Of a stretch of DNA of 64,000 nucleotides, positions 1 through 64,000 are shown one piece after another. Under the pieces are notes generated by a model. That model worked only from the letters and a program-made list of their open reading frames with translations, was not told the DNA's origin and did no database searches. The stretch comes from an uncultured Mycoplasmatota bacterium (GTDB lineage Bacteria; Bacillota_I; Bacilli_A; RF39; UBA660), in NCBI GenBank assembly GCA_900546055.1, contig URBG01000001.1, positions 21,169-85,168 on the forward strand. The letters are read 5' to 3'. Both the position numbers and the translations under genes were made by a program. Each line of letters begins with the position of its first letter. Position 1 is the first letter of the stretch.

Positions 1-148
1 GCTATGGTGCGGTGATTGTAATTATTATTTTTGTTTATTACTTATTTAAAATTAAATAACAATGTACTTTGGAATTATTTGTCTCCTCTATTTTGTAATA
101 TAATAGAGTAGCACTATTAGTTAATATAGTGTTAAAGGAGTATATAGA

Positions 149-346
149 ATGAAAAAAGAAATTTTACTTAAGTGTTATCTTTTTTCGGTTATTGCTTTAG
201 TGTTTTCGAGTTTGGCTGTAGTCTTGTGCATTGGTTTGTCAGATATAGAACCTATTGTGAAAATTTCGTCAATTTTAGTATTTGTTTTGGGCACAAATAT
301 TCTGATGTATAATATATTTACAATATTTAAGAAAAGAGAGAGATAA
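149..346 (+). CDS. small hypothetical membrane protein (65 aa, two hydrophobic segments)
   Basis: ORF preceded by AAAGGAG RBS about 8 nt upstream; no recognisable family. Confidence 0.35.
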   Translation: MKKEILLKCYLFSVIALVFSSLAVVLCIGLSDIEPIVKISSILVFVLGTNILMYNIFTIFKKRER

Positions 347-358
347 TTTTATCTCTTT

Positions 359-1129
359 TTAATTGTTCATTAGTAAATGACTAAATAACATAAAAATAAA
401 GCCTATAATGAAAAATAGAACGGTTCTCCCCTTCCCTTTATATTTTAAGGCGGTAGGTAGAAGTTGTAGTGAGCCAATATGAATCATTATTCCAGTAATT
501 ATAGATAATATACATCCCATGATGCTATCAGTGATAATTGGTTTTAAAAATAGAAAAGCTAGAAAGGCGCCAAGTGGTTCAGCCATTCCAGATATTAAAG
601 TATATCCTATAGCCTTTTTTCGGCTTCCTGTAGCTTTAAAAACAGGAATAGAGATACTTATCCCTTCGGGAATGTTATGTAATGCAATAGCGATAGTTAA
701 TGATACGCCAAGGGTTAAATTAGCACTTGAGGATAGAAAGGTTGCAATCCCTTCGGGTATGTTATGAACGATAATTGCAATCATGGAAAATATACCTACT
801 TTGTAAAGCTTTTTGTCATAGACGTTTCCGTTGCTTTCAGGAATTAACTTATCAATTAATGATGATATTATTAACCCAATAACAACAAAACTAAGTGTAA
901 GGGCAAAAGCGTTTGTTTTATCATTGCTTTTAAGTAGTAATTTTAAACCTTCTGGAAGAAGATCTGTAAAAGAAACACTTATCATAATACCGGCAGCAAA
1001 AGCTAAAGCATATTTTGTCAATTTATTTATATCTATTTTTAAGAAAATAAAAATAGAGCCAATTAAGGTTGATAATCCGGCAATAAATGTTAGGATAAAT
1101 GGAATTATTGTATCAGTCATAAGTTTCAC
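359..1129 (-). CDS. zupT: ZIP-family zinc transporter ZupT
   Basis: Multi-pass membrane protein with repeated HNxPEG motifs (HNIPEGIA twice) characteristic of ZIP/ZupT. Confidence 0.85.
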   Translation of the reverse strand: MKLMTDTIIPFILTFIAGLSTLIGSIFIFLKIDINKLTKYALAFAAGIMISVSFTDLLPEGLKLLLKSNDKTNAFALTLSFVVIGLIISSLIDKLIPESNGNVYDKKLYKVGIFSMIAIIVHNIPEGIATFLSSSANLTLGVSLTIAIALHNIPEGISISIPVFKATGSRKKAIGYTLISGMAEPLGAFLAFLFLKPIITDSIMGCILSIITGIMIHIGSLQLLPTALKYKGKGRTVLFFIIGFIFMLFSHLLMNN

Positions 1130-1173
1130 CTATATAAACATATGAATTTTGTTACAAAAAAAGTATGACAATG

Positions 1174-2001
1174 TCATACAAATATTTCAATTATTAAGCC
1201 AACTATAGCTCCTATTAGATATAATAGGCTTATAATTTGTAGATTTTCCTTTATGTTTTTATTAGCTTTAAATAAAACTAGTAATGCTACGCCACTTCCG
1301 GTTAATAAGCCTGCAATAGTTGGTCCTAGGGTTAATATACCATTAATATATAATTCGGTGATAACCACACTAGCTGCACAGTTAGGAATTAAGCCAATTA
1401 AACTGGTTATAAATGGAGTAAACCAACTGTTTTGAGTGAAAAGATTTTTTAAAGTATTTTCACCAATATAATAAAAAGCGGTGTTTAAGATAAAGGTTAT
1501 AATAAATATAAATATAAACGTTTTTAAGGTGTGTTTTAAACTTGATTTTATGAGACTATGCTCACAATCGCAGTGGTCGTGTTCACAAATATGATAATTG
1601 ACTTTATCTTTCTTCTTAATAACTAAATCAATTACAAAGCCAAATATTATACCAATGATTAATTTAATTAATAATATTTGCAAAATAATATTAATGCTTG
1701 CATGTTCAGCAATTAAAATTGGTAACATTTCGTCACTTGTTGAAAGATAGACAGCAATTAAAGTACCTAAACTAATAATTCTTGTGACATATAGATTTGT
1801 AGCCACAACTGAGAAACCACATTGGGGGAAGATTCCTAGTATGCTACCAATAATTGGTCCAAATTTTCCGGACTTTTCGATTGTTTGTTTACTTTTTCTT
1901 GATAGTTTATGCTCAATTAGTTCAATTATTAAAAATGCGATGAATAAAAATGGTAATAGTTTTATGCCATCAACAATTGTATCTAATATAACATCTTTCA
2001 T
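1174..2001 (-). CDS. putative metal permease (DUF318/ArsP-like) with His/Cys-rich loop
   Basis: Two repeated membrane halves carrying P(Q/N)C(G/A)xSVV motifs. Central loop HICEHDHCDCEH. Adjacent to zupT. Confidence 0.5.
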   Translation of the reverse strand: MKDVILDTIVDGIKLLPFLFIAFLIIELIEHKLSRKSKQTIEKSGKFGPIIGSILGIFPQCGFSVVATNLYVTRIISLGTLIAVYLSTSDEMLPILIAEHASINIILQILLIKLIIGIIFGFVIDLVIKKKDKVNYHICEHDHCDCEHSLIKSSLKHTLKTFIFIFIITFILNTAFYYIGENTLKNLFTQNSWFTPFITSLIGLIPNCAASVVITELYINGILTLGPTIAGLLTGSGVALLVLFKANKNIKENLQIISLLYLIGAIVGLIIEIFV

Positions 2002-2011
2002 ACTCTCTCCC

Positions 2012-2704
2012 CTATCTTCTTAAGGATTTCAAATAATTTTTATCTTCTTTACTGACTTGATAAGAATCACAAATTTTACTAATTGTTTTATTGAAAGTGA
2101 ACTTGTCAAGATTATTATTCATTAAATATTTCAGTGTTTTTTGTGAAAATTTAATATAGCAGATAGATAATAACCAAGCGTTTGCCATTTTGACATAGTA
2201 GTCATCATGTTTTACATTATCGCATATTTTTAAAATTTTATCAATATTATCTTCGTTTATATAATGACTTATTAATAATGTTAAACCAAATCTTGTTTCC
2301 CAAGGATTATTTGATTTCAAGTATTTGTCAAGATAATCTATAGATATATTTTTAAATATTTTTAAATTATTGGTTGTAGTATCATTTATAGCCCAGTTAT
2401 TATTATGAGGCATAAATTCATCAATTAATTTTAAAACTTCTTCTTTATCTATTTTTAAGTATCCTAAGATAAGGCCGTGCAAAAGTTTCTCTTCATGAGT
2501 GGTATGACTATTATACTTAATGAAACCTTTATAATCGTTTTTAACGATGTATCTGGCGATTTTTCGGAGTTTGGGTATTCTTATACCAATGACTGTAGTT
2601 TTATTGTCATTTAATAGCTTTCTAGTGAAATCACGGTATGTCTCATCAGCATTACTGTATAAGTACTCTATAAGCTCTGCATACGTTTGTTTATTCCATT
2701 TCAT
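2012..2704 (-). CDS. DNA alkylation repair protein (AlkC/AlkD-like HEAT-repeat glycosylase family)
   Basis: 230 aa helical-repeat protein matching the pattern of the DNA_alkylation family from memory (…IGIRIPKLRKIA…LLHGLILGY…NNWAINDT…). Confidence 0.65.
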   Translation of the reverse strand: MKWNKQTYAELIEYLYSNADETYRDFTRKLLNDNKTTVIGIRIPKLRKIARYIVKNDYKGFIKYNSHTTHEEKLLHGLILGYLKIDKEEVLKLIDEFMPHNNNWAINDTTTNNLKIFKNISIDYLDKYLKSNNPWETRFGLTLLISHYINEDNIDKILKICDNVKHDDYYVKMANAWLLSICYIKFSQKTLKYLMNNNLDKFTFNKTISKICDSYQVSKEDKNYLKSLRR

Positions 2705-2714
2705 AGTTTACTCC

Positions 2715-3173
2715 TTAGTATAGATTGGGGTTTTCTTTAAATTCATCAAATGTTTTAATTGTCTCTTCATGATCTATTTGTATTAATTTTAAATCTTTTT
2801 CTGGATTTTTTAGTAATTCGTAAAGATAGTCATCGCGAAATCCTATTTCATCGGCGTCTTTTTTAGTGTTTCCATAATAGATAGTTTTAATGTTAGCCCA
2901 AACGATAGCTGCAAAACACATTGGACAAGGATAGCAACTTGTATATAAAGTGCATCCTGATAAGTCGTTGGTGTTTAAAATTTTACAAGCCTTTCGTATA
3001 ACGTTTATTTCGGCGTGAGCGGTTGGATCAGTGTCTTTAAAAACACTGTTATGATCTTGAGCAATAATTTGTCCTTCTTTAACAATAACGGCACCAAATG
3101 GGCCACCATTTATAAAATTTTCCTGGGCATTCTTTTTAGCTTCTTCATGAGCTATTTGCATATATTTATTCAT
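2715..3173 (-). CDS. tadA: tRNA-specific adenosine deaminase TadA
   Basis: 152 aa; HAE…PCxxC zinc-binding deaminase motifs (HAEINVI, CYPCPMC). Confidence 0.8.
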   Translation of the reverse strand: MNKYMQIAHEEAKKNAQENFINGGPFGAVIVKEGQIIAQDHNSVFKDTDPTAHAEINVIRKACKILNTNDLSGCTLYTSCYPCPMCFAAIVWANIKTIYYGNTKKDADEIGFRDDYLYELLKNPEKDLKLIQIDHEETIKTFDEFKENPNLY

Positions 3174-3182
3174 TATTAATTC

Positions 3183-4076
3183 CTACTTTCCATGAGGGTG
3201 CGCTTCTTTATAATTTTCTTTTAATTTTTCATTGCTTATGTGGGTATATATTTGAGTTGATGAAACATCGCTATGACCTAATAATTCTTGAATGCTTCTA
3301 AGATCAGCACCGTGTTTTAAAAGATGTGTTGCGAATGAATGTCTTAAAGTATGTGGTGAAAATTCAGTTTTAATACCTTGTTCTTTAGCTATTTTCTTTA
3401 ATATTTTAAAAAAGGCTTGTCTTGTCATTTTGTCACCGCGACTGCTTAGAAAAAGATAGTCACTGTTTTTCTTTTTTAAAAGGCTACCTCTGTAATATGT
3501 TATATAATCTTTTAAGGCTAAACTAGCATAAGCTCCTAAAGGAATGATTCTTTCTTTTGAACCTTTACCAAAAATTCTAACTACTTCTAGTTCTAAATCG
3601 ACATCGGTCATTTTAAGGTTAATTAATTCACTTACGCGAAGACCACTACTATACATGAGCTCTAGCATGGCTTTGTTGCGATAACCATAATTATCGGTTA
3701 TTTGAAAATCTAAAAGTTTGATTACTTTTTCTTCCGAAAGAACTTTTGGTAATTCTTTTTTAACCTTTGGATTAACAACATTTGTTAATGGACTTTTATT
3801 AACATATTTTTCGATCATTAAAAATTTATAAAAACTTTTTAAAGTACTGATATTTCTTGATACACTTTTTGCGCTCATACTTTTGTTAATGCTTTGAACA
3901 TAAGCTTTTAAATCATTATTATCAAGTGATTTTAATGTTTTTTTTTCTTTGATGAAATGTTCTTTAAATTTTGAAAGGTCATTTTGATATGAGACAATGG
4001 TATTTTTGCTGTATTTTTTCTCTAACAGTAAATAACTTTCAAAGTCTTCTATTTTTTTTTCATACTCTGTTTCCAC
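3183..4076 (-). CDS. tyrosine site-specific recombinase, XerC/XerD family
   Basis: C-terminal HTLRHSFATHLL…LLGHSDVSSTQIYTH catalytic motifs (R…HxxR…Y). Confidence 0.8.
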   Translation of the reverse strand: METEYEKKIEDFESYLLLEKKYSKNTIVSYQNDLSKFKEHFIKEKKTLKSLDNNDLKAYVQSINKSMSAKSVSRNISTLKSFYKFLMIEKYVNKSPLTNVVNPKVKKELPKVLSEEKVIKLLDFQITDNYGYRNKAMLELMYSSGLRVSELINLKMTDVDLELEVVRIFGKGSKERIIPLGAYASLALKDYITYYRGSLLKKKNSDYLFLSSRGDKMTRQAFFKILKKIAKEQGIKTEFSPHTLRHSFATHLLKHGADLRSIQELLGHSDVSSTQIYTHISNEKLKENYKEAHPHGK

Positions 4077-4160
4077 ATTACCACCCTATATTAAATTTTA
4101 ACAGAATAATTTTTAAAATTCAACTTAATTACTTTATTGTTATGTTTTTTGCTGTGTTTG

Positions 4161-4169
4161 TGATATAAT
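4161..4169 (+). promoter_or_regulatory. extended -10 element (TGaTATAAT) upstream of 4205 ORF
   Basis: TGnTATAAT at 4161-4169, 36 nt upstream of the ATG; no well-spaced -35. Confidence 0.3.
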
Positions 4170-4204
4170 TACATTAATAATTTAGATGAAGGTTTGGTGA
4201 GAGT

Positions 4205-4879
4205 ATGTTTTGTGAAAAATGTGGTTCAAAAATTCAAGAAGGTTCAAGATTTTGTCAAAATTGTGGCCATTTATTAGAACCAATTAACCAGATTCCAATG
4301 TCACCTAGACGTCAAGGAATGAGTACAGGCGCAATTGTGGGATTGGTTATTGGTGGAGTATTTGTTTTTATTATAGCAATGAGTTTTATATTTTGGGCGG
4401 TTGGGTTAACAGCTTATGTAGGCAATGAAATTGAAACAGAGGAAACAATGGATAAAGGATACGTCAATTTAACTTTAGATAATACAAAGTTATCTTTTAG
4501 ACTTCCTAATGGATATCATGAATCTGATGGCAATACGGAAGATTATAAGGAATATGAAAACGTATTTGGCGATTACCTTATTTATTATTTGGATTATGCT
4601 TATGACGATTATTATAAAAATGAGAAAATATACATTAAAAAGATATATGATACGCAGTATCCTAACCAAAATACTTTAAATGAGTATAGTACGAAAATTA
4701 ATGGAAAAGATACAATGGCATTTTATATTGATTATAAAGAGGATGGCTTTACTTACAGAGTTACTTATGTCTTCTACCCTATTAATGATGATTATTATGC
4801 GACTATTGTTCTTGGAATTGAAGATTTATCAAAAGACGATTTAGGTAAGTATATTAAGCTTGAAAATATGAATTTATAA
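4205..4879 (+). CDS. zinc-ribbon domain membrane protein
   Basis: N-terminal CxxC…CxxC (CEKCGSKIQEGSRFCQNCG) followed by a TM helix and an extracytoplasmic domain. Confidence 0.55.
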   Translation: MFCEKCGSKIQEGSRFCQNCGHLLEPINQIPMSPRRQGMSTGAIVGLVIGGVFVFIIAMSFIFWAVGLTAYVGNEIETEETMDKGYVNLTLDNTKLSFRLPNGYHESDGNTEDYKEYENVFGDYLIYYLDYAYDDYYKNEKIYIKKIYDTQYPNQNTLNEYSTKINGKDTMAFYIDYKEDGFTYRVTYVFYPINDDYYATIVLGIEDLSKDDLGKYIKLENMNL

Positions 4880-4929
4880 AGCGAATATATTCGCTTTTTA
4901 AGTACTGTTTTAATTAGACATATTATATT

Positions 4930-5595
4930 TTGGGATTTAAAGTAGAAATGGAAGTAAGTTATATGAGAGAAAAATTTAAAGATTATTTGAATAAGGATCA
5001 TACTTTTGATAAAAGTACAATGGTTGGAATAATTTGTTTAATCGTTGTTATTGCGGGAGTGTTTGGATTTTTATATGAATTTGTTTTTTACTTTTTTAAT
5101 AGCGGCATGAAGGAATTTTATTGGCGAGGCGGTAATTTTTTACCTTGGATTAATATATACGCGATTGGTGCGGTTATGATATTTTTGTTAACTTATAGAT
5201 TTAGGAAAAAACCATGGCTGATTTTTTTAATCAGTGTTGTTTCTAGTGGTATATTAGAATATATTGGTGGCTGGGGCATGGAACAGTTTAATGATGTTAA
5301 GTGCTGGGACTATGATTCAGAAATTTTAAGTTTTGGAAGTATTAATGGTTATGTTTGTTTACGAAGTGTTTTAGTATTTGGTTTTTCTAGTTTGCTATTA
5401 ATGTATTTGATTGTTCCCTTTTGCTTTTATTTAGCAAAACATATCGATAAAAAAGTTTTTTTAGCGTTTAGTTATACTTTGTGTACAATCTTTTTACTCG
5501 ATGAACTTTATAATTTAGTGTTTGCTAATTTGTTCTCATTACCTAGAGCATCAGTTATTTATAAAGCTTTGGGTTTCAAATATTTATATTTTTAG
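4930..5595 (+). CDS. hypothetical polytopic membrane protein
   Basis: About 5 hydrophobic helices; start uncertain (the Met at 4963 is also possible). Confidence 0.4.
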   Translation: MGFKVEMEVSYMREKFKDYLNKDHTFDKSTMVGIICLIVVIAGVFGFLYEFVFYFFNSGMKEFYWRGGNFLPWINIYAIGAVMIFLLTYRFRKKPWLIFLISVVSSGILEYIGGWGMEQFNDVKCWDYDSEILSFGSINGYVCLRSVLVFGFSSLLLMYLIVPFCFYLAKHIDKKVFLAFSYTLCTIFLLDELYNLVFANLFSLPRASVIYKALGFKYLYF

Positions 5596-5610
5596 CTTTT
5601 AAAATATATA

Positions 5611-5640
5611 AAAAGCATAGTTTTAGTTTACTATGCTTTT
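5611..5640. terminator. rho-independent terminator hairpin
   Basis: aaaagcatagt…actatgctttt 11-bp stem followed by T-run, directly after the 4930..5595 ORF. Confidence 0.5.
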
Positions 5641-5734
5641 ATGTTGGGTAAATTTTATGGTTATTACGTTTAAAGAATATTTGCTTAATTTACTTATTAT
5701 GTTATAAATGTTATAATTTATAAAGGTGATGTTT

Positions 5735-6943
5735 ATGAAACCTTTAGCGGATATGCTTCGTCCAAATACTTTAAATGATATTGTTGGACAAAGACATCTT
5801 ATTGGAGAAAACAAAGTTTTAAGAAATTTAGTTAATAATAAAAAAATATTTTCAATGATTTTATATGGCCCTTGTGGAACTGGAAAGACAACTTTGGCTT
5901 ATACAATTATTAATGAATTAAATTTGGAATATGGTTTTTTAAACGCGGTTATAAATAGTAAAAAGGATTTTGACGAAATGGTAACTAAAGCGAAGGAAAT
6001 AGATGGCTTTGTTTTAATTATGGATGAAATTCATCGTTTAAATAAAGACAAGCAAGATTTGCTTCTTCCCTATCTTGAAAATGGAATTATTACTTTAATT
6101 GGAATGACAACGGCTAATCCATATCATTCTATTAATCCAGCAATAAGAAGTAGATGTCAACTATTTGAACTTAAACCTTTAGAAATTTCTGATATTAAGG
6201 AAGGACTTAAAAAGGGATTTGAGCATTTGGATAAATTATCAATTGATGAAGATGCTTTAGATTATATTGCTTCTTTGGCTGGTGGCGACCTTAGATTTGC
6301 ATATAATTTGCTTGAGGTGGCATATTACTCTTCTTCGGATTTTAAAATTGATTTAGAGTTACTTAAAAAGATAAATAATAAACCTAACCTCTATATTGAT
6401 AAGAATGATGATGGTTATTATGATGTAATTAGTGCTTTGCAAAAATCCATTCGTGGTAGTGATGTTGATGCAGCTCTTCATTATTTAGCAAGATTAATCG
6501 AAGCTGATGATTTAGATATTATATTTAGACGTTTGAGTGTTATTGCTTATGAAGATATTGGTTTAGCGAACCCAAGTATTGGTCCAAGATTAAATGCTTG
6601 TATTATGGCGTGCGAACGTTTAGGTCTTCCAGAAGCGCGTATTCCTTTAGGTGAAATAGTTATTGAAATGGCTTTATCGCCTAAAAGTAATAGTGCTTAT
6701 ATGGCAATTGATGCAGCATTAAATGACATTCGTAAGGGCAATGTTGGTAAAGTTCCATCACATATAAAAACTAATTCTAAGGATTATAAATACCCACATA
6801 ACTATAAAGGGAGTTTTGTTAAACAGCAGTATTTACCGGCTGAGCTAGTTGGAAGAAAATATTATATTCCTAAAAATACTAGTAAATATGAATGCAGTAT
6901 TAAAGAAATTTACGATAAGCTTGAAAGAGTAAAAGAAAATTAA
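5735..6943 (+). CDS. rarA: replication-associated recombination protein A (RarA/MgsA AAA+ ATPase)
   Basis: Walker A GPCGTGKTT, LIMDEIHRLNK and C-terminal MgsA helical domain. Start moved to the ATG at 5735, which has an AAGGTGA RBS. Confidence 0.9.
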   Translation: MKPLADMLRPNTLNDIVGQRHLIGENKVLRNLVNNKKIFSMILYGPCGTGKTTLAYTIINELNLEYGFLNAVINSKKDFDEMVTKAKEIDGFVLIMDEIHRLNKDKQDLLLPYLENGIITLIGMTTANPYHSINPAIRSRCQLFELKPLEISDIKEGLKKGFEHLDKLSIDEDALDYIASLAGGDLRFAYNLLEVAYYSSSDFKIDLELLKKINNKPNLYIDKNDDGYYDVISALQKSIRGSDVDAALHYLARLIEADDLDIIFRRLSVIAYEDIGLANPSIGPRLNACIMACERLGLPEARIPLGEIVIEMALSPKSNSAYMAIDAALNDIRKGNVGKVPSHIKTNSKDYKYPHNYKGSFVKQQYLPAELVGRKYYIPKNTSKYECSIKEIYDKLERVKEN

Positions 6944-6966
6944 AAAGATAGAGATTTCTATCTTTT
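6943..6966. terminator. bidirectional terminator between convergent rarA and holA
   Basis: aaaagataga / tctatctttt 10-bp stem, 4-nt loop, flanked by A/T runs. Confidence 0.55.
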
Positions 6967-7890
6967 TAGTATGAATAATTCTAAGGCTAGATCTTTATCG
7001 GTTTTGCCAGTTTTGATATCGATATCAATATTGGCTAGTTCTGACAAATAAGTTAGTAAGGTTTTACTATCGTAACTTCGACTATTTTGAATTGCTAATT
7101 TAACACGGTAAGGATGTATTTTTAAAATGCTAGCAATATCTTTTTCTGACAATCCTTTTTTTAATAATTGTTTTGATTGATACATGATACGAAATTGGTT
7201 AGAAAGCATAATAATAATTTTTATTGGTTCCTCATTAACTTTTAGCATTTCATAATATATTTCTAAGGCTTTATCTTTGTTATCCTTGACAATATAATCA
7301 ATTAGTTTAAAAATATCAATATCGATAGTTTTAGTAGTTAGATTTATAATGTCATCGTTTGTAATATTTATATCACTGTCTTTATATATTTTAATTTTAT
7401 TTATTTCATTTTCGAGAATTAAGGGATTGGCGCCTACTCTATCGATCAACAAATTGATTGTTGCTGGTGAGATGTTATAATCTTTGAAATTTCTTTTAAC
7501 AAGATCTATGGCATTAATATTGTCATTAAAACTTTTAACGGTCCCCTCTTTTTTGATAGTTTTAGTTATTTTTTTGCGCTCATCAATTTTTTCGTTGTTG
7601 ACGGTGAAAATTAAGGTGGTGTTAGGATTGGAATTTTTTAGATATTCCTCAATTATCTCGGCATCTTTACTTGTACTACCAGTAAACATATTAGCGTTTT
7701 CACATATTACTAGTTTTTTTTCATCAAATAAAGAAATTGTTTGACAATCATCTATAACATCTTTAATAGAATTATTATCTAAATCATAGTAACTGATATT
7801 AATTGGGTTGAATGTTTTTTGAATTGTTTCTATCTCTTTTTTTATTAAAAATTGTTTAGTTCCGTAAAATAAATACAACATTGTAATCAC
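6958..7890 (-). CDS. holA: DNA polymerase III delta subunit
   Basis: 310 aa; N-terminal LYLFYG…delta-like AAA+ lid pattern; size and position typical. Confidence 0.7.
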   Translation of the reverse strand: MITMLYLFYGTKQFLIKKEIETIQKTFNPINISYYDLDNNSIKDVIDDCQTISLFDEKKLVICENANMFTGSTSKDAEIIEEYLKNSNPNTTLIFTVNNEKIDERKKITKTIKKEGTVKSFNDNINAIDLVKRNFKDYNISPATINLLIDRVGANPLILENEINKIKIYKDSDINITNDDIINLTTKTIDIDIFKLIDYIVKDNKDKALEIYYEMLKVNEEPIKIIIMLSNQFRIMYQSKQLLKKGLSEKDIASILKIHPYRVKLAIQNSRSYDSKTLLTYLSELANIDIDIKTGKTDKDLALELFILKR

Positions 7891-7971
7891 CTAAATTTTC
7901 TATTTAATTTATTATACCAAATTTTTATATACTTGGTCTAGGGTATGTTAAAAAGTCACTAGAAAGTGACT

Positions 7972-9402
7972 TTATGATTTATCAATTTCAAAATAGAATG
8001 TGCTTCCTTTTGATGAACTACTAACACCATATTTGCATTTATGATTTTGAAGAATGTTTTTAACGATGGATAGACCAAGTCCGGTTCCATATTCATTGCG
8101 CTTATGTTTTTTATCGCTATGATAATATTTATCCCAAATATATTTTAAATCTTCTTCTTTAATGCCGGCCCCAGAGTCTGCAATTTCGATTAGATATGTA
8201 TTTTCTTTTTCGGTAATACTGACGGTAACTTTTTTATCTTTTCCAGTATAATTGATGGCATTATTTATTAAATTGTAAATAACTTGATATATTCTTTTTT
8301 TATCAGCTAGAACATTCGCTTCTTTTGGATGCTTGAAAACAAATTTATAGTTTTCTTTTTCGGTTAAAATAGCAAATCTTTTGATTATTTGATTAGTTAA
8401 TTCTACGAGATTAAATTCTTCATATGTTAATCCTGATTCACTGTTTTGCAAAGCTGATAAGTCTAGAATATCATTAACTAATAGATTTAATCTATCGGCT
8501 TCATTAATAATGGTATTAAGATTTTCTTCGCGTTTTTTCTTATTTTTATAAGTTAAATCACGAACCATTTCGGCATAGGCTTTAATCATGGTTAATGGTG
8601 TTTTTAAATCATGAGAGACATTGGCCATCAAGTCACGTTTTAGTTCTTCTGTTTTTGATAATTCTTGTCTGGTGTAGTTTAAAGTATCAACTAATTCATT
8701 TATCTCATATATATCTTCATTTGATGAGAAAATTACATTGTAGTCGCCTTCTGCTAATTTTTTGGCATCTTTACTAATTTTAGTAATTGGTTTTGAAAGT
8801 TTTTTGGAAATGAAGTAGCCAATAACAAATGAGAGAATTAAAACAACTAAAGTAACATATATTAATTGACTTTGAAGGATTGTAATTGTACTATCCATTG
8901 GAACTAGTGATGCATTAACAAAAGCGTAAGTACTATTGTCTAATTTTAAAGCGTATATTAACGTTTCGTTTTGAAACTTGTTGTTAATTAGATTGTACTT
9001 TTTTTGGTTTTCTCCGCTTCTAATAAAATCTTTTTTAACATCAAAATTTCGATTACCAAATTCCATACAGCCTTGATTGAAATATGTTCCGTTGTAATTA
9101 TTGGTGTTTTCGTTATATATTTCTATACAAATGCCATTTTTCATAGCAATGCTTTCTAATGAATCGAGGTTATTTTTTTCATAATCTTTTTTTAATTCCT
9201 CTGCAGCGTTGTTTAATTCTTTGGTCTTATAATGTTCATAATAACTATCTAGGAATACTATTTGGAAAAACCATAGAAAACCTAAAATTAGTACAGAAAA
9301 AATAATGAGAAAAAGCCAGATATTAGTGGCCATACTGTTTTTCTTTATTTTTTGACTAATAAGGCTTTTAAATTTTTTTAAGTTAGTTTTTATCTGTGAC
9401 AA
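7972..9402 (-). CDS. sensor histidine kinase (two TM helices, extracytoplasmic loop, HisKA+HATPase_c)
   Basis: H-box SHDLKTPLT, N-box NLINNAINYT, G-boxes DSGAGI / GTGLGLSIV. Confidence 0.9.
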   Translation of the reverse strand: MSQIKTNLKKFKSLISQKIKKNSMATNIWLFLIIFSVLILGFLWFFQIVFLDSYYEHYKTKELNNAAEELKKDYEKNNLDSLESIAMKNGICIEIYNENTNNYNGTYFNQGCMEFGNRNFDVKKDFIRSGENQKKYNLINNKFQNETLIYALKLDNSTYAFVNASLVPMDSTITILQSQLIYVTLVVLILSFVIGYFISKKLSKPITKISKDAKKLAEGDYNVIFSSNEDIYEINELVDTLNYTRQELSKTEELKRDLMANVSHDLKTPLTMIKAYAEMVRDLTYKNKKKREENLNTIINEADRLNLLVNDILDLSALQNSESGLTYEEFNLVELTNQIIKRFAILTEKENYKFVFKHPKEANVLADKKRIYQVIYNLINNAINYTGKDKKVTVSITEKENTYLIEIADSGAGIKEEDLKYIWDKYYHSDKKHKRNEYGTGLGLSIVKNILQNHKCKYGVSSSSKGSTFYFEIDKS

Positions 9403-10051
9403 ATTTATAACCTACTCCTCTAACGGTGATAATTAAATCACGGTATTTTCCTAAATTATTACGAAGCATTTTAATGTGAGTATCGACAGTGCGGTCATCC
9501 CCGAAGAAATCATAGCCCCAAAGATTACTTAAAAGTTGTTCCCTTGATAAAGCAATATTTTTGTTTTTAACAAAATGACAAAGCAGTTCATATTCTTTTG
9601 GCGTAAGTTTTAGTTCTTTATTGTCAATATAGACACTATGAGCGTCGTAATTAATGGTTAGGTCATCATACACATACATATTGTCTAAATTGGTTCCACA
9701 GCGCTTTAAAATGGCTTTTATGCGAGCAATTAGTTCCTTTGGACTAAAGGGCTTTGTTAAATAATCATCGGTGCCTAAATCGAAGCCAGCTAGTTTGTCA
9801 TATTCTTCGGTTCTTGCAGAAAGAATAATGACGGGAATATTATTAATTTTTTTCATTTCTTTTAAAAATGTTAAACCGTCCATTTTTGGCATCATAATAT
9901 CTAAGACGACTAAATCTATTTCATTGTTTTTTATTATTTCTAGAGCTTCTTTACCATCTTCAGCTTCTAAGGTTTCAAACTTTTCATTTTTAGCGTATTC
10001 AGTAATAACGTCTCTAATTAGTTTTTCGTCATCAACAATAAGTAGTTTCAT
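9383..10051 (-). CDS. OmpR-family response regulator
   Basis: Receiver domain (DDE…D…K) plus winged-helix C-terminus; overlaps the kinase by 20 bp. Confidence 0.9.
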   Translation of the reverse strand: MKLLIVDDEKLIRDVITEYAKNEKFETLEAEDGKEALEIIKNNEIDLVVLDIMMPKMDGLTFLKEMKKINNIPVIILSARTEEYDKLAGFDLGTDDYLTKPFSPKELIARIKAILKRCGTNLDNMYVYDDLTINYDAHSVYIDNKELKLTPKEYELLCHFVKNKNIALSREQLLSNLWGYDFFGDDRTVDTHIKMLRNNLGKYRDLIITVRGVGYKFVTDKN

Positions 10052-10094
10052 AATCTTACCTCCTAATATAATTATATATTAATACTGTGATTTT

Positions 10095-11036
10095 TTAGTG
10101 AAAAGTACTTTTTTTATAAGTTTTTTCAGTGTTTGGGTTACTACTTGTACTGAAATTAAAATGGTTATGGCCGGCTTTTATTATTTGGTTATTTAGAATA
10201 AGATACTGTGTAAAAGTGACCTTATGGAATCTTCCTGTGCTGTCTAATAGAAAATCACCGCTGACAAAGCCTGGAGGAAAGCCGTCTTTTGTTTCATCAC
10301 TTAATGTCATACAAAACATAGTTGGTGTATAATTATCTACTTTAAATTGGTAACGGTGACCATGGGCAGAAACTTTGCATGTACCATCAACTGATTTTAA
10401 GTCTCTAGCTTGATGAGCCATTGTTATTTCATCACTGCCAATTCTTAAGCGTTGGACACCAAAACCCAGAGATATTATATCATCTCTTTCAGCAGTTTCA
10501 TTTAAAAGTGTATGGAGATCTATACCAAGACTTCTTGTAAAATCTCCTTCATGGTTTCCTAATACATTTATATTAAGAATTCTTTCATCTTTTGGATAAT
10601 TTTCTAAAAAATAATATAGTTGTTCTAAATGGGTTTTGTGCATGTGAGGGTTTAGCAGTCCTTCTACTATGTCCCCTAAATTTATAATTATAGAATATCC
10701 GTTGTCAACTGCAAATTGATATAAAATTTTTGCATAATCTAAGTTTTCCTTTTTACTTCCAATGTGTTGATCGGCGGCAAAGAGAAAACTAACCTGATTA
10801 CCAGGAACGCCATAAAGTGTCGTGAAGGCGTTTGTTAGTTGTTTAGAAACTACAAATTTTTGCGTACCATTATAATATATTTGCCTATTAATGTTATAAC
10901 CATATCTTTTTAGCGTTTCTAATCTTCGTTTAAAGCTTTCTTTGTTTATCCCTAATTTTTTACAGATTAATTCATTTGGTGTTCCTTTGATTAATAAATC
11001 GATAAGTTGTTTATTTGTTTGTGATAGTTGTTCCAT
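10095..11036 (-). CDS. calcineurin-like metallophosphoesterase with N-terminal HTH
   Basis: N-terminal HTH (ELICKKLGINKESFKRRLETL); phosphoesterase motifs D-x-H, GDIVEG, GNHE, GH. 43 bp upstream of the response regulator. Confidence 0.65.
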   Translation of the reverse strand: MEQLSQTNKQLIDLLIKGTPNELICKKLGINKESFKRRLETLKRYGYNINRQIYYNGTQKFVVSKQLTNAFTTLYGVPGNQVSFLFAADQHIGSKKENLDYAKILYQFAVDNGYSIIINLGDIVEGLLNPHMHKTHLEQLYYFLENYPKDERILNINVLGNHEGDFTRSLGIDLHTLLNETAERDDIISLGFGVQRLRIGSDEITMAHQARDLKSVDGTCKVSAHGHRYQFKVDNYTPTMFCMTLSDETKDGFPPGFVSGDFLLDSTGRFHKVTFTQYLILNNQIIKAGHNHFNFSTSSNPNTEKTYKKSTFH

Positions 11037-11131
11037 GTTGTTTCCCCCTATACTGCTTAATTAAATTGTAATTCCTTACTACGACTTTGTCAATATACAA
11101 ACAAAAAGAAATGGTTTGTTTTCCATTTCTT

Positions 11132-11932
11132 CTATAAAAATAATATAACTAATGCGCCTGCAATAATACAGTAGTAAACGAAATATATAAGTTTGCCTTT
11201 AAGCATTATATTTCTAAACCATTTTGTTGCGAAGAATGTAACTATACAAGCAGCTATTGCTCCTACGATATAGCACATTAATAAGTTAGGCTCAATTCCT
11301 GTTTCAGCGATATCTTTTACACCTAAAGCCATAGTGGCTAAGGTGATTGGAATATATAACATGAATGAGAATTTGAAAGCGGTTTCTCTTTTTAAACCTG
11401 AGAACATACCACCTACTAAAGTAGCGCCACTGCGGCTAATTCCTGGAAGTAGTGCGACTACTTGAAATAAACCGATTTGTAAAGCATCTTTAAAGGTAAT
11501 TTGTTCATCATCTTTACGTCCTTTTAGTTTTCTAATTAAGAATAGGAATAAAGCGGTTATTAGTAAAGCAACTCCAACAAATTTTACATCACTTAAATGT
11601 TCACTAATAAAATCTTTGGTTAATACACCAACAATGCCTGCTGGAATTGTTCCAATAATTATTAACAAGCAGTATTTAAATCCACTTTGGTATTCGGCTT
11701 TTTTCGTTTTGATATACATAAAGAAGTCTTTAATTAATTTAGCAATGTCTTTTCTAAAAATAATAACAATTGCAATAAAACTACCAAAATTAGATATAAT
11801 TTCAAAATTCAAATCATTTAAAGCTTCAACATTAAAAATGTTTTTAAATATTACTAAATGCCCACTAGATGAAACGGGTATTGGCTCAGTAAATCCTTGG
11901 ATTATTCCTAAAATTAAATATATAAGTAACAT
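11132..11932 (-). CDS. uppP: undecaprenyl-diphosphatase UppP (BacA)
   Basis: 8-TM protein with SGHL… and PGISRSGAT motifs. Confidence 0.9.
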   Translation of the reverse strand: MLLIYLILGIIQGFTEPIPVSSSGHLVIFKNIFNVEALNDLNFEIISNFGSFIAIVIIFRKDIAKLIKDFFMYIKTKKAEYQSGFKYCLLIIIGTIPAGIVGVLTKDFISEHLSDVKFVGVALLITALFLFLIRKLKGRKDDEQITFKDALQIGLFQVVALLPGISRSGATLVGGMFSGLKRETAFKFSFMLYIPITLATMALGVKDIAETGIEPNLLMCYIVGAIAACIVTFFATKWFRNIMLKGKLIYFVYYCIIAGALVILFL

Positions 11933-11982
11933 AAATCATCCTCCACTATAATTAAGTATATAATAAATACTAGTTAATTATA

Positions 11983-12423
11983 TCATTTATTTTTGACTTT
12001 CACAATTAAAAGTTCTAAATTAGATATTAATTTTACATCATCTTCTTTAGTTCTTTTTTTGGGTCCTTTTATTTTAAAACCTTGACGTCTTAATCTTTTA
12101 TTCATATGACGAGATAGCATTAGACTATCAATATTTGAATCATCGTAAATTAGCCCTTTGGGATTTATGGCATAGGCTTCTTTGGCTAAGACAGTGGTTG
12201 CTACTCCATAATCTTGAGTTATAACAATGTCATCTTTTTTAACGGTATTAGCAATATATAAATCAACGCTGTCATTTCCTTGATCGACATATATTATTTT
12301 ACTGTAATCAGAGTTTAATATTCTATTAGGGTCACTACAGATTAAAGTTTTAATTTGATGTTTTTTAGCGGTATCTTCGATTAATTTTATGCTTGGGCAA
12401 GCATCAGCGTCAATTATTATCAT
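11983..12423 (-). CDS. YaiI/YqxD-family protein (DUF188, UPF0178)
   Basis: MIIIDADACP… N-terminus and size match the family. Confidence 0.65.
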   Translation of the reverse strand: MIIIDADACPSIKLIEDTAKKHQIKTLICSDPNRILNSDYSKIIYVDQGNDSVDLYIANTVKKDDIVITQDYGVATTVLAKEAYAINPKGLIYDDSNIDSLMLSRHMNKRLRRQGFKIKGPKKRTKEDDVKLISNLELLIVKVKNK

Positions 12424-12450
12424 ATTGTTCCTTTCTATAAGAAAAAAGCC

Positions 12451-12828
12451 TTAAGCGGCTTTATCAAATACTTTTTGATGACTAGGAGTATCTATTTCGA
12501 CACTTATAGTTGTTGCTTCCCCTGTTGGATAAGCAATGTTGTAAATGTTTTTCCATTCTCCCTGAGCGTCTTTAATCCCCTCAAAGTTTTGGACTTTACT
12601 ATAAGGTACCATGTTATCGATATCTTTTTGGAATGTTGCCTGAGTTCTATTTAAACCAAAGCTAACACTATAGATAACGGTTTCAGTTTGTTTTTCGATA
12701 GGTTCATCAATACTTTGCCATTCGTTTAGAAAACGGGCTAGAACTTCTTCTTTTGAGCTTGAATTAGCCAATTCTTCTTTAAATGCTTCTAAAGTATTTC
12801 TATCCATTATATCAATTAAATTTGGCAT
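12451..12828 (-). CDS. hypothetical protein
   Basis: Start moved to the ATG at 12828 (MPNLIDIM…), which sits 7 nt after a GGAGG RBS. The longer track ORF would overlap the upstream gene. Confidence 0.4.
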   Translation of the reverse strand: MPNLIDIMDRNTLEAFKEELANSSSKEEVLARFLNEWQSIDEPIEKQTETVIYSVSFGLNRTQATFQKDIDNMVPYSKVQNFEGIKDAQGEWKNIYNIAYPTGEATTISVEIDTPSHQKVFDKAA

Positions 12829-12910
12829 ATTCATTCCTCCAATTCGTACTTTTAGATTATACACTCTTTTTAAAGATATGTCAAATGGTGTACAATTATG
12901 ATTTATTTTG

Positions 12911-13603
12911 CTATTTCTCTTGATTTTTTTGATAAGTCTTTGTAAGAGTGTAGTGATTAGGGATTGGCTCATTTTCTAAAAAACTCTCTTCTAAGTTTGA
13001 ATTACGGTCTAATTTATCATTAGCTATTTTCCAAGTATAATCCCGCCATTTCTCAATGGAAATCGGCATGTGCATGTATGGATTTTCAAAATGAGTGCAT
13101 TCACATAAAACTACACTAAAAGGAAGCGATTGTTCATTTGCAGCTTGAATAATCGAAGTGGTTGCATCACAAGGTTTAAATCCAATAATTGTATCATATC
13201 CGGTGATATCCATAGCTTGAGTAAATTCGGCTTTTACAAGGCGAAGATTCGATAATTTATCAATGGTTAAATTAGGATCCATGACTGTTACGCTTTTAAC
13301 TGAGGGTATTTGAATTAACTTTTGGGCAAGGGCTGGATAATAGCCGCACCCTACTTCTAAAATATTACCACTTAGTAAATTTTTTTGTGCGAGATGTTTG
13401 ATAAATTTTAAATATAAATTTTCGTCGTCTCTAATTAAACTCAGCCCGCTTTTTAACTGTAATATTATGTCCGGAATTACTTTAAAATCTTCTTCATAAA
13501 AGCAAAAATTGTCATATATAAATTCTAATGCTTCATCTGGATAATTATCTATATCGATTCCTAACTTTTTTATCATCTGTTTTAACTTTTTTACTTTTAC
13601 CAT
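12911..13603 (-). CDS. hypothetical protein, possible Rossmann/SAM-methyltransferase-like fold
   Basis: ILEVGCGYYPALAQKL resembles MTase motif I; the other motifs are unclear. Confidence 0.35.
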   Translation of the reverse strand: MVKVKKLKQMIKKLGIDIDNYPDEALEFIYDNFCFYEEDFKVIPDIILQLKSGLSLIRDDENLYLKFIKHLAQKNLLSGNILEVGCGYYPALAQKLIQIPSVKSVTVMDPNLTIDKLSNLRLVKAEFTQAMDITGYDTIIGFKPCDATTSIIQAANEQSLPFSVVLCECTHFENPYMHMPISIEKWRDYTWKIANDKLDRNSNLEESFLENEPIPNHYTLTKTYQKNQEK

Positions 13604-13673
13604 TTTATCACTTCACTTATATATTAATATTTTAACTATTTTTTGTTTTTTGTCAAGCAAAAAGAATAGTAAA

Positions 13674-15500
13674 CTATTCTTCAAATTGTGAATTATATAG
13701 TTTAGCGTAGAAACCACCTTTTTTAAGAAGTTCTTCGTGATTTCCTTGTTCAACGATATCGCCTTCATTTAGTACTAAAATAAGATCAGCGTTTTTTATT
13801 GTCGATAAACGGTGAGCAATTATAAAGCTTGTTCTTCCTTGCATTAAATTATCCATGGCTTTTTGAATTAAAACTTCTGTTCTAGTATCAACACTACTAG
13901 TGGCTTCATCTAATATCAAAATTTTTGGATCAGCAAGGATTACTCTAGCAATTGTTAGTAATTGCTTTTGCCCTGAGGAAATGTTACTTGATTCTTCGTT
14001 AATTTCCATTTTATAACCATCTGGTAATGTTTTGATGTAATGGTCGATGTGAGCAGCTTTAGCTGTTTCAATAACTTCGTTATGGGTAGCATCTAGTTTG
14101 CCATATTTAATATTGTCTTCTATACTACCGCTAAATAACCAAGTGTCTTGTAATACCATCCCAAAATTGCTTCTTAATTTACTACGCTGATAATCTTTAA
14201 TGTTGTGTCCATCAATAGAAATTTCGCCTTTATTAACGTCATAAAAACGCATTAATAGTTTAACCAAAGTTGTTTTACCAGCCCCGGTTGGACCAACAAT
14301 AGCGACTTTAGTTCCGGCTTTAATATTAGCACTAAAATCTTTGATAATGATTTTGTCTTCGCTATATCCAAAAGATACATGGTTGAATTCGATATTACCT
14401 TTTATTTGTGAACCATCTAAAGCGTTTTTAATGTCTTCTGGTTCCTCTTTTTCATCTAAAAATTCGAACACTCTTTCACTTGCGGCCATTAAAGCTTGAA
14501 TTAAATTAGCAATTTGTGATACTTGGGATATTGGTTGGGTAAAGTTTCTGATATATTGAGTAAACGAAACAATAGAACCAACTTCAAGTTTATTTTTGAT
14601 TACTAAGAATCCTCCCAGAATAACGACTACAACGTAACCTAGATTACCGATGAATTTCATCATTGGTTGCATCATGCCTGATAGGAATTGACTTTTCCAA
14701 CCTGATTCATATAAAGTGTCATTTAATTCTTTAAACTGTTTTGAAGCCTTTTCTTCGCCATTAAACGCTTTTACAATGCTATGCCCACCATAAGTTTCTT
14801 CGATGTGACCATTTATTTTTCCTAAGTAGTTTTGTTGAGTCATAAAGTATTTTTGTGATTTACTGACAATGATGAACATGATTAAAACGACAATTGGAAT
14901 AATGGCTAAAGCGGCTAAAGTCATAATGCCACTAATAGAAAGCATCATGACTAAGACACCAATCATCATAGTTACTGAAGAAATTAGCTGAGTTAAAGAT
15001 TGATTTAGATTCATACTTATAGTATCAACGTCGTTAGTAATTCTAGATAAGATGTCTCCAGATTGCTTTTTATCAAAATATTTCATTGGTAATTTGTTTA
15101 TTTTTTTGGCAATTTTTTGTCTTAAATCGTAAGAAAATTTTTGAGAAACACTGCTCATGATGAATCCTTGTATAAAGTTAAAAATGGTACTTAAAATATA
15201 TAAACCAACTAAAAGTAAAATTATATTACCTAGTTTGGTGAAATCAATACCACTACCACCGGATACTTTAGAAATTAGTCCATTAAAAATTTCAGTAGTG
15301 GCATTTCCTAATATTTTAGGGCCAAATATACTAAATATAACACTACCTATGGCAAATATAATAACAAAGAAAATTCCAATTTTATATTTACCTAAGGATT
15401 TTATTAAGCGTTTAAATGTTCCTTTAAAGTCTTTGGCCTTTTCGGTAGTCATTGCACGGCCACCACCCATAGGTCCTTTTGGAGCAGATTTACCATTCAT
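13674..15500 (-). CDS. ABC exporter, fused permease/ATPase subunit (heterodimer partner B)
   Basis: 6-TM TMD plus NBD (GPTGAGKTT, LSGGQKQ, ILILDEATS). The start ATG overlaps the upstream gene's stop (tcTAATATG) after an AAAGGAGGAGG RBS. Confidence 0.9.
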   Translation of the reverse strand: MNGKSAPKGPMGGGRAMTTEKAKDFKGTFKRLIKSLGKYKIGIFFVIIFAIGSVIFSIFGPKILGNATTEIFNGLISKVSGGSGIDFTKLGNIILLLVGLYILSTIFNFIQGFIMSSVSQKFSYDLRQKIAKKINKLPMKYFDKKQSGDILSRITNDVDTISMNLNQSLTQLISSVTMMIGVLVMMLSISGIMTLAALAIIPIVVLIMFIIVSKSQKYFMTQQNYLGKINGHIEETYGGHSIVKAFNGEEKASKQFKELNDTLYESGWKSQFLSGMMQPMMKFIGNLGYVVVVILGGFLVIKNKLEVGSIVSFTQYIRNFTQPISQVSQIANLIQALMAASERVFEFLDEKEEPEDIKNALDGSQIKGNIEFNHVSFGYSEDKIIIKDFSANIKAGTKVAIVGPTGAGKTTLVKLLMRFYDVNKGEISIDGHNIKDYQRSKLRSNFGMVLQDTWLFSGSIEDNIKYGKLDATHNEVIETAKAAHIDHYIKTLPDGYKMEINEESSNISSGQKQLLTIARVILADPKILILDEATSSVDTRTEVLIQKAMDNLMQGRTSFIIAHRLSTIKNADLILVLNEGDIVEQGNHEELLKKGGFYAKLYNSQFEE

Positions 15501-15501
15501 A

Positions 15502-17721
15502 TTAGACCTCCTCCTTTGATAATTGTGATAGAGCGATTTGCTTATAAATTTCACAATTTTCCATTAATTCTTTGTGAGTACCTTTACCTACTATTCTTCC
15601 TTCATCTAGAACAATGATTTGTTCGGCAGTCATAATGGTACTGATACGCTGAGCGACAATGATTACGGTTTTGTCCTTGGTAATAGTTTTCAAATCATGA
15701 CGAAGTTTAGAATCAGTTTTAAAGTCTAAGGCTGAGAAACTATCATCAAAGATGAATATTTCGGGATTGGTAGCGATAGCTCTTGCGATTGAAAGGCGTT
15801 GTCTTTGACCACCAGATACGTTTTTACCGCCTTGAGAGATTGGTGATTCAACACCTTTATCTAATTTACTAACAAATTCTTTAGATTGTGATATTTCTAA
15901 AGCTTTATCGATTTCTTCATCACTAGCGTTTTCATTGCCATAAGCAATATTAGATTTAATATCTCCAGAAAATAAGACACCTTTTTGGGGAACAAAACCA
16001 ATTTTTGATCTAAGGTTATGCATGGTTACATCTTTAATGTTAACGCCATCAACAAATATTTCCCCTTCTGTAGTATCGAAAAATCTTGGTATTAAATTAA
16101 TTACGGTGCTTTTACCACTCCCTGTTGAACCAATTAATGCAGTTGTTTCTCCAGGTTTGGCGGTGAAATTGATATCAGTTATAACGTCGTAATCAGCATC
16201 CGGATAGCGGAAGCTAACATTTTTGAATTCAACGTAGCCTTTTTTGTCTTCAATAAAATCTTTTGGATTTTTTGGATCAACAATAACGTTTTTAGTTGTA
16301 ATAACTTCGTTAACACGGTTTAATGATACTACGGCTCTTGGTAATACTACTGAGACCATAGAAATCATTAAGAATGACATAACTATTTCCATGGTATATT
16401 GCATGAAGGCCATCATGTCCCCTACTTGCATACTTCCGGTATTAATATAACCAGCACCTACCCAAACAATAACAACCATAATTAAGTTCATAATTAACAT
16501 CATTATAGGCATCATTAGAGCCATGGTACGGTTAACAAAAAGGTTTGTTTTCATTAAATCAACATTGGCTTTATCGAATCTTTTTTCTTCATGTTTTTCG
16601 CGGCTGAAGGCTCTGATAACGCTTAATCCGGATAGTATTTCTCGAGATACGAGGTTGATTTTATCAACTAATTTTTGAATTAGTTTAAATTTAGGCATGG
16701 CGACAATAAATAGGACCATAACAACGAAGAATATTAAAGCGACAGCTACAGCTATAATCCAAGTCATTGAAGTATTAGTATTTAAAACTTTTATTACACC
16801 ACCAATGGCCATGATTGGGGCATAGAAAACAACACGTAAAAGCATGACTGTTAACATTTGAATTTGCTGAATGTCATTGGTGCTTCTTGTTATTAGTGAT
16901 GCAGTCGAATAACGTTTAAATTCACTTGATGAAAAGTTAAGAACCTTATTAAATACAGAATCGCGGAGTCGTTGTCCTAAAGAAGCTGAAACTTTTGATG
17001 ATAAGAAGGCAACGATGATTGTTAAGATCATACTTATCATGGCAATACCAAGCATGAGTAATCCTGTTTGGATAACATAATTGGTTTGAATATCACCAGT
17101 ATCAACACCAATGGATTCATATTCAGCTTTAACTAAGTTAATAGAAGCTTGGGATATAATAGATGGCTCCATTTTTTCTAATTCTTTATTTACTTCTTTT
17201 AGTAATTTATTAATGCTTTCCTCTGGCATCTGTTTTAAAATTGTATAGATATCAACTTTATCTAGAGCACCATCATTTGGCATATTTTCTAAAAGTTTTT
17301 GTTTTATTTGAACGGCAGTTTTTTCGTTAGTTAAATAACTATCAATCATTAAGGCACGCTCAAAAAAATCATTTAAGATGTTTTTATCATTAGTTTTTTG
17401 ATCTTTGAGAATATAAATATCTTCTTTTTCTAATGCTGGATATTTATCAATGTTCTCTTTATTTTTATCTAATTTTTTATAATTTTCTTTAACGCTTTTC
17501 TTTTCATTATCGTCAGCAAAAATAAGCAAATTATCTAATTTACTTTGACGAATAACGTCCGGAATTGAATTTTTAATTCCAGATTGCTGAATACCAACGT
17601 TAACCATATTTGAAGTATATTCAGGCAGTGATAGGTCGCAGTAAGCTTGGATTACAAGTAATATGAAAATGAAAAGGATTGCTAATTTAGATTTTTTGAG
17701 ATATTTAAATAGGTTGTTCAT
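15502..17721 (-). CDS. ABC exporter, fused permease/ATPase subunit (partner A) with long N-terminal extracytoplasmic domain
   Basis: N-terminal TM, about 190-aa hydrophilic domain, then a 5-6 TM TMD and an NBD (GSTGSGKST, VSGGQRQR, IFIFDDSFS). Confidence 0.9.
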   Translation of the reverse strand: MNNLFKYLKKSKLAILFIFILLVIQAYCDLSLPEYTSNMVNVGIQQSGIKNSIPDVIRQSKLDNLLIFADDNEKKSVKENYKKLDKNKENIDKYPALEKEDIYILKDQKTNDKNILNDFFERALMIDSYLTNEKTAVQIKQKLLENMPNDGALDKVDIYTILKQMPEESINKLLKEVNKELEKMEPSIISQASINLVKAEYESIGVDTGDIQTNYVIQTGLLMLGIAMISMILTIIVAFLSSKVSASLGQRLRDSVFNKVLNFSSSEFKRYSTASLITRSTNDIQQIQMLTVMLLRVVFYAPIMAIGGVIKVLNTNTSMTWIIAVAVALIFFVVMVLFIVAMPKFKLIQKLVDKINLVSREILSGLSVIRAFSREKHEEKRFDKANVDLMKTNLFVNRTMALMMPIMMLIMNLIMVVIVWVGAGYINTGSMQVGDMMAFMQYTMEIVMSFLMISMVSVVLPRAVVSLNRVNEVITTKNVIVDPKNPKDFIEDKKGYVEFKNVSFRYPDADYDVITDINFTAKPGETTALIGSTGSGKSTVINLIPRFFDTTEGEIFVDGVNIKDVTMHNLRSKIGFVPQKGVLFSGDIKSNIAYGNENASDEEIDKALEISQSKEFVSKLDKGVESPISQGGKNVSGGQRQRLSIARAIATNPEIFIFDDSFSALDFKTDSKLRHDLKTITKDKTVIIVAQRISTIMTAEQIIVLDEGRIVGKGTHKELMENCEIYKQIALSQLSKEEV

Positions 17722-17821
17722 GGTTCCTCCTTTTTAGAAAATAAAAAGCTTTATTATAAGCTTTTTTAAGTATATTCCATTTAAAATTATATGTCAACTG
17801 GTATAAAATAATTTTGGTTAT

Positions 17822-18664
17822 TTAGTTATTTATATGGTGTCTAATTGACATTGTATCTTTGGTTATTCTAGCGAATGTATAACCGTTTTCTTTAGCGTAT
17901 TTAATGATTTCTGGAAGTGCTTCAACTGTGGATTTTTTAGCGGCTGTATCATGCATAAGAATAATATTAGTCCCATGATGTAAGTTCAGTTTGGTATTAT
18001 GAATGATTTGATCTTTGGTTAATTTGCCAGAGGCATCACCTGAATCTACATTCCAATCAAAATAATAGTAGTTATTATTATTTAAAGTTGTGGTTATTCT
18101 AGTGACGATACCTTTATTATATTTTTTACTTACGGTATTAGAACTGCCACCAGGGAGACGAACAATACGTGAGTGGTGTCCAGTAATATTATAAACTTTA
18201 TCGTTTATTTGTTTCAGATCATTAAAGTAATTGTCATCGCTGGAATAGACATATTTATAATTATGAGTAAATGTGTGAAGTCCAATAGTATGACCTTCAT
18301 TATAAGCGCGGCTAACAGTATTTGAATATTCATCTATATGGCTGCCTATTACAAAGAATGTTGCCGGAACATTTTCTTTATTTAAAATATTTAATATGTC
18401 ATTTGTTAAATAACTTGGTCCATCGTCAAAGGTTAAATATATTGTTTTATCAGATACTATTGAAGGAATAATTTCTTTTCTTTCTTCTTTTGGACGATGT
18501 TTTTTGATCGGAAGATCGGTACTGGGATTAACGAAGGCTTTAGGGATTTCTTCATTTATTTTTTTTATGGTTATTTTAGGACTTGAAAGATAAACGATGT
18601 TTAAAAAAATTAAAATTAGAAATGTTGCAAGAATTGTAAATTTTGTGATTATCTCTTTATGCAT
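17822..18664 (-). CDS. polysaccharide deacetylase (NodB-homology, PgdA-like)
   Basis: TFDDGPS, HTFTHNY, RLPGGSS motifs; N-terminal signal anchor. Confidence 0.85.
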   Translation of the reverse strand: MHKEIITKFTILATFLILIFLNIVYLSSPKITIKKINEEIPKAFVNPSTDLPIKKHRPKEERKEIIPSIVSDKTIYLTFDDGPSYLTNDILNILNKENVPATFFVIGSHIDEYSNTVSRAYNEGHTIGLHTFTHNYKYVYSSDDNYFNDLKQINDKVYNITGHHSRIVRLPGGSSNTVSKKYNKGIVTRITTTLNNNNYYYFDWNVDSGDASGKLTKDQIIHNTKLNLHHGTNIILMHDTAAKKSTVEALPEIIKYAKENGYTFARITKDTMSIRHHINN

Positions 18665-18723
18665 AGTACTTCACCTTATATTTATTATATCATTTTTTCT
18701 TCAAAAAAACCACGATTGTAGCC

Positions 18724-20109
18724 TTAATTGTTGATGTGATGATGATAAGGCGTGGTACTTGAAGTTATACGGTCAAATGTATAGCCATTTTGTTTACCAT
18801 ATCTGATGATATTTCTTAATGCGTCCTTGGTATAAGTGTTGATGTCGTGCATGAGAATGATATTAGCTTTGTTTTTACTTAGGCCTTTAACGACATTATT
18901 ATAAACGCCACTGGCGGTTTTGGTTTCACCAGCATCACCGGATGAAACATTCCAATCATAATATTGATATCCCCTATTTATAACCTCTTTTGAAAGAGTC
19001 GTCATAATGCCTTTGGAGTATTTACGACTAACTGTATTAGAAGATCCCCCGGCAAATCTAATTATTTTCGGATCATAGCCTGTGATATTTTTAACACGGT
19101 CTTCGGCTTTTTTAATATCATTAAAGAAACCTTCAACTGAAGAATAACATGTTTTATAATTATGAGAAAAAGTATGGATTGCAACGGTGTGTCCTTCATC
19201 GTATTCGCGTTTAATTAAATTATCAGGGCCATGTCCAGTTATGAAAAATGTGGCTTTAACATTTTCCTCTTTTAAAATATCGAGGATAAGATTGGTCGTT
19301 CCTTGTTTTGGACCGTCATCAAAAGTTAAATAAATGGTTCCGGCTTTACCTGTACCATTTGCGACAGCGCGGCCAATTACTTTAACGGTTCTAGTAATGG
19401 TTGCTTGATTATTTTTACTATCAAGAACACTGTAAGTTATAGTATAGGTTCCGATTTTTGAAGTATCAACGCGGCCACTTGTTACAATTTTATTACTGAT
19501 ATCGCCATCGCAGTTATCAATGGCTGATACTCCAGGATCTTTATAGTTAGTGCCAACTACTATTTCAGTATGTTGACTTCCTTTTAATGTTAAAGTTGGA
19601 GCTGTTTTGTCATCATATGTAAGTTTCCTGCTCTTTTTGGCTTTATTACCTGATGAATCTTTAACTGTATAGATAACTTCGTCTTTTTTTAAGTTAGCTT
19701 TTATTTTACTGCTGATATCACCATCGTAATTGTCATTTGCTTTAGCGCCTTCATCTTGATATGTTTTATTAGGGCAGACTAATGTTTCTTCGTTTCCGTT
19801 TAAAGTGATCTCTGGCGCTTGTTTATCAATTACTTTTACTGATTCGGTTTTAGTAAATTCTATAAAACCAATTTTTACTTTATATGTAATATTATAACTT
19901 CCTAATTTGTCAGTTTTTACTTTACTAATAACTTTAGTTTTTGGGGTATAGTCAATACCAAATCTTGTTACTTTTAAATCTTCTTTATATTTTTCTCCAA
20001 TATTTACTTCATGATTTTTTAAAGTAAATGTTGGTGGAACAAATAAATATATCAATGTTCCGATTATTAATAAAGAAATTACTGCAATTATTACATACTT
20101 CCACTTCAT
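18724..20109 (-). CDS. polysaccharide deacetylase with two Ig-like (DUF5011-type) repeats
   Basis: C-terminal NodB domain paralogous to the 17822..18664 product (TFDDGPK, HTFSHNY, RFAGGSS). Two internal repeats APEITLNG…NDNYDGDIS / APTLTLKG…IDNCDGDIS. Confidence 0.85.
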   Translation of the reverse strand: MKWKYVIIAVISLLIIGTLIYLFVPPTFTLKNHEVNIGEKYKEDLKVTRFGIDYTPKTKVISKVKTDKLGSYNITYKVKIGFIEFTKTESVKVIDKQAPEITLNGNEETLVCPNKTYQDEGAKANDNYDGDISSKIKANLKKDEVIYTVKDSSGNKAKKSRKLTYDDKTAPTLTLKGSQHTEIVVGTNYKDPGVSAIDNCDGDISNKIVTSGRVDTSKIGTYTITYSVLDSKNNQATITRTVKVIGRAVANGTGKAGTIYLTFDDGPKQGTTNLILDILKEENVKATFFITGHGPDNLIKREYDEGHTVAIHTFSHNYKTCYSSVEGFFNDIKKAEDRVKNITGYDPKIIRFAGGSSNTVSRKYSKGIMTTLSKEVINRGYQYYDWNVSSGDAGETKTASGVYNNVVKGLSKNKANIILMHDINTYTKDALRNIIRYGKQNGYTFDRITSSTTPYHHHINN

Positions 20110-20188
20110 AGCATACCACCAATTTTAGTATACCACGTTTAAATGCTTTTACAATTATTTTAAAAGAAAAGTTCATAATAAATGAACT

Positions 20189-20818
20189 TTAATTAGTTAT
20201 TTTAAATTTTTCTTCCATTTCTATTTTGGAATATTTACAACCACAATAATTTTGACGATATAAATTGTATTTTTTAGCTAATTCTGTACTACGCTTATAG
20301 CCTTCTCTCTTTTTGAAATCAGAATATAAATAATTTATTTGATATTTTTCAGATAATAATTTTCCGATTTTGTTTAGTTTTTCTGAGTCTTTATATGGAC
20401 TTACAGAAAGTGTGGTACAAAAGTAATCATAGTTGTTTTCTTTGGCTAATTTGGCGGTTTGTTCTAATCTAAAATAATAACATTTTGGGCATCTTTTACT
20501 GCCTTCTTTTTCGTCTTCTAAACCTTTAGCGATGTTATTAAAATCTTCTTCGTGATAACCTATTTCTAATAGTTTTACCTCTGGAACCATCTTGCCAATA
20601 ATTTCTTTTTGCGTTTCTAGCCTTTTTTGATATTCAGCTTCAGGAAATATATTTGGATTATAATACAAAACAGTTATTTCAAAATAATTGGTAAGGTATT
20701 CTAGGACATAGCTGCTACATACACCGCAGCAGGCATGTAATAATAATTTAGGCCTACCCTCAATGTTTTCCAAAATTTCATCCAATACTTTTTGATAATT
20801 AGTTTTCATTTGTTTCAC
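20189..20818 (-). CDS. queH: epoxyqueuosine reductase QueH (DUF208)
   Basis: LLLHACCGVCSSY… and C-terminal CGCxYS cysteine cluster typical of QueH. Confidence 0.8.
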   Translation of the reverse strand: MKQMKTNYQKVLDEILENIEGRPKLLLHACCGVCSSYVLEYLTNYFEITVLYYNPNIFPEAEYQKRLETQKEIIGKMVPEVKLLEIGYHEEDFNNIAKGLEDEKEGSKRCPKCYYFRLEQTAKLAKENNYDYFCTTLSVSPYKDSEKLNKIGKLLSEKYQINYLYSDFKKREGYKRSTELAKKYNLYRQNYCGCKYSKIEMEEKFKITN

Positions 20819-22223
20819 CTAAGTACTGATTAACAATGTTTTCTAAAATGCTTTTTTGAAATAATCCACTATTGAAATTACTATTTTGTAGTGGTCCAAT
20901 TATATTAGCTTGAAGACTATATATTTTTGAAATCGGTGTTAAAAGTTTTTTGTGAATGGAAATTAATTCAATATTAGAAAACTTAACAACTGTTGTTTTT
21001 TTATTAATTATTCCATTTTGAATAACAATCATATTGTTATCATAACCTATTTCTTTGGTTTTATATTGAGCAAAAGCAATGACAATTAGGAAAATGGCGC
21101 CAATTATAAACCAAAAACTTAATGCGCAAAGACCTAAAAATACTATGATTAATGGTAATTTGGCAAGCAAATAATGTACTAGAGCTTGCTTAGTTTGATT
21201 TTCTAATTTAATTTGGTTTTGATATTCAGGAACTATTTCATTTAAGATAATATTTTTTTCTTTTTCTTTTACATAAAGACTGATGATAGTTTTTTCATCT
21301 TCGTTTTCATTACCACCGAGTCCGGCATTTACTACTTCAATTTCATAGTAATTGGCGATTCTAGCTTGAATAGTTTGCTTAATAATTACTGCATTTATAC
21401 GATTGATTGGTAAACTATATTTATAGTTTGTAAAGGCACCATAAGATAATTTTATGGTATCTTCTGCTCTCGAAACTTTGAAATTATAATAGCTCAAATA
21501 GCTTTTTACTAAACTCCAAATTAATGGAACGACAGCAATAATTCCAATGATTATTATAAAGATTAAGCCTTGAGCTAATAAGTCATTGATTCCGGCAATG
21601 ATAATGAAACCATAAACTGCAATTAAAACAATAAAGGCACTGATGTCAACAGAAAGCCACATATGTCTAAAGACGTCTACTGGTTTATAAGAAACGACGC
21701 TATCAATTTCTTTGTTTTCAAGTTCGATATTTTTCCCCATATGTTTTAATATATCGTTTTTTAAATTAATAGCAACATCTTCTTTAAAAACCAGTTTACT
21801 GTTAAAGGAATTAGCCTCGCTCATGTTTAAATCGAATTTTAAGTTTGAAGTTCCTAGTAATTGTTCGATAATGTTACGTTTTATATTAACAGCAGCAATA
21901 TCTGATAAATGAATAGTTGTTATTTTTTTGAAGATTTTCCCTTTTTCGATAATTAGATTTGTTTTTTCAATATAAAGGTAAGTATTTCGCCATCCAAAAT
22001 AGAAAAATATTGCAAAAACAGCTAATGTTAGAATGAAAACTATAACAGCAGTTAGAATAATGTTGCCATCTAGGCTAGTAATATATGATGAGGTTTTTTC
22101 AATTCCTTTTGTTCCTTCGTCTTGGAATACTTGAATGAAAAAGTAACCAGCAATAACAATAATCGCACCTAGGCTACTTAGAAGCCTTTCAAAGATGATA
22201 GATGGATGCATTCTAGTTTTCAT
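20799..22223 (-). CDS. YdbT-like membrane protein with three bacterial PH (bPH_2) domains
   Basis: Repeated architecture of two TM helices followed by a PH-like segment; pairs with the preceding YdbS-like gene. Confidence 0.5.
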   Translation of the reverse strand: MKTRMHPSIIFERLLSSLGAIIVIAGYFFIQVFQDEGTKGIEKTSSYITSLDGNIILTAVIVFILTLAVFAIFFYFGWRNTYLYIEKTNLIIEKGKIFKKITTIHLSDIAAVNIKRNIIEQLLGTSNLKFDLNMSEANSFNSKLVFKEDVAINLKNDILKHMGKNIELENKEIDSVVSYKPVDVFRHMWLSVDISAFIVLIAVYGFIIIAGINDLLAQGLIFIIIIGIIAVVPLIWSLVKSYLSYYNFKVSRAEDTIKLSYGAFTNYKYSLPINRINAVIIKQTIQARIANYYEIEVVNAGLGGNENEDEKTIISLYVKEKEKNIILNEIVPEYQNQIKLENQTKQALVHYLLAKLPLIIVFLGLCALSFWFIIGAIFLIVIAFAQYKTKEIGYDNNMIVIQNGIINKKTTVVKFSNIELISIHKKLLTPISKIYSLQANIIGPLQNSNFNSGLFQKSILENIVNQYLGETNEN

Positions 22224-22731
22224 TTGGATTCTCCAATTTATGTTTTAATAAAGTGTTTACTTTGCTAACTATATCTTCGGCTTCTTTGGCGTTTAAAAAT
22301 TTAATGTCAACAACACCTGCGGCAGTGAATATATTAACATTGGATAACTTAAACTGACGGTCGATCGGTCCGCTACTTAGTTCAATTTTTTGAATTCTTT
22401 TTATTTGAATAATAGATCTCGTTATTAGAAATAATCCTTTTTTTACTTCTACTTTTTCATCAGTAACTAGATATTTATAACGACTATATCTGATTTTAGG
22501 ATAAAGTAAAATATTTAATAAAACGTTGATTAAAATAAGGGTTCCTAGGGTTATAGTTATTGTATTACCTAGAGTCCCAATATCTCCGGTTAAAAGGAAA
22601 TACATTATAATACCGCTTATTATAATAATAATTGCACCTGAGATTAATGCGTTAATACGCATAACAGTAATGCCTTTTTTGTCTAATGATTGATACATTT
22701 TATCACTCCCTACTTGTAAAAGCAAAGACAA
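22213..22731 (-). CDS. YdbS-like membrane protein, single bPH_2 domain
   Basis: 172 aa, two TM helices plus a PH-like domain; overlaps the YdbT-like gene by 11 bp. Confidence 0.5.
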   Translation of the reverse strand: MSLLLQVGSDKMYQSLDKKGITVMRINALISGAIIIIISGIIMYFLLTGDIGTLGNTITITLGTLILINVLLNILLYPKIRYSRYKYLVTDEKVEVKKGLFLITRSIIQIKRIQKIELSSGPIDRQFKLSNVNIFTAAGVVDIKFLNAKEAEDIVSKVNTLLKHKLENPNEN

Positions 22732-22814
22732 TGTTGCTTTATAATTATATTATAGCAAAAAACACTTGTTTTACAAATGTTTTTAAGAAAATAAAGGAAA
22801 TTTGCATTTAGGTG

Positions 22815-22843
22815 TTGACAAGGGCTTTTAAGGGGATTATAAT
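22815..22843 (+). promoter_or_regulatory. consensus sigma-A promoter (TTGACA-17-TATAAT)
   Basis: TTGACA at 22815-22820, exact 17-nt spacer, TATAAT at 22838-22843; AAGGAGG RBS at 22856-22862. Confidence 0.6.
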
Positions 22844-22868
22844 TTATTTTGCGTAAAGGAGGAATAAC

Positions 22869-23138
22869 ATGAATTATAATGGTTTAGATGATTTTTCTTA
22901 TAATGATTTGATTTCGTTTAAAAATGTGTATAAAACTGTACGAAATGTTAGTGTAAGTGTTCTTCCTTTTACTTTAGCATATGCAACTTTCAGAAATGAC
23001 GAAATTGGTGTCTTTCTTTTTGCTACAAATGCTTTATTGGCTGGAACGTGCGCAAAAACTGTTAAAACAGCAAATAATAAAATTGCAGAGAGGGATGCTT
23101 GTAAGTATAGTTTAGTTAAAAGACATAGAGCACATTAA
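22869..23138 (+). CDS. small hypothetical protein (89 aa)
   Basis: Framed by a perfect promoter, a strong RBS and a downstream palindromic terminator. Confidence 0.5.
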   Translation: MNYNGLDDFSYNDLISFKNVYKTVRNVSVSVLPFTLAYATFRNDEIGVFLFATNALLAGTCAKTVKTANNKIAERDACKYSLVKRHRAH

Positions 23139-23158
23139 AAAGTCAGAATTCTGACTTT
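23137..23158. terminator. perfect palindromic bidirectional terminator
   Basis: aaaagtcagaa|ttctgactttt with 11-bp arms, followed by a T8 run; lies between convergent genes. Confidence 0.6.
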
Positions 23159-24060
23159 TATTTTTTTATTAAACGTTTTGATGAGTGTGGTACACTTTGA
23201 GTATCAATTTTAGTATAGCCTAAGAGATTAAGAATGTCATCATTAGTATATGGTGATTCTATACTATCTAAAGCGAGATCAGCTTGAACTAATAGTTCTT
23301 CACGGTCAATAGTTTGTTTTATTGCTTGTGATACGTGATTAGCATCTAACTGTTCTATATTACCAGCAATTTTTTTATTACCTTTAGCATATTCGTAAAG
23401 GGCCATGCGTAATTGAATTCTAGTAATTGGGTCCATAATGAAACCAGTTATATCAATATCAAATTCATCAGTAAAGTCATGGAAACAAGTATGTAAATCC
23501 TCAAATTCGAAAGCCGGTTTATCTCCCATGCTTGCGAGCCCAAGGTATTTCCCCCATTCTGACATTTCTGGCATTGCACTTAAGCCACTGATAGTATCGG
23601 TTAGATTTACTAGAAAAGGAACTTTTCCTCTTGGGATTTTTGTAAGATTAAGTGGCCACATGTGATTTTCAATACTGCTTTGGATTGTTCTAGTTGTAAA
23701 GGCTGGGAAGAATTTTGCAGCATTTTGCGAAGCTTCTTTAGCATGGGTAAATCCATGTTTTTTAAACAACTTATCATTTGCTCTTTCTTCATTAAACTTC
23801 CATTTAAATGGGTAGAAATCATGAAGGATACCAGCGTAAGTAGCCTCAACTTGTTCTTTGGTACTAAGGCCTTGCTTTTTGGCTTGTAAATAGTCAGAAT
23901 AAGCATTATCTAGGCAATGTTCATAAACTGATAAGTCCTCATGATGCTCATAGGTAATTCTTTTTTTAAATTCTGGGTGTTCTAAAATAGGTTTTATTAT
24001 TTTTAAAAATTCTAGATCTTTTAAAGCATCTTGAATATTTTCGCGAGCAGTTTTTTTCAT
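23158..24060 (-). CDS. HD-domain phosphohydrolase-like protein
   Basis: H…HD signature (YEHHEDL…GILHDF). Confidence 0.5.
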   Translation of the reverse strand: MKKTARENIQDALKDLEFLKIIKPILEHPEFKKRITYEHHEDLSVYEHCLDNAYSDYLQAKKQGLSTKEQVEATYAGILHDFYPFKWKFNEERANDKLFKKHGFTHAKEASQNAAKFFPAFTTRTIQSSIENHMWPLNLTKIPRGKVPFLVNLTDTISGLSAMPEMSEWGKYLGLASMGDKPAFEFEDLHTCFHDFTDEFDIDITGFIMDPITRIQLRMALYEYAKGNKKIAGNIEQLDANHVSQAIKQTIDREELLVQADLALDSIESPYTNDDILNLLGYTKIDTQSVPHSSKRLIKK

Positions 24061-24126
24061 AGTGTATACTCTCCTTTGATGATTGTTATCATATACTATT
24101 TCTATGTTTTTGTCAAATAAAAAGGA

Positions 24127-24894
24127 CTAATTATAGCCCAAAAAGGTTTTTATAGTTTCAAAGTCTAATTGTAATAGGACAATAATAATGGCGCCGGCGG
24201 CTAAAAATGGACCAAAGGGTATTATATGTTCTGAGTTTTTCTTTAATAGGATTAATGATATTGGTAAGCCAATAAGTGAACCTAAGAAAATAGAAAAAAT
24301 AGTCATTGGATAACCTAAAACTAGTCCAAAAATGGCCATTAGTTTTATATCTCCCCCACCCATTGATTCTTTTTTAAATAAAATATCACCAAATTTTTTT
24401 ATAGCCCACATTGTGAAAAAAGCAAGAATAGCACTAACGAGACTTGGTAAAAGAGCGTTGAATCCATTTACAAATAAAATTTCAAAGCCTAGGAGAATTC
24501 CGAAAGTTAATAAAACACTATCAGATATTATCATATAATTATAATCACTGACAACGATTATAACAAGCATCGAAATAAATGTTAATGGAATAATTAAGTC
24601 TGGCGTTAGGCCATATATAAGGTAAGCTAAAGTGAAGAAAATACCTGTTAGTAATTCAAAAATAGCGTAAAAAGGGGAAATTTTTGTTTGACAGTGTTTA
24701 CATTTCCCTTTTTGAAAAAGAAAAGATAATATTGGAATTAATTCACTAGCTCCTAGTCGAGTATTACAGTTAGGGCAATGGCTTGGAGGGTTTACTATCG
24801 ATTCCCCTCTTGGAAGTCTAAAGCCAACGACATTATAAAAGGAACCTAGGATGGTTCCTAGGATGAACATAACTATACCATAAAATACTTCCAT
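24127..24894 (-). CDS. prepilin peptidase (A24 family, PilD/ComC-like)
   Basis: N-terminal CPNC…CxxC zinc motif, polytopic membrane domain with GGGDIKL. Start moved to the ATG at 24894 (MEVFYG), which has an AAGGAGG RBS. Confidence 0.8.
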   Translation of the reverse strand: MEVFYGIVMFILGTILGSFYNVVGFRLPRGESIVNPPSHCPNCNTRLGASELIPILSFLFQKGKCKHCQTKISPFYAIFELLTGIFFTLAYLIYGLTPDLIIPLTFISMLVIIVVSDYNYMIISDSVLLTFGILLGFEILFVNGFNALLPSLVSAILAFFTMWAIKKFGDILFKKESMGGGDIKLMAIFGLVLGYPMTIFSIFLGSLIGLPISLILLKKNSEHIIPFGPFLAAGAIIIVLLQLDFETIKTFLGYN

Positions 24895-24904
24895 AAGTTC
24901 CTCC

Positions 24905-26779
24905 TTATTGTTGAATAGCGCTATACATGTTGAACATTGGAACAACGATGGCCAGAACGATAACACCGACCATAACAGTTAGTAAAATAATCATTACTGG
25001 CTCGATAAAGGTTTTTATACGGCTAACGGAATTTCGATGTAAATCTTGATAATAAGTTGATACTTTTGCCATCATTTCAGGTAATTGACCAGTCTTTTCA
25101 CCAGTAACTATCATTTCATAAGCTGGGATTGGAAATGCCCATTGATCTTTAAATGCAGATGAAATTTTATCACCTTTAGCAATGTTGGTAATAGCGTCAA
25201 TAATCATCATTTTGTATATTTCGTTATTAGTAACTTTATTTAATATATCCATACTGTCAGTGATAAAGACATTGTGCGCTAGTAATGAAGAAAATGTCTT
25301 GGTAAACATTGTAACTTCATTATATATAATTACGTTTCCAAATACTGGAAGGTGCATGCCTATCCATTGAACTGTGGCTCTAAATGATTTTACCTTTCTG
25401 AATAGATACATGAAAATTAGTAAGAAAGCAATAAATCCAAGACCAATCCAAATAGCATAGTCACCCAAGAAGCTGCTTAAGTCAAGGACGAATTGAGTAA
25501 TTCCTGGAATTTCTGCATTATCCATGCTATCATAAATTTCTACGAATTTAGGAACAACATAAAGCATAATGAATAACCCAACACCAATTGCAACGATAAA
25601 GATAATTATCGGATACATCATAGCACTAACCATAGCTTTTCTTGTAGCTTCGGCTTCAGTATAATATGCTTCCATATCATCTAAGGCTTCTGGCAATTCA
25701 CCGGTCATTTCTGATGCTTTAACCATGTTTATTAATAATCTTGGGAAGGCGTCTCCTTGTTTACTTAAAGCTTCACTAAAGCTTTGTCCAGTTGAAAGGT
25801 CGTAAACAACACCTCTTAGGATTTTTTGGTAACTAGGGTTTTTAAATTGTTTTATTAAGATTTTTACTGAATCTACTAATGGAATACCAGCTTTTAAATA
25901 AGTTGATAATTGCGCTAACAAGAAAATTAAATCTTTTGTTTTGATCTTTGCGTGACTTGAACCATGAGATCCGTGAAATAGTTGAATCCATTTTGAGGTT
26001 TTAATACTATAAACAGTATTCCCTTCACTTAATAGGAAAGAGTGTACTTCGACTTTTGAATATGCATCAAAGTATCCAGTAACTTCTTTGCCTTCTGGAG
26101 TCCTAACTTCATATTTATATGTAAGTTTGACTTTACTTTTTTTAGCATCATCACTATTAAAATCAATTAGTAGTACTTCTCTGTTAATGTCTTTTTTATT
26201 TTTGGCTTCTTTAACAAATGATAAATTATTCCATTTGCGTTTAAAGAAATTACTAGTGTTTTTTGGTAAGTTGATAATTGAATTTCCGAAGTCTTCAAAT
26301 TTATCACCAATGGTTTTGCGTTCACGTTTAATGTTTTCATTGATATAAACGTTGTCGTCATTATGCTTTTTACGTTTAGACTCTTTTTCTTTGGCTTCGG
26401 TAATTTTTTCTCTTAATGCATTTTCTTTTTCTTTTTGAATTGCTTGCTCGCGTTTGGCTTTTTCTATAAGTTCTTCACGATGTTTTTTAGCCATTATTTC
26501 GCGTTCTTTAGCTTTTTTCTCACGTTTTTCCTGATTACTGTTGCGAATGGTTCCAAAGATTATTTGGAAAGTTAATACAAAATGCGATAAAACACTTATA
26601 ATTATTAATGGAAAGTTTTTAAAACCAAGTAATACGTATTTAAAGAATTTGCCAATCTGTTTTATGATAACTATTAGTCCTTGGAAGATGTATTTTATGA
26701 ACAATCCAAGTAATTTGATTATACCAGCAAAAAATTTGTACACATAGATACAAGGTAAAAGTAAAGTCTTTAGCCCCAT
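24905..26779 (-). CDS. GspF/PilC/ComGB-type platform protein with about 270-aa N-terminal extension
   Basis: The C-terminal 350 aa have GspF-domain topology with three TM helices. The N-terminal extension has two TM helices, a K/E-rich coiled-coil and an extra domain. Confidence 0.7.
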   Translation of the reverse strand: MGLKTLLLPCIYVYKFFAGIIKLLGLFIKYIFQGLIVIIKQIGKFFKYVLLGFKNFPLIIISVLSHFVLTFQIIFGTIRNSNQEKREKKAKEREIMAKKHREELIEKAKREQAIQKEKENALREKITEAKEKESKRKKHNDDNVYINENIKRERKTIGDKFEDFGNSIINLPKNTSNFFKRKWNNLSFVKEAKNKKDINREVLLIDFNSDDAKKSKVKLTYKYEVRTPEGKEVTGYFDAYSKVEVHSFLLSEGNTVYSIKTSKWIQLFHGSHGSSHAKIKTKDLIFLLAQLSTYLKAGIPLVDSVKILIKQFKNPSYQKILRGVVYDLSTGQSFSEALSKQGDAFPRLLINMVKASEMTGELPEALDDMEAYYTEAEATRKAMVSAMMYPIIIFIVAIGVGLFIMLYVVPKFVEIYDSMDNAEIPGITQFVLDLSSFLGDYAIWIGLGFIAFLLIFMYLFRKVKSFRATVQWIGMHLPVFGNVIIYNEVTMFTKTFSSLLAHNVFITDSMDILNKVTNNEIYKMMIIDAITNIAKGDKISSAFKDQWAFPIPAYEMIVTGEKTGQLPEMMAKVSTYYQDLHRNSVSRIKTFIEPVMIILLTVMVGVIVLAIVVPMFNMYSAIQQ

Positions 26780-26886
26780 ATAGACACCTTCCTATCATTT
26801 CTACTGTAAATAATTATAACATATTTTGACGATAAACAAAACATTTTTTTCGAAAAACATATAATATGTTAGAAAGGAGTGTGTAT

Positions 26887-27249
26887 ATGAATTATTTTAA
26901 TCCATATTATATGATGACTCCTATGGTTTCAGCGGCTCGTCCAGGTTTATTTAGCGCTTTACGTGGTGCGACAAGCGGTGGACTTACTTTAAGTAATATT
27001 GTAAATGGAACCCAGAAAACTTTAGGAATTATTAATCAAGCGATTCCAATAGTGAAGCAAGTTACTCCCGTAATGAGAAATGCCAAAACAATGTTTAAAG
27101 TAATGAATGAATTCAAAAAGGTAGAGACTCCTTCTACACCAAAAACCGAAGAAAAACAAAACGTAAGCAGTAGTACAAATGCGGGTGTAAGTGAGACTGT
27201 GGCAGAAAAAACAGAAACTATGGATGGTGGCCCAACGTTTTTTGCCTAG
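26887..27249 (+). CDS. hypothetical protein (120 aa)
   Basis: Start moved to the ATG at 26887 behind an AAAGGAG RBS; followed by a terminator. Confidence 0.4.
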   Translation: MNYFNPYYMMTPMVSAARPGLFSALRGATSGGLTLSNIVNGTQKTLGIINQAIPIVKQVTPVMRNAKTMFKVMNEFKKVETPSTPKTEEKQNVSSSTNAGVSETVAEKTETMDGGPTFFA

Positions 27250-27252
27250 TAA

Positions 27253-27285
27253 AAAAGAAAACTATATGAGGTTTTCTTTTTTTTG
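27253..27285 (+). terminator. rho-independent terminator
   Basis: aaaagaaaac / gttttctttt 10-bp stem followed by a T-run. Confidence 0.6.
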
Positions 27286-27406
27286 TTATATTATTTTTAA
27301 CTTTCAAAGTGACTTTTTGTTTTTTCACTCTTTGTTTTATCCAATAACTCCGTAAAAGTCAATTATAAGCTAAAAAGAATTTACAATTAACTTAGGTGAT
27401 TTTGTT

Positions 27407-27877
27407 ATGTTAATAAAGTTTAAAAGAATTAATGATGTGAGAATTGATAATGACTTAACAATTAAAGAAGTTGCTAAAATAATTGGTATTAGTCCTGATA
27501 ACTATTTTGATTATGCCAATGGAAGATCGAATTTTCCTTTAATTAAACTTAATCGATTGGTTAATTATTTTGAAATAAGTTTTGATTATATTACAGGACT
27601 TTCGGATGTTAAAAGTTGTTATCCAGGAAGCATTGACATTGATATTTTAAGAAAAAGATTAGAGATGGTGCGTAAGGAAAACAAGCTTTCGCAAGATGAG
27701 GCAGCTAGAGTTACGGGTGACAAACAAAGTACTTATTGGAATTATGAAAAGGGATATTCGACGATTCCATTATCTAAACTATATTTATTAGCTAAATTTT
27801 ATAATGTTTCTATTGATTACTTACTAGGTAAAACTGAGAACAGAAAAATATTGCAAAAAAAGAAAGTTGTTATTTAA
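27407..27877 (+). CDS. XRE-family HTH transcriptional regulator (two HTH-like halves)
   Basis: LTIKEVAKIIGISPDNY… and LSQDEAARVTGDKQSTYWNYEKG… HTH_3-like segments. Confidence 0.6.
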   Translation: MLIKFKRINDVRIDNDLTIKEVAKIIGISPDNYFDYANGRSNFPLIKLNRLVNYFEISFDYITGLSDVKSCYPGSIDIDILRKRLEMVRKENKLSQDEAARVTGDKQSTYWNYEKGYSTIPLSKLYLLAKFYNVSIDYLLGKTENRKILQKKKVVI

Positions 27878-28475
27878 CTTTCTTTTTAATTTTTTTAACT
27901 ATTCGTTTGTATTTAAATTTTTTAATCTTATTTTTTTCGTTCATTGATTTTACTTGATAATAATTAAGAAGTTTTCTCATATATGGAATATTGTTTATGA
28001 GAAATGGACTTACGATGTCATCACATTTTAGGCCTTTTCCATACTTATAATAAGCGATAACATAGTAACGTTTTTCTTTAATAACTAACTCTTTTTCGAT
28101 ATGATACCCTTTTTTGCGCATAGCTTTTCTAACTAAGTGAGTGTTATTGTTTGGGCTTAAAATTAAATCGTTTGTTATTTTATGTTTTAAAATATTAATG
28201 ATTGTTTTAGCTCCCATACCTGAAATTATAATTATTTCATTACTCAAATCAGGAAGTCCATCTAGAACTTTGGTTTTTACTTTGGCATTCGCTTTTTCAA
28301 TATTCTTTTGTGCTCTATTTATTGCTTCTTTTGAAATATCAGTAGCTAGACAATCACAATTTTTAACTTTATTTAAGTAAATATCAACTAAAGCATGGTC
28401 AGCGCCAACATCAATGACTTGGCTGTTTTCGGGAATTAAATCACAAATAGCCTGCAGACGTTTATTTATTTTCAT
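27870..28475 (-). CDS. trmK: tRNA (adenine22-N1)-methyltransferase TrmK
   Basis: N-terminal DVGADHA… SAM-binding start; position immediately downstream of sigA as in Bacillus (yqfN). Confidence 0.7.
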   Translation of the reverse strand: MKINKRLQAICDLIPENSQVIDVGADHALVDIYLNKVKNCDCLATDISKEAINRAQKNIEKANAKVKTKVLDGLPDLSNEIIIISGMGAKTIINILKHKITNDLILSPNNNTHLVRKAMRKKGYHIEKELVIKEKRYYVIAYYKYGKGLKCDDIVSPFLINNIPYMRKLLNYYQVKSMNEKNKIKKFKYKRIVKKIKKKVK

Positions 28476-29548
28476 TAGTCACCTAAATAATCTTTTAGTT
28501 TGCGACTGCGTGAAGGATGACGCAATTTTCTTAGTGCCTTAGCTTCTATTTGTCTGATACGTTCTCTGGTAACTCCAAATAGTTGACCAACTTCTTCTAA
28601 GGTTCTTGGTCTACCATCTTCTAAACCAAAACGCAATCTAATAACTTTCTCTTCTCTTTCAGTTAAAGTTAGTAATACTTCAGAAATTTCATCTTTTAAT
28701 AATTCGTTAACTGCAAAGTCTTCAGGGCTCATATTGGTCTCATCAGGAATGAAATCACCTAAATGTGAGTCATCTTCCTCTCCAATTGGTGTTTCTAAAC
28801 TTACAGGTTCTTGACTTATTTTATAAATTTCACGTATTTTTTCTACAGAAGTTCCCATTTTTTTAGATAATTCTTCTTCGGTTGGTTCTCTATTTAATTC
28901 TAAGGTTAGTTGTCTTTCAACTCTAGCTAATTTATTAATAGTTTCAACCATATGCACGGGAACTCTGATGGTTCTAGCTTGGTCAGCGATTGCTCTAGTA
29001 ATAGCTTGTCTAATCCACCAAGTGGCATAAGTTGAAAATTTATACCCTTTAGATACATCAAATTTTTCTACAGCTTTCATTAATCCAATGTTTCCTTCTT
29101 GAATAAGGTCTAAGAATAACATCCCACGGCCAACGTATCTTTTGGCAATACTTACAACTAAACGTAAGTTGGCTTCTGCAAGTGTTGCTTTAGCTGTTTC
29201 ATCACCGGCAATAATACGATCTGCTAAATCAGCTTCTTCTTCATTGCTTAATAATTTTATTTGACCTATTTCTTTTAGGTACATTCTAACGGGATCATTG
29301 ATAGTTAAATCTTTTGATAAAGTTTCAGTATCAGCGATTTGCTCGTGTTCATCATCATTAGGGTTTTCAGATACAACATGGATGCCATTTTCAGTAAAAG
29401 CGTTATATAAATCGTCTAAGGCGTCTGCATCTAACTCTAAGCCTTTTAATTTATCAGCTAATTCTTCATATGTAATTTGTCCCTTCTTCTTTCCTATATT
29501 GATTAATTCTTTTTTTCTTTCTTCAAATGTTTTTATTTCGTTAAACAT
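28475..29548 (-). CDS. rpoD: RNA polymerase sigma factor SigA/RpoD
   Basis: Regions 1.2-4.2 all present ([17 protein letters not shown]…, [18 protein letters not shown]). Confidence 0.95.
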
Positions 29549-31280
29549 TGCTACACTCCTTTTTTAAATCGATAATTTTTTGGGCAATTTCGGCTTTTTT
29601 TAATGGATCTATTTCATTTTTCATTTGATTCTTCAAACGATTGGTTTCAGTCTTAACATTATAATCCTTAATAGCCTTAATATAGTCCTCTATTTCTTTT
29701 AAACTATAATTTTCATCAAGATTGGCATTTTGAACTTTAGCTATGGTGTTCAAGATATCCTTATCACATTCGATATAATCGATTAGATCAGCTTGGTTAA
29801 TAAAACCGTTTTCTTTGTGAAATAGGCTTATTTCTCGAGCTAACAAACGATATTCCTCAGTTGGCATGTATGTAACTTTGTTGTTATACATTTTAATGAC
29901 TTCAGGGCTATGAAGCATATGAAATAATAAGTTTCTCTCAGCTATTTCGTATTTAGATGTTTTTATTTTTTGGGTTGGTTTAACAACTTTGGGTTTGTCA
30001 ACTTTTCGAACTTCAAGCTTTTCTCTAATTAAATTTTCGTCGATGTTGGTTTCTTCAATTAATTTTTTTATGGTTATTTCTTTTAAAATGTCATCCTCAA
30101 TCTTACTAATTTCTTTAATAACCTCGGTAATATATTTGGCTTCATCAACACTGTTATTTAAATTTTTCCCCATTTTAAGAAATGAAAGTTTAAAATCCAT
30201 AATACTAATTGGATTATTAATTCTAATTTCAAATTCTTTAACTCCATTTTTACGAATAAATTCGTCGGGATCCATATTGTTTTCGAGGCGAATAACTTTG
30301 GGTGTAACACCAATAGCGATTAGTTCATCGGCACAAGCCATAGTGGCTTTAGCACCTGCTTCATCACCGTCAAAGCATAATATAACTTCTTTAGCGAGTT
30401 TTTTTATTAGTAAAGCTTGATTTTTGGTAACAGCAGTTCCCATAGTAGCAACGACATTTTTGATACCAACAGTATGGGCTCTAATAACATCCATAAATCC
30501 TTCCATAACAAGGATTTGGTTTTTTTGTCTAGCGCTTTCTTTAGCGCGGTGGTAGTTATATAAAAGCTCCCCTTTTTTGAATATTTCTGTTTCTCTAGTA
30601 TTGAAATATTTAGAATTATCTTCACGATTATAGATACGCCCACTATATGCAACTGCTTGTCCATTTAAATCATATAGTGGAAACATAATGCGCTCATAGA
30701 ATAAATCTAAATAACCATATTCGTTTTTATTTACGAGACCGCTTTTCATAATATCTTTTTCATTAAATTTCTTTAATAGAATTTTAGAAAGTGCATCTTT
30801 GCCTTTAAGGGCTAGTCCAATTTGAAATTCTTTAATTATTTCTTCAGTAATACCACGATTGTGAAGATATTCTTTAGCATCTTTACCAGCGGCAGTATTT
30901 ATATTATTTATATAAAATTTTAAACTTAAATCATAAATGTCGTGCAATGCTGTATGATTTTGAACTTTTGGGGCTTGTCTGATATTAACAGCAATTCCAG
31001 CAATATCGGCTACTTTTTGAACAGCTTCGCTAAATGGAATGTTTTCATAATCCATTATGAATTTGAAAACTGTTCCAGTTGCTCCACAAGAGAAACATTT
31101 ATAAATTTTTTTATCGCGATTAACACTCATGCTTGGATTGTTATCATCATGAAATGGACAAACGCCAAAAAAGTTTTTACCTTTTGGTGTTAGCGCAACA
31201 TAGTTTGATATGACATTAACAATATCAACACTGTCACGAATTTCATTGATTTTTTCTTGACTTAAAAAACTCATGGACAT
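29541..31280 (-). CDS. dnaG: DNA primase DnaG
   Basis: [13 protein letters not shown] zinc-ribbon, TOPRIM EGFMDV…DGDEAG, C-terminal DnaB-interaction domain. Confidence 0.95.
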
Positions 31281-31395
31281 CTACTCCCTATATATAATAT
31301 ACGACATTTACCTAGCGATTTCCTTTTTTTTTAAACAAAAAAATTATATTTTTTGACAATTTTCATATAATAATTAGTAAAAAAGAGGTGTTTTT

Positions 31396-31932
31396 GTGTC
31401 ATTGAAACGTTTAAAAGTGATTGATGTGTTTATAATTTTTGCTTTATGTTTTCTAACGCATTTTATTTATTCCTGGTTTCCTAATACTCTATTTAGTATT
31501 TTCTTTCCAGTAAATGAAAGCATATGGGAACATATGAAAATGCTTTTTTCAGCAATTATTATATTTAGTGTGGTTGATTTTATACTCCTTAAAGTATTTG
31601 AAATAGAATATCGAAACTTTATTACAAGTATATTTTTATCGGCGGTTTTAAGTATTATCATTTTTCTAGCTATTTATTTGCCCCTTTATTATTTTATAGG
31701 AGAAAATATGGTTTTAAATTTAACTGTTCTTTTTGTTTCTATAGTGTTTAGCCAAGCGGTAAGTTATTTTGTTTTAGAAAGTAAGGACTATGGTTTACTT
31801 AATTATGTCAGTTTAATTGGCATTATATTTAGTTATATTGTTTTTGGTATCTTAACTTACTATCCACCTACAGAAGATTTGTTTTACGATCCTATGGATG
31901 AAAAGTTTGGAATAAATACTTATAATGTTTAA
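31396..31932 (+). CDS. hypothetical polytopic membrane protein
   Basis: 5-6 hydrophobic helices; followed by a hairpin. Confidence 0.4.
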   Translation: MSLKRLKVIDVFIIFALCFLTHFIYSWFPNTLFSIFFPVNESIWEHMKMLFSAIIIFSVVDFILLKVFEIEYRNFITSIFLSAVLSIIIFLAIYLPLYYFIGENMVLNLTVLFVSIVFSQAVSYFVLESKDYGLLNYVSLIGIIFSYIVFGILTYYPPTEDLFYDPMDEKFGINTYNV

Positions 31933-31940
31933 ACAAGCAA

Positions 31941-31961
31941 AAAGCCCTTATTAAGGGCTTT
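31941..31961. terminator. hairpin terminator between convergent genes
   Basis: aaagccctta(t)taagggcttt palindrome; the T-rich tract lies on the comEC side. Confidence 0.5.
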
Positions 31962-31984
31962 ATCTATATAAAACGCTAAACGCA

Positions 31985-34042
31985 TTAGCGGGCAGTAGTA
32001 TAGATGATTCTATCTTTTAATATGAGTTTGACAGAACCATCTATTTGGGTAATTAGAGTGTTACTTTTTTCTAATCTTTTAAGTGTTTCTTTGTGGGGGT
32101 GACCATACAAATTATTTTTACCTGCGGATATTAAACTGATCTTAGGCCTGACAGTATTAATAAATTCGGGAGATGTGCTGCTCTTTGACCCGTGGTGTCC
32201 TACTTTTAATATATCCACGATAGGCAGTTTATATGTATTTAAAATATAACTTTCTCTTGTCTCTGATGCGTCTCCCATTAATAATATATTCTGGCTATTA
32301 ATTTTTGTATATATAATTAAACTATCATCGTTTTCATTAGATGATTTTGTCCCAGATAAAAAATTCAATGTATATCCCTTTATTTTCAAAGATTTTTCAG
32401 AGATTTTTTGATATGGTATATCTTTTTCTCGGGCTTTTTTCATAATGTTTTTTTCTAATTTATTATCGTTAGATTTATTAAAAATAATATTTTTCACCTT
32501 GAAATTATCAATTAATGATGGTGCCAGCCCAGAATGATCAAAATCACCATGGGTTAAAATCAGATAATCTATTTGTTTAATACCTTCTGATTTTAAGTAT
32601 GGAATGGTTTTGTTTTTAACAATATCGTAAACTTTATTTTTAAAATTTAACTCACCACCGGTATCAATAAGAATCGTTCCTTGATTATGCGGAAAATTTA
32701 AAAGAATACTGTCACCTTGACCGACATCGATCATCGTCATAAACGGATTATTACTTAAATAATTAATGTTTGTGTGAAAGAAAATCGAGATGACTAAAAT
32801 AATGATTCCATGCTTTTTATTTTTTGTTAAACTATACAAAACGTATGTGACTATTAAATAATAAAAAATTATACCATAAATATTTATATGCCTTAAGATA
32901 ATTTGAAAGGCAGTTATTTGACTAAAAAATAATGATAAATTTTCCATGGTTTCAATTAAAAAATATAAAATATTATCAAGTGGTTTTATAAATAGTGTTA
33001 TTAGTGAAAACGGATATACAACTAAAGAAACAAGTGGAACAAAAAATATGTTTATGAAAGGTGATAATAAATTTACTTCGAAAAAATTATTTATAGTAAT
33101 TGGAAGGCTTGATAAAAAAGCGATAAATGAAACTATAAAGGTTTTACCAAAATAATTTTTCAATTTTTTTATAAGTTTTTTAAATAGTATTAGATAAAAA
33201 GAAATTATAAAGGAAAATAAAAAACCGATATTATAAATTATGTATGGGTTATAAAAGAGATAGATGGTGACTATTAGTATAAGTAAAAAAATAGTTTTTA
33301 TTTTTAAATTAAAAGTTTTTTTGATTGTAAGAACTATAAATAAAGCGGTAGCTCTTATAACTGATGGTGTAAAATTGGTTAGAAAAGCATAAAAAAGCAA
33401 AATAAAAATTACAATAAGATAATTGAATTTTTTATGTTTTGAAAGGCGATTTAAAATAAAAAGAATAATGCTGGATAATAAGGTGATGTGCATGCCAGAA
33501 ATGGCTAATAAATGACTAATTCCATTGATTTGATAGCTATTTATAATTTCTTCATCTATATCTTTATTATTTCCTAAAATAAAAGCGTTTAAATAATCTT
33601 TACTTTTATATGTATTTATATAAGTAATAAGGTTATTTTTTATCTTATATATTTTTGATGGTTCTTTGATAACTTTTATTGTCTTGGCAGTCATAGTATA
33701 ATTTATTTTATTGCTTAGAAGATAGTTTTGATAATTAAAAAGATTAAATATGGTGTTAGGCATTGGTTCTTTTAATTCTCCGCTAATGCTGACTTTTTGG
33801 CCTAAGGTACAATTAAAATCATTGTAATAATTGACAATGATTTTTTCTTTGGCTTTTATGGTAAATTTATAACTAGTATCGATTTTTTGGCATTTCGTAA
33901 TAATTCCGATGATTTGTTTTGTATTTGAATTGTATACGCTTGTTGGATGATGGTCTAATTTGTAGATTGTAAAACTACAGCTGGCTATAAAGGCTATTAA
34001 TATTAGAATATTAAGTGGTGATATTGTTTTTAATTTTTTCAA
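31985..34042 (-). CDS. comEC: DNA internalization competence protein ComEC/Rec2 with C-terminal metallo-beta-lactamase domain
   Basis: Competence polytopic core plus C-terminal HxHxDH (LTHGDFDHSG) lactamase_B motif. Confidence 0.9.
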   Translation of the reverse strand: MKKLKTISPLNILILIAFIASCSFTIYKLDHHPTSVYNSNTKQIIGIITKCQKIDTSYKFTIKAKEKIIVNYYNDFNCTLGQKVSISGELKEPMPNTIFNLFNYQNYLLSNKINYTMTAKTIKVIKEPSKIYKIKNNLITYINTYKSKDYLNAFILGNNKDIDEEIINSYQINGISHLLAISGMHITLLSSIILFILNRLSKHKKFNYLIVIFILLFYAFLTNFTPSVIRATALFIVLTIKKTFNLKIKTIFLLILIVTIYLFYNPYIIYNIGFLFSFIISFYLILFKKLIKKLKNYFGKTFIVSFIAFLSSLPITINNFFEVNLLSPFINIFFVPLVSLVVYPFSLITLFIKPLDNILYFLIETMENLSLFFSQITAFQIILRHINIYGIIFYYLIVTYVLYSLTKNKKHGIIILVISIFFHTNINYLSNNPFMTMIDVGQGDSILLNFPHNQGTILIDTGGELNFKNKVYDIVKNKTIPYLKSEGIKQIDYLILTHGDFDHSGLAPSLIDNFKVKNIIFNKSNDNKLEKNIMKKAREKDIPYQKISEKSLKIKGYTLNFLSGTKSSNENDDSLIIYTKINSQNILLMGDASETRESYILNTYKLPIVDILKVGHHGSKSSTSPEFINTVRPKISLISAGKNNLYGHPHKETLKRLEKSNTLITQIDGSVKLILKDRIIYTTAR

Positions 34043-34688
34043 ATAATGCTTCTCCTATACCAGGGACATTTTTTATTTCTTCTATGGTTTTAAATTGGCC
34101 ATTTTTATCGCGATGTTCTATTATAGCTTTGGCTTTAGATTCACCAATACCACTTAGCGATTGTAATTCCTCGGCTGTAGCTTTGTTTATTGATATTTTA
34201 TTATTGGTGGCTTCGCTTTTGCTCGAAGTTTGTTTCTTTTCTTCAGTCAAGGGTTCTAATTGGTTAGTAATACAAGCATCGTTTATATCAGGGCATTCGC
34301 ATTTTTCTTCTTTGCCCTTTTTTAGATTTTTTACTTCAGCTTTTGAATATATAAATACGACCATTTCGTCATCTAATTTTTTACTTAAATTTATAATTGA
34401 AGTGTCAGCATTTTTGGTTAAACCACCAGCTTTATTTATAAGGTCATCTACCCTATCGTTTTTGTTTAGTTCATATATTCCGGGTGCATTGACTTCACCT
34501 TTGAGATCTACTTTAATTTTTGATGGTGTTTCTTCTTTCTTTGGTGTTTCTAAAACTTCTTCATTTGATTCTTTACTTTCAAACTCAATTAAAGTTAAGG
34601 TATAAATATTTAAGGCGAGTAATCCCAAAATAATGATAACTGCAATAATCATATTACGATGCTCCAACAATTTATCTTTTAATTCCAT
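34011..34688 (-). CDS. comEA: competence protein ComEA (TM anchor, SLBB-like domain, Cys-containing insert, tandem HhH)
   Basis: C-terminal INKATAEELQSLSGIGESKAKAIIEHR…IEEIKNVPGIGEALFEKIK helix-hairpin-helix pair. Confidence 0.8.
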   Translation of the reverse strand: MELKDKLLEHRNMIIAVIIILGLLALNIYTLTLIEFESKESNEEVLETPKKEETPSKIKVDLKGEVNAPGIYELNKNDRVDDLINKAGGLTKNADTSIINLSKKLDDEMVVFIYSKAEVKNLKKGKEEKCECPDINDACITNQLEPLTEEKKQTSSKSEATNNKISINKATAEELQSLSGIGESKAKAIIEHRDKNGQFKTIEEIKNVPGIGEALFEKIKNNITT

Positions 34689-34779
34689 GTTCCTCCTTTT
34701 TACCCCCTATTATTATCATACCGTTTTAGACTGTTATTTCCTTTTTGGACATGAAAAAAGATTAACTTTAAGGTTAATC

Positions 34780-35946
34780 TTATGTAGCTACTTTTATTTT
34801 TTGGTTTTTTGTTTCAACATTAACTCTTTGAACGAGCGCTAATGAAACAATTAATGATATTGCAAAACTTCCACCATAACTAAAGAATGGTAATGGTACT
34901 CCAGTAAGGGGAATTATACCAAATAACCCACCCATATTAATGAAAATATGAGCGAATATATATGCGGCGACACCCAAACATATATATCTTCCTCGTAAGG
35001 TTGAAGCTTTTGAAGCGATCATAGTTATACGCCATAAGATTAAAGCATAACCTAAGAAGATAAATACGCTACCGATAACGCCATATTCTTCAGCAATAAT
35101 GGCAAAGGCTGAGTCAGTATGTGGTTCTGGAATATATGAGTATTTTTGTTTACTTTTTCCTATGCCAAGTCCCATAAGACCACCATCGTTAATAGCAATA
35201 TAACTATTACAGACTTGATAACCACCTGTTTCGTATTGACCACAAGGGTCTAACCATGAAGAAAATCTTGATAAACGCGCTTCGTTTAAAACACCACCTT
35301 GTGTACTACTATATATTCCAAGGGCGGCGACACCGAGCAACAGTAAGAGTCCACCATATTTCAGCTTTTCTATTTTGAGAATTGGACTAGCAATTAGTAA
35401 AATCCCAACTATGAAAAGAATAATTAATAAAGTACCAAAGTCTTTTTGGAGAAAAACGATAGCTGGAATGGCAATCGCTATTAGCAATATTTTCCCGATC
35501 ATTTCATAATGTGGAATATTTTTTGTACGAAGTTTACGATAATACTTTTCAAATAAAATAGCTAGAAAAGCGATGATTACGGGTTTAGAAAGTTCGCTTG
35601 GCTGGATTTTGACAAATTTAAGGTCTATCCAGTTATTACTACCGGCGACGGCTTCTGATTTCCAAGCAATAATATTTAGAATAATTAATAGTATAAACAT
35701 TAAGGGAACTAAAGTTTTGTATTTTTTTGTGTCAACTTTTAAAATTATTAAAGCTCCTACAACTCCAACAATAATGAACATTAGCTGTTTAAAGAAATAA
35801 TAATATATTGAAACGTCATAATTAACTACGGCCGCACGGCTTGAAGCAGTAACTATGGTTAATAATCCAAAGACAAAACCCACTATGGTGGTTATCAATA
35901 GTGGCTTATCTAAATCTTTAAAAATTTTCCTAAATGACTGGTTCAT
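34780..35946 (-). CDS. FtsW/RodA/SpoVE-family peptidoglycan glycosyltransferase
   Basis: 10-TM SEDS protein with the large extracytoplasmic loop before the last TM helices. Confidence 0.85.
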   Translation of the reverse strand: MNQSFRKIFKDLDKPLLITTIVGFVFGLLTIVTASSRAAVVNYDVSIYYYFFKQLMFIIVGVVGALIILKVDTKKYKTLVPLMFILLIILNIIAWKSEAVAGSNNWIDLKFVKIQPSELSKPVIIAFLAILFEKYYRKLRTKNIPHYEMIGKILLIAIAIPAIVFLQKDFGTLLIILFIVGILLIASPILKIEKLKYGGLLLLLGVAALGIYSSTQGGVLNEARLSRFSSWLDPCGQYETGGYQVCNSYIAINDGGLMGLGIGKSKQKYSYIPEPHTDSAFAIIAEEYGVIGSVFIFLGYALILWRITMIASKASTLRGRYICLGVAAYIFAHIFINMGGLFGIIPLTGVPLPFFSYGGSFAISLIVSLALVQRVNVETKNQKIKVAT

Positions 35947-36091
35947 TTTTTAGCTCCTATCATATAATATGATAGCACAATATTTGTAGTTTTTGAATGA
36001 AAAAAATATAAAAAACAAAAATTAGGTGTTTTTAATAGTCGTTATGTGTTAAGAGACGTACACTATACTAGAATAGATAGGAGGTTGTTAT

Positions 36092-36262
36092 ATGTATTAC
36101 TATGGTGGTTATCAAGGTTATGGATGCGGTAACCAATGCGGTGGCGGCTGTCAAGGCGGCGGTGGTTACGGCGCAGGCTATGGAGCAGCTATTATCTTAG
36201 TTCTATTCATTTTATTAGTAATCATTATCGGTGCTCGTGCATTCGGTAACGGCAACTATTAG
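36092..36262 (+). CDS. YjcZ-like small protein (56 aa; Gly/Tyr/Cys-rich N-terminus plus hydrophobic IILVLFILLVIIIGA tail)
   Basis: Missing from the ORF track (under 60 aa). GGAGG RBS at 36080-36084, 7 nt before the ATG; terminator immediately downstream. Resembles the YjcZ sporulation-protein family from memory. Confidence 0.55.
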   Translation: MYYYGGYQGYGCGNQCGGGCQGGGGYGAGYGAAIILVLFILLVIIIGARAFGNGNY

Positions 36263-36290
36263 GAAGTTAAGAGGTTTCTAACTTCTTTTT
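36263..36290 (+). terminator. rho-independent terminator
   Basis: gaagtta…taacttc stem followed by TTTTT. Confidence 0.5.
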
Positions 36291-36295
36291 AAAGG

Positions 36296-36326
36296 AAAAA
36301 AGCACTATAATTTAGTGCTTTTTTTT
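36296..36326. terminator. bidirectional terminator
   Basis: A-run, agcacta / tagtgct stem, T7-run. Confidence 0.5.
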
Positions 36327-36335
36327 GTAATTTTA

Positions 36336-36800
36336 TTATTTTTTTATTAATTTATGACCTTGTGGTTTATAAGATTCTAATCCTTTTTGCTCTTTATCAT
36401 GGACAATGCCAAAGTATTCTTCTAAAATTTCTTGTTCTGTCATTCCGGAAGCCAAGCCATAATTAGCTATAGAATCAATGACATAAGTTAAAGTAGAACT
36501 TTTAATGCAAAAGTCAATAAGCGCTCCTGAGGTTGACGAAATACCAAAAATAGTTATTGGATAATCTTTATCTTCGTTCGCTGTAGCTAAAGGAATCTCA
36601 TAATCTGTAAGTACACATTCTAGAGCAAATGGATCATAATTATATATCGTTTTTAATGATTCACTCATAAAATTACTATTATATCCAGTCTCTTCGTTTG
36701 TTTGAGCGACTTTATCAAAGACTATTTCTAAGTCTTCTACTTGAGCTTTTCCTTCTGTTTTTGGACAAAATTCATTTAAATTAAGATTTTTTAATGCCAT
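36336..36800 (-). CDS. hypothetical protein
   Basis: 154 aa ORF with an RBS; no recognised family. Confidence 0.4.
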   Translation of the reverse strand: MALKNLNLNEFCPKTEGKAQVEDLEIVFDKVAQTNEETGYNSNFMSESLKTIYNYDPFALECVLTDYEIPLATANEDKDYPITIFGISSTSGALIDFCIKSSTLTYVIDSIANYGLASGMTEQEILEEYFGIVHDKEQKGLESYKPQGHKLIKK

Positions 36801-36852
36801 AATTTTCCTCCTCTTAGTAGTTTATTATACTATAGAAGAAAAAATAAGTAAA

Positions 36853-37809
36853 TTATTTTATTTCAATGGTTGTATCATCTATAAAACGATAATTCGTTTT
36901 ATACTTAAGCTCTCTGACTAATCTAAATAAGGCTTCATCTTTGGCTTTACACTCAAGCATAATGTCGACATCATGTTGCTGTTTTTTTAATATTTCAAGA
37001 AAGTCGATGAAATCATTTGCATTTATATAAGTACTATGACTGCGAAATTCTCTTTTATTCTTTGGTGATGAAAAATGCATTTTAGGTTTTAATTTCTGCT
37101 TTTCCCAGGTTTTTATAATTCTTGAAAGATAATCATTTATATCTTCTCCTTCGTTATTACATTTATAATGGTGATAGTCTAATACCATCGGAATTTTTAA
37201 AGTTTCACATATATATAAAATGTCTTTTACGTTAAAAATTTTATCATCGTTTTCTAAAATAATAAGGTCCTGAATTTTTTTATCTAGTTTTTTAAAGGTA
37301 TTAATAAATTTTTTAATAGCTTTTTCTTTATCACCAAAAGCTCCACCAACATGAAGCACTGTTTTTCCATCGATTTTCATTGCTTCAAACATTTTTTGGT
37401 GAAATTCTAACATCTCTATACTTTTTTTAATTACATCGCTTTTAGTGCTGTTTAAAACGCAAAATTGATCGGGGTGTGTATCGACTCTAAGATCGTATAA
37501 TTTAGTTAACTTGCCTAATTGTTCCCACTCTTTTTTATAAGGCTCTATGTAGTCAAAAACAACATCATTATGAGTTGCTAAAGGAATAATATTATGACTG
37601 ATGCGATAAAAGTGAATCTCATTTCTATAATTATACCAAAATATTTCTTTTAAATTTTTGAAGTTTTCGGATATTAGCTGATCTAATTTTATGTTTCCTA
37701 TTTCTTCGTTTAATTTATGATAATTTGTATAAGTTATTGTTTTTGAGGCAGTAATATCTAATGTTAATGATATTGCGACATATCCTAATCTTATTTTCAT
37801 GTAAATCAC
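36853..37809 (-). CDS. uvsE: UV DNA damage endonuclease UvsE/UvdE
   Basis: Collinear with B. subtilis UvsE from memory: IPLATH, HPDQF, GGAFGDK, LENDDK, DYHHY, IKTWE, HFSSPK, IMLECKAKD. Confidence 0.85.
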   Translation of the reverse strand: MIYMKIRLGYVAISLTLDITASKTITYTNYHKLNEEIGNIKLDQLISENFKNLKEIFWYNYRNEIHFYRISHNIIPLATHNDVVFDYIEPYKKEWEQLGKLTKLYDLRVDTHPDQFCVLNSTKSDVIKKSIEMLEFHQKMFEAMKIDGKTVLHVGGAFGDKEKAIKKFINTFKKLDKKIQDLIILENDDKIFNVKDILYICETLKIPMVLDYHHYKCNNEGEDINDYLSRIIKTWEKQKLKPKMHFSSPKNKREFRSHSTYINANDFIDFLEILKKQQHDVDIMLECKAKDEALFRLVRELKYKTNYRFIDDTTIEIK

Positions 37810-37847
37810 CTTTTATATTATGGATATAATCTTTAATTATATGTTAT

Positions 37848-37876
37848 TTGACATTTATTTTTGCTCATTATATAAT
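37848..37876 (+). promoter_or_regulatory. consensus sigma-A promoter upstream of def
   Basis: TTGACA 37848-37853, 17-nt spacer, TATAAT 37871-37876. Confidence 0.55.
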
Positions 37877-37961
37877 ACAAATGCTTTTTATAGGTGAAAA
37901 ACTATGTAAATAAAAGCAATTTAATTAATTAATTGCCTTAAAATATGGTAAAATATTATAT

Positions 37962-38525
37962 ATGGAAGTGATAAAAATGTTTAAAGAATTAAAAATATTA
38001 GATGAAAAGAATAAAACACTTCGCCAAGTTAGTAAAGAGGTTCAATTACCCTTATCAAAAAAGGATAAAGAAACAATTGAACATATTATAAAACAGCTTA
38101 CTTATAGTCAAATTGAAGAGTATGCGGAAAAATATGATTTACGTCCAGGGATGGGACTTGCTTTTCCACAACTTGGCCAATTAAAAAGAATTATTGTTAT
38201 TGTCTATGAATATGAGGAAGGCAAATTTAAAAATTATGTCTTTGTTAATCCAAAAATTATTAGCCATTCTGAAGAGATGGTAGCGCTTGAAACTGGTGAG
38301 GGTTGTTTGAGTGTTAATCGTGAGGTTGATGGACATGTTCCAAGATTTGCCCGCGTTACCATTAGTGGTTATGATCCTGATGGTAATAAAGTTTCAGTTA
38401 GAGCTCGTGAGGAATTAGCTGTTGCCTTCCAACACGAGATTGACCATTTAAACGGAATATTATTTTTCGATAAGATAAATAAGAAAAAACCATTTTTTAA
38501 TGAAAACGAAATTAGGTTAATCTAG
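37962..38525 (+). CDS. def: peptide deformylase
   Basis: GLAFPQLG, EGCLS, QHEIDHLNG motifs; an alternative start at 37977 is possible. Confidence 0.9.
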   Translation: MEVIKMFKELKILDEKNKTLRQVSKEVQLPLSKKDKETIEHIIKQLTYSQIEEYAEKYDLRPGMGLAFPQLGQLKRIIVIVYEYEEGKFKNYVFVNPKIISHSEEMVALETGEGCLSVNREVDGHVPRFARVTISGYDPDGNKVSVRAREELAVAFQHEIDHLNGILFFDKINKKKPFFNENEIRLI

Positions 38526-38533
38526 GAGGCATT

Positions 38534-40267
38534 ATGAAAACTAAATATAAATATTTAATCTTAATCGCAGTGACAATTATTGCATCAATTTTCATCTATA
38601 ACTATATCGAGGAAAATACAATGGTAGATTTTAAAACTGATCTTTTAGGAGAACAAAAAGAAATCGAAACTTCACTGTTAACTGATACTAACTACTCTAT
38701 TAACGAACCAAAAGTGGTTTTAAATCCTTATGAAATTTCACCACTTACTGCTCTTGTTATTTTTAAAACTAATGACTTGGCGTCTGTTACAGTAACGGTT
38801 AAAGGCAAAGATGGTGATGAGGATATTGTTAATACTTTTGTACCAAGCAAAGAACACTTTATATCGGTTTATGGACTTTATCCTGATTATGAAAATACAG
38901 TTATAATTACGACTAGCGGTGAAGAGAAAGAGCTTAAAATTAAAACTGACAAAGTAGAAATTGGACTAGAAAATGCAACAGTTAATAATGAAAGCTCAGA
39001 TGAATTTTTGTTTACAACTTCAAAAGACGTAAATGGTTATCCTGTTGCCTATGATAAAAAAGGAAATATTAGATGGTATTTAACTGAATCTTGCGGTTGG
39101 GATTTTACAAGACTTAGTAATGGATATGTTTTATTAGGAAGTCCTGATTTAATGAAAGAACCCTATTACTCATCTGGTCTTGTAGAAATGGATTTACTTG
39201 GAAAGGTATATTACGAATATAATCTTCCAGGTGGATATCATCATGATGTATTTGAAATGACTAATGGAAATCTTTTAGTTCTTTCCAATAATTTTGAGGG
39301 TGGAACAAAAGAAGACTATATTGTTGAATTAAATCGGAATACAGGAGAAGTTGTTAAAAAATTTGATTTATATGATTTAATGCCTAATGATGATGGGGAA
39401 AATTGGATATCATTAAATTCTGTGGCATATAATGCAGCGACTAATTCGATTTTAGCGGTTGGTGTGAATAAAGATATGATTGTTAATATCGATTACACAT
39501 CTGGTGAATTAAATGGGTTAATTGCTGATAAAAAGAAGGTTCCAAAGGAATATCAAAAATATTTGTTGCAAAATGATGGCGAGTTTGAATCCCCTATTAA
39601 ACCACAGGCTGTAACTTTAACTAAAAATGGAAATTTTGCTTATATAAATAACAAAGATGGCGAAAATCATTTGATTGAATATACGGTAAATACAAGTGAA
39701 AGACGCTTTAAAGAGGTGAAAAATATCAATCTTGGTAAAGCTAGTGCGGATGCCAACATTGAATATTCTGATGGTAAATTTATTATTACTCAGGACAAAG
39801 AAATTAAAGTTGTTGAAGATGAAGATGTTACTTCATTATTAACAACTGATCATGAACTTTACAGCGCTAAATCTACCAAAATGTATGCTGGTGATATGTT
39901 TATGAAGGTAGCTGGTATTAGGCTTGGTAGTACTGGCATCACACCAACAACCAATGATCATATGGTAATGTTCCATAAAAAGGATCCATCAATATATGAG
40001 CAATATGATTTGCACTTATCTAGTGATTCAAAACATTTTATTGTTGAAGGAACGTTTAAAAAATCTGACCAAATTCAAATTATATTGGATAATGTTTTAA
40101 GTAAAAAAACTTACGATGTTGATACAACTGAAGGAATAGAAACAAAAAGTGGGAAAATGAAAACTTCAACATATATTAGTAAGCAGGGAGTTTATGGTAA
40201 ATATTATATTTATTTAAGAATTAATGGTACTATCTATAAATTATCTAAATATTCAATGTTTAGTTAA
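38534..40267 (+). CDS. membrane-anchored arylsulfotransferase (ASST)-family beta-propeller protein
   Basis: N-terminal TM anchor and beta-rich repeats, with a GYHHD motif and an ENWISLNS segment that resembles the ASST dWxHxNS motif. TAGGAGG RBS. Confidence 0.4.
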   Translation: MKTKYKYLILIAVTIIASIFIYNYIEENTMVDFKTDLLGEQKEIETSLLTDTNYSINEPKVVLNPYEISPLTALVIFKTNDLASVTVTVKGKDGDEDIVNTFVPSKEHFISVYGLYPDYENTVIITTSGEEKELKIKTDKVEIGLENATVNNESSDEFLFTTSKDVNGYPVAYDKKGNIRWYLTESCGWDFTRLSNGYVLLGSPDLMKEPYYSSGLVEMDLLGKVYYEYNLPGGYHHDVFEMTNGNLLVLSNNFEGGTKEDYIVELNRNTGEVVKKFDLYDLMPNDDGENWISLNSVAYNAATNSILAVGVNKDMIVNIDYTSGELNGLIADKKKVPKEYQKYLLQNDGEFESPIKPQAVTLTKNGNFAYINNKDGENHLIEYTVNTSERRFKEVKNINLGKASADANIEYSDGKFIITQDKEIKVVEDEDVTSLLTTDHELYSAKSTKMYAGDMFMKVAGIRLGSTGITPTTNDHMVMFHKKDPSIYEQYDLHLSSDSKHFIVEGTFKKSDQIQIILDNVLSKKTYDVDTTEGIETKSGKMKTSTYISKQGVYGKYYIYLRINGTIYKLSKYSMFS

Positions 40268-40270
40268 AAA

Positions 40271-40295
40271 AACACTCGGAAATAATCCGGGTGTT
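40271..40295. terminator. bidirectional terminator between convergent genes
   Basis: aacactcgg / ccgggtgtt stem with one wobble, flanked by A and T runs. Confidence 0.5.
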
Positions 40296-40296
40296 T

Positions 40297-41895
40297 TTAA
40301 ATATTATATTTTCTAATAAATTCTTCATAATTCATTTGTTTATCTAGATACCCACCTTCGTTATCAAAATAAATCAAACGATTAGAAATTGATTCTATTA
40401 ATTCAGTGTCATAACTTGAAAAAATAACTGGTCCATCAAACTTACTTAAAGCGTTATTTAGTGAAGTTATTGATTCGATATCTAAATGATTTGTTGGCTC
40501 ATCTAATAATAGAACATTGCCTTTATTCATCATCATTTTTGAAAACATCAGTCTAACTTTTTCGCCACCAGAAAGGACGTTTGTTGGTTTTAAAGCTTCT
40601 TCACCGGAAAATAGCATACGGCCTAGGAAACTTCTAACAAAACTATCGTCTTTATTTTCTGAATATTTACGAAGGAAATCTACTAAAGTTTCATTACCTT
40701 TAAAATATTCATCATGATTTTTTGGAAAATAAGAGAAAATAACGGTTGCCCCAATTTTTATTTCACCACTATCGGGAACTAATTCGCCAGTTAAAACTTT
40801 AAATAATGCGGTTTTAGCTATTTCATTTTCTCCGATTAAAGCTATTTTGTCTTCAGTTCTTAAGGTAAATGAAAAGTCTTTAAGAATTTGTTTGCCTTCG
40901 ATTGTAACGTTTATTTTTCTTAAATATACAACTTCTTTTCCTAATCTTTTTTCATATTCAAAATTAATATATGGGTATTTTCTAGAAGACGGTTTTAATT
41001 CTTCTAATTCGATTTTTTCAAGAAGCTTTTTTCTTGAAGTTGCTTGTTTTGATTTTGAAGCGTTTGCCGAGAATCTTGCTATAAATGATTGAAGTTCTTT
41101 TATTTTTTCTTCTTTTTTCTTATTGCTGTCTTTGATTTGCTTTTGCATCAATTCATTTGATTGATACCAAAAATCATAGTTACCAACGCTCATTTTGATG
41201 CGTTCCCTATCAATGTCTACCATATGGGTACAAACAGTATTTAAAAAATGACGGTCATGAGAAACTAAAATGACAGTTCCTTTAAAGTTAATTAAAAAGT
41301 CTTCAAGCCAAAGTTTACTTTTGATATCTAATCCGTTTGTCGGTTCATCTAAAAGCAAAATATCAGGGTTACCAAATAAAGCTGACGCTAATAAAACTTT
41401 AACTTTGTCTTTTTCTTTAAGGTTAGCCATTTGTTCATCATAAAAACTATTATCAATGCCTAAGCCTGATAAAAGAATTGCAGCTTCGCTTTCGGCTTCC
41501 CAGCCATTCAAAGCTTCAAATTCGGCCTCTAGTTTACCTACTTTAATACCATCTTCATCAGTAAAGTCTGGTTTCATATACAAAGCTTCTTTTTCTTTCA
41601 TAATACCGTAAAGTTTCTCATTGCCCATAACAACCGTATCTAAAACGCTATATTCATCACAGGCATTATGGTTTTGTTTTAATACTGATAGTCTATCATG
41701 CTTATCTTTAACTATTTCGCCTTTGGTGGTTTCTACATCACCGGTTAATAGTTTTAAAAAGGTACTTTTACCAGCACCGTTGGCACCAATAACACCATAG
41801 CAATTATCTTCATTAAATTCTAAGTTAACATCTTCAAATAATACTCTACTACCAAATCGTAGAGTTACGTTTTTTACTTGTAACATATTTATCAC
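40297..41895 (-). CDS. ABC-F family ATPase (two NBDs, no TMD)
   Basis: Two Walker A motifs (GANGAGKST, GENEIAKT) and two signature motifs (LSGG…), with an inter-domain linker. Confidence 0.85.
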   Translation of the reverse strand: MINMLQVKNVTLRFGSRVLFEDVNLEFNEDNCYGVIGANGAGKSTFLKLLTGDVETTKGEIVKDKHDRLSVLKQNHNACDEYSVLDTVVMGNEKLYGIMKEKEALYMKPDFTDEDGIKVGKLEAEFEALNGWEAESEAAILLSGLGIDNSFYDEQMANLKEKDKVKVLLASALFGNPDILLLDEPTNGLDIKSKLWLEDFLINFKGTVILVSHDRHFLNTVCTHMVDIDRERIKMSVGNYDFWYQSNELMQKQIKDSNKKKEEKIKELQSFIARFSANASKSKQATSRKKLLEKIELEELKPSSRKYPYINFEYEKRLGKEVVYLRKINVTIEGKQILKDFSFTLRTEDKIALIGENEIAKTALFKVLTGELVPDSGEIKIGATVIFSYFPKNHDEYFKGNETLVDFLRKYSENKDDSFVRSFLGRMLFSGEEALKPTNVLSGGEKVRLMFSKMMMNKGNVLLLDEPTNHLDIESITSLNNALSKFDGPVIFSSYDTELIESISNRLIYFDNEGGYLDKQMNYEEFIRKYNI

Positions 41896-42012
41896 CTATC
41901 CGATTATATCATATTATCCTTATTTAGGCAAAGAAAAAAGAGGCTTATCTTTTACCTCTTAAAATTGTTGTTCATTTTTACTTGTTTTAATTATTATAGG
42001 ATAATAATTTAT

Positions 42013-44955
42013 TTATTTTTCAATTTCTTCCAATTTGACACTCACTAATTTACTAACTCCTGACTCTTGCATAGTTATTCCATATAACACGTCAGCATAT
42101 TCCATTGTTTTCTTTTTGTGGGTTATAATAATAAATTGTGACTTGTTTTTTAAAGTTGTAACGTATTTACCAAAGGTATCGACGTTAACTTCGTCTAAAG
42201 CTGCTTCAACTTCGTCTAAAATACAAAATGGCGCTGGTCTAGACTTGATAATAGCAAATAATAAACTAATAGCTGTTAAAGTCTTTTCGCCTCCTGATAA
42301 TAGGGAAATACTACTTAGTTTCTTTCCGGGCGGACTAGCAACAATTTCAACTCCAGTTTCTAGTAAATCATTTGGATCCGTTAGTTTTAAAGTGGCAGTT
42401 CCACCTTTGAATAATTCTTTAAAAGTTTCTTCGAAATTTTCGTTAATAACCTTAAAGGAATTATTAAATTCTTTGATCATCACTTTATCCATTTCGTCAA
42501 TGATTTGTAATAAAGTATTCTCGGCTTCAGTTAAATCATTTATTTGACTTAACAAAAATTCATATCTAGTACTAACGCGTTCATATTCTTCTGGGGCAGC
42601 TAAATTGACAATTCCAATTTCTTTTAGCTTGCGTTTTAAACTATTAACTTTTGTCTTAGCCAGATTATAATCGAGATCTAATTTGTAATTATCTTTGGCT
42701 TTTTCATAAGTCATACTATAAGTTTCGCTTAAAGTATTTAATAAATTGTCTAATTTAACGTCCATACGATTAACACTAATTTCTAAATCTTTTAATTCAT
42801 TTGTTTTAATACTATAAATACTATTTTCTTTTTTTACAGAAAGTTCATATTCTTCCAGTGACTCATTAAGATTTTGCTTTTCTTTATTTAATATATCAAG
42901 TTCTTTGGCTTTTTCTTCTTTTTGTTTCACGGTATTATAGTACTTATCAATAATTTCTTCTTCTTCTTTAGAAAGAGCTCCACCTAAAATATTGTTAGTT
43001 CCATTAATGTCAAGGTTGTTTTTTTCTAAATTATCTTTCAAAGTTTTTATGGCTTGATTTTTGCTATTAATTTGCTCTTGCTTAAGAAGTTTATCTTTGC
43101 TTAAAAGATATGCTTTATCTTCTAGCGATTTTAATTCATAATCTATTTCATTAATTTTGTTTTCAGAATCCTCAATTTTTTTAATTAAATTAGAAATATC
43201 TTTTAAAGTATTTTCTAATTCGTATTTATCACTGATAACATTACGAGCTTTATTTTGCTTTCCTCCGGTCATTGAACCACCGACATGAATGATTTCACCA
43301 GTTAGGGTCACAATGCGATATCTAGCGTTTATTAGTTTACTTAATTTTGTAGCATCATCGATATTTTCAGTTACTAAGACATTGCCAAGTTGATTTAATA
43401 TAATATTATTATATTTATCTTCGTTTTTAACTAAATCACTAGCGACACAAACGAAGTATGGCTCATGATTAATAGTGTTCATAGTTTCGTTATCGACGTA
43501 TTTTCCTTTTATGATATTTAACGGAAAGAAAGTTGCGCGGCCAATAGTTTTTAAGTAGTTAATGGCTTCTTTAGCGCTTCTTTCATCATCAACCACTATA
43601 TTATTAGCGCTATAACCTAAGGCGGTTGTGATAGCTAAGGAATATTTTTCATCTATTTCAATAAGATTGCCAATAATATTATGAATACCACGTAATTTAG
43701 GATTATTTAAAACGCTTTTAACGGCAGTTGGTAAACCACTACCATTTTCAATACTATCTTTTAATGAATCGGCTTTTATTTCTAAATTATGTTTTTGTCT
43801 AACATTGGTGGTTAATACTGTTTCGGCTTGATTCTTTTTAGATTTTAATTCAGCTAATTGATTATTTATGTTTTTTATTTTATCATCTAAATTAGTTGTT
43901 TCGTGGTTGATATTTATTATATCGGTTTCAAGACTATTTATTTCATTTTCTAATTTTAAGCCTTTTTCTTTTAATTCTAAAATTGTATTATGTAATTTAG
44001 CGTCATCTACTTCGTAATTTTTACGTTCTGTTATAATAGCCTTTTGGCTATTCAATTTTTCGGCTGACGTTGTTAATTCTAATATTTGACTTTGTACATC
44101 TTTAATTTTATTATCAATTTTAGCGATTTGATTTTTAAATAAAGTGGTTTTAACTTCAGAAGCAGTACTTGAAGATGATAATTTTATTATTTCATCATTT
44201 AAAGCGTCGATTTTTGTTTTACTTTCTTGATATTGATAATTTATGTTGGTGATGTCTTCAGTGATTAAAGCTATCTCAACATCTTCTAATTCGTCCTTAG
44301 CTCTAGTATATTCTAAAGCTTTTTCTTTAGCTTCTTTTAATGGCTCAATTTGTGGTTCTAACTCTTTTATGATATCATTTATGCGATTTAAATTATTATG
44401 AGTTTTATCTAATTTGCGAATAGCTTCTTCTTTGCGTCTTTTATATTTTAAAACGCCGGCTGCTTCTTCGAAAATCACTCTTCTCTCTGTTGGTTTACTA
44501 CTAATTATTGATTCGATTTTACCTTGGGATATAATGTTAAAGCTTTCTTTGGCAATACCACTATCTAATAACAAGTTTGTAATATCTTTTAATCTAACTC
44601 TTTCATTATTTAAAAAGTATTCATTAGTTCCATCTTTATAAACTCTTCTTTTGATGGCAACTTCATCATATTCTAAAGGAAGATATTTATCGGTATTATC
44701 AAATATTAAACTAACAGATGCAACATTCATAGGATTTCGGCTTTTACTACCAGAAAAAATGACGTCTGTCATATTACCGTCACCACGAAGTGATTTTACT
44801 GATTGTTCACCTAACACCCATCTAACAGCATCGACAACATTGCTCTTGCCTGAACCATTTGGTCCAACAATCCCTGTTATACCATTAGTTAATTCAATAT
44901 CAGTTTTGTCAGCAAAGGATTTAAAACCTTGTGCTTTTATTTCTTTTAAGTACAT
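42013..44955 (-). CDS. smc: chromosome segregation protein SMC
   Basis: N-terminal FKSF…GPNGSGKSN, long coiled coils, hinge, C-terminal LSGGEKTLTAISLLFAI…ILDEVEAALD. Confidence 0.9.
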   Translation of the reverse strand: MYLKEIKAQGFKSFADKTDIELTNGITGIVGPNGSGKSNVVDAVRWVLGEQSVKSLRGDGNMTDVIFSGSKSRNPMNVASVSLIFDNTDKYLPLEYDEVAIKRRVYKDGTNEYFLNNERVRLKDITNLLLDSGIAKESFNIISQGKIESIISSKPTERRVIFEEAAGVLKYKRRKEEAIRKLDKTHNNLNRINDIIKELEPQIEPLKEAKEKALEYTRAKDELEDVEIALITEDITNINYQYQESKTKIDALNDEIIKLSSSSTASEVKTTLFKNQIAKIDNKIKDVQSQILELTTSAEKLNSQKAIITERKNYEVDDAKLHNTILELKEKGLKLENEINSLETDIININHETTNLDDKIKNINNQLAELKSKKNQAETVLTTNVRQKHNLEIKADSLKDSIENGSGLPTAVKSVLNNPKLRGIHNIIGNLIEIDEKYSLAITTALGYSANNIVVDDERSAKEAINYLKTIGRATFFPLNIIKGKYVDNETMNTINHEPYFVCVASDLVKNEDKYNNIILNQLGNVLVTENIDDATKLSKLINARYRIVTLTGEIIHVGGSMTGGKQNKARNVISDKYELENTLKDISNLIKKIEDSENKINEIDYELKSLEDKAYLLSKDKLLKQEQINSKNQAIKTLKDNLEKNNLDINGTNNILGGALSKEEEEIIDKYYNTVKQKEEKAKELDILNKEKQNLNESLEEYELSVKKENSIYSIKTNELKDLEISVNRMDVKLDNLLNTLSETYSMTYEKAKDNYKLDLDYNLAKTKVNSLKRKLKEIGIVNLAAPEEYERVSTRYEFLLSQINDLTEAENTLLQIIDEMDKVMIKEFNNSFKVINENFEETFKELFKGGTATLKLTDPNDLLETGVEIVASPPGKKLSSISLLSGGEKTLTAISLLFAIIKSRPAPFCILDEVEAALDEVNVDTFGKYVTTLKNKSQFIIITHKKKTMEYADVLYGITMQESGVSKLVSVKLEEIEK

Positions 44956-45044
44956 ACTATCACCTTACACTTCCTTAATTATAACAAAAATACATAGAAA
45001 AAACAATCGGTTATAAATAGTGATTGCTTTTTAATTTAATAGTT

Positions 45045-45575
45045 TTAATTTACTAAGATTAATGTTAGAAAATCAGCAATAGAAGTACCTGTATCTTTCC
45101 ACCAAAATCCCATGTCTTTTAACCTATTATTTTTTGTATTTCTATTATCAATTATTAAAACGGCAGAGTCTTTTTCTTCAGTTAATTGAATATTTGTCGT
45201 ATATCTTTGATACCTATTTTTTAAATCTTCTAGTTCTTCTTTAGTTCCATATATAAACAAGTCTCCTTTATTTATATATACACTATCTCTAACAAAGGTT
45301 TTTAAAAATGGTTTTACTGTTTGATAATTACAAATTACATTATCAATACGTTTCTTTTTAAATGTTTTGCGAATTTTTTTAATATTTATGGTACGCCCTT
45401 TTTCTTTTAATTTCAATTTTTTCTTATTAAAATTTGAATAAGTTTCTTCTAGTAAATAGCAAGTTTCAATGCCATTGTTGTTCTGAATAGCTTTTTTTAT
45501 TTTTTCACTTTCGATACCAATTCCAATTAGACTTCCTTGCATCGATTTTATTTTGGTTAATAAAAATTTTTCCAT
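45045..45575 (-). CDS. hypothetical protein
   Basis: 176 aa K-rich ORF 1 bp downstream of the ThiF-family gene. Confidence 0.35.
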   Translation of the reverse strand: MEKFLLTKIKSMQGSLIGIGIESEKIKKAIQNNNGIETCYLLEETYSNFNKKKLKLKEKGRTINIKKIRKTFKKKRIDNVICNYQTVKPFLKTFVRDSVYINKGDLFIYGTKEELEDLKNRYQRYTTNIQLTEEKDSAVLIIDNRNTKNNRLKDMGFWWKDTGTSIADFLTLILVN

Positions 45576-45576
45576 T

Positions 45577-46248
45577 TTACTCCTCCTTTAATAGTTCGTT
45601 TATTGCATAATTTGCACATAATAGTCCAGCAACTGCTGGGACAAAGGCATTTGAACCTACTTTATCAATAATTATTGGTTTTTCAGTTGAAGAAACTACT
45701 GGAACTTTTCCATTTATTTTTTCTTCTTTTAAAAATTTTCGAATTTCTCTTGCTATTGGATCATAACTAGTTTTACGGACATCGATAATTTCTAATTTGC
45801 TGGCGTCCATTTTATTACCAGTTCCACAAGCAGAAATGAATTTTATTTTATTTTTAAGACAATTTTTTATAATTGCTTTTTTAGTAGATAAAGTATCTTC
45901 AGCATCAATTAAGAAATCTATTTTGTTTTTAAAAATAATATCGATGTTGTCTTTAGTGATAAAGTCTTTTATTTTTATAATTTCACATTCTTTATTTATT
46001 TCATTTCTACGATTTTCGGCTTCATCCACTTTATAATTACCAATGTTGGTATTTAAGGCTAGGAGCTGACGATTTAAGTTAGTAAGGTCGACTTTATCAT
46101 TATCAACGACAATTATTTGGCCAATACCGCTACGAACTAAGGCCTCAAAAGCATAGCTGCCAACACCACCTAAACCAATTAACAGTACGGTTTTGGATTT
46201 TAATATATTGATTTTTTCACCAATTAATAATTCTAACCTATCAAACAT
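45577..46248 (-). CDS. ThiF/MoeB/HesA-family protein, likely tRNA threonylcarbamoyladenosine dehydratase TcdA
   Basis: GLGGVGSYAFEALVRSGIG nucleotide-binding motif; about 220 aa, typical of the TcdA subgroup. Confidence 0.65.
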   Translation of the reverse strand: MFDRLELLIGEKINILKSKTVLLIGLGGVGSYAFEALVRSGIGQIIVVDNDKVDLTNLNRQLLALNTNIGNYKVDEAENRRNEINKECEIIKIKDFITKDNIDIIFKNKIDFLIDAEDTLSTKKAIIKNCLKNKIKFISACGTGNKMDASKLEIIDVRKTSYDPIAREIRKFLKEEKINGKVPVVSSTEKPIIIDKVGSNAFVPAVAGLLCANYAINELLKEE

Positions 46249-46284
46249 CTAATTCACCTAGTCAACATTATACACTAAATCAAT

Positions 46285-46313
46285 GAAAAAAAGAAGTTTC
46301 CTTCTTTTTTTTC
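46285..46313. terminator. bidirectional terminator
   Basis: aaaaaaagaag tttc cttcttttttt with a perfect 11-bp stem. Confidence 0.6.
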
Positions 46314-46353
46314 GCGGTTTTATTATATACTTCATTCTTAGGTTTGCTTATTT

Positions 46354-46998
46354 CTATGCTATTTTATATGGTTTTTCTTGTGTTCCCTCTCCTGTTAATG
46401 TGATGTCAGATTTCAGATAGAGAACTGGCCACACTGTAAAGTCAAATTGGCGTGTGGAATTATGGTTGATTGCGCCAACTGAACGCACATACAACGCTTT
46501 GGTTGATATATCGGCGTCTGGAGAAATTGTCCATGGGAAATTTTTATTATACAAGTAGTTTGTTGTTTTACATATTGAAGCATTAATATTATTTAAACTA
46601 AAATTACCACATTGTTCTATATTAGTATTTGCCCTTAAGTAATCACTTACACTCATTAATCCTATATTTCCTGTCCATACAGTTCCATTCTCACTTGCTA
46701 TTTGTCCGGCTAAATCTGTATTACCATATGTTACAGCCCCAATACCGTATGCATGGCTTTGTATTTGAGACTGTGCATCTGCTGATAAACTATTATAGTA
46801 ATCATTATTTAAGTATGTATTTAATGTGGCTGGTCGTACCCAATTGTTTGATTCAGAAGAATCCCACTGCTTCTTTCCAATATTTGCATTTCTTATTATC
46901 TTTAATACCCTATCATTTTCAACAGCGATCATTCGCCACTCTTCATTATTGAATGAGATATAGTATTCTGTATACCTATACAAAGTTCCAGAAAACAA
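46354..46998 (-). pseudogene. 3' (C-terminal) half of a secreted-protein gene disrupted by the integrated element
   Basis: No ATG; the ORF opens on TTG directly at the element boundary. Continues in-frame from the 54776..55438 ORF once the element is removed. Confidence 0.4.
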
Positions 46999-47104
46999 CC
47001 ATTTTATCCGAAAAACAACATTTAATGAATTATATTAATATAAAATTCGTATTCACTTCTATAATTATTCGTATTTTTTTAGCTGAATTATCATATTTTT
47101 TTAT

Positions 47105-47132
47105 CAAAAAAAGCTTGGATACAATACCAAGC
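47105..47132 (-). terminator. rho-independent terminator after the integrase
   Basis: Minus-strand gcttggtattgtatccaagc hairpin followed by TTTTTTT. Confidence 0.5.
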
Positions 47133-47176
47133 CACAAATTTACTAATTAACACTAAATAATATTAAATAAAATTAC

Positions 47177-48472
47177 CTAAATATATTGTGCAACCATATC
47201 ATCAAGTAAAATATCTATTAAATATATTTCATTATTATTTTTTTGAATAACATCATCTGCATATTCATTTAATACATCTACACAATCTATAATTATTTTC
47301 CCTTTATCAAAATAATTTTTTGTTGTAACATCTATTTCTGCATGCCCCAATTCTTCTGAAACAGCTTTTAAATTAATATTATTTGTTAATAATAATGTTG
47401 TATATACATGTCTTAATCCGTGAAATGTTATTTTTGGTAAATTGTTATTTTCCAATAAACTATCAAAATATTTATAATGAAAACTTGCACCTCTTGCACT
47501 TCCATCTGCAGAAAAACAAATATAATCATTATCAACAAAATTTTTGTTTTTAATCTTTCTTTCTGTTTTTATTTCTTCATATTTCTTCTTTTGTTCTAAA
47601 ATTGCTTCAAAAACTATATCAGGAATATACTGTATTCTATCAATTTTTCGAGATTTTAATTTTATTTCTTGCTTTGTTTTGTATTTTCCGTTTAAATGAT
47701 TTGTCTCTTCATTCATTTTATTTATATCAGTTCCAATTTGTCTTTGTATGTGTATTGTTCTCTTTATAAAATTAATATCAGAAAATTTCAATCCTCTTAT
47801 TTCACTTTTTCTCATTCCCATTAAAACAGCAAATAAAACATATAAATATATTGGAGTGTTTGTGCTTTTATTAATTAATAATTGAACTTGAGATATTGAA
47901 AATGTCTCTTTAATTTTATTTTTTTTATTATGTTCAATTTCATTTAATATATCTTTTGGCACATTAATACCTTCAGCAACATTTAAAGATACTAAATTAT
48001 TGTTTTTTGCATATTTCAACGAATTACTCATTGTGATTAATGCCCATGAAGCAAGCGATAAATGTTTATCAGAAACAAATTTTATAAATCTATTTATATG
48101 TCCTATGTTTAATTGATGTAAATATAAATTATCAAAATATTCTTTTGCATAATTATAAACTATATTTTTGTACGAATTAAATGTATTATACTTAACTTCA
48201 TTTATTTTAATGTTTTGTAACCAATATTCTAAATAGTCAAATACCTTAATGTTTTGATATAAAACATATTCACTAAGATTTAATTGCGTAATTTTCTCTT
48301 CTCTATCTTTTTTTGCTTCTCTTTGCGTAGAAAATCCACCATGTTGTTTCAACAAAGTACTATTATCGTTAAATTTAAATAAAATTCTATATCCATACTT
48401 GTTTTTTAATTTTATAACATCATAAACAGTATATTCAATAATTTTTCGTTCTACGATTTCTTTAGTTAACAT
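47177..48472 (-). CDS. tyrosine-type site-specific integrase (phage integrase family)
   Basis: N-terminal arm/core-binding region and catalytic domain with R…HGLRHVYTTLLL…Y motifs. Confidence 0.85.
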   Translation of the reverse strand: MLTKEIVERKIIEYTVYDVIKLKNKYGYRILFKFNDNSTLLKQHGGFSTQREAKKDREEKITQLNLSEYVLYQNIKVFDYLEYWLQNIKINEVKYNTFNSYKNIVYNYAKEYFDNLYLHQLNIGHINRFIKFVSDKHLSLASWALITMSNSLKYAKNNNLVSLNVAEGINVPKDILNEIEHNKKNKIKETFSISQVQLLINKSTNTPIYLYVLFAVLMGMRKSEIRGLKFSDINFIKRTIHIQRQIGTDINKMNEETNHLNGKYKTKQEIKLKSRKIDRIQYIPDIVFEAILEQKKKYEEIKTERKIKNKNFVDNDYICFSADGSARGASFHYKYFDSLLENNNLPKITFHGLRHVYTTLLLTNNINLKAVSEELGHAEIDVTTKNYFDKGKIIIDCVDVLNEYADDVIQKNNNEIYLIDILLDDMVAQYI

Positions 48473-49089
48473 GATAATAAATTCTCCGAATATCCTTCTT
48501 GTTCAATTTTGAAAGTACTGTTTAAGAATGATAAAATTTTATTTTTCTCATCCATCACTTCACAATAATAATCAAATGTAGTATGAACTGAGGTGTGTCC
48601 TAACATGGCAGAAATAATTTGTATATCTACGCCTTTTTCCAACAAAATTGTAGCACACATATGTCTTAAAGAGTGGACTGTAATGTGTGGTAAACTCAAT
48701 TTTTTGCATATTCGCTTTATCTGATCATTAAGAATTGTTGTACCATGCGGTTTACCATTTACTTGACAACTAACATAATCATTGTCAGTATATATTGCTT
48801 CATAAAATTTCTTATTATAATTATTCAATTGTTCTCTTTTTTCTAATTCCTCTACAACTACTGTTGGAATCTTAAATTTTCTGTTCCCAGCTTCTGTTTT
48901 TGTATTTGTTTCTATTTTTCTAGTAGAAAATGATTTACATGTTTTTGCTTTTAAATTGTGTTTAACAACTATCTGTCTTTCAATAGACAAATAAATAAAA
49001 TCATCAAACGAATGAAAATCCGAAAATTTTAATCCTGCTATTTCACCTTTACGAAGTCCACAAAATATTTCCTCCCTAGGGTACAGCAA
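48466..49089 (-). pseudogene. 5'-truncated second tyrosine integrase (catalytic domain only)
   Basis: Starts on TTG mid-domain (LRKGEIAGLKFSDF, paralogous to MRKSEIRGLKFSDI in the full integrase). HSLRHMCATILL…Y retained. Confidence 0.6.
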
Positions 49090-49206
49090 ACATCTGAATT
49101 AATATAACACTTTTTATATATTTTTACAATAAAATTTCTATATATTTATAATAAAAAGCAAATCAATGAAGATTTACTTTTTTAAAACTATATTGTCTGA
49201 TAATAA

Positions 49207-49692
49207 TTATTCTTCGTAAATTATATGTTCCAATTGATTATTATTATCATTTTTTATTTTTTCTTTTAAAATATTAAGTAAAAAATTATAATTATCAATT
49301 TCTGTTATTTTAGCCCATTTAAATTTTGACTTTCCATCATGTTCTTCATCTAAGGAATTATATTCCTTATCATCAGTATATCCTGATTCAGTTTCATCAA
49401 TTTCTGTATTATAATAAAAACCTATTTCATGATACTTTGTACCATTTGGTACATTTGTAATTGCTTCTATTATATATTTTAAGTGTAATTCACATTCAAG
49501 TCCTAATTCTTCTTGTAATTCTCTTTTTATTGCGTCACCACTGTTTTCTAATGTTTCTAAACGCCCTCCAGGTAACATATAAATATCATGTTTTTGTTTT
49601 TGCACCAAAACTTTTGTATGATTTTGATTAAAAATTATTGCACCAACTCTTACTCCAAATCTAGTTGTATCATCTTTCATTGTAATAACCAT
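49207..49692 (-). CDS. NUDIX hydrolase
   Basis: Nudix box GGRLETLENSGDAIKRELQEELGLE. Confidence 0.8.
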   Translation of the reverse strand: MVITMKDDTTRFGVRVGAIIFNQNHTKVLVQKQKHDIYMLPGGRLETLENSGDAIKRELQEELGLECELHLKYIIEAITNVPNGTKYHEIGFYYNTEIDETESGYTDDKEYNSLDEEHDGKSKFKWAKITEIDNYNFLLNILKEKIKNDNNNQLEHIIYEE

Positions 49693-49730
49693 ATTGTTCC
49701 TCCATTCTACTTGATATTATATCATGTTTT

Positions 49731-50318
49731 TTATTTTCTATAAATAGATTTACATTCTTCTTTTTTATTTAAACCTACAAAATTTAAAATTTCATCCACA
49801 ACACTTTCTAAATCCATATCAGAAACATCAATTTTATATGTATCTAAACTAGAAAAATCAGGGATTTTTTTTATTGCTTCATTAAAAATTTCTTCTATAC
49901 AATCTTTACAATAATTATCATATGATATTTCTTCAGAAGTTTTTTTAATTCTATTAACTAGCCTACTATAAATTACTTTTGGATTACAAGTTAAAGTAAT
50001 GTTATAAAATTCAAATTGATTTCCATTTTCTTCTAAATAATTAATTATTTGATTAATAACATTGTCTTGGTGTAAAATCCAAGAAAATATTATATTATCA
50101 AAATTTGGATTATGTAAATGATTATTTAGAACATAACAAATGCTATCGATAGTTCGTTCCATTGTTTCTTTATCAAAATGCCAATCGGACCCCTGTTCAA
50201 AACACCAATCACCATCTAACATTACACTAGAATTTAATTCATTTACTAATTTTTTTGCTGTGGTAGTTTTACCAACCCCTGTTGTACCACTAATAAAAAT
50301 TAATTTCTTTTTTTTCAT
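49731..50318 (-). CDS. small P-loop kinase-like NTPase (AAA_33/zeta-toxin-like fold)
   Basis: Walker A ISGTTGVGKTTT at the N-terminus, about 195 aa, no second domain. Confidence 0.55.
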   Translation of the reverse strand: MKKKKLIFISGTTGVGKTTTAKKLVNELNSSVMLDGDWCFEQGSDWHFDKETMERTIDSICYVLNNHLHNPNFDNIIFSWILHQDNVINQIINYLEENGNQFEFYNITLTCNPKVIYSRLVNRIKKTSEEISYDNYCKDCIEEIFNEAIKKIPDFSSLDTYKIDVSDMDLESVVDEILNFVGLNKKEECKSIYRK

Positions 50319-50335
50319 ATAAATATAATTCCTTT

Positions 50336-51721
50336 CTACATATTCACAGCACGTTTTTTTACTAATATAGAATTACCTTTAGTATTAACTTTTGAATAAA
50401 ATATTTCTAAAAATTTTTGATATGTGTCTAAAATTTCTGCCTTAAAATTAATTGGTAGAACAAAATCATGGTCTTTTTCTATTTCAGCAAAAATAGATTG
50501 AACATTATCAGCATCAATAAACTGCATGTAATAGTCTATTGCTTCTTTGTTATTTCCTTCATAATATAATTTTAGCAAAGAAGTAATTTTATCTTCTCTA
50601 TAATTCTGATTATATTCCTGCAATAATAATGTATGGTTATTTAATATATTATTTTCTATTTGTTGTCCATCAATATCTTTTTCAATTCTTGGTCTATCAA
50701 AATGTAACATATTACCATTGTCAAAAGCCATTAATCTCACACTTTGGGTTTGTTCGTTTACAATAATCCCCCAGTTATAAGGATTTCTATCAGGTTGTAA
50801 TGTCAGCAAATCATAAATATATAATTTTTTTATTTCTGCTTTAATTTCTTCATTGTAATTATAACCTTTTCTAAAACAATAATCTTCTATTACTGATATA
50901 ATATTTTCAACATTACATTTTCTAACTAATTCTAATTTATCTATATTATTATCTGGACACATTAACTGTGCAGCAGAAATAAATTTTTCGCCTTTATTTA
51001 CAAAGTTATAGGTAATTATACCTCTGTTACCATTATATGTAGCTAAATCATAATAACAATATGGAAGAGAAAATTTTTTCATCATATACATATTAAATAT
51101 TTCAGTATAACTTTCAAAACTACCAGGTGTTTCATTTTTGAACATAATATGCTCATCAAGCCAAAATTTATTTCTTGAGCCGCCAATTTCTGGCCTGATT
51201 TGTTCTAATTTAACATAGTCATCAATTGCTAAAAATCCATTGTTCCTACTCGCGCATCTTATTAAATACTTAAAGATAATAGGAAAATTTTCTTCGTATT
51301 CTTGCGGATCATCAGTCATATGAAAAACATTATCATAATGAACTTTTTGATTGTTTATATAATCTTCTTGTGGTAAAACTAAATGTCTATATTTTCTTCT
51401 TATACCTACTTTTAAATCCAAAACATTTTGATACATATATTTCCCTTTTTCTGGTAAATATATTTTTTTATCATCAGGTAATTCAAGTTGCATAATATAA
51501 ATATAATTATCTTGGTACTTATTAACTAGCCCATTAATTTTATATTCGGCTTTCCAAAGTTCATCTTCTGAGAATGGATATAATTCTCTAATGAAATTTT
51601 CATAATCTTGCCCTAAATCTATTTTCCAAAGATAATTAATTGTAGAAATTTTTTGGATATCATTAAGTGCTTCTTCCGCCTTATTACCTATTGAATTCCA
51701 CAAAACCCCAAATAATTTCAT
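50336..51721 (-). CDS. HipA-like (HipA_C-type) serine/threonine kinase family protein
   Basis: GGSRNKF (HipA GAQxKF-like), DRNPYNWGII (HipA catalytic loop DxHxxN with His replaced by Arg), RLMAFDNGN (HipA RLAPAYD-like Mg/activation motif), all in HipA order. Confidence 0.5.
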   Translation of the reverse strand: MKLFGVLWNSIGNKAEEALNDIQKISTINYLWKIDLGQDYENFIRELYPFSEDELWKAEYKINGLVNKYQDNYIYIMQLELPDDKKIYLPEKGKYMYQNVLDLKVGIRRKYRHLVLPQEDYINNQKVHYDNVFHMTDDPQEYEENFPIIFKYLIRCASRNNGFLAIDDYVKLEQIRPEIGGSRNKFWLDEHIMFKNETPGSFESYTEIFNMYMMKKFSLPYCYYDLATYNGNRGIITYNFVNKGEKFISAAQLMCPDNNIDKLELVRKCNVENIISVIEDYCFRKGYNYNEEIKAEIKKLYIYDLLTLQPDRNPYNWGIIVNEQTQSVRLMAFDNGNMLHFDRPRIEKDIDGQQIENNILNNHTLLLQEYNQNYREDKITSLLKLYYEGNNKEAIDYYMQFIDADNVQSIFAEIEKDHDFVLPINFKAEILDTYQKFLEIFYSKVNTKGNSILVKKRAVNM

Positions 51722-52761
51722 TTTGTTATACCTCCATTCCTACTTTCTACCAAGGTATCAACTTGTGCGGCAACATTTTTAATATCTATTCCTTCTTCAA
51801 GCGAAATAAAATATCTATTCATAAATTCTACTGTTTTTGCTTTTTTGACCATAAGTTTTATATCATCTAAACAATTAAAATCTAGTTGTCCCTTTTCTAA
51901 TGTATTTAAGCATATAAGTAAATTATGTAAAAGAGTTGCATTATAATGGCTTATAGCTTCATCCATCAAATTCGGAAAATGATTTTGTATATCCGTTATT
52001 ACACTATCAGCATATTGCATTAATAACATACTATCTTTTCCAAAGTTAGTATTAATTAACGAATTTGGATTAATAAAATAATGATTATAGTTTGTTCTTA
52101 TATCGTGACAGAATATATTACTATTCATTAGTGCCTGCCAAAGAAAAATAAAATCTTCATTTATATTGGTAGCAGGAAATTTAATATTTTTTATCAATTC
52201 TCTTTTGTATAATTTACCCCAAACAGCATTTGAAAGTTCAAAAGATAAATATTTTTTTAGCATTTGTTCTTTATCTAATACAGTGATTTCATCACCTATT
52301 GAATATGGAACTATACTTTCTTTTTCAAAAACAACTTTTATTCCGCCTTCAACAATATCTGCATCATATTTAACAGTAGAATAATACAAGTTTTCAAGTA
52401 ATTTTGTATCTAAAACATCATCACTATCAACAAACGTTATATATTTGCCAGTTGATTTAGATAATCCAACGTTTCTAGCCATCCCTACTCCAGAATTATT
52501 CTGATTAATTAATATAATTCTATTATCTTCTTGTTTGTACTGACTACAAATAACAGCACTATTATCTGTTGAGCCATCATTAATCAATATTATTTCCAAA
52601 TTTTTATAGGTCTGATTAACAATTGAATTTAAAGTTGCTCTTAAATATTTTTCCGCGTTGTATATTGGTACAATAACTGATATACATTCTAGATTTGTAT
52701 TATCATCATTAATACAATTTTCCATAATTACCCCCTCGATTTTCCTTATATTATATATCAT
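51718..52761 (-). CDS. family 2 glycosyltransferase
   Basis: VIVPIYNAEKYL…INDGSTDNS…FVDSDD GT2 motifs; its stop overlaps the start of the HipA-like gene by 4 bp. Confidence 0.85.
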   Translation of the reverse strand: MIYNIRKIEGVIMENCINDDNTNLECISVIVPIYNAEKYLRATLNSIVNQTYKNLEIILINDGSTDNSAVICSQYKQEDNRIILINQNNSGVGMARNVGLSKSTGKYITFVDSDDVLDTKLLENLYYSTVKYDADIVEGGIKVVFEKESIVPYSIGDEITVLDKEQMLKKYLSFELSNAVWGKLYKRELIKNIKFPATNINEDFIFLWQALMNSNIFCHDIRTNYNHYFINPNSLINTNFGKDSMLLMQYADSVITDIQNHFPNLMDEAISHYNATLLHNLLICLNTLEKGQLDFNCLDDIKLMVKKAKTVEFMNRYFISLEEGIDIKNVAAQVDTLVESRNGGITK

Positions 52762-52916
52762 AATAATAGAAAGTCAAGAAACACCAAAAATATCTTCTCT
52801 TGACTTTTATTTAACTATATATAATTCATGTAATGCTCTAGTCATTGAAACATACAACAATTTCATATCTTCTGTTTTTTCTTTATCAAATTTACCAATA
52901 CCAGTATCAAGTAAAA

Positions 52917-54585
52917 TTACAAATCAAATTCTAAAACTTTTGATAAATAACTACTAGTACAACATATAGAATTAATTGAATTTTGATTATTTTCGTTAGT
53001 TTTATCAAAATCAATAATTTTAGACAAATTATTGCGAACTTCTTCAACAATAGGCTGATTTTTACATATAACCGCAATACTTTTGTAGTTTTTATTTAAA
53101 GAATTATTTATTATTTCTAAAATGGTATTATATAAATTATTTTCTTTTGAAGAGACATATTGTACTTCTTTACCATGCCTTATAACAGGAATAGCTATGG
53201 AATATCCTAATAACTCATTTATTTTATTAGCTTCATTCATTATTTCTATGGTTGTTCTATAACTTTTATTTAAATATAATATTTCGCATTCCCCATTAAA
53301 TACAGAATCTATAATTTCTTCCCAAGTTTGTATACTTTTATAAGAATACAATGATTGGGCTAAATCTCCATAAATACTAAACGTGGAATTATACATTATA
53401 TTTTTCAGCACATAAAAGGTAAATGTATTATAATCTTGTGCTTCATCTATTACAACATGTCGATATTTGGAAAATTCTTCAGCCCCGTATAATCTATATT
53501 TAATATACATAAGCGGGGTTAAATCTTCTTTACTAATTTTTTTATTTCTTATTTCTTTTTGCTTTTCATCGTAATCAAAGTTATTCATTTTCAAGTACTC
53601 ATTTTTTTTTAAGAATTTCTAAATAAATTTGAATTGGGGTTTTAATTAATTTTTTAAAATATAATTTTAAAATATTGCTACCAGAAACATTTAATTCTTT
53701 TTTTAGTTGTTCTCTATCCCTTATTATTTTGTTTTGAATTGTTTTTGTATAGTTTTTTGATAATGATTGAGATAAAATTTTTTCTAAAATTACATCTGCT
53801 TTTTCTTCAATTTTTTTTGATAAAATTGCTATTGTCTTATCAATTTTTGATTCTAACGTTTTATGGAATTTATCATTTATTGATAAATATGTATCTTTAA
53901 TTACATCAACATCTAATATTTTAAAATCTTTAAAATATAAATGTTCATTTGGAATTAAATTATCATAGTATTTTTTTAAATATATGTCTATTTCTTTTTT
54001 GAAATCCATAGAAGTAATATAATAGGCGAATGCATTTTTTTCCTCATTCTTATTGTTATTTAAAATATCTGCAAAATTTTCTACATCTAATTTTTCTTTC
54101 AAAAAGGTTTGAGCAAAATCTATTAAATCATATTGAGAAACTCCGTTAACATCTAAATCAGGTAAAACACTTGATATATATTCGCCAAAAAATTTATTTG
54201 GTCCAATTACCATATATTGATTTGAATCATAAATATCTCTGTTATTATATACTAAATACGCTATTCTATGTAAAGCAACAGTGGTTTTTCCACTACCAGC
54301 AACGCCTTGTATAATTGAATTATATTTTAAATCTTGTCTTATTATTTTATTTTGTTCACTTTGAATAGTAGAGACAATATTTTTTAACCTATTATCAGCA
54401 TTAACACCTAAAAATGGTTTTAACAATTCATCTTTGCTTACTGTATCAACATCAATAAAATTTAATAATTGCCCATTTTCAATTTGTGAATAATAGGGTT
54501 TAGTAATTCCTAATTCTTCAGCAATATCTTTACCAAGAATTTTTTTCTTTTTTTTCTCTGCTTTTAATGTTTCTAATTTCCCCAT
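52917..54585 (-). pseudogene. HTH(XRE)-UvrD/Rep-like SF1 helicase split by a frameshift at an A9 homopolymer
   Basis: The 53599..54585 ORF (XRE HTH plus Walker A GVAGSGKTT) ends with AAAAAAAAA-TGA. The 52917..53594 ORF (motif II VVIDEAQDY, SYRTT) begins on TTG 4 nt later. An 8-A tract would fuse them in-frame. Confidence 0.6.
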
Positions 54586-54775
54586 TTGTAATTCCTCCTT
54601 ATATAATTAAATATACTATAGTTAAAAAATATTTAAATTATGCAAATAAAAAAATCGTACATTAAGAATACGAGTATTGGCCACAAATTCATTTTTTAAC
54701 ATTTTATTTTATTAAGTATTTTAAAGGTATTTAAGAAAATACAATATAACACTAAAATGACTAAATTAAAAGGAA

Positions 54776-55438
54776 TTACAATAATTTATTATCATTGAAT
54801 GTTATGTAGTTGTTTGGATTGGCTCCTTTATATACATATCTTCCTTCTTCATATGCATCTGCATATAGTCCATCTCCTGTTATTACTGCTGTTCCTATTA
54901 GTTTATCTGAGGCACTCTCTCCACTTGGAGTTGTTCCAGTTGCCTGACTATAGTCTAAGTCTACTATTAGGGTTGATGCCGTATTTGTTGGTTGTTCACT
55001 TACACTACTTATATATTCTACTTTTACGATTAATACTTTAGTGTTTCCAGCTGTTATTACATCACCTTTGGTCATTCCTGATGAAGTAAACTTGATTGCT
55101 GGATTATTTGTATCACTTAAAGCTATATCATCTAACTTAGCATCTAAACTTCCAGCATTGTTTACGGTAATATCATACTCTATACTATCACCTGGTGTTT
55201 GAAGTGATGTTTTAAAGGTTGCGCTTAATTCTTCAAAACTTGGATCACCATTATTACTGGCTGTGCCTACAATGTTTTTACTTTCTACCTTTGTTATCTT
55301 TACATTCCAGCTACTTGTTATATTACTTGTTCCTTGAATATTTAATACTGTTTGAAACGCGGCATAACCAACTGCCATTAACAATACTACTGCACACAAA
55401 CTTCCGATGATTATATTTCTCTTTTTACTTTTGTTCAT
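54776..55438 (-). CDS. secreted protein, 5' (N-terminal) half of the gene interrupted by the element; SipW-cognate-like signal peptide
   Basis: MNKSKKRNIIIGSLCAVVLLMAVGYAAFQT… signal; the ORF terminates 18 nt into the element sequence. Confidence 0.45.
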   Translation of the reverse strand: MNKSKKRNIIIGSLCAVVLLMAVGYAAFQTVLNIQGTSNITSSWNVKITKVESKNIVGTASNNGDPSFEELSATFKTSLQTPGDSIEYDITVNNAGSLDAKLDDIALSDTNNPAIKFTSSGMTKGDVITAGNTKVLIVKVEYISSVSEQPTNTASTLIVDLDYSQATGTTPSGESASDKLIGTAVITGDGLYADAYEEGRYVYKGANPNNYITFNDNKLL

Positions 55439-55495
55439 TTTATCTCTCCTACTTTTGCTATAGGCTTATTCTTCCCTATTTTTTAACTTATATCC

Positions 55496-55524
55496 AGTAT
55501 ATCCTATATTTCCGTTTTGAACAA
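55496..55524 (-). promoter_or_regulatory. sigma-A-like promoter for the secreted-protein gene
   Basis: Minus strand: TTGTTC, 17 nt, TATACT; GTAGGAGAG RBS before the ATG. Confidence 0.4.
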
Positions 55525-55581
55525 GCTTTCTGAAAACCAATTTACATCAAATGGACAAAAAAAGAATAGAAAACTCTACTC

Positions 55582-56853
55582 TTAATCTTTTTTAATTATA
55601 TCAATTGAATAATTAGAAAAATCTAAACCTTTTATAAAGTCAATACAGTCTTCATAACTTAAATTTTTATATTTATCATAAAGATCTGTATAAAATTTAC
55701 CATATAAAAGTTCTTGATTGACAATTAAATTAGCAACCCCATTAACACTTTCTGTTGATAGTATTGCCGATTTAACCAAATTTTTTGCAATTAAGCTAAA
55801 GTCTTTTTCTGTAAAATCCTTTTGATTAATTAAATCATTAATTCTCTTTAAAATACTCTCATCATCTATAACTTCTGTATTAAAATATATAATAACATAA
55901 TCCTCAACATTTTCAATGTAATATTCGATATGCTGTAATATGTTTTTATCGTGATGAACTTCATCATATAAAGAAGACATCTCGCTAAATAAAATATCTA
56001 AATAAATCAAAATATATAAATTTGTTAAAAATCTCTCGCGTTTGGAATCGGTAGCTTTTACTTTATAATTGATAGTTATTATTTTATTAGTTATATCCAT
56101 AGTTTCTACAGCTTCTTTTGCTGCAACTTCGTCTTTTTCATCATACTTTTTAATTTTAATATCCTCATTATCTAAAAAATCTCTAGTCTGATAATAATCT
56201 TTAACAAATTCAAAAGCTTCTTTTGGATTAACTTCACCTGTAATAACTAAATACATATTATCCGGATGATAAAAAGTATTATAGCAATCATATAACATTT
56301 CTGGTGTTAACTTACTAATTGAATCTACATAACCTGCGACTGGATATTTATGGGGATGCTTATTAAATAAGCTTTTACAAGCTAAAAAATACGCCATTTG
56401 TCCAGGATCATCAAAGCCAGCCTTAATTTCTTGTTCAATTATTCCTTGTTCATTTTCTACATTTTCTTTTGTAAAAAATGGTGTGGTTATGCAATCAAGC
56501 AAAATTTTTAAATTTTCATAAAAATGTGATGCCCCTGTAAAATAATATCTTGTAACGTTTGATGAAGTATAAGCATTAGAAGAAGCACCATTATTAGAAA
56601 ATAAAATCATCGGATCAATTCCATCTTCAGTTGCAAACATCTTGTGCTCTAAAAAGTGAGCTGTTCCTGGTGGAATTGTAATAAACTCGTCTTTACCACG
56701 AGGAACAAACTCTAATATATCATTACCATACTTGGTTACAATTGAAGCGTGAGTATCGTGCTTTTTCATTGGACAAATATAAACCAAAAGACCATTATCC
56801 AATTTATCTTTATAAATATCTAAATCTAAACCATTAAGCTTGATCTTTTCCAT
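55582..56853 (-). CDS. M16-family zinc peptidase (active subunit, HxxEH)
   Basis: GTAHFLEHKMF inverzincin motif. Start moved to the ATG at 56853 (MEKIKLNG), which has an AAGGGGGA RBS. Confidence 0.8.
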   Translation of the reverse strand: MEKIKLNGLDLDIYKDKLDNGLLVYICPMKKHDTHASIVTKYGNDILEFVPRGKDEFITIPPGTAHFLEHKMFATEDGIDPMILFSNNGASSNAYTSSNVTRYYFTGASHFYENLKILLDCITTPFFTKENVENEQGIIEQEIKAGFDDPGQMAYFLACKSLFNKHPHKYPVAGYVDSISKLTPEMLYDCYNTFYHPDNMYLVITGEVNPKEAFEFVKDYYQTRDFLDNEDIKIKKYDEKDEVAAKEAVETMDITNKIITINYKVKATDSKRERFLTNLYILIYLDILFSEMSSLYDEVHHDKNILQHIEYYIENVEDYVIIYFNTEVIDDESILKRINDLINQKDFTEKDFSLIAKNLVKSAILSTESVNGVANLIVNQELLYGKFYTDLYDKYKNLSYEDCIDFIKGLDFSNYSIDIIKKD

Positions 56854-58108
56854 TGTTTTCCCCCTTAAGCAAATAAATAACATCAAAATGAACCTTTTTA
56901 GATAAATTGATAATATCTTCTTTAGTAACTTGGCCTATCAATTCACGCCTTTTATCAATATCATCATTATCACTAAGCAACTCTGACGTTAAAGTATTCA
57001 AAATTGCCATTTGACTATCTTCAATTTCCACTAATGAATTTTCATAAATCTGTTTTACTTGTTTCATTGCATCTAAAGTAAAATCACCTTTGATCATCGA
57101 TTGCATTTGCTCTTTAATCAGGTCGCAAGTCTTTTTAAAATCCTCAGCATCTATTCCTGCATATATAAAAGCTGCACTATATGGTATATTACGGATAGCC
57201 CCAATATAATAACATAAAGAATTTTCTTCGCGCACAACCTGATTTAATTTAGAGCTCCAATTGCCTCCTAAAATACTTATATAAAATACTGAAACATATT
57301 TACGCTCAAAGTCAGTTAAATCCACAAACTTTAAACCAATAGCTAATTGACTTTGTCCTGTCTGTGCCGGTTCAATGACTTCTTTAATTTCTTCTCGCGC
57401 ACTTTCATAAGATATATAACGATTTTTATGACTTTGTTTAAATTCACCTTTTACTAAAGACGCAATTATTTCTTTCATTTTTTCATTATCAAAATTACCA
57501 ATCACAAAAATATCTAATGAATTTTCCGTAAATAAAGTCTGATAATATTTATATAAATCATGAGCTGTCATCTTAAGCGCTAAATCTATTGCCTCATCAT
57601 TCCTAATGATATCATAATCATACACATCCATCTCCTCCCAAAGACGGCTTTGGCTGTATGTTGTCGGATTGTCCTTAGCTGATTTAAGTGCTTCTACATA
57701 GTCGTGACGACAAATCTCAAATGTTTCTGCATCAAAAGCTTCTCCATCTAGTTTTGGATTATAAAGCATATCAAAAATAAATTTTATGCTTTTTTCATTC
57801 ATCCCTTGTTCAGTATAATTTTCATTCGCAAATTGCCCATTAATTAAAAATGTTCTATCCTTGCCATAATTTAATGCCCTAATTGTCACTTTTGGATCAT
57901 ATATTTCAAGTCTTTGCCTATAATAATCATTTAGTTTTTCAAAGCCAGCAGTCCCAGCTTCTAAAACATCTTTTAAAATTGATAAATAAACTACATCTTC
58001 TCTCGTATTTTCATGGCGAAAATAAGCAGATAACGAAATCGTTTTAAATTTATCAGTATTTATCAAGTATAAGTTGTAATTCCCCATATCGTATAATTTA
58101 TAATCCAT
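56834..58108 (-). CDS. M16-family peptidase-like protein lacking HxxEH (inactive partner subunit)
   Basis: Same fold and length as its neighbour, no HxxEH; 20-bp overlap with the downstream gene. Confidence 0.7.
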   Translation of the reverse strand: MDYKLYDMGNYNLYLINTDKFKTISLSAYFRHENTREDVVYLSILKDVLEAGTAGFEKLNDYYRQRLEIYDPKVTIRALNYGKDRTFLINGQFANENYTEQGMNEKSIKFIFDMLYNPKLDGEAFDAETFEICRHDYVEALKSAKDNPTTYSQSRLWEEMDVYDYDIIRNDEAIDLALKMTAHDLYKYYQTLFTENSLDIFVIGNFDNEKMKEIIASLVKGEFKQSHKNRYISYESAREEIKEVIEPAQTGQSQLAIGLKFVDLTDFERKYVSVFYISILGGNWSSKLNQVVREENSLCYYIGAIRNIPYSAAFIYAGIDAEDFKKTCDLIKEQMQSMIKGDFTLDAMKQVKQIYENSLVEIEDSQMAILNTLTSELLSDNDDIDKRRELIGQVTKEDIINLSKKVHFDVIYLLKGENNGKDQA

Positions 58109-58188
58109 ATTTCACCTCTTTTTATATTATGGCGTATTTTTAATTTTTATATCCCCTAATTAAATAATTACCTTAAAACTAAAAAGAA

Positions 58189-58908
58189 TTATAATTCTTT
58201 AATAGTTTCAAGCGCCATTTCAATCGCTACTCTTAAACCTTTTTCACGCTCTACTGGCGATGCATGCACCTCTGTTCCAATAATATCTGTAACCGTAAGT
58301 ACGCAAGCTGCCATTTTTCCAAATTTATTAGCTAAATAAAATAATGCATAACTTTCCATTTCGCCAACCATTGGATCTAATTCTTTAGGAAGCCTATCTA
58401 AAAACTTCCCTTCATCATCCATATAAGCATCAAAACATTCCAAACAAATAACATCGCCAACTTGAATAGGAATATTCATTGAAACAGCTTTAGTCGCTAA
58501 TTTTTTATTAAGTTCTGAAGATGGATAAACAATATCTATGTTCTTATTTCCTGACGTAATATCATAATTAGTTTCTGAATAACTACGACCAGCTAAAACA
58601 ATATCAAATAAATTCATCTTTGGGTTATAAGTTCCACAAGAACCAACCTTAATTATCGCTTTAACCCCATAATAATTAAAAAGTTCATAAGCATAAATCC
58701 CCATACTTGGAATTCCCATTCCAGAAGCCATTACGCTAACTCTTTCACCCTTATAATGACCTGTATAAACTGTATTTCCTCTTACTTCACTAACTATTTC
58801 ATAGTCATCAAAATAATTTTCAACAATAAATTTTGAACGTAATGGATCTCCAGGCATTATAACTTTTTCGGCTATCTGCCCCTTTTCAGCTGAATTATGT
58901 GGTGTCAT
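58189..58908 (-). CDS. deoD: purine nucleoside phosphorylase DeoD-type
   Basis: MTPHNSAEKGQIAEKVIMPGDPLRSKF… N-terminus and GMGIPS, EMES motifs. Confidence 0.9.
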   Translation of the reverse strand: MTPHNSAEKGQIAEKVIMPGDPLRSKFIVENYFDDYEIVSEVRGNTVYTGHYKGERVSVMASGMGIPSMGIYAYELFNYYGVKAIIKVGSCGTYNPKMNLFDIVLAGRSYSETNYDITSGNKNIDIVYPSSELNKKLATKAVSMNIPIQVGDVICLECFDAYMDDEGKFLDRLPKELDPMVGEMESYALFYLANKFGKMAACVLTVTDIIGTEVHASPVEREKGLRVAIEMALETIKEL

Positions 58909-59516
58909 TTTCTCACTCCCTTTGAATTTTGATAATATTTTTCACTACTAAATAAATTAATTTTTTCTAAATGTTTTTCCATCCTATTTTGCAAAAAACG
59001 ACTAGTTCCTGTTTGAATGTTGTTATGACTAGAAACCGGTCTAACTAGAATAGAATAAATTCCATACTCATTGGCTCCTTTAATATCACTCATCATTTGG
59101 TCACCAACCATAGCCACCGAATCTTTATCACTATCTAATATTTCTAAAGCTCTATCAAAAGCTGACGGAAGTGGTTTATGGGCATTAGCCAAATAACTGT
59201 CATCTAATCCCAATTCTTCTGCCACCGGAGCCACACGTTCTTCACCGTTGTTAGACATTAAACATATACCTATCTGCTTTTTTTGTAAAAGTTCTATTCT
59301 AGTTATTAATTCTTCTGGAACGTTCACATCATCCACTGGTAGTAAAGTCCCATCGATATCCAAAATAAGATTTCTAATTCCCAGATTTAATAAAAAGTCC
59401 TCATCAATTGAATAAAAACTCTCCTGATACATTGAAGGCAGTATTTTATCGATTTCTTTCCGATCACTTCGCATAACTCGCGCGAAACACTTAAGCATTT
59501 CTATGTTTTTTCCCAT
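58905..59516 (-). CDS. HAD-superfamily phosphatase, YqeG-like (HAD-IIIA)
   Basis: DIDGTL motif I, MVGDQMMSDI motif IV; overlaps deoD by 4 bp. Confidence 0.7.
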   Translation of the reverse strand: MGKNIEMLKCFARVMRSDRKEIDKILPSMYQESFYSIDEDFLLNLGIRNLILDIDGTLLPVDDVNVPEELITRIELLQKKQIGICLMSNNGEERVAPVAEELGLDDSYLANAHKPLPSAFDRALEILDSDKDSVAMVGDQMMSDIKGANEYGIYSILVRPVSSHNNIQTGTSRFLQNRMEKHLEKINLFSSEKYYQNSKGVRK

Positions 59517-59556
59517 ATTAACATCACCTACTAAATTATAACATAATGAACAAATC

Positions 59557-60786
59557 TCACAAAGTTTTCTTTCGTTTGCCTTTACGTTTTTTCCTTTTCT
59601 TTTTACGTTTTCTTAATATAACAAATACAACAATTAAAAATAAAACACCGATAACTATGAGCTTATATTCATCAAGAATTTTTAAAATTGAAATTTCTTG
59701 TTTGTCATTTAATGTAATTTCTACACTTTTTATTTTTTCACTCTTATAATAAATATCTAAATTTCCGAGCTTAGTCCCTTTTTTCATGAATGGTGTTACG
59801 GTTTTAATTCCCGAATAATCAAAATTTAAATCTTTTTTATCAAAATTATTTGGCAAATAAAGTTTTAAATTGTTCTCTAAATAAAAATCTACTTTGTCCT
59901 CTTTAGCATACTTAGTATCTAATGTTAAAATACTATCACTAGGGGTTAAAATATTTTGATAACTATAATTGGAAAGAAAATATCCATAGATTGTTTTTGC
60001 GTCCTCATAATTGTGTGGGCCTTTCTTATCATATGGAGCTCCTGTAGTTACTAATAAAAAATTCACTCCATCTTTTGAAGCTATACTTGCCAAACAAAGG
60101 CCAGCTCCATCAGTTGTTCCAGTTTTCCCACCAAGCAAATAAGTTCCAACATTACTATTGTGACGAATTTTATTTTTTAAAGTTAACCTTCCATCCGAAG
60201 TTGTATAACTACTACTAGTAACAATCTTTTTGAAATCATCATTTTTTAAAGCATACTCAAACATTAATGAAACATCTTTAACCGTCGAATAATTTTTTTC
60301 ATCATCAAGCCCAATTGGGTTGGTAAAGTGCGTTTCTTTTAAATTTAATTCCTTAGCTTTTTCATTCATAAGTTTTACAAAATTATCTTCAGTTCCACCA
60401 ATAGAGCGAGCTAAAGCTTTAGCAGCATCCGCTCCTGATGGAAGTAATAAACCATAAAGCAAATCACGATATGAAACCGTTTGACCAACTTTAAATCCTG
60501 CCGTAACTAAATTTTCTTCTAATAACCCTTTAAAGTCTTCACTGACTAAAGTCACCTTTTCATCTAGATTATCGATCTTATCAAGAGTAACTATTGCTGT
60601 CATGATTTTTGTTAAACTAGCAATTTGAACTCTTTCATTTTCATTTTTTTCATATAAAACTTTATCGTCATTCGTATTATATAAAATAGCATTAGTTGAA
60701 TGAATATCTAATTCTAATGCTTGTACACTTGTTAATAAAAATAAAGATATAAATAAACATAAAATATATTTAAAACCTTTTTTCAC
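59557..60786 (-). CDS. dacA: D-alanyl-D-alanine carboxypeptidase (PBP5/DacA-type) with C-terminal TM and K/R tail
   Basis: SxxK (SLTK), SGAD, KTG (GGKTGTT) motifs; signal peptide. Confidence 0.85.
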   Translation of the reverse strand: MKKGFKYILCLFISLFLLTSVQALELDIHSTNAILYNTNDDKVLYEKNENERVQIASLTKIMTAIVTLDKIDNLDEKVTLVSEDFKGLLEENLVTAGFKVGQTVSYRDLLYGLLLPSGADAAKALARSIGGTEDNFVKLMNEKAKELNLKETHFTNPIGLDDEKNYSTVKDVSLMFEYALKNDDFKKIVTSSSYTTSDGRLTLKNKIRHNSNVGTYLLGGKTGTTDGAGLCLASIASKDGVNFLLVTTGAPYDKKGPHNYEDAKTIYGYFLSNYSYQNILTPSDSILTLDTKYAKEDKVDFYLENNLKLYLPNNFDKKDLNFDYSGIKTVTPFMKKGTKLGNLDIYYKSEKIKSVEITLNDKQEISILKILDEYKLIVIGVLFLIVVFVILRKRKKKRKKRKGKRKKTL

Positions 60787-60828
60787 TCTATCACCTACTA
60801 TACAAGTATATCATGTTTAAAATATTAT

Positions 60829-61473
60829 TTAAACCTTTATTATTTGATATCGAGTTTGAAATATTCTTTCATCACTTATGTATTCTAAAATAAATTTGTT
60901 TTCTCTTTTACATATAATTACTCCCACTGTTTTATCATTGCAAGATCCCTTAATATTTTTATCCACGTAATTTATATACTTAGTTACTTGTCCAATATAC
61001 TCAGCTTGTATCTTTGTAACTTTAAGTTCAATAACTACAAAACAGTTGAATTTAAAATTAAAAAGCAATAAATCAATATAATGATAACTATCTCCTATTT
61101 TAATTTTAAATTCATTTTCCACATAAGTAAAACCAATTCCAAGTTCACTTAAAAAATCATCTAAATTTTCTAATATTAAACTCTTAAGCGTGTATTCATT
61201 TACTACCACTGATGTTTTACTTTCTATTATAATTGGATTTTTTATTAAAGTATTTATTTTAGGTTCTTCAAGTTCCTCCTTATAACCAATTCTTTCATAT
61301 TCATTAGATTTTATTTTTTTAGATAATTCTCTTACAGAAATACCTAGTTTTTTAATTAAGTATATATAATAACTTCGTTCACTTTCATCCGAAATAACTA
61401 ATAGCTTATAAACATGGCTCCATGTTAGCCCATCTAATTGGTGGGACAATGTCCCACCTTTATTAAATATCAA
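60829..61473 (-). pseudogene. 5'-truncated DUF1016/YhcG-family PD-(D/E)xK nuclease
   Basis: Starts on TTG at the conserved LTWSH motif with no N-terminal YhcG domain; C-terminal PD-(D/E)xK core (YIDLL…VVIELK). Confidence 0.5.
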
Positions 61474-61635
61474 ATAAAACTTTATAAGTATTTAAATCAC
61501 TCTTATTTTTAGAATAATCTTTGGCCTTTTTGTAGATTTCATTTTTAAGCAGCATTTCTTTTATTTCGCTATAATAACTAATACTGCCACCTCCTACTAT
61601 TATCATACGAGATAAAAGTCTTATTTCCTTCTTTC

Positions 61636-61664
61636 AAAAAAAAAAGATATCCAAAAAGATATCC
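61636..61664 (-). terminator. rho-independent terminator of uvrA
   Basis: Minus strand GGATATC-UUUUUG-GATATC hairpin (self-complementary GATATC arms) followed by a T10 run, directly after the uvrA stop. Confidence 0.55.
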
Positions 61665-64000
61665 TTATAAGTATGGTTTTAAAAACTGGCCTGTATAACT
61701 TTTAGGTTCATTGACTAAATCTTCTGGTGTTCCGGCAAACACAATACTTCCACCTTGATCTCCACCTTCTGGGCCTAAATCAATAATATAGTCAGCTACT
61801 TTAATAACATCTAAATTATGTTCGATAACTAAAACCGTATCACCATTATCTACTATTCTATTTAGAATAACTAACAATTTTTTAATATCATCGCTATGTA
61901 ATCCAGTAGTTGGCTCATCTAAAATAAATAAACTTTTTCCAGTTGGTTTTTTCTGTAATTCTTTAGCAAGTTTTACCCTAGCTGCTTCACCACCTGATAA
62001 AGTTGGTGCACTTTGACCAAGCTTAATATAAGAAAGTCCTACATCCAAAAGTACTTGTAATTTATTTTTAACCTTTGGAATATTTTCAAAAAATTCTAAA
62101 GCTTCTTCTACTGTCATCTCTAAAACATCATAAATGTTTTTACCTTTATATTTAATTTGTAATGTTTCTGTATTATAACGTGTTCCGTGACATACCTCAC
62201 AAGGAACATATACATCTGGTAAAAAATGCATTTCGATCTTTTTAACACCGTCACCCCAGCAAGCCTCGCATCTTCCACCTTTAACATTAAATGAGAATCT
62301 TCCTTTATCATACCCACGCATCTTTGCTTCCTTAGTCTCTGCAAACACATCACGAATATCGTCAAACACTCCAGCATAAGTTGCTGGATTAGATCTAGGT
62401 GTTCTACCAATTGGCGCTTGTGAAATATCAACTACCTTATCAATGTTTTCTAAACCTTTAATAGTTTTATATTTTCCTGGCTTATTCTTTGAACGATATA
62501 AATTATTAGCGATCACCTTATATAAAATTTCATTAACTAAAGTACTTTTACCACTGCCACTTACTCCTGTTACACAAATAAATTTACCAAGTGGAAATTT
62601 TACATTAACATTCTGTAAATTATTTTCAGTAGCACCTTTAATCTCTAAATACTTTTTATTTCCTTTTCTTCGTTTACTAGGAACTTCAATCTTTTCCTTA
62701 CCAGATAAATATCTTCCGGTTAAACTATTAGGATTTTTCATAACTTCCTCTGGCGTCCCCTCAGCCACAATTTCACCACCATGAACTCCGGCATTTGGAC
62801 CAATATCAACCAAATAATCAGCTTCCAGCATCGTATCAGTATCATGTTCCACGACAATCAAAGTATTACCTAAATCACGCATTTCCTTAAGCGAATCTAT
62901 TAAGCGTTGATTATCTCTTTGATGAAGGCCAATTGATGGTTCATCTAAGACATATAACACACCCGTTAATCTTGAACCAATCTGCGTAGCCAAACGAATA
63001 CGCTGAGCTTCACCACCTGATAACGTTCCAGCTTCACGTGATAAAGTTAAGTACTCAAGCCCCACGTTAATTAAAAAGCTTAAACGTGAATTTATCTCTT
63101 TAATAATTAATTCTGAAATTTTGTGTTGTTCATCAGTAAGCTTCAAAGTCTTAAAAAACTCAAATATATCTTTAATACTCATCTGCGTTAATTCATAAAT
63201 ATTCTTATCACCAACTAATACTGCCAAAACACTATCGTTAAGTCTTGAACCGTGGCATTTGGGACATTTTAATTCTGTCATATAATTCTCGATCCATTCG
63301 CGAATCCATGTACTTTTAGTTTCCATATAACGTCGTTCCAAATTCGTAATAATTCCTTCATATAAACCTTTGCTCGTTCTTGTATTACCATTTTTAGATG
63401 TATAGTTAAAAGTTAAAACATCATTGGTCCCATATAAAACTATATCCATCTCTTTACGAGTTAAATTCTTAATTGGCTTATCCATATCGATTTTGTAATA
63501 TTCACAAGCTGTTTGTAAATTAGTAAAAGTAATATTATTATCATCACTATTATTAATAACCTTAATAGCACCTTCACTAATACTTAAATCTTTATCAGGA
63601 ACTACTAAATCCTCATCTATTTTATATTTAATACCTAAGCCTTTACAATCCGGACAAGCACCCCATGGCGCATTAAATGAAAACATTCTAGGTTCTAATT
63701 CAGGCAATGAAAAATCACAGTCAGGACAAGCATAAGTCTCACTCATCAAGATTTTATCACCACCAACAATGTCAATCAAAACTCGTCCCTTGCCTAATTT
63801 AGTGGCAATTTCTACTGATTCAAATAACCTGCTTCTAATTTCATCTTTAATTACAAGTCTATCCACAACAACTTCAATTGTATGTTTTTTATTCTTCTCT
63901 AAAATTATTTCCTCAGATAAATCATAATCTTGTTCATCGATAACTACCCTAGCATAACCATCTTTGCGTAAATCTTCTAATAAATCCTTATGAGTCCCCT
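61665..64000 (-). CDS. uvrA: excinuclease ABC subunit A (UvrA), N-terminus beyond the window end
   Basis: Both ABC modules and zinc fingers present (CPDC…CPDCKG, CPKCHG, CEAC…CEVCHG). The frame stays open from 63866 to 64000, reading …GTHKDLLEDLRKDGYARVVIDEQ…. Confidence 0.95.
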   Translation of the reverse strand, partial: GTHKDLLEDLRKDGYARVVIDEQDYDLSEEIILEKNKKHTIEVVVDRLVIKDEIRSRLFESVEIATKLGKGRVLIDIVGGDKILMSETYACPDCDFSLPELEPRMFSFNAPWGACPDCKGLGIKYKIDEDLVVPDKDLSISEGAIKVINNSDDNNITFTNLQTACEYYKIDMDKPIKNLTRKEMDIVLYGTNDVLTFNYTSKNGNTRTSKGLYEGIITNLERRYMETKSTWIREWIENYMTELKCPKCHGSRLNDSVLAVLVGDKNIYELTQMSIKDIFEFFKTLKLTDEQHKISELIIKEINSRLSFLINVGLEYLTLSREAGTLSGGEAQRIRLATQIGSRLTGVLYVLDEPSIGLHQRDNQRLIDSLKEMRDLGNTLIVVEHDTDTMLEADYLVDIGPNAGVHGGEIVAEGTPEEVMKNPNSLTGRYLSGKEKIEVPSKRRKGNKKYLEIKGATENNLQNVNVKFPLGKFICVTGVSGSGKSTLVNEILYKVIANNLYRSKNKPGKYKTIKGLENIDKVVDISQAPIGRTPRSNPATYAGVFDDIRDVFAETKEAKMRGYDKGRFSFNVKGGRCEACWGDGVKKIEMHFLPDVYVPCEVCHGTRYNTETLQIKYKGKNIYDVLEMTVEEALEFFENIPKVKNKLQVLLDVGLSYIKLGQSAPTLSGGEAARVKLAKELQKKPTGKSLFILDEPTTGLHSDDIKKLLVILNRIVDNGDTVLVIEHNLDVIKVADYIIDLGPEGGDQGGSIVFAGTPEDLVNEPKSYTGQFLKPYL

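What the first reader, a model, noticed from the sequence alone, without database searches (positions are those of the whole stretch)
50336..51721. 461-aa protein with HipA_C-type kinase motifs but an Arg in place of the catalytic-loop His
Three motifs occur in the order and spacing of the HipA C-terminal kinase domain. GGSRNKF corresponds to the HipA GAQxKF substrate/ATP loop. DLLTLQPDRNPYNWGII corresponds to the D-x-H-x-x-N catalytic loop with the aspartate base and the Asn retained but the His replaced by Arg. RLMAFDNGN corresponds to RLAPAYD, the Mg-binding Asp. The roughly 180-aa N-terminal region has no match to HipA N-domains that I can see. This could be a divergent HipA-like family with a non-canonical substrate.
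Basis: partly seen in the sequence, partly recalled or inferred. Interest (0 to 1): 0.55.

Follow-up and report, generated by a model that had tools for sequence, protein, structure and literature searches.

The report
NDK-like plus HipA-fold fusion kinase
The gene encodes a real, conserved two-domain enzyme: a divergent nucleoside-diphosphate-kinase-like domain fused to a HipA/CtkA-type kinase domain. It sits in a mobile operon with a glycosyltransferase, a P-loop kinase and a Nudix hydrolase, next to a HelD RNA-polymerase recycling factor, so it looks like part of an undescribed nucleotide or sugar-nucleotide pathway rather than a HipA persistence toxin.

Summary
The 461-aa ORF at 50336-51721 (-) is real and has about 20 close homologue clusters.

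**C-terminal half (~165-450).** It has a HipA/CtkA/HipT kinase fold (Foldseek E 1e-7; PADLOC PDC-M03A E 1e-19; hhalign to E. coli HipA prob 78%). The HipA His311 position holds Asn313, not Arg. Arg312 lies at D+1 and is family-wide; the wider family consensus is DRHxxN and this clade has DRNPxN.

**N-terminal 160 aa.** It is a divergent nucleoside diphosphate kinase (NDK)-like fold: all top 50 PDB matches are NDKs. An invariant N-V-F-H134-M-T-D sits where NDK has N-x-x-H-G-S-D.

**Context.** There is no antitoxin gene. The gene lies in an operon GT2 / this gene / AAA_18 kinase / NUDIX. That operon moves as a block with a HelD-like RNA-polymerase recycling ATPase, which is frameshifted in this window. 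Elsewhere these domains are fused in single polypeptides.

**Wider family.** Stand-alone NDK-like genes recur with NUDIX, HelD, sialic-acid-type sugar genes and MoaA/viperin-like radical SAM enzymes. The HipA-like domain and the radical SAM never co-occur.

**Most likely role (inferred).** A cytoplasmic small-molecule phosphorylation relay on a nucleotide or sugar-nucleotide. It is not a toxin-antitoxin kinase. The substrate is unknown.

The parts
50336..51721 (-). Whole ORF, 461 aa: NDK-like domain fused to a HipA/CtkA-fold kinase domain
   Evidence: ORF. 20 homologue clusters. AF2 model pLDDT 85, pTM 0.80.
51242..51721 (-). N-terminal domain (aa 1-160), divergent nucleoside-diphosphate-kinase-like fold
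   Evidence: Domain-only AF2 model pLDDT 90, pTM 0.85. All top 50 Foldseek PDB hits are NDKs or NDK-domain proteins, prob 0.9-1.0, TM 0.5-0.6. It occurs as a stand-alone ~150-190 aa protein elsewhere.
51308..51331 (-). N131-V-F-H134-M-T-D-D138: putative NDK-type active-site strand with the candidate phospho-histidine H134
   Evidence: Invariant in 18 close homologues. H134 is kept in 96% of 83 N-domain sequences. It lies on a predicted beta-strand, E133-135. A co-linear but non-significant hhalign alignment pairs it with the NDK motif N-x-x-H-G-S-D.
50372..51229 (-). C-terminal domain (aa ~165-450), HipA/CtkA/HipT-fold kinase
   Evidence: Foldseek: CtkA 3akk E 1.4e-7, HipT 8ezs, HipA 4pu5/2wiu/3dnt. 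PADLOC PDC-M03A E 1.4e-19 over aa 177-436. hhalign to E. coli HipA prob 78%.
51167..51184 (-). G180-G-S-R-N-K185, Gly-rich (ATP phosphate-binding) loop equivalent
   Evidence: Aligns with HipA A152-G-A-Q-E-K157. G181 is conserved in 73% and W187 in 74% of the superfamily.
51137..51139 (-). K195, ATP-binding lysine equivalent (HipA K181)
   Evidence: Conserved in 84% of 151 sequences. Aligned to HipA K181.
50774..50797 (-). Q309-P-D311-R-N313-P-Y-N316, catalytic loop: D311 = HipA D309, N313 = H311 position, N316 = N314
50711..50725 (-). F333-D334-N-G-N337, Mg-binding Asp motif (HipA D332)
51718..52761 (-). GT2 family glycosyltransferase, first gene of the operon. Its stop overlaps the target's start by 4 nt. 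The true start is probably the ATG at 52725.
   Evidence: Pfam Glycos_transf_2 E 4.5e-37. PDB GalT1 5hea E 3.9e-40. The L010 homologue starts at the later ATG. Sequence read.
49731..50318 (-). AAA_18 P-loop (NMP-kinase-like) small-molecule kinase
   Evidence: Pfam AAA_18 E 1.8e-14. NCBIfam PRK03839 'putative kinase' and Gar/GrdA, both weak. PDB 4cvn putative adenylate kinase E 1e-6.
49207..49692 (-). NUDIX hydrolase, last gene of the operon
   Evidence: Pfam NUDIX E 1.3e-11. Full-length PDB matches to 2pqv (E 2e-12) and to NUDT15 nucleoside-triphosphate diphosphatase (E 6e-6).
52810..54585 (-). HelD-like (RNA polymerase recycling motor) gene remnant: two frameshifts, native N-terminal ~130 aa replaced by an HTH_3 segment
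   Evidence: tblastn with the intact L011 HelD shows three frame segments. Intact orthologues hit NCBIfam HelD_BACSU at E 1e-109 to 1e-120. Pfam on the fragments.
52750..52777 (-). Promoter-like TTGACT-16-TATAAT (11/12) just upstream of the GT2 start, preceded by a hairpin after the HelD remnant
   Evidence: a consensus match only; the number of sites in the region equals the shuffle expectation. Sequence.
47177..49089 (-). Two tandem tyrosine-recombinase genes flanking the cassette (47177-48472 full length; 48466-49089 lacks the N-terminal SAM-like domain)
   Evidence: Pfam Phage_integrase hits. Flanks are not shared with the 74%-identical cassette in L011.

Best explanation
**Shown.**
- The protein is a two-domain phosphotransferase. 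Residues 1-160 are a divergent NDK-like domain that keeps a near-universal His (H134) on the strand where NDK carries its phospho-histidine, together with conserved Tyr, Lys, Arg and Glu.
- Residues ~165-450 are a HipA/CtkA-fold kinase with a complete catalytic set (K195, E207, D311, N316, D334). Its catalytic loop reads DRNPxN instead of DRHxxN or DGHAKN.
- It has no antitoxin partner.
- It is the second gene of an operon GT2 / this gene / AAA_18 kinase / NUDIX. That operon moves as a block with a HelD-like RNA-polymerase recycling ATPase.
- The same domains are fused into single polypeptides elsewhere.

**Inferred.**
- The cassette is a cytoplasmic small-molecule pathway centred on a nucleotide or sugar-nucleotide.
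- The HipA-fold domain performs an O-phosphorylation of a hydroxyl substrate (nucleoside or sugar).
- The AAA_18 kinase and the NDK-like domain carry the product, or the released NMP/NDP, up to the triphosphate level.
- The GT2 adds or uses a sugar.
- The NUDT15-like NUDIX hydrolyses the triphosphate product or limits its level.
- The linked HelD deals with the consequences for RNA polymerase.
- The HipA-like domain is an optional module that replaces the MoaA/viperin-like radical SAM enzyme found in sister cassettes.
For: **Fold and architecture.**
- AF2 model pLDDT 85. Foldseek assigns CtkA/HipT/HipA to the C-domain and NDK to the N-domain.
- Active-site mapping to HipA. Conservation of catalytic residues in both domains across 83 and 151 sequences.

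**Cassette.**
- The same gene order recurs in homologues at 40-74% identity.
- The five-gene block is conserved while its flanks are unrelated. It lies next to integrases here and inside a T4SS/integrase/resolvase element in L006.

**Fusions.**
- AAA_18+GT2+NDK-like+HipA-like: P0037, P0040, P0041.
- AAA+GT2+NDK-like: P0082, P0106.
- MoaA/viperin-like radical SAM+NDK-like: P0071.

**Wider sample.**
- 46 loci gave 34 distinct architectures. Of 13 architectures with at least 6 kb on both sides, HelD is present in 10 and NUDIX in 11, in varied orders and orientations and sometimes embedded within the cluster.
- The HipA-like domain and the radical SAM never occur together (0/10/16/8, Fisher p 4e-4).
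- None of the labelled cluster proteins is a polytopic membrane protein; stray single-segment hits occur only in some ORF calls.

**Partner hints.** The NUDIX resembles NUDT15 NTP diphosphatase over its full length, and the AAA_18 protein resembles an adenylate-kinase-like protein.

**Not a toxin-antitoxin lineage.** The closest stand-alone DRN-loop HipA_C kinases lie beside GreA/ClpC or CofD-WhiA with no antitoxin.
Against: - No substrate is known. Every characterised HipA-fold kinase phosphorylates proteins (my own knowledge, plus PMC8262856).
- The NDK assignment rests on predicted structure with moderate TM scores (0.5-0.6). The sequence-profile comparison to NDK is not significant (E 0.06), so the equivalence of H134 to the NDK His is an inference.
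- Many sister loci carry NeuA/NeuB/NeuC sugar genes, and the GT2 is closest to a glycan-elongating enzyme. This fits glycosylation of a protein or glycan at least as well as nucleotide modification.
- HelD is a pseudogene in this very window, so it is dispensable here.
- Co-occurrence counts are not corrected for phylogeny. Nearly all loci come from related low-GC, mostly host-associated MAGs.
Confidence: 0.4

Rival explanations
1. Cytoplasmic glycosylation system. The GT2 (or the unknown ~480-aa protein in sister loci) glycosylates a protein or soluble acceptor using UDP- or CMP-activated sugars. The AAA_18 kinase and the NDK-like domain merely recycle released NMP/NDP to NTP for sugar activation. 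The NUDIX trims NDP-sugar pools. The HipA-like domain phosphorylates the sugar, the glycan or the acceptor protein. HelD linkage is incidental.
For: - NeuA/NeuB/NeuC, polysaccharide deacetylase, DHDPS (NanA-like), SIS/HAD and pyruvyl transferase genes surround stand-alone NDK-like genes.
- The GT2 is closest to GalT1.
- None of the labelled cluster proteins is a polytopic membrane protein, which is compatible with cytoplasmic protein glycosylation.
- NUDIX enzymes inside glycan clusters have a precedent in E. coli Gmm/WcaH (my own knowledge).
Against: - The core cassette has no nucleotidyltransferase or sugar-activation gene.
- HelD and NUDIX sit inside clusters, in many orders and orientations, and move with the block into mobile elements.
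- The window's NUDIX resembles NTP diphosphatases rather than NDP-sugar hydrolases.
- Natural fusions of a glycosyltransferase with nucleotide-recycling kinases are not an established pattern.
Confidence: 0.25
2. HipA-type Ser/Thr protein kinase effector (toxin or abortive-infection type). The C-domain phosphorylates an essential translation or transcription factor. The NDK-like domain takes the place of the HipA N-subdomain or HipS as an in-cis regulator or nucleotide sensor. The neighbours modulate activation.
For: - HipA/CtkA/HipT are the closest structures.
- The best library hits are PADLOC PDC-M03A models, from a candidate defence system (HipA plus HIRAN per PMC13245101).
- The cassette lies beside integrases and inside an ICE-like region.
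- A Ser/Thr at position 182, next to the Gly-rich loop, is kept in the close family.
- Some stand-alone relatives lie next to GreA or WhiA.
Against: - There is no HipB, HipS, HipN or HIRAN-type neighbour here or in any homologous locus.
- The N-domain is not HipS-like: all top 50 hits are NDKs. It also has its own conserved catalytic-looking residues and exists independently in sugar clusters.
- The kinase domain is interchangeable with a radical SAM enzyme, which is hard to explain for a protein-kinase toxin.
- No relatives were found in viral contigs.
Confidence: 0.15
3. Mobile resistance island against an RNA-polymerase-targeting (nucleoside-type) antibiotic. The kinases, glycosyltransferase and NUDIX inactivate the drug, and HelD protects or recycles RNA polymerase, by analogy with rifamycin resistance by Rph, Rgt and HelR.
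For: - HelD family members confer rifamycin resistance, are horizontally transferred in gut bacteria and occur as unexplained paralogues (PMC8655204; HelR preprints listed).
- The AAA_18 protein weakly hits the Gar/GrdA aminoglycoside-resistance model, and a fused relative hits chloramphenicol-phosphotransferase-like CPT.
- The context includes an ICE-like element and integrases.
- A UvrA-like paralogue lies next to the cassette in L001/L002.
Against: - It does not explain the sialic-acid-type biosynthesis genes or radical SAM enzymes of the sister loci.
- It does not explain the need for an NDK-like domain.
- HelD has decayed in this window while the enzymes remain intact.
- The hits to resistance families are far below their cut-offs.
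Confidence: 0.1
4. The motif resemblance is coincidental and the protein has an unrelated fold.
For: No Pfam, NCBIfam or PDB sequence hit for the protein itself.
Against: Structure prediction with fold search, PADLOC profiles, profile-to-HipA alignment and HipA_C-annotated intermediates all agree on the HipA-type kinase assignment.
Confidence: 0.01

Closest known systems
HipA-family (HipA_C, PF07804) Ser/Thr kinases lacking N-subdomain-1: HipT, CtkA and the short clade XI kinases HipG/I/J/L/M of Gerdes et al. 2021 (PMC8262856); PADLOC PDC-M03A
   Same: - Same kinase fold.
- Gly-rich loop close to the domain start.
- ATP-binding Lys, catalytic Asp, Asn at D+5 and Mg-binding Asp are all retained and co-linear.
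- Domain size of about 290 aa, as in the short Hip kinases.
   Different: - It does not reach the Pfam HipA_C threshold.
- The catalytic loop is DRNPxN, with Asn where HipA has His311.
- No adjacent antitoxin (HipB, HipS, HipN) and no HIRAN partner.
- Fused to an NDK-like domain.
- Embedded in an enzyme operon.
- Interchangeable with a radical SAM enzyme in sister cassettes.
Nucleoside diphosphate kinase (NDK, PF00334)
   Same: - Predicted fold and secondary-structure order: beta-alpha-beta-beta-alpha-beta with a helix hairpin.
- An N-x-x-H-x-[ST]-D strand with a near-universal His.
- Conserved Tyr in the helix hairpin, and basic residues before the His.
   Different: - No significant sequence similarity.
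- W8-N9-S10 occupies the place where NDK has K-P-D.
- Extra beta-hairpin at residues 86-97 and a longer loop before the His.
- TM score only 0.5-0.6.
- Activity is untested.
Prokaryotic viperin (pVip) loci with associated or fused nucleotide kinases
   Same: - An NTP-acting radical SAM enzyme is fused or adjacent to a kinase domain that could supply its NTP substrate. P0071 matches MoaA at E 1e-36 and pVip at E 1e-20.
- PADLOC itself holds a 'viperin-kinase fusion' model.
   Different: - The window's cassette has no radical SAM; the HipA-like domain takes its place.
- The radical SAMs score below the viperin and MoaA family cut-offs.
- pVip systems have no described GT2, NUDIX or HelD partners.
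- No antiviral activity was tested.
HelD/HelR RNA-polymerase recycling motors
   Same: Intact orthologues of the neighbouring gene match NCBIfam HelD_BACSU over nearly its full length, E about 1e-120. Multiple paralogues and horizontal transfer in gut bacteria are documented (PMC8655204).
   Different: - Scores of 364-403 bits are just under the equivalog cut-off of 419.
- Linkage to an NDK-like / NUDIX / glycosyltransferase cassette appears in none of the papers I found.
- The copy in this window is frameshifted.

Membership tests
HipA-family kinases (Pfam HipA_C / Hip kinases sensu Gerdes et al. 2021) | HipA-type kinase fold | tested here: met
   The Foldseek top hits are CtkA, HipT and HipA, prob 1.00, E down to 1.4e-7, TM (target-normalised) 0.5-0.63.
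HipA-family kinases (Pfam HipA_C / Hip kinases sensu Gerdes et al. 2021) | Match to the Pfam HipA_C model above the gathering score | tested here: not met
   No hit for the protein or any of 18 close homologues, even at E<=10. Only more distant stand-alone relatives carry PF07804.
HipA-family kinases (Pfam HipA_C / Hip kinases sensu Gerdes et al. 2021) | Gly-rich loop | tested here: met
   G180-K185 aligns with HipA A152-K157 in the extended hhalign alignment. Per-column confidence is low outside the catalytic core.
HipA-family kinases (Pfam HipA_C / Hip kinases sensu Gerdes et al. 2021) | Catalytic motif D-x-H-x-x-N | tested here: inconclusive
   D311 and N316 are present and aligned to D309 and N314. 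The His position is Asn313, invariant in this clade. The parent superfamily has His in 50 of 151 aligned sequences and Asn in 66.
HipA-family kinases (Pfam HipA_C / Hip kinases sensu Gerdes et al. 2021) | Mg-binding Asp motif | tested here: met
   D334 aligns with HipA D332 and is conserved in 85% of the superfamily.
HipA-family kinases (Pfam HipA_C / Hip kinases sensu Gerdes et al. 2021) | Activation loop | not tested
HipA-family kinases (Pfam HipA_C / Hip kinases sensu Gerdes et al. 2021) | Adjacent antitoxin gene (HipB, HipS, HipN or other DNA-binding partner), used as an inclusion criterion in PMC8262856 | tested here: not met
   The neighbours are GT2, AAA_18 and NUDIX here and in all homologous loci.
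HipA-family kinases (Pfam HipA_C / Hip kinases sensu Gerdes et al. 2021) | Ser/Thr protein kinase activity on a translation factor; growth arrest | not testable with these tools
   Needs biochemistry and expression tests.
Nucleoside diphosphate kinase (PF00334) | NDK fold | tested here: met
   With the domain-only model, all top 50 PDB hits are NDKs or NDK-domain proteins, prob 0.9-1.0, TM 0.5-0.6, E 1e-3 to 3e-2.
Nucleoside diphosphate kinase (PF00334) | Match to the Pfam NDK model | tested here: not met
   No hit. Local jackhmmer does not reach E. coli Ndk. hhalign against a 5-sequence NDK profile gives E 0.063, prob 0.9%.
Nucleoside diphosphate kinase (PF00334) | Active-site His in N-x-x-H-G-S-D on strand beta-4, plus Lys12, Tyr52, Arg88, Arg105 and Asn115 equivalents | tested here: inconclusive
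   N131-V-F-H134-M-T-D lies on the predicted strand E133-135. H134 is kept in 96%, Y48 in 99%, R108 in 98% and K104 in 98% of sequences. The co-linear alignment pairs them with NDK residues but is not significant. The K-P-D Lys is replaced by W-N-S.
Nucleoside diphosphate kinase (PF00334) | NDP kinase activity through a phospho-His intermediate | not testable with these tools
   Needs an enzyme assay.
PADLOC candidate defence system PDC-M03 (HipA-like A protein plus HIRAN-domain B protein) | A-protein model match | tested here: met
   PDLC04344 E 1.4e-19, aa 177-436.
PADLOC candidate defence system PDC-M03 (HipA-like A protein plus HIRAN-domain B protein) | HIRAN-domain partner gene adjacent | tested here: not met
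   No such neighbour. Pfam and PADLOC scans of the neighbours show GT2, AAA_18, NUDIX and HelD. The composition of PDC-M03 is taken from PMC13245101.

The most novel reading that the evidence does not exclude
The NDK-like protein, a NUDIX hydrolase and a HelD paralogue form the core of an undescribed, horizontally mobile, wholly cytoplasmic system. The system builds a modified nucleotide or nucleotide-sugar that acts on transcription, for example an antiviral or antibacterial RNA-polymerase substrate analogue. HelD would rescue the host polymerase and NUDIX would limit self-damage. In the window's variant, a HipA-fold kinase domain has been recruited as a small-molecule (nucleoside or sugar) kinase in place of a MoaA/viperin-like radical SAM enzyme. 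That would make it the first HipA-family kinase with a non-protein substrate.
Probability: 0.2. Interest if true: 0.85.

Novelty: new variant of a known kind. Interest (0 to 1): 0.6.

Why it matters
- HipA-family kinases are known only as protein-kinase toxins of toxin-antitoxin and candidate defence modules. This is a clade with an altered catalytic loop, no antitoxin, a fused NDK-like domain and a fixed set of metabolic partners. It suggests the fold has been recruited for a different job.
- The NDK-like domain is a family that Pfam and NCBIfam do not recognise. It is found mainly in low-GC, mostly host-associated bacterial MAGs, and it marks a recurrent gene system.
- Its steady linkage to a HelD paralogue bears on an open question raised in the HelD literature (PMC8655204): why bacteria keep several HelD copies.
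- If the product is a modified nucleotide that acts on transcription, this would be a new kind of conflict or immunity chemistry.
- If it is only a glycosylation helper, the finding is a modest extension of known enzyme families.

Tried and rejected
**Searches that found nothing**
- Direct Pfam, NCBIfam and PDB sequence searches with the protein, and with the 18-sequence profile, gave nothing.
- hhalign of the shallow family alignment against single E. coli HipA and Ndk sequences failed. Local jackhmmer did not reach either protein.
- Only after the C-domain profile was enriched with 151 distant relatives did HipA align. The N-domain never became significant against an NDK profile.
- The viral contig scan found no relatives. 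The first metagenome scan found nothing, and one alignment was too divergent to search with.
- Literature searches for HipA-like plus NDK, for anti-phage systems with these components, and for HelD gene context found no description. 'HelD' collides with the English word 'held'.

**Ideas considered and rejected**
- N-domain as a HipS or HipA N-subdomain analogue: rejected, because only NDK hits appear.
- Classical surface-polysaccharide locus: rejected, because the blocks contain no flippase, polymerase or other membrane protein.
- Membership of PDC-M03: rejected, because there is no HIRAN partner.
- Promoter and terminator scans are uninformative in this AT-rich DNA, since site counts equal the shuffle expectation.
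Full report
**Observation**

The window is about 28% G+C. The three motifs are present at residues 180-185 (GGSRNK), 309-316 (QPDRNPYN) and 333-337 (FDNGN); coordinates were verified. Neither Pfam nor NCBIfam recognises the protein, even at E<=1. A PDB sequence search finds nothing.

A search of 5.8 billion proteins finds only 20 clusters, none with a Pfam domain. A near-identical cluster member is labelled 'hypothetical protein' from an Oscillospiraceae MAG. In an alignment of 18 members at 39-86% identity, Q309, D311, R312, N313, P314, N316, F333, D334 and N337 are invariant. So is an N-terminal block, N131-V-F-H-M-x-D-D138. The motifs are therefore conserved features, not chance strings.

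**The C-terminal half is a HipA-type kinase**

- The AlphaFold2 model built from the family alignment is confident (pLDDT 85, pTM 0.80).
- Foldseek against the PDB gives CtkA (E 1.4e-7), Legionella HipT, other bacterial HipT-like kinases, and Shewanella and E. coli HipA, all with probability 1.00. More distant hits are mTOR, CotH and APH kinase domains.
- PADLOC's PDC-M03A models match residues 177-436 at E 1.4e-19. [quoted passage not shown]
- A profile search of 1.84 billion representatives finds 978 relatives. The stand-alone ~300-aa relatives touch Pfam HipA_C.
- A 151-sequence C-domain profile built locally aligns with E. coli HipA at hhalign probability 73-78% and E about 2e-5.

The aligned pairs are: G180-K185 with A152-K157, K195 with K181, E207 with E203, D311 with D309, N313 with H311, N316 with N314, and D334 with D332 (HipA numbering checked).

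The His is replaced by Asn313. Arg312 lies at D+1 and is present in 81% of the superfamily. Across that superfamily the loop reads QGDRHxxNW in 50 aligned sequences, none from a protein with the N-domain. It reads Q[PSA]DRNPxN in 66 (37 from N-domain proteins, 29 from proteins without it). From my own knowledge, D-R-H-x-x-N is also the PI3K/PI4K/mTOR catalytic loop, and D-x-K-P-x-N is the Hanks loop. The DRNPxN loop looks compatible with catalysis, and all other catalytic positions are kept.

**The N-terminal 160 residues are NDK-like**

The full-length model also matched nucleoside diphosphate kinases with probability 1.00. I predicted the domain alone (pLDDT 90, pTM 0.85). All top 50 PDB matches were then NDKs or NDK-domain proteins: mimivirus, Borrelia, Mycobacterium and human NDKs, and axonemal radial-spoke NDK-domain proteins. 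Probabilities were 0.9-1.0, TM 0.5-0.6 and E 1e-3 to 3e-2.

The secondary-structure order matches NDK, and H134 lies on a short strand (E133-135). Across 83 N-domain sequences the most conserved residues are W8, N9, F43, Y48, K57, K61, K92, K104, R108, D130, N131, F133, H134 (96%), D137 and E141.

The comparison gives a co-linear 116-column alignment that pairs Y48, R108, N131, H134, T136 and D137 with NDK Tyr52, Arg105, Asn115, His118, Ser120 and Asp121. It is not statistically significant (E 0.063). So the fold is supported, while the active-site equivalence is an inference.

**Genomic context**

All genes here lie on the minus strand, in this order:

| Gene | Coordinates | Evidence |
|---|---|---|
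| GT2 glycosyltransferase (stop overlaps the target's start) | 51718-52761 | |
| Target | 50336-51721 | |
| AAA_18 P-loop kinase | 49731-50318 | |
| NUDIX hydrolase | 49207-49692 | |
| Two integrase genes | 47177-49089 | |

Upstream lies a HelD-like gene broken by two frameshifts, with its native N-terminal ~130 residues replaced by an HTH segment. Intact orthologues match NCBIfam HelD_BACSU at E 1e-109 to 1e-120, just below the equivalog cut-off.

The order GT2 / target / AAA_18 / NUDIX, with HelD adjacent, recurs in homologues at 40-74% identity. HelD appears upstream or downstream and on either strand. Between the window and the 74%-identical locus L011, only these five genes are shared; the flanks are unrelated. 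In L006 the block lies among T4SS, anti-restriction, integrase and resolvase genes. No antitoxin-like gene is present anywhere.

**Fusions and the wider family**

- Single polypeptides combine AAA_18+GT2+NDK-like+HipA-like (P0037, P0040, P0041).
- Others combine a P-loop domain+GT2+NDK-like (P0082, P0106).
- One combines a radical SAM domain+NDK-like (P0071). The P0071 radical SAM half is closest to MoaA (GTP 3',8-cyclase, E 1e-36) and to viperin (NCBIfam 7e-19, PADLOC pVip 1e-20). Both act on nucleoside triphosphates.

Scans of reference genomes and metagenomes, plus the loci fetched earlier, gave 46 loci with an N-domain gene and 34 distinct labelled architectures. Two flavours appear.

- One has NeuA, a polysaccharide deacetylase, NeuB, NeuC, a DHDPS-family protein, SIS/HAD and pyruvyl transferase genes, plus a radical SAM/SPASM enzyme and an unrecognised ~480-aa protein.
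- The other has GT2 and AAA_18 with either a radical SAM or the HipA-like domain.

Of the 13 architectures with at least 6 kb on both sides, HelD is present in 10 and NUDIX in 11. In several, HelD and NUDIX sit between cluster genes rather than at the edge. The HipA-like domain and the radical SAM never co-occur (0 both, 10 HipA-like only, 16 radical SAM only, 8 neither; Fisher p 4e-4, not phylogeny-corrected). None of the labelled cluster proteins is a polytopic membrane protein (stray single-segment hits appear only in some ORF calls), and the blocks hold no flippase or polymerase.

By sequence against the PDB:
- the window's NUDIX aligns over its full length with NUDT15-type NTP diphosphatases;
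- the AAA_18 protein aligns with an adenylate-kinase-like protein;
- the GT2 aligns with GalT1.

The closest stand-alone DRN-loop HipA_C kinases lie beside GreA and ClpC, or directly after CofD-WhiA, again without antitoxins. No relatives were found in viral contigs.

**Interpretation**

Shown:
- a two-domain protein, NDK-like plus HipA-fold kinase, with both catalytic constellations conserved;
- no toxin-antitoxin organisation;
- a conserved, mobile operon with GT2, AAA_18 and NUDIX, linked to HelD;
- fusions that tie these enzymes together functionally.

Inferred: the cassette is a cytoplasmic small-molecule pathway on a nucleotide or sugar-nucleotide. The three kinase-type domains act in series. 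The HipA-fold domain phosphorylates a hydroxyl. The AAA_18 kinase and the NDK-like domain raise the phosphorylation state to the triphosphate. GT2 adds or uses a sugar, and NUDIX hydrolyses the product. I give this 0.4.

The main rival (0.25) is a cytoplasmic glycosylation system in which the kinases merely recycle nucleotides. It explains the sugar genes well but not the HelD linkage. A HipA-type protein-kinase effector with an NDK-like regulatory domain gets 0.15. A resistance island against an RNA-polymerase-directed nucleoside antibiotic gets 0.1. Chance resemblance is excluded.

**Comparison with known families and novelty**

The C-domain works like, and descends from, HipA-family kinases. 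It fails two of the criteria used to define Hip kinases: it has no adjacent antitoxin and no His in the catalytic motif. It also falls below Pfam's HipA_C threshold. The N-domain has an NDK fold but is not a sequence member of Pfam NDK. The PADLOC PDC-M03 call is not met because the HIRAN partner is absent.

I found no description of this fusion or of the HelD-linked cassette. I rate it a new variant of a known kind, with a 0.2 chance that the whole cassette is a new kind of nucleotide-based system acting on transcription. Interest is 0.6: the architecture and context are unexpected for a HipA-type kinase and are directly testable, but the substrate and biological role remain inferred.

Noticed in passing
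window 52810-54585 (-); also L010:950-2328 and L040: The HelD-like gene next to the cassette is broken by two frameshifts, and its native N-terminal ~130 aa are replaced by an HTH_3 segment. An independent 99%-identical MAG shows the same break. HelD is also split into two ORFs in L040. Either HelD decays repeatedly or it is dispensable once the cassette is established.
   Followed up: partly
window 47177-49089 (-): Two tandem tyrosine-recombinase genes lie directly downstream of the NUDIX gene. The second (48466-49089) lacks the N-terminal SAM-like domain. Together with the unrelated flanks in L011, this suggests the cassette arrived by site-specific integration.
   Followed up: partly
window 52725-52820 (-): The GT2 gene probably starts at the ATG at 52725 (MENCINDD, preceded by GAGGGGG) rather than at 52761. 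A TTGACT-16-TATAAT match (52777-52750) and a hairpin (about 52779-52812) lie between the HelD remnant and GT2, so the four-gene operon may be transcribed separately from HelD.
   Followed up: partly
L026-L032 (other contigs): Stand-alone ~310-aa HipA_C kinases with the same DRN catalytic loop sit in housekeeping neighbourhoods (Peptidase_U32 / GreA / kinase / ClpC, or CofD / WhiA / kinase with overlapping stop and start). No antitoxin is adjacent. This looks like an orphan, non-toxin-antitoxin HipA_C lineage, often near transcription factors.
   Followed up: partly
L021:9500-10933, L018:1852-3306 and homologues in L033, L035, L037, L038, L040, L045: A conserved ~480-aa soluble protein in the NeuABC-type sister cassettes has no Pfam, NCBIfam or PADLOC match. 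Its only hit is a weak CheC-like PDB match (3h2d, E 0.004). It may be the transferase of those loci.
   Followed up: partly
P0071; L013:6902-7978; L021:8509-9513; L018:11311-12378: Radical SAM enzymes fused or adjacent to the NDK-like domain are closest to MoaA, W-cofactor maturase and viperin models, all below family cut-offs, and often carry SPASM/twitch domains. Their substrate is unknown.
   Followed up: partly
L001:12721-15540 and L002:5231-8050: A UvrA-like paralogue (939 aa) lies immediately downstream of the cassette's HelD in one lineage. UvrA paralogues are known from my own memory as drug-resistance proteins. I did not examine this further.
   Followed up: no
L049: In one metagenomic contig the HipA-like part appears as two ORFs (NDK-like+HipA-like, then HipA-like). 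This may be a frameshift or an assembly error.
   Followed up: no
window 54776-55438 (-): A 220-aa protein upstream of the HelD remnant has a single N-terminal hydrophobic segment (MNKSKKRNIIIGSLCAVVLLMAVGYAAF...). It is also present in L010. It was not analysed.
   Followed up: no
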